IMG/VR virus record: IMGVR_UViG_2706794678_000002
Length of the DNA stretch: 16,789 nucleotides
From: a virus
Lineage: Duplodnaviria > Heunggongvirae > Uroviricota > Caudoviricetes
Reading direction: 5' to 3' (one strand)
A model generated the notes under the pieces. It did not search any database and was not told the origin of the DNA. It saw only the letters and a program-made list of their open reading frames with translations. How positions within the stretch are numbered: position 1 is the stretch's first letter; each line of letters opens with the position of its first letter. Of this stretch, positions 1-16,789 are shown in pieces. The position numbers and the translations under genes were made by a program.

Positions 1-85
1 CATCGATCACACTCAGCAGCTGCGTGGACTTCAGGTTGTCCTTCGCTTCGCGCGGGGTATGCCCCTTACTGCTGCCTTTACCCAT
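1..85 (-). CDS. J: Tail tip fibre / host-specificity protein J, N-terminal 28 codons only (gene continues beyond the left edge)
   Basis: Minus-strand ATG at 85-83 followed by MGKGSSKGHTPREAKDNLKSTQLLSVID, which matches the lambda gpJ N-terminus as I recall it; lies immediately downstream of I as in lambda. Confidence 0.8.
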   Translation of the reverse strand, partial: MGKGSSKGHTPREAKDNLKSTQLLSVID

Positions 86-145
86 TCGTCATGCTCCATA
101 AACGATAAAACCGCCCGGAGGCGATTTCACATAAAACATTTTGCA

Positions 146-817
146 TCAGCGACCAATCACCACAACCTGACCACCGTCCCCTTCGTCTGCCGTGCTGATC
201 TCCTGAGATACCACACGTGACCCCACGCGCATTTCACCATACAGAACAGGCATAACATTGCCCTGGGCAACCATGTTATCCAGTGAGGAGAAATAGGTGT
301 TCTGCTTACCGTTATCCGTTGTCTGTGTGCGGGGAGTTCTGGCTTTCGGTGCCAGCATCTGAGCCACACCGCCGAGCACCATACTGGCACCGAGAGAAAA
401 CAGAATGCCGGTCATACCACCGGCACCAATGGCAGCCCCCCATGCTGCAAGGGTGGCTCCGGCGGTAAAGAATGATCCGGCAATGGCGGCTGCTCCCAGG
501 ACAATCTGGAATACACCACCTGACTTGGCCCCGGCGACTCTGGGAACAATATGAATCACAGCGCCGTCAGGCAGAGCCTCATGTAACTGTGCCGTTAATC
601 CGGACGTGCTAACATCCTGCCCGGCAATACGCACCTGATACCAGCCGTCGCTCAGCTTCTGACGAAACGCAGGGAGCTGTGTGGCCATCGCCCGGATGGC
701 TTCGGCACCCGTTTTCACACGAAGGTCGATGCGGCGGCCAAATCGTTGCAAATCCCCGTAAAGGCAGATGCGTGCCATGCCCGGTGACGCCAGAGGGAGT
801 GTGTGCGTCGCTGCCAT
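146..817 (-). CDS. I: Tail tip assembly protein I (223 aa)
   Basis: ORF-track 223-aa product MAATHTLPLASPGMARICLYGDLQRF...; length and sequence match lambda gpI from recall; ATG at 817-815, stop TGA at 148-146; position between K and J. Confidence 0.9.
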   Translation of the reverse strand: MAATHTLPLASPGMARICLYGDLQRFGRRIDLRVKTGAEAIRAMATQLPAFRQKLSDGWYQVRIAGQDVSTSGLTAQLHEALPDGAVIHIVPRVAGAKSGGVFQIVLGAAAIAGSFFTAGATLAAWGAAIGAGGMTGILFSLGASMVLGGVAQMLAPKARTPRTQTTDNGKQNTYFSSLDNMVAQGNVMPVLYGEMRVGSRVVSQEISTADEGDGGQVVVIGR

Positions 818-1458
818 TTGTCGGTATACCTCTCTCGTTTGCTCAGTTGTTCAGGAATATGGTGCAGCAGCTCGCCATCACCACAGTAAATGGCGGCATG
901 ATTCGGCACCGATGAACCAAAACAGCACAGCAGCACATCGCCCGGCTGCGCCGCTGACAACGGCACCTGATACAGCCCTGTGGCCTCCAGATTATCCAGA
1001 TAGAGATTCTGACCGTGACGCCACCAGTCATCCTCACGATGAAAATCCGGCATCTCAATCCCCGCCAGATGGTAAGCATCCCGGAACAGCGTGTAACAGT
1101 CCGTCACCCCGTGCTCAAAGCGCCGCCCGGTAAGATGTGGCACACAGCGGAACTTGTGAATCGCCCCCCGGCAGACCAGCCACCACGGCAAATCACTCTG
1201 CACCTGCAGCCGCCGGTCGGCCTCACTCAGCCAGGGCAGACCACCGGGGTGGCTGTGGACCAGTGCCACAATCTCACCCTGCATCTCTGCCTGCAGCCAG
1301 TCTTCCGGCGACATACGGAAATACGCCTCCGGCTCACCGGAGATATTCACGCAGGGGAAATATCTTTCCCCCTCCGGCGTTCTTACCACGAAGCCGCACG
1401 ACTCCGCTGGAGCACATCGCCGGGCGTGCGCCAGAATCGCTGATTCTGTCTCTGTCAT
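715..1458 (-). CDS. K: Tail tip assembly protein K, predicted JAB/MPN (JAMM motif HSHPGGxxxxSxxD) plus NlpC/P60-like domains; 247 aa if started at ATG 1458, 199 aa if started at ATG 1314
   Basis: ORF-track 247-aa product; HSHPGGLPWLSEAD JAMM-like motif and an upstream ESCG motif visible in the translation; start at 1458 lies 5 nt after the L stop (translational coupling), while the alternative ATG at 1314 has a GGAGG about 11 nt upstream. The 3-prime end overlaps the I start by 103 nt. Confidence 0.8.
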   Translation of the reverse strand: MTETESAILAHARRCAPAESCGFVVRTPEGERYFPCVNISGEPEAYFRMSPEDWLQAEMQGEIVALVHSHPGGLPWLSEADRRLQVQSDLPWWLVCRGAIHKFRCVPHLTGRRFEHGVTDCYTLFRDAYHLAGIEMPDFHREDDWWRHGQNLYLDNLEATGLYQVPLSAAQPGDVLLCCFGSSVPNHAAIYCGDGELLHHIPEQLSKRERYTDKWQRRTHSLWRHRAWHASAFTGICNDLAAASTFV

Positions 1459-1463
1459 GGGAT

Positions 1464-2162
1464 TTACTGCGAAAGTTTGTTAATGGAAAGGAAGCCGCCA
1501 AAGTTGCCGACGTTATTGCGAAACTTACAGCCACTCAGGCATTTGCTGCATTTATCCTTCGTGATGTCGGACGTTGGCTGGTCATATTCATCCGCGACCG
1601 CCGGACCGTGATAACCGCACTCATCGCCGCGATAGGTCCAGGTGCAGGTGTTGGCCAGCATGATACGTCCCGGAAAAACAGCGCCATCTGTTTCCGTCGG
1701 CGTGGACAGTACAAAAGAGGCACTCACCGCGCTCAGTTCGCTGCACTGCTCAATGCGCCAGCGGCTGATCACCTCCTGCTCCGGATCGGCGTCACTGTTT
1801 CCGTTGACGAAGTTCACCGCATCCAGAAAACGGGCGTAAACCTTACGCCGGACCACCGTTCCGCCGACCAGACTCTGTAGATCTTCCGCCATCCCGGTGA
1901 CCATACCGTACAGGTTAGAAACCATCAGCGTGGGGCGCGTACTGGTGCCTTTGCCATTCAGTTCAAAACCACTCCCCTGAATGGGATACGGCTGATACTG
2001 TCGCCCCTGCCAGGTGACCGGCTCACCTTTTTCGTTCTGCTCATTACAGAAAAAATAACGTTCTCCACCGACCTCTGTCAGATCGATTTCCCAGAGCACC
2101 ACGCTGGCCGACTGCTCCGCACGGGTGCATTCATTCAGTGTTTCCTGCCGGATATCCTGCAT
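1464..2162 (-). CDS. L: Tail tip assembly protein L (232 aa), C-terminal cysteine cluster
   Basis: ORF-track 232-aa product MQDIRQETLNECTRAEQSASVVLWEIDL...; matches lambda gpL in length and sequence from recall; ATG at 2162-2160 shares one base with the M stop codon (TGATG). Confidence 0.92.
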   Translation of the reverse strand: MQDIRQETLNECTRAEQSASVVLWEIDLTEVGGERYFFCNEQNEKGEPVTWQGRQYQPYPIQGSGFELNGKGTSTRPTLMVSNLYGMVTGMAEDLQSLVGGTVVRRKVYARFLDAVNFVNGNSDADPEQEVISRWRIEQCSELSAVSASFVLSTPTETDGAVFPGRIMLANTCTWTYRGDECGYHGPAVADEYDQPTSDITKDKCSKCLSGCKFRNNVGNFGGFLSINKLSQ

Positions 2163-2491
2163 CAGTTCACCACCTGTTCAAACTCTGCGCTGAACTCAAC
2201 ACGCAGCATACTGACCCGCGACGACCATTTTGCGCAGGTCACCTTTATCTGCCGCCACTCATAAGGCGGCGTCCACAGAAAGGCTTTCCAGCCCCCGTGC
2301 TCTTCCAGAAACGACTCCAGTACCATGGCCTCCTCACGGGGGACAGAAAGCGTCACGCTGTACGTTTTCAGGTTGGCATTCAGCCCGGCAGGCGCTCGCT
2401 GGGAATAGCCATCACCAAAGCGCACCTTTCTTACAGAAGGGGCCGAAGCCACATCCATACCGGGTTTCACTTTCCAGCGGAAGGTTTTCAT
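2162..2491 (-). CDS. M: Minor tail protein M (109 aa)
   Basis: ORF-track 109-aa product MKTFRWKVKPGMDVASAPSVRKV...; matches lambda gpM; start ATG overlaps the H stop (ATGA). Confidence 0.92.
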   Translation of the reverse strand: MKTFRWKVKPGMDVASAPSVRKVRFGDGYSQRAPAGLNANLKTYSVTLSVPREEAMVLESFLEEHGGWKAFLWTPPYEWRQIKVTCAKWSSRVSMLRVEFSAEFEQVVN

Positions 2492-5055
2492 CGTCCACCT
2501 CCGGAGAACAGGCCACCATCACGCATCTGTGTCTGAATTTCATCACGGGCACCCTTGCGGGCCATGTCATACACGGCCTTCATCATCTGTGGACCTGGCA
2601 GACCATTCGTACCGTCGTTCTGAATCACCACGTGATTGTTCTGATTAAAATTAATGCCTTCAGCCCGCCGCATCTGCGCCGGACTTCCGGCACCGCCCAC
2701 ATAACCACCTTCCGCATAGCCGCGCATCAGCCGGTAGAGATTCCCCACGCCAATCCGGCTGGTTGCCTCCTTCGTGAAGACAAATTCACCACGGTGAACA
2801 ATCCCNNNNNNNNNNNNNNNNNNNNNNNNNNNNNNNNNNNNNNNNNNNNNNNNNNNNNNNNNNNNNNNNNNNNNNNNNNNNNNNNNNNNNNNNNNNNNNN
2901 NNNNNNNNNNNNNNNNNNNNNNNNNNNNNNNNNNNNNNNNNNNNNNNNNNNNNNNNNNNNNNNNNNNNNNNNNNNNNNNNNNNNNNNNNNNNNNNNNNNN
3001 NNNNNNNNNNNNNNNNNNNNNNNNNNNNNNNNNNNNNNNNNNNNNNNNNNNNNNNNNNNNNNNNTGTGCAATACCATCAAAGGTCTGCGTGGCTGCACTT
3101 TTAACCTGTGACATACTGTCCGTGGCGCTCTCTTCCCACTCACTCCAGCCGGACTTCAGGCCTGCCATCCAGCTCCCGCGAAGCTGGTCTTCAGCCGCCC
3201 AGGTCTTTTTCTGCTCTGACATGACGTTATTCAGCGCCAGAGGATTATCGCCATACTGTTCCTTCAGGCGCTGTTCCGTGGCTTCCCGCGCTGCCTGCCG
3301 GTCAGTCAGCCCCCGGTTTTTCGCATCAATGGCTGCCCGTTTTGCCCGTTGCTGCTGTGCGAATTTATCCGCCTGCTGCGCCAGCGCATTCAGGTGCTCC
3401 TGATACGTAACCTTGTCACCAAGTGCAGCCAGCTGGCGTTTGTACTCCAGCGTCTCGTCTTTATGCGCCAGCAGGGATTTCTCCTGTGCGGACAGCTGGC
3501 GACGTTGTGCCGCCTCCTCCAGTACCGCGAACTGACTTTCTGCCTTCCACAAATCCCGGCGCTGCTGGCTGATTTTCTCATTCGCTCCGGCATGCTTCTC
3601 CAGCGTCCGGAGTTCTGCCTGAAGCGTCAGCAGGGCCGCATGAGCACTGTCTTCCTGACGATCGCCCGCATACACCTTCACGCCGGACTGTTTCGGCTTT
3701 TTCAGCGTCGCTTCATAATCCTTTTTCGCCGCCGCCATCAGCGTGTTGTAATCTGCCTGCAGGATTTTTCCGTCTTTCAGTGCCTTGTTCAGTTCTTCCT
3801 GACGGGCGGTATATTTCTCCAGCGGCGTCTGCAGCCGTTCGTAAGCCTTCTGCGCCTCTTCGGTATATTTCAGCCGTGACGCTTCGGTATCGCTCTGCTG
3901 CTGCGCATTTTTGTCCTGTTGACGCTGTTGATCTACCCTCTTTTGGGCTGCATCCCGCTCCAGGCGTTTTTTTTCACGATCATCCCAGTAACGCGCCCGT
4001 GCTTCATCGTTAACGAAATAATCATCCTTGCGCAGATTCCAGATGTCGTCTGCTTTCTTAAACGCAGCCTCTGCCTTAATCAGCATCTCCTGCGCGGTAT
4101 CAGGACGACCAATATCCAGCACCGCATCCCACATGGATTTGAATGCACGTGCAGTCCTGTCTGCCCAGGTCTCCAGCGTGCCCATGTTCTCTTTCAGGCG
4201 GCGGGTCTGGTCATCAAACCCTTTCGTTGCGGCCTCGTTCGCCGCCTGCAATGCCCCGGCTTCATCGCCGGAACGCTGCAACTGAGCAACATACGCAATC
4301 TGCTCCGCCGTCACGTTATGGAACTGGCGTGCCATCGCCGTCAGCCCCGACGTCGGGTCTGTGGTCAGCTTCCCGAAGGCTTCAGCGACCTTGTCCACCT
4401 CCACGCCGGATGCATAGGAGAAACGCGCCACACTCTGGCTGATGGACGCAATCTGAGCCTCACCGCTTACCCCCGCCTTAACCAGTGCGCTGAGTGACTC
4501 GCTGGTCTGGTTAAACGTCAGCCCTGCCGCCTGCCCGGCTCTGGACAGGACCAGCATACGATCTGCCGTCAGTCCCGCCTGATTACCGGAAAGGACCAGC
4601 GTTTTGTTGAAATCGGACAGGGTTGAGTTGCCCTGATACCAGGCATACGCCAGCGCACCGGTCGCCACCGCCAGCGAGGTGGCCCCCACCATCGGCAGGG
4701 TGATCGCGCCGGCAAGCCCCCTGAACATGGGGATCATCCCGCCGAAGGAGTCCTTAACCTGACCACCCTGTTGCAGCAGGATCAGCCAGGGATTCTGCCC
4801 CCCTGCAAGCTGCGTGGCCACGTCGGTGAACTGTGCAGGCAGCATACGCATGGCGGCTTTATACTGCCCGACGGAAATCCCCGCTTTCTGTGCAGCCAGC
4901 GCCTGTCGGCTCAGCGACTGTTCAACGACTGCCGCTGTTTTTTTCGCATCACTTTCCGTACCGGAAAAATGACGCCTGACTCTGGCCATCTGCTCGTCAA
5001 ATCTGGCCGCATCCAGACTCAAATCAACGACCAGATCGCCTACCGGTTCAGCCAT
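2488..5055 (-). CDS. H: Tail tape measure protein H (about 855 codons including an unresolved N-run)
   Basis: ORF-track 855-aa product MAEPVGDLVVDLSLDAARFDEQMARVRRHF... with long coiled-coil-like Ala/Gln/Lys/Glu-rich middle; lambda gpH is 853 aa as I recall; position between G-T and M. Interrupted by N-run 2806-3064, so exact length is uncertain. Confidence 0.9.
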   Translation of the reverse strand: MAEPVGDLVVDLSLDAARFDEQMARVRRHFSGTESDAKKTAAVVEQSLSRQALAAQKAGISVGQYKAAMRMLPAQFTDVATQLAGGQNPWLILLQQGGQVKDSFGGMIPMFRGLAGAITLPMVGATSLAVATGALAYAWYQGNSTLSDFNKTLVLSGNQAGLTADRMLVLSRAGQAAGLTFNQTSESLSALVKAGVSGEAQIASISQSVARFSYASGVEVDKVAEAFGKLTTDPTSGLTAMARQFHNVTAEQIAYVAQLQRSGDEAGALQAANEAATKGFDDQTRRLKENMGTLETWADRTARAFKSMWDAVLDIGRPDTAQEMLIKAEAAFKKADDIWNLRKDDYFVNDEARARYWDDREKKRLERDAAQKRVDQQRQQDKNAQQQSDTEASRLKYTEEAQKAYERLQTPLEKYTARQEELNKALKDGKILQADYNTLMAAAKKDYEATLKKPKQSGVKVYAGDRQEDSAHAALLTLQAELRTLEKHAGANEKISQQRRDLWKAESQFAVLEEAAQRRQLSAQEKSLLAHKDETLEYKRQLAALGDKVTYQEHLNALAQQADKFAQQQRAKRAAIDAKNRGLTDRQAAREATEQRLKEQYGDNPLALNNVMSEQKKTWAAEDQLRGSWMAGLKSGWSEWEESATDSMSQVKSAATQTFDGIAXXXXXXXXXXXXXXXXXXXXXXXXXXXXXXXXXXXXXXXXXXXXXXXXXXXXXXXXXXXXXXXXXXXXXXXXXXXXXXXXXXXXXXXGIVHRGEFVFTKEATSRIGVGNLYRLMRGYAEGGYVGGAGSPAQMRRAEGINFNQNNHVVIQNDGTNGLPGPQMMKAVYDMARKGARDEIQTQMRDGGLFSGGGR
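2806..3064. other. Run of 259 N (unresolved sequence / assembly gap) inside gene H
   Basis: Directly visible in the sequence. Confidence 1.
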
Positions 5056-5886
5056 ACCGGACTCCTCCTGCGATCCCTTCTGATACTGTCATCAGCATTA
5101 CGTCATCCTCCGTCATGTCCGCCACATCCGGGGAAGCGGGGATAACTTCATTCCCGTCCGGGCCAAAGCGGACACCTCCGGCAAGCCCTGCCGCTTTCTG
5201 CATCAGCACATCATCTTCAGGCTCTTCGTCAGCCTCGCGCCGGTTCAGCAGACTGAAATCCAGCGGATGCATCTCCGGATCGCTGAAAAACAGGCTGAGC
5301 ACGGTGTACGTCAGCCCGGAAAAGTGCATATCCAGCAGAACATCATGAAAATAATGGGTACTGTAAAAGCGGTGCCAGTCGGCATACTCCGTGGATGACA
5401 TCCCGGCAAGCATGGCGCGCCAGTCGGGTCGCCCCATCTCACGCGCCAGTTTCAGGGCAAAACTCAGCTCACCGTCGAACACTTTCCCGCAGAAACAGGC
5501 TCTGCAGGCCCGGCGTCCTCTGCCTGTTCAGGAGCATCATTCACCACAAACTCATACATACCGGACAGCCGGTACACCACGTTTTCAGCATGAGAAATTG
5601 CCTCTGTGGGCCAGGTGGTAAGCACTTCCTGCTCAATCTGTTTAACGGCTTCATTCATGGACGGCATCTGCGTCTTCTTCGGATGGTTATGCCACAGGGA
5701 CATCGCAACCACAAAAGCGCCGGTTCTGATGGCGTCTTCCACAGTAAACTTCCGGTTGCTGTCTGACTCCGCCTGTTCTGCCTGCCGTTTCATCAGGTCG
5801 AGATGCTCAATACGCTGCAGGGCTGACAGTTCAGAAAGCGTGACGGTCACACCGTTATGTTCAAATGATTCGGTTTTCAGGAACAT
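5048..5886 (-). CDS. GT: Tail assembly protein G-T fusion produced by programmed -1 ribosomal frameshift (predicted 279 aa)
   Basis: The -1 frame ORF 5048-5482 (T segment, begins ...VFDGELSFALKLAREMG) overlaps the 3-prime end of G; slippery heptamer G GGA AAG sits at 5488-5482 on the minus strand, 6 codons before the G stop. Fusion length 135 + 144 = 279 aa matches lambda gpGT. Confidence 0.85.
5464..5886 (-). CDS. G: Tail assembly chaperone G (140 aa, zero-frame product)
   Basis: ORF-track 140-aa product MFLKTESFEHNGVTVTLSELSALQRIEHLDL...; ATG at 5886-5884 with GGAGAG 8 nt upstream; stop TGA at 5466-5464; matches lambda gpG. Confidence 0.9.
   Translation of the reverse strand: MFLKTESFEHNGVTVTLSELSALQRIEHLDLMKRQAEQAESDSNRKFTVEDAIRTGAFVVAMSLWHNHPKKTQMPSMNEAVKQIEQEVLTTWPTEAISHAENVVYRLSGMYEFVVNDAPEQAEDAGPAEPVSAGKCSTVS
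5482..5488 (-). other. Slippery heptanucleotide GGGAAAG (X XXY YYZ) for the G to T -1 frameshift
   Basis: Plus strand reads CTTTCCC at 5482-5488; on the minus strand this is G GGA AAG in the G frame, followed by GTG TTC GAC in the -1 frame. Confidence 0.85.
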
Positions 5887-5901
5887 CGCTGACTCTCCGG
5901 A

Positions 5902-6642
5902 TTAACTGGCGGTGACGTTGATTTCTGCAACCGCAGCAAACTCACCATTACCAGATACGACCGGAATGTTGACCTTGCCTGCAGCAACACCTTTCACGGT
6001 GATGGTCATACCACTGACCGACACGGTGGCTTTTGTTTTATCCGCAGACACCGCACGGAAGCTCTTGTCGGTTGCGCCATCCGGCTGGAATGCCACGGTC
6101 AGCGTGGTGCTCTGCCCTTTCACTACGGAAGCACTGGCGGGTGTCACCGTCATGCCGGTCGTCGCCGTCACCGTGCTGCGATCTTCTGCCATCGACGGAC
6201 GTCCCACATTGGTGACCTTCACCGTGCGGGTAATCACCTCCTTCGCCGTCACCGCCTTACCGATACTGCTGACCCAGCCACGGAACACATCGACCGTGCC
6301 GTTCGGGAAGCGGATTTTATAGGCACGGGTATCACCTTCATTAAACCACGCCAGCAGCGCCTGCTGCCCCTGCTCTCCGGGCATCCACGCCAGCGTGAAG
6401 CTGGTATCTCCGGCAGATTTCTGCCCCTGCCCGGTCGCAGTCCAGTCTGCATCTTCATCATCGAGATAGCTGTCGTCATAGGACTCAGCGGTCAGTTCGC
6501 CGGGCGTCAGGTCTTTAACTTTTGCCAGACGCGACCAGTCAACGTCTGAAAGCGGGTTCGCATAAGGGTCACCGCTCCCCTTATAAACCCACAGGGTGGT
6601 CCCGGCACCTTTCACCGGCATTGTAGGATTTGGTACAGGCAT
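5902..6642 (-). CDS. V: Major tail tube protein V (246 aa) with C-terminal Ig-like domain
   Basis: ORF-track product contains [22 protein letters not shown]...; start chosen at ATG 6642-6640 (GAGGA 5 nt upstream, overlapping the U stop) rather than the upstream ATG at 6672; 246 aa matches lambda gpV. Confidence 0.9.
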
Positions 6643-6649
6643 AGCGTCC

Positions 6650-7045
6650 TCACATTTCATAGATAATGACATAAGTCAGATCGGCTGAACTCCACAGGCC
6701 CGCATCATCGTCGCGCCGGTAGTCATAGCCGCTGGCCACCATACTGGTGATCAAATCTGACAGTGCCGGGATATCGCTCATCACAGGATAAATCCGGGAC
6801 TCCATCCACGAATCCAGCTCTGAATCCGGCACCTGAGCAGGCAGGAAAACTTCAATATGCAGCTCCGCCTGCCAGGTATCGCTGTCCAGCTCTTCGCCCG
6901 TGTATTCAGCGCCGGTGAGATAAACGGCAATTGCCGGAAAATCTTCCTCATCAAAAACAGCGGGGCGACCATCAAAAAGCGTCGCCCCGGTGTCATGCTT
7001 CTCCAGTGCATCCAGTACGGCTGCACGGAGTTCAGTATGTTTCAT
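6650..7045 (-). CDS. U: Tail tube terminator protein U (131 aa)
   Basis: ORF-track 131-aa product [26 protein letters not shown]...; start overlaps Z stop (ATGA); matches lambda gpU. Confidence 0.92.
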
Positions 7046-7620
7046 CGCTTTATTACCATTCTCAGTTGATGCTGCAGCGCATAGCCCAGCTCTTTCGGAA
7101 GACGTTCACGCCGTATCCGTTCAATATTCTGTTTAAACGCCGTGGTCAGCGGCACCGCCATCGGGATTTTCACCACATCAATGGGGTAACGGTTTTTCCC
7201 GGCCACACGCTGCATAACATGCCACCGGCCGTTTTTCAGTTGCTGAATAAACGCGCCGGGAATACGACGGTTACCCACCACAAGCACGCTGCCGCCACCT
7301 TTCAGGGATGAACGCTGCCCCTTTTTATGACGCCTGCGGCGGGACAGGACAACCCGCGCATTACCCAGCTTGATTACGGGCAAATCCCCCCGGTTAACTT
7401 TGATTCTGGCCTGCGGATTTTTGACCGTGGCCCTTTTCAGCCTGGCCCTTTCCTTTACCAGTTTCCGGCGTACCTTTGTCTCACGGGCAACCTGTGACGC
7501 AGACTGCGATATCGCGGATGAAGCAACGCGGTTAATGGCCATTGCGGCGGCACCGGGCACCGCCGTTTTGCTGATACGGCTGAGGTTTTCAACGGCCTGC
7601 TCAAGACCTTTTATGGCCAT
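7042..7620 (-). CDS. Z: Tail completion protein Z (192 aa)
   Basis: ORF-track 192-aa product MAIKGLEQAVENLSRISKTAVPG...; AGGGGG Shine-Dalgarno 5 nt upstream of ATG 7620; matches lambda gpZ. Confidence 0.92.
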   Translation of the reverse strand: MAIKGLEQAVENLSRISKTAVPGAAAMAINRVASSAISQSASQVARETKVRRKLVKERARLKRATVKNPQARIKVNRGDLPVIKLGNARVVLSRRRRHKKGQRSSLKGGGSVLVVGNRRIPGAFIQQLKNGRWHVMQRVAGKNRYPIDVVKIPMAVPLTTAFKQNIERIRRERLPKELGYALQHQLRMVIKR

Positions 7621-7631
7621 ACATCCCCCTT

Positions 7632-7985
7632 TCAGCGGCGACGGTTAACGGCAGGCGGTACGCCCCGTCCAAGCCAGAGATGACAACTTCCGCCATCATC
7701 CGGCGAAACCCGATCTACCCAGAAATTTTCCTCACCGATGGTCAGCGTGTCTCCACGCCGCAGCTGCCGCACCTCATCAGTCCGGACAAACAGGGACGGG
7801 CTGGAGCCTTCAACGCGCACGCCCTGTCCGGCATAGCTGATATTTTCAGGGTCATCAAAAACACCACGTATCACCGCACCTGACTGCTCACCGGATGTCA
7901 TGGTGGCTGACGTTCCCATGTACCCGCGTATCGTTTCATCGGCGCGGGCAATGGCAGCATCGAACAGGTTATCGAAATCAGCCAC
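7632..7985 (-). CDS. FII: Head-tail connector (head completion) protein FII (117 aa), GTG start
   Basis: ORF-track 117-aa product MADFDNLFDAAIARADETIRGYMG...; start codon is GTG (plus strand CAC at 7983-7985) with GGGAGG 5 nt upstream; matches lambda gpFII. Confidence 0.9.
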   Translation of the reverse strand: MADFDNLFDAAIARADETIRGYMGTSATMTSGEQSGAVIRGVFDDPENISYAGQGVRVEGSSPSLFVRTDEVRQLRRGDTLTIGEENFWVDRVSPDDGGSCHLWLGRGVPPAVNRRR

Positions 7986-7996
7986 AGCGCCTCCCG

Positions 7997-8395
7997 TTAT
8001 TGCATTCTGGCCAGGCCGCGCTCTGTCATTTCGGCTGCCACACCGGCAGAGACACGAAACGCCGTTCCCGGCAGCACAAATGCCACAGGTTTATCCCGCG
8101 TGGCGTGAAGTGCATCAGTATGCAGCGTCACCAGTGCCACGACCGTGACCAGTTCAGCCGTATCCTGAATCACGGTATCCGGCTGCGCTGATACCACCTC
8201 ATTTTCATGCCCGGTCAGCACATTTTCCCGGCTGAGAGGGGTGTCCTGACCGGCAGTTTCATCCGTGTCATCAAGCTCTTCTTCCAGCTCTGCCACACGA
8301 AGCGCCAGTTCTTCTTTCGTTCCCGTCAAACTGACATCGCGGTTCAATTGCTCACCCAGCTCCTGAAGACGGGCAATCAGTTCATCTTTCGTCAT
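7997..8395 (-). CDS. FI: DNA-packaging accessory protein FI (132 aa)
   Basis: ORF-track product contains MTKDELIARLQELGEQLNRDVSLTG...; start placed at ATG 8395-8393 (GGAGGAG just upstream) rather than the upstream ATG at 8434; 132 aa matches lambda gpFI. Confidence 0.85.
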   Translation of the reverse strand: MTKDELIARLQELGEQLNRDVSLTGTKEELALRVAELEEELDDTDETAGQDTPLSRENVLTGHENEVVSAQPDTVIQDTAELVTVVALVTLHTDALHATRDKPVAFVLPGTAFRVSAGVAAEMTERGLARMQ

Positions 8396-8436
8396 GAACT
8401 CCTCCACAGAGAGAAAATGGCCCCGAAGGGCCATGA

Positions 8437-9462
8437 TTACGCCAGTTGAACGGACACGAACTCATCAGGATCAGCCAGCAGCATCAGCGGTGCTGACTGA
8501 ATCATGGTGAACTCACGCGCCGGATCGCCGGTGGTCACCCAGTTTTTCGGGTAACGGGCAGAAGCGTTAATGCCTTCGCGCTGTGCGTCCGCATCCTGAA
8601 TGCAGCCATAGGTGCGCAGACCGCGAGCCTGAGTGTTCCCCAGCACCATCGTGTTGTCCGGCAGGAAGTTCTTTTTGACGCCGTTTTCCACGTACTGTCC
8701 GGAATACACGACGATGGCCACATCGCCATACATTCCCTTATAGGACACCGCTTTGCCCAGGTCTTTTACCGCTGTCTCCAGCTCGGAATGAGAGCCGCGA
8801 CGGGTATCCAGCTTCTCCTTGACGGCTTTGAAGGAACGGAACAGCGCCCAGCCTTTCGGGTCAAACACGATGATATTCACCACACCGCTGGCGTTCAGCG
8901 CGTAGGCTTCGATATCGTCGGTCGGGTCATACGTGGACTTGTCACGCTTGCTCCACTCCGTGACGCCGGACTGTGTGATGTTGTTCGCCGCACTGCGGCC
9001 CATATCCACCTCAACCGGATCGAAGGCTTCACCGGTCATGGTGTATTTGCCCTTGAGCACGGCAGAAACTGCCTGCATCTCTTCGACCTGAGCAATGGCC
9101 AGCTCTTCGTCACGCATGTTCTGCATGATGATGCGACGGCGGCGGTAAGCCGGGTCCGCCAGATTCTGCGGATCTTCATCCGGCAGGCGACGCAGGGTCA
9201 TCTGCGGATTCACCTCATGCTTGGGTTTGACATATCCCGGCGTAAATTCAGAGGTGGAGCCGCCACGGGAACGGATAACCTCACCGGAAACAATCGGCGA
9301 AACGTACAGCGCCATGTTTACCAGTCCCGGAATTTGTGAGAGATAGACTTTCTCCGTAGTGAAGGGATAGCTCTCACGGAAAAAGAGACGCAGAAACAGC
9401 GGATCAAACTTAAATTTCTGCTCATTTGCCGCCAGCAGCTGGGCGGTTGTGTACATCGACAT
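8437..9462 (-). CDS. E: Major capsid protein E (341 aa)
   Basis: ORF-track product contains MSMYTTAQLLAANEQKFKFDPLFLRLFFRESYPFTTEKVYLSQIPGLVNM...; start placed at ATG 9462-9460 to give 341 aa as in lambda gpE. Confidence 0.93.
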   Translation of the reverse strand: MSMYTTAQLLAANEQKFKFDPLFLRLFFRESYPFTTEKVYLSQIPGLVNMALYVSPIVSGEVIRSRGGSTSEFTPGYVKPKHEVNPQMTLRRLPDEDPQNLADPAYRRRRIIMQNMRDEELAIAQVEEMQAVSAVLKGKYTMTGEAFDPVEVDMGRSAANNITQSGVTEWSKRDKSTYDPTDDIEAYALNASGVVNIIVFDPKGWALFRSFKAVKEKLDTRRGSHSELETAVKDLGKAVSYKGMYGDVAIVVYSGQYVENGVKKNFLPDNTMVLGNTQARGLRTYGCIQDADAQREGINASARYPKNWVTTGDPAREFTMIQSAPLMLLADPDEFVSVQLA

Positions 9463-9517
9463 AAAAAAATCCCGTAAAAAAAGCCACACAGGCGGCCTTT
9501 AGTGATGAAGGGTAAAG

Positions 9518-9850
9518 TTAAACGATGCTGATTGCCGTTCCGGCAAACACGGTCCGTTTTTTCGTCTCGTCGCTGGCAGCCTCCGGCCAGAGCACATCCT
9601 CATAACGGAACGTGCCGGACTTGTAGAACGTCAGTGTGGTGCTGGTCTGGTCAGCAGCAACCGCAAGAATGCCAACGGCAGCACCGTCGGTGGTGCCATC
9701 CCACGCAACCAGCTTACGGGTGGAGGTGTCCAGCATCAGCGGGGTCATTGCAGGCGCTTTCGCACTCAATCCGCCGGGCGCGGTTGCGGTATGAGCCGGG
9801 TCACTATTGCCCAGCGGCTGGTAATGGGTAAAGGTTTCTTTGCTCGTCAT
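9518..9850 (-). CDS. D: Capsid decoration protein D (110 aa)
   Basis: ORF-track product contains [43 protein letters not shown]...; start at ATG 9850-9848 with AGGGA 5 nt upstream; 110 aa as in lambda gpD. Confidence 0.92.
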
Positions 9851-9859
9851 AAACATCCC

Positions 9860-10255
9860 TTACACTGGTGTGTTCAGCAAATCGTTAACGGCATCAGATG
9901 CCGGGTTACCTGCAGCCAGCGGTGCCGGTGCCCCCTGCATCAGACGATCCAGCGCAGTGTCACTGCGCGTCTGTGCACTCTGTGGTGCTGCGGCCAGAAT
10001 ACGGCGGGCCGTTTCCACGGTCATACCGGGGGTTTCGGCCAGCACGCGTGCCTGTTCTTCGCGTCCGTGAGCCTCCTCACAGTTGAGGATCCCCATAATG
10101 CGACTGTTTTCTGCCGCAACCGCTGCGGTGATCTGCGCGTTCACGTCCGGCTGCGCCGCGCTGGCGTTCTCGCCCTCCGTCGCTTGCACCACGCCAGTAA
10201 CGTCAGCCTGCGAAGCAGTGGCTGAAACAGTTGTTGATTGAGTCTCTTTGGTCAT
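9860..10255 (-). CDS. Nu3: Capsid scaffolding protein Nu3 (131 aa), nested in-frame in the 3-prime third of C
   Basis: Internal in-frame ATG at 10255-10253 with AGGAGGG upstream; product MTKETQSTTVSATASQADVTGVV...NDLLNTPV is exactly 131 aa and shares the C stop codon, as known for lambda Nu3. Confidence 0.8.
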   Translation of the reverse strand: MTKETQSTTVSATASQADVTGVVQATEGENASAAQPDVNAQITAAVAAENSRIMGILNCEEAHGREEQARVLAETPGMTVETARRILAAAPQSAQTRSDTALDRLMQGAPAPLAAGNPASDAVNDLLNTPV

Positions 10256-11159
10256 TCGCCCTCCTGAGAGACGGGATTTACGTGCATCCAGTGCATCACG
10301 CATGACGGTGATCGCATCGGTACTGTTAACAAGTTCATCAGCCAGTCCGGCATCAATGGCCTCCTGACCGCTGTACACTGCAGCCTCGGTATCCAGCACA
10401 GCCTGCACGGACAGGCCGGTATATGCCGACACCTTCTGTGCAAACATCCGGCGGGTTGCATCCATCCGGGACTGCAATGTTTCCCGGACATCATCCGGTA
10501 GATGGCTGTAGGGGTTGCCATCCACCTTATGGCTGCCGCTGTAAATCAGCGTGATTTCCACGCCCTGTTTCTCCAGTGCAGCGCCGTAATTACTGTGAGC
10601 CATCATGACGCCGATGGAGCCTGTCCGGGCGGTCTGCGTGACCAGACGCCGGGAGGCGGCACTGGCAAGCAGCTGACCTGCGCTGCAGTTCATGTCATTG
10701 GCCAGCGCCCATACCGGCTTTATGTCACGCACACGGGCGATGATGTCAGCGCAGTCAAATGCTCCCGCCACCATTCCGCCCGGTGTGTCCATATCGAGCA
10801 GAATGCCGTCCACCATCGGGTCGCTGGCAGCCTGTTGCAGACGGGCGATAATGCCGTTGTAACCGGTCATCCCCGAGTACGGCTGCAGCGCCCGCGTCCG
10901 GCTGACCAGCGTGCCGGACACCGGCAGCACGGCGATGCCGTTCATTACCTGATAACTGCGGGCCTGTCGTGGTCCGTCATCATCACCGGATAACGCCAGC
11001 GCCGCGGGTGCCTCTCCGGCAGTCAGGCTGTCGCCGGATACTGCATCCGTCAGGCAGCTGATCCCAAGCTGGCCTGCAAGCGCACAAAAGAAAACCCGCG
11101 CATAGGCGGGTTCAAGCATCAGCGGCTCATTAAAAGCCATGCTGGCAATATGCGGGAGA

Positions 11160-11179
<20 letters not shown>
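9860..11179 (-). CDS. C: Capsid assembly protease C (S49-family prohead protease, 439 aa), GTG start
   Basis: ORF-track 484-aa frame; start placed at GTG 11179-11177, preceded by GAGGAGGAG with 4-nt spacing, giving 439 aa beginning (M)TAELRNLPHIASMAFNEPLMLEPAYARVFF as in lambda gpC; the upstream ATG at 11314 would overlap B by 155 nt and lacks this RBS. Confidence 0.88.
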
Positions 11180-14896
<3,717 letters not shown>

Positions 14897-14922
<26 letters not shown>

Positions 14923-15442
14923 TCAGCAACCCCGGTATCAGTTCATCCAGCGCGGCTGCTTTGTTCATGGCTTTGATGATATCCCGTTTCAGGAAATCAA
15001 CATGTCGGTTTTCCAGTTCCGGAAAACGCCGCTGCACCGACAGGGGGATCCCGTCGAGAATACTGGCAATTTCACCTGCGATCCGCGACAGCACGAAAGT
15101 ACAGAATGCGGTTTCCACCACTTCAGCGGAGTCTCTGGCATTTTTCAGCTCCTGTGCGTCGGCCTGCGCACGCGTAAGTCGATGGCGTTCGTACTCAATA
15201 GTCCCTGGCTGGAGATCTGTCTCGCTGGCCTGCCGCAGTTCTTCAACTTCCCGGCGCAGCTTTTCGTTCTCAATTTCAGCATCCCTTTCGGCATACCATC
15301 TTATAACGGCGGCAGAGTCATAAAGCACCTCATTACCCTTGCCACCGCCTCGCAGAACGGGCATTCCCTGTTCCTGCCAGTTCTGAATGGTACGGATACT
15401 CGCACCGAAAATGTCAGCCAGCTGCTTTTTGTTGACTTCCAT
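14897..15442 (-). CDS. Nu1: Terminase small subunit Nu1 (181 aa)
   Basis: ORF-track 181-aa product MEVNKKQLADIFGASIRTIQNWQEQGMPVLRGGGKGNEVLYDSAAVIRWYAERD... (winged-HTH N-terminus); matches lambda gpNu1; the 3-prime end overlaps the A start by 26 nt. Confidence 0.93.
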
Positions 15443-15466
15443 TGTTCATTCCACGGACAAAAACAG

Positions 15467-15580
15467 AGAAAGGAAACGACAGAGGCCAAAAAGCCCGTTT
15501 TCAGCACCTGTCGTTTCCTTTCTTTTCAGGGGGTGTTTTAAATAAAAACATTAGGTTACGGCGAAGAAGAACGGAAACGC
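15467..15580 (-). promoter_or_regulatory. cosB: cosB: terminase (Nu1) binding elements R1 (15468-15482), R2 (15508-15522), R3 (about 15566-15580), with an AT-rich block between R2 and R3 at the position of the IHF site I1
   Basis: R1 GAAAGGAAACGACAG and R2 CTGTCGTTTCCTTTC are a perfect 15-bp inverted repeat; R3 carries the related core CGGAAACG; the arrangement lies between cosN and the Nu1 start, as in lambda. The IHF site assignment is by position only. Confidence 0.75.
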
Positions 15581-15619
15581 CTTAAACCGGAAAATTGTCA
15601 TAAATAGCGAAAACCCGCG

Positions 15620-15631
15620 CGCCTTCCGCCC
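15620..15631 (-). other. cosN: cosN, 12-nt cohesive-end core (terminase nicking region); minus-strand sequence GGGCGGAAGGCG
   Basis: Flanks match the lambda cos junction as I recall it (GATCCGACAGGTTACG on one side, CGCGGGTTTTCGCTATTTATG on the other); the 12-mer between them occupies the position of the lambda cohesive end. Confidence 0.7.
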
Positions 15632-15654
15632 CGTAACCTGTCGGATCGCCGGAA

Positions 15655-15661
15655 AGGACCC
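15655..15661 (-). other. cosQ: cosQ-like heptamer GGGTCCT (packaging termination element)
   Basis: Plus strand AGGACCC at 15655-15661 is GGGTCCT on the minus strand, about 24 bp from cosN on the side opposite cosB, matching the lambda cosQ position and sequence as I recall them. Confidence 0.55.
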
Positions 15662-15666
15662 GCAAA

Positions 15667-15683
15667 ATGATAATAATTATCAT
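15667..15683. repeat. Perfect 17-bp AT-rich palindrome ATGATAAT-A-ATTATCAT (8-1-8), Fur-box-like
   Basis: Reverse complement of 15667-15683 is identical except for the central base; lies immediately beside cosQ. Confidence 0.7.
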
Positions 15684-15830
15684 CTACATGTCACAACGTG
15701 CATCTACGCCATCAAACCACGTCAAATAATCAATTATGACGCAGGTATCGTATTAATTGATCTGCATCAACTTAACGTAAAAACAACTTCAGACAATACA
15801 AATCAGCGACACTGAATACAGGGCAACCTC

Positions 15831-16064
15831 ATGTCAACGAAGAACAGAACCCGCAGAACAACAACCCGCAACATCCGCTTTCCTAACCAAATGATTGAAC
15901 AAATTAACATCGCTCTTGTTCAAAAAGGGTCCGGGAATTTCTCAGCCTGGGTCATTGAAGCCTGCCGCCGGAGACTGTGCTCAGAAAAAAGAGTTTCGCC
16001 TGAAGCAAACAAAGAAAAGAGTGACATTACTGAATTGCTCAGAAAACAGGTTAGACCAGATTGA
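15831..16064 (+). CDS. Small basic hypothetical protein (77 aa), possible ribbon-helix-helix DNA-binding fold
   Basis: ORF-track product MSTKNRTRRTTTRNIRFPNQMIEQINIALVQKGSGNFSAWVIEACRRRL...: Arg-rich N-tail, short predicted beta-strand (RNIRFP), then helix-turn-helix-like segment with a G-x-[ST] turn; weak RBS. A homologous ORF exists at the equivalent cos-proximal position of lambda as I recall. Confidence 0.55.
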   Translation: MSTKNRTRRTTTRNIRFPNQMIEQINIALVQKGSGNFSAWVIEACRRRLCSEKRVSPEANKEKSDITELLRKQVRPD

Positions 16065-16121
16065 AGCAATTTAGATAATCGTGCAGACTACGCCCCCTCA
16101 TATCACATGGAAGGTACTACA

Positions 16122-16532
16122 ATGGCTCAGGTTGCCATTTTTAAACAAATATTCGATAAAGTGCGAAATAATTTAAACTATCACTGGTTTTATTCTGAAC
16201 TAAAACGTCACAATGTCTCACATTACATTTACTATTTAGCCACAGAGAATATTCATCTTGTTCTTGAAAACGATAATACGGTTTTAATAAAAGGACAGGG
16301 TAAGGTTGTAAATGTAAGATTTTCAAAAAATAAATGCCTTATAGAAGCCACCTTAAAAGGATTCAAATCAGGAGAGTTATCATTTTACGAATACAGGAAA
16401 AATCTTGCTACAGCAGGGGTTTTCAGATGGATTACAAATATCCACGAAAACAAAAGGTATTACTATACCTTTGATAATTCATTACTCTTTACTGAGAACA
16501 TACAGAACACTACACAAATATTTCCGCACTAA
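16122..16532 (+). CDS. Conserved hypothetical protein (136 aa), probably DUF1398 / YbcV-like prophage right-end protein
   Basis: ORF-track frame 16107-16532; start placed at second ATG (16122) because GGAAGG lies 7 nt upstream; product [58 protein letters not shown]... The family assignment is from memory of the lambda/DLP12 right-end ORF, not from a search. Confidence 0.65.
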
Positions 16533-16540
16533 ATCATAAC

Positions 16541-16569
16541 GTCCGGTTTCTTCCGTGCCAGAACCGGAC
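16541..16569. terminator. Hairpin (8-9 bp stem GTCCGGTT/AACCGGAC, about 11-nt loop) just after the 136-aa ORF stop; possible weak intrinsic terminator
   Basis: Inverted repeat 16541-16548 / 16562-16569 seen directly; no strong U-tract on the plus strand, a modest U-rich run (GUUAUGAUUUAG) follows on the minus strand. Confidence 0.3.
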
Positions 16570-16789
16570 TCGCTGGCATGATGAAATATGTGTACCCGGT
16601 AACCCCGGTGTGCATCGTTTTTGATTATTCCCGCACACTCGCGCAGAAGGAGTTCCCCGTCGGGCTACGGTCTCTGTTAATACGGGAATACGGCGACGAT
16701 TGGATTTGCCCCTATATTTCCAGACATCTGTTATCACTTAACCCATTACAAGCCCGCTGCCGCAGATATTCCCGTGGCGAGCGATAACC

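What the first reader, a model, noticed from the sequence alone, without database searches (positions are those of the whole stretch)
15831..16064. Small RHH-like ORF antisense to the late operon, next to cos
This 77-aa basic protein has the hallmark layout of ribbon-helix-helix DNA binders (Arg-rich tail, short beta-strand, two helices separated by a G-x-S turn). It is transcribed opposite to all structural genes in the cos-proximal accessory slot. Its function is unknown to me; it could be a regulator of the downstream ORF or an antitoxin-like partner.
Basis: inference. Interest (0 to 1): 0.4.

Follow-up and report, generated by a model that had tools for sequence, protein, structure and literature searches.

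The report
Small prophage DNA-binding gene beside cos
This is a real, already catalogued small gene of lambda-like prophages (YnfO/YlcI family, DUF3950) that very probably folds as a ribbon-helix-helix DNA-binding protein and most likely acts as a local repressor, although no one has yet tested what it controls.

Summary
The ORF at 15831-16064 (+) is real. It encodes a 77-aa basic protein lying 199 bp from cosN, on the strand opposite Nu1/A and the other late genes. It is the Qin-type YnfO allele of Pfam DUF3950 / NCBIfam YlcI-YnfO. The locus is found in most complete E. coli genomes, and phage lambda carries an unannotated copy. Purifying selection is clear (pN/pS 0.17).

The antitoxin idea is not supported. 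The downstream DUF1398 gene is a separable module and is absent next to most relatives.

Relatives in P4-like/PICI satellites sit divergent from an Icd-like-to-primase operon. Three 12-bp GTG-N6-CAC palindromes overlap the promoters there, and their central bases co-vary with beta-strand residues 11, 12 and 14. That is the signature of an operator-binding repressor.

Only residues 1-54 are conserved; the tail is a product of a recombination junction. The operator of the lambdoid clade remains unidentified.

Verdict: a known gene family with untested function, and of modest interest.

The parts
15831..16064 (+). ynfO-type gene (77 aa plus stop); DUF3950 / YlcI-YnfO family
   Evidence: RefSeq annotates the 99%-identical locus as 'YlcI/YnfO family protein' WP_001331705.1. 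pN/pS is 0.17.
15831..15992 (+). Conserved RHH core, residues 1-54: basic N-terminal arm (1-11), strand (about 12-18, TRNIRFP), helix A (19-32), NFS turn, helix B (37-54)
15994..16047 (+). Allele-specific tail segment (residues 55-72). Lambda and DLP12 carry about 610 bp here instead (lambdap79 / ybcW).
   Evidence: blastn break points; different tails in homologues; pLDDT about 61.
15820..15823 (+). Weak Shine-Dalgarno-like AGGG, 7 nt before the ATG
   Evidence: Read directly from the sequence.
15757..15770 (+). Palindrome TTGATCTGCATCAA at -74 from the ATG. Candidate operator overlapping a weak -35 (TTGATC). Unproven.
   Evidence: A similar TTGAT-TTAA-ATCAA lies at -78 in a Salmonella island relative. 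The motif is absent upstream of the BP-4795 allele.
15667..15683 (.). It overlaps a minus-strand promoter-like site, GTGACA-16-TATCAT.
   Evidence: It occurs once in the 45-kb phage PhiR49_1.
15620..15631 (.). cosN-equivalent 12-mer, CGCCTTCCGCCC on the plus strand. It differs at 5 positions from lambda's AGGTCGCCGCCC.
   Evidence: cos annotation of phage DE3 transferred through the alignment.
14897..15442 (-). Terminase small subunit Nu1, divergent neighbour
   Evidence: Pfam Phage_Nu1 E=2.4e-101.
16052..16079 (+). Promoter-like site TAGACC-16-GATAAT just inside the start of the DUF1398 module
   Evidence: Homology to lambda and DLP12 resumes at 16044-16048.
16122..16532 (+). DUF1398 gene (YdfO/YbcV/lambdap78 family), 136 aa from the RefSeq start. 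The ORF listing start at 16107 is probably too early.
   Evidence: Pfam DUF1398 E=3.3e-43; PDB 2hh8 YdfO E=2.9e-67; RefSeq start; GGAAGG 7 nt before 16122.

Best explanation
The ORF is the YnfO-type member of the DUF3950 (YlcI/YnfO) family. Its conserved first 54 residues form a ribbon-helix-helix domain. Like other RHH proteins it should dimerise, pairing two beta-strands (T12-R13-N14-I15-R16-F17-P18) into a ribbon that reads bases in the major groove. The basic N-terminal arm and the invariant N-F-S turn would hold the DNA backbone. I infer that it is a sequence-specific transcriptional repressor acting locally. It would be expressed from the strand opposite the late operon, and therefore mainly when late transcription is off, that is, in the lysogen. 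It would bind near its own promoter, in the junction between the lysis and packaging modules. The C-terminal tail (residues 55-77) is a by-product of a recombination junction and not a functional domain. Shown here: the gene is real and under purifying selection, it belongs to the family, it has the fold, and its orientation is as stated. Inferred by analogy and from relatives: dimerisation, DNA binding and repression. Unknown: the operator and the regulated target in lambdoid phages.

Repressor mechanism in relatives: in P4-like/PICI satellites of Klebsiella, Morganella, Dickeya, Pectobacterium, Xenorhabdus, Serratia and Enterobacter, the gene is the lone plus-strand gene. It lies divergent from an Icd-like-to-primase operon. 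Three 12-bp GTG-N6-CAC palindromes sit at about -100, -76 and -30. The first two overlap a leftward promoter of the type TTGACG-17/18-TATAGT, and the third overlaps the gene's own -10.

Co-variation: the central 6 bp co-vary with residues 11, 12 and 14. Across 55 unique combinations in 17 classes, the Hamming distance is 1.41 within a class and 3.53 between classes, and 0 of 2000 permutations reach this difference. The contrast holds among pairs with at least 85% identical helix A (0.41 vs 3.55). Positions 11, 12 and 14 are hypervariable (1.8-2.3 bits) while 13 and 15-18 are nearly invariant, which is the alternation expected for a DNA-facing strand.

Local action: both candidate palindromes occur only here in a 45-kb phage that carries the same locus.

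Transcription: RNA-seq in K-12 lists ybcW-ylcI as an overlapping convergent pair (PMC12288877).
Confidence: 0.55

Rival explanations
1. It is the antitoxin of a type II toxin-antitoxin pair whose toxin is the downstream DUF1398 protein. The RHH domain would autoregulate the operon and the C-terminal tail would neutralise the toxin.
Against: The supposed toxin-binding tail is the least conserved part of the protein and differs between alleles. Homology to lambda and DLP12 breaks at codon 54. Those phages carry about 610 bp with an oppositely oriented gene between the two ORFs. BP-4795 and all satellite, island and chromosomal relatives lack an adjacent DUF1398 gene. The DUF1398 module carries its own promoter-like site. 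YdfO overexpression is reported to increase oxidative-stress resistance, with no toxicity reported (PMC4077768). PADLOC gives no hit.
Confidence: 0.04
2. It is a packaging-related or DNA-end-related accessory protein. It would bind near cos to modulate terminase action, or to guard the packaging operon from expression in the lysogen. Alternatively, it would act on the first-entering right end of the injected genome.
For: In two unrelated packaging modules the gene lies immediately upstream of, and divergent from, the first packaging gene: Nu1 here, and HNH-TerS-TerL in BP-4795. The 200 bp between cosN and the ATG are almost invariant among lambdoids, while the neighbouring DUF1398 gene is only 82-90% identical. 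A minus-strand promoter-like site pointing at cos and Nu1 overlaps the 17-bp palindrome.
Against: Satellite, island and chromosomal relatives are not next to cos or terminase genes. No motif is shared between the lambda-type and BP-4795-type upstream regions. The minus-strand promoter-like site does not exceed the 95th percentile of shuffles and is weaker in lambda. From my own knowledge, the cos sequence requirement left of cosN ends near cosQ.
Confidence: 0.15
3. It is the helper-phage counterpart of the satellite repressor. It would cross-talk with satellite DUF3950 proteins, by forming mixed dimers or by competing for operators, so that the helper and its satellites sense each other.
For: The same small family is encoded both by lambdoid phages and by P4-like/PICI satellites of Enterobacterales. 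The dimer-forming helices are much better conserved than the DNA-reading positions.
Against: This is purely inferential. The two clades are only about 40% identical. No GTG-N6-CAC site exists in the window. Known induction of Gram-negative PICIs is attributed to AlpA.
Confidence: 0.08
4. It is a conserved but functionally inert passenger: an ORF kept only by linkage to cos and by frequent recombination, and not expressed.
For: There is no convincing promoter and only a weak ribosome-binding site. The lambdoid alleles next to lambda-type cos are nearly identical at the DNA level. The canonical lambda record does not annotate the ORF.
Against: pN/pS is 0.17 against the BP-4795 allele, and the mean pN/pS is about 0.14 across 10 alleles. 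Intact relatives are spread across many Enterobacterales genera at about 40% identity with an invariant motif. ylcI is transcribed in K-12 RNA-seq.
Confidence: 0.05

Closest known systems
E. coli K-12 YnfO (Qin prophage) and YlcI (DLP12 prophage), DUF3950
   Same: Same family, and for YnfO the same allele type: 77 aa with the same tail, directly followed by the DUF1398 gene (ynfO > ydfO). Loci at K-12-like Qin and DLP12 coordinates match at 97% and 95%. RefSeq gives the same name.
   Different: Nothing substantive. There are a few substitutions, e.g. V30 here against E or D elsewhere. YlcI and the lambda copy have a different, shorter tail and an inserted gene downstream.
Arc and Mnt repressors of phage P22 (RHH, immI region)
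   Same: Small phage-encoded RHH proteins. The strand-turn layout N-[IL]-R-[FW]-P followed by helix A, a Gly-containing turn and helix B lines up by eye (Arc sequence recalled from memory). hhalign places NIRFP on NLRWP. Both control local promoters, which is inferred here.
   Different: There is no significant sequence relationship: hhalign probability is 4.8% and there is no Pfam Arc hit. No antirepressor gene is under visible control here. The operator is unknown.
CopG, omega, ParD, TacA and RelB-type RHH regulators
   Same: Best structural neighbours and best PDB profile hits. In the satellite relatives, the operator-triplet architecture overlapping divergent promoters resembles these autoregulators.
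   Different: No cognate toxin or plasmid partition or copy-control partner is present. The family has a long basic N-terminal arm and an invariant NFSAWV-x-[ED]-AC motif of its own.
Lambda bor-type morons (lysogen-expressed genes antisense to the late operon between Rz and cos)
   Same: Same genomic slot and the same antisense orientation. In lambda the unannotated DUF3950 ORF, lambdap79, lambdap78 and bor lie between cos and Rz.
   Different: bor encodes an outer-membrane lipoprotein with a documented promoter and phenotype. This gene encodes a cytoplasmic DNA binder with no documented promoter or phenotype.

Membership tests
DUF3950 / YlcI-YnfO (Pfam PF13132, NCBIfam NF041551) | Score above the curated cut-off of the family models | tested here: met
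   PF13132 scores 72.8 bits against a cut-off of 25. NF041551 scores 35.2 bits against a cut-off of 30.
DUF3950 / YlcI-YnfO (Pfam PF13132, NCBIfam NF041551) | Family motif x-I-R-F-P ... N-F-S-A-W-V-x-[ED]-A-C present | tested here: met
   Invariant columns in alignments A1 and A3.
Ribbon-helix-helix superfamily (Arc/MetJ/CopG) | Strand-helix-helix fold of about 45 residues | tested here: met
Ribbon-helix-helix superfamily (Arc/MetJ/CopG) | Obligate dimer with a two-stranded antiparallel ribbon | not testable with these tools
   Only monomer prediction was available. DSSP assigns no strand in the monomer model, as expected when the partner chain is missing.
Ribbon-helix-helix superfamily (Arc/MetJ/CopG) | Turn between the helices with a small residue and an S/T/N cap at the start of helix B | tested here: met
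   G33-S-G-N36-F37-S38, with N36, F37 and S38 invariant or nearly so. Helix B starts at residue 37.
Ribbon-helix-helix superfamily (Arc/MetJ/CopG) | Sequence-specific DNA binding through alternate strand residues | tested here: inconclusive
   There is no biochemistry. In satellite relatives, residues 11, 12 and 14 co-vary with the centre of GTG-N6-CAC sites. No operator was identified for the lambdoid clade.
Ribbon-helix-helix superfamily (Arc/MetJ/CopG) | Significant sequence match to a curated RHH family | tested here: not met
   Only sub-threshold hits were found: RHH_6 E=0.078-0.09, HicB_lk_antitox E=0.022, PDB RHH E=0.03-0.07, Arc hhalign probability 4.8%.
Type II toxin-antitoxin antitoxin | Conserved adjacent toxin gene in one operon | tested here: not met
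   DUF1398 adjacency is confined to some lambdoid alleles. It is interrupted in lambda and DLP12, and absent in BP-4795, satellites and islands.
Type II toxin-antitoxin antitoxin | Conserved C-terminal toxin-binding extension | tested here: not met
   The tail after residue 50-54 differs between alleles and has low model confidence.
Phage moron (autonomous lysogen-expressed unit) | Orientation and placement independent of the surrounding operon | tested here: met
   The gene is on the plus strand among minus-strand late genes, between the lysis and packaging modules, here and in lambda, PhiR49_1 and BP-4795.
Phage moron (autonomous lysogen-expressed unit) | Own promoter and terminator; expression in the lysogen | tested here: inconclusive
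   The best plus-strand promoter candidates score below the shuffle median, and there is no terminator after the ORF. The only indirect evidence is RNA-seq for ylcI.
Known anti-phage defence systems (PADLOC) | Match to a defence-system protein model | tested here: not met
   There is no hit for the 77-aa protein. The DUF1398 protein has only an E=0.025 chance-level hit.

The most novel reading that the evidence does not exclude
DUF3950 proteins would be a family of immunity-type RHH repressors whose operator specificity is set by strand residues 11, 12 and 14. In P4-like/PICI satellites they would lock the Icd-like-to-primase early operon through three GTG-N6-CAC operators. The lambdoid YnfO copy in this window would be the phage-side member of the same system. 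It would either guard the head of the packaging operon in the lysogen or cross-talk with satellite repressors. The canonical lambda record does not annotate its own copy.
Probability: 0.2. Interest if true: 0.6.

Novelty: already known. Interest (0 to 1): 0.3.

Why it matters
The gene itself is ordinary. It is an annotated family member carried by most sequenced E. coli. It still matters in three small ways. First, it assigns a fold and a testable mechanism to a gene on the K-12 'y-ome' list of uncharacterised genes, one that also sits unannotated 200 bp from the right end of phage lambda. Second, it shows that the gene is a separable 54-residue DNA-binding module, not half of a toxin-antitoxin pair with DUF1398. 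Third, the relatives in phage satellites show a clean operator/strand co-variation. If confirmed, that would identify a protein regulator at the early promoter of a large group of P4-like/PICI elements, and a compact RHH scaffold with readable specificity.

Tried and rejected
- Foldseek against the PDB gave no hits. A single-sequence phmmer search against the PDB gave only chance hits.
- hhalign against the Arc sequence (recalled from memory) aligned the strand in register, but with 4.8% probability.
- The sigma-70 and terminator scans and my own PWM scan found no plus-strand promoter above background upstream of the ORF.
- The satellite-type GTG-N6-CAC operator is absent upstream of the window gene.
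- TTGAT-N4-ATCAA (15757-15770) recurs at a similar position in a Salmonella island relative. However, it is not significant within the window when one mismatch is allowed, and it is missing upstream of the BP-4795 allele. I keep it only as a candidate.
- The 17-bp palindrome looks like a Fur box from memory. This was not tested, and it is not conserved at BP-4795.
- Rfam found no RNA family at the locus, and no C4/isrK-type RNA in three satellite loci.
- PADLOC gave nothing.
- Literature searches for DUF3950, YnfO and YlcI returned only lists and incidental mutations.
- The lambda ribosome-profiling paper and the Casjens-Hendrix review could not be read.
- dN/dS among lambda-type alleles was uninformative because they are nearly identical. 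The BP-4795 allele solved this.

Full report
**What is there**

The window is the left arm of a lambda-like phage or prophage read backwards. Nu1 (14897-15442), A, W, portal and the other head and tail genes lie on the minus strand. The ORF at 15831-16064 on the plus strand encodes MSTKNRTRRTTTRNIRFPNQMIEQINIALVQKGSGNFSAWVIEACRRRLCSEKRVSPEANKEKSDITELLRKQVRPD.

The cos site annotated in phage DE3 maps through the alignment to 15620-15631. The ORF therefore starts 199 bp from cosN and reads away from it, divergent from Nu1 and antisense to the late operon.

**It is a known gene**

- The protein matches Pfam DUF3950 (E=2e-20), NCBIfam YlcI_YnfO_N and phrog_949, all above their thresholds.
- The 1.39-kb region matches 5211 of 5426 complete E. 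coli genomes. RefSeq calls the gene 'YlcI/YnfO family protein', followed by a 'DUF1398 domain-containing protein'.
- The same arrangement is present in sequenced temperate phages such as PhiR49_1.
- Loci at K-12-like Qin and DLP12 coordinates match at 97% and 95%. A PdhR study gives the Qin gene order as ynfO > ydfO. This ORF is therefore the Qin-type YnfO allele.
- A 'y-ome' survey lists ynfO among uncharacterised genes. I found no functional study.

**It is a real coding gene**

The lambda-type alleles are too similar to each other to be informative. Against the diverged allele in Stx phage BP-4795, codons 1-50 give pS 0.485, pN 0.081 and pN/pS 0.17. The means over ten alleles are 0.34 and 0.046.

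An exhaustive profile search found only 190 clusters at 50% identity among 1.84 billion representatives, so the family is narrow. Word-indexed searches show genuine relatives across the Enterobacterales, and also in Pasteurella and Gilliamella.

**Fold**

The AlphaFold2 model was built with a 76-sequence alignment. It has an extended segment at residues 11-18, helix 19-32 and helix 37-54, with block pLDDT of 83-92. A low-confidence third helix follows in the tail.

- Foldseek found nothing.
- In family-profile searches against all PDB sequences, the two best hits were an RHH CopG-family protein and the RHH protein CdbA, aligned strand to strand and helix to helix. E-values were 0.16 and 0.68 with alignment A3, and 0.031 and 0.068 with A2.

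None of these sequence hits is individually significant, and no curated RHH family is matched at threshold.

**Anatomy of the gene**

Homology with the lambda and DLP12 alleles runs from Nu1 through cos to 15993, which is codon 54. It resumes at 16044-16048. Between those points lambda and DLP12 carry about 610 bp holding an oppositely oriented gene, lambdap79 or ybcW.

Homologues share residues 1-50 almost perfectly and then diverge into many unrelated tails. The conserved unit is therefore the 54-residue RHH core. The 77-aa length results from read-through across a mosaic junction.

The resumption point lies just 5' of a promoter-like site (16052-16079). That site precedes the DUF1398 gene, whose likely start is 16122, as in RefSeq.

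**Not a toxin-antitoxin pair**

- DUF1398 is adjacent only in some lambdoid alleles.
- BP-4795 has the same N-terminal domain but no DUF1398 gene. There the DUF3950 gene lies between Rz and an HNH-TerS-TerL packaging module, again on the opposite strand and 41 bp from the HNH start.
- Relatives in satellites, islands and chromosomal sites have no same-strand downstream partner.
- YdfO overexpression is reported as protective against oxidative stress, with no toxicity reported.

**What the relatives suggest about mechanism**

About half of the distant, one-per-species loci have a single architecture: integrase, AlpA and often an AntA/Bro protein on one strand, then the DUF3950 gene alone on the other strand. 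After that come an Icd-like gene, small ORFs and a primase. This matches the published layout of Gram-negative PICI and P4-like satellites.

The roughly 200-bp region between the DUF3950 and Icd-like start codons holds three 12-bp palindromes, GTG-N6-CAC, at about -100, -76 and -30. The first two bracket a leftward promoter, TTGACG-17/18-TATAGT-like. The third abuts the gene's own -10 (my reading of the sequences).

After adding metagenome and IMG/VR loci there were 55 unique protein/site combinations in 17 classes, defined by residues 11, 12 and 14. Examples:

| Residues before IRFP | Operator |
|---|---|
| x-Y-K-G | GTGTTTAAACAC |
| T-T-K-G | GTGCAyAwACAC |
| A-K-K-N | cTGTGCGCACAg (in both a Klebsiella locus, L058, and an Erwinia locus, L084) |
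| A-T-K-K | GTGCGGCCACAC |
| A-Q-K-K | GTGyACCCCCAC |

- The Hamming distance across the central hexamer is 1.41 within a class and 3.53 between classes, and 0 of 2000 label permutations reach this gap.
- The contrast persists among pairs whose next 16 residues are at least 85% identical (0.41 vs 3.55).
- Column entropies are 2.30, 2.13 and 1.80 bits at positions 11, 12 and 14. They are 0-0.38 bits at positions 10, 13 and 15-18. This is the alternation expected if one face of a strand reads DNA.
- Primase type, small ORFs and AlpA do not track the operator class.

Linkage between the gene and its sites is unavoidable, and the loci are not independent. This is strong circumstantial evidence for an operator-binding repressor, not proof.

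**Back to the window**

The lambdoid clade has T12-R13-N14 and no GTG-N6-CAC site upstream. Two candidate sites stand out:

- the 17-bp palindrome at 15667-15683;
- TTGATCTGCATCAA at 15757-15770, which overlaps a weak -35. A Salmonella island relative with T-K-N has TTGAT-TTAA-ATCAA at nearly the same distance.

Each occurs only once in a 45-kb phage carrying this locus, which would fit a local role. Neither is present upstream of the BP-4795 allele, and no motif is shared beyond chance. The operator of this clade is therefore unresolved.

Promoter evidence is weak. The only expression evidence I found is that ybcW-ylcI appears as an overlapping convergent transcript pair in K-12 RNA-seq.

**Verdict**

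The most likely reading is a dimeric RHH repressor acting locally at the lysis/packaging junction. It would be expressed when late transcription is silent. I give about 0.85 confidence that it is an RHH DNA binder, and about 0.5 that it is a local repressor.

Rival readings are a packaging or DNA-end role, cross-talk with satellite repressors, an antitoxin, or an inert passenger. They are listed with their tests.

The gene is already catalogued, so novelty is low. The satellite operator code and the unannotated lambda copy are the more interesting by-products.

Noticed in passing
L002 2932-3126 (+); J02459.1 48142-48303 (-): Phage lambda itself encodes a 64-aa DUF3950/YlcI ORF about 200 bp from its right end. 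The canonical record J02459 and the DE3 record carry no annotation there.
   Followed up: partly
L004-L007, L048-L091, L095-L188 (region -130 to -10 before each DUF3950 start): In P4-like/PICI satellites, three GTG-N6-CAC palindromes overlap divergent promoters between the DUF3950 gene and an Icd-like-to-primase operon. Their central 6 bp co-vary with protein residues 11, 12 and 14. This points to a protein repressor at the satellite early promoter. The satellite papers I searched yielded no passage about such a gene.
   Followed up: yes
L015-L046, L061, L071; many 'ena' proteins: Dozens of 95%-identical 'homologues' appear in Kitasatospora, Cohnella, Pseudomonas, Flavobacterium, Staphylococcus and others, on contigs of about 3.5 kb or about 48.5 kb. 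They look like lambda control DNA (the sequencing spike-in, from my own knowledge), not real taxonomic spread. Many carry frameshifts. OR974318/9 are 3.35-kb 'Lambda' records of this kind.
   Followed up: partly
window 15620-15631: The cosN-equivalent 12-mer is CGCCTTCCGCCC (cohesive end GGGCGGAAGGCG). It differs at 5 of 12 positions from lambda's GGGCGGCGACCT, although the flanks are nearly identical. E. coli strain 582 shares it, and the closest phage records (YDC107_1, PhiR46_1) match the 63-bp region at 96.8%.
   Followed up: partly
L002 3291-3497 (-), compared with window 15994-16047: Lambda and DLP12 carry about 610 bp with lambdap79 / ybcW between the DUF3950 and DUF1398 genes. The window has the Qin-type arrangement without it. 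A 2026 preprint reports lambdap79 as the trigger of the Vulcan NADase defence, with escapers deleting it by recombination with Qin.
   Followed up: partly
window 16107-16532: The DUF1398 gene is variously labelled 'head protein' (PHROGs), 'putative envelope protein' (lambda records) and YbcV/YdfO. The NMR structure 2hh8 is named only 'hypothetical protein ydfO'. The labels look unsupported. The likely start is 16122, not 16107.
   Followed up: partly
L201 6997-7971 (-), overlapping 7364-7564 (+); L004 3634-4608 (-): In the packaged 16.5-kb satellite vB_KppS-Ant and in a Klebsiella genome, gene callers annotate a 324-aa ORF on the opposite strand across the DUF3950 gene and its regulatory region. 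This is probably a spurious call that hides the real gene.
   Followed up: no
window 15667-15694 (-): The best promoter-like site in the region, GTGACA-16-TATCAT, is on the minus strand. It points through cos toward Nu1, and its -10 lies inside the 17-bp palindrome. From memory the palindrome also resembles a Fur box. It does not exceed the 95th percentile of shuffles and is weaker in lambda.
   Followed up: partly
window about 16590-16700; L200 about 3960-4070: A stretch of about 110 bp downstream of the DUF1398 gene is also found just downstream of the DUF3950 gene in BP-4795, which lacks DUF1398. It looks like a conserved flank of this moron slot next to the lysis genes. Its function is unknown.
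   Followed up: no
L004, L086 and L089 around 3790-3900: A conserved GC-rich stem-loop (GCCCGG...CCGGGC) lies in the leader of the Icd-like gene of the satellites, just upstream of its ribosome-binding site. Rfam gives no C4/isrK match. It may be a regulatory RNA element.
   Followed up: partly
P0136 (3694 aa, 17 matched stretches) and P0261 (783 aa, 6 stretches): Two very long predicted proteins contain many tandem copies of the DUF3950 core. They are probably artefacts of concatenated control-DNA reads. I did not examine them.
   Followed up: no
window 15978-15991 and 16036-16049: A 14-nt direct repeat (TGCTCAGAAAAAAG / TGCTCAGAAAACAG) brackets the allele-specific tail segment, near the two break points of homology with lambda. 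It may be a trace of the recombination that made this allele.
   Followed up: no
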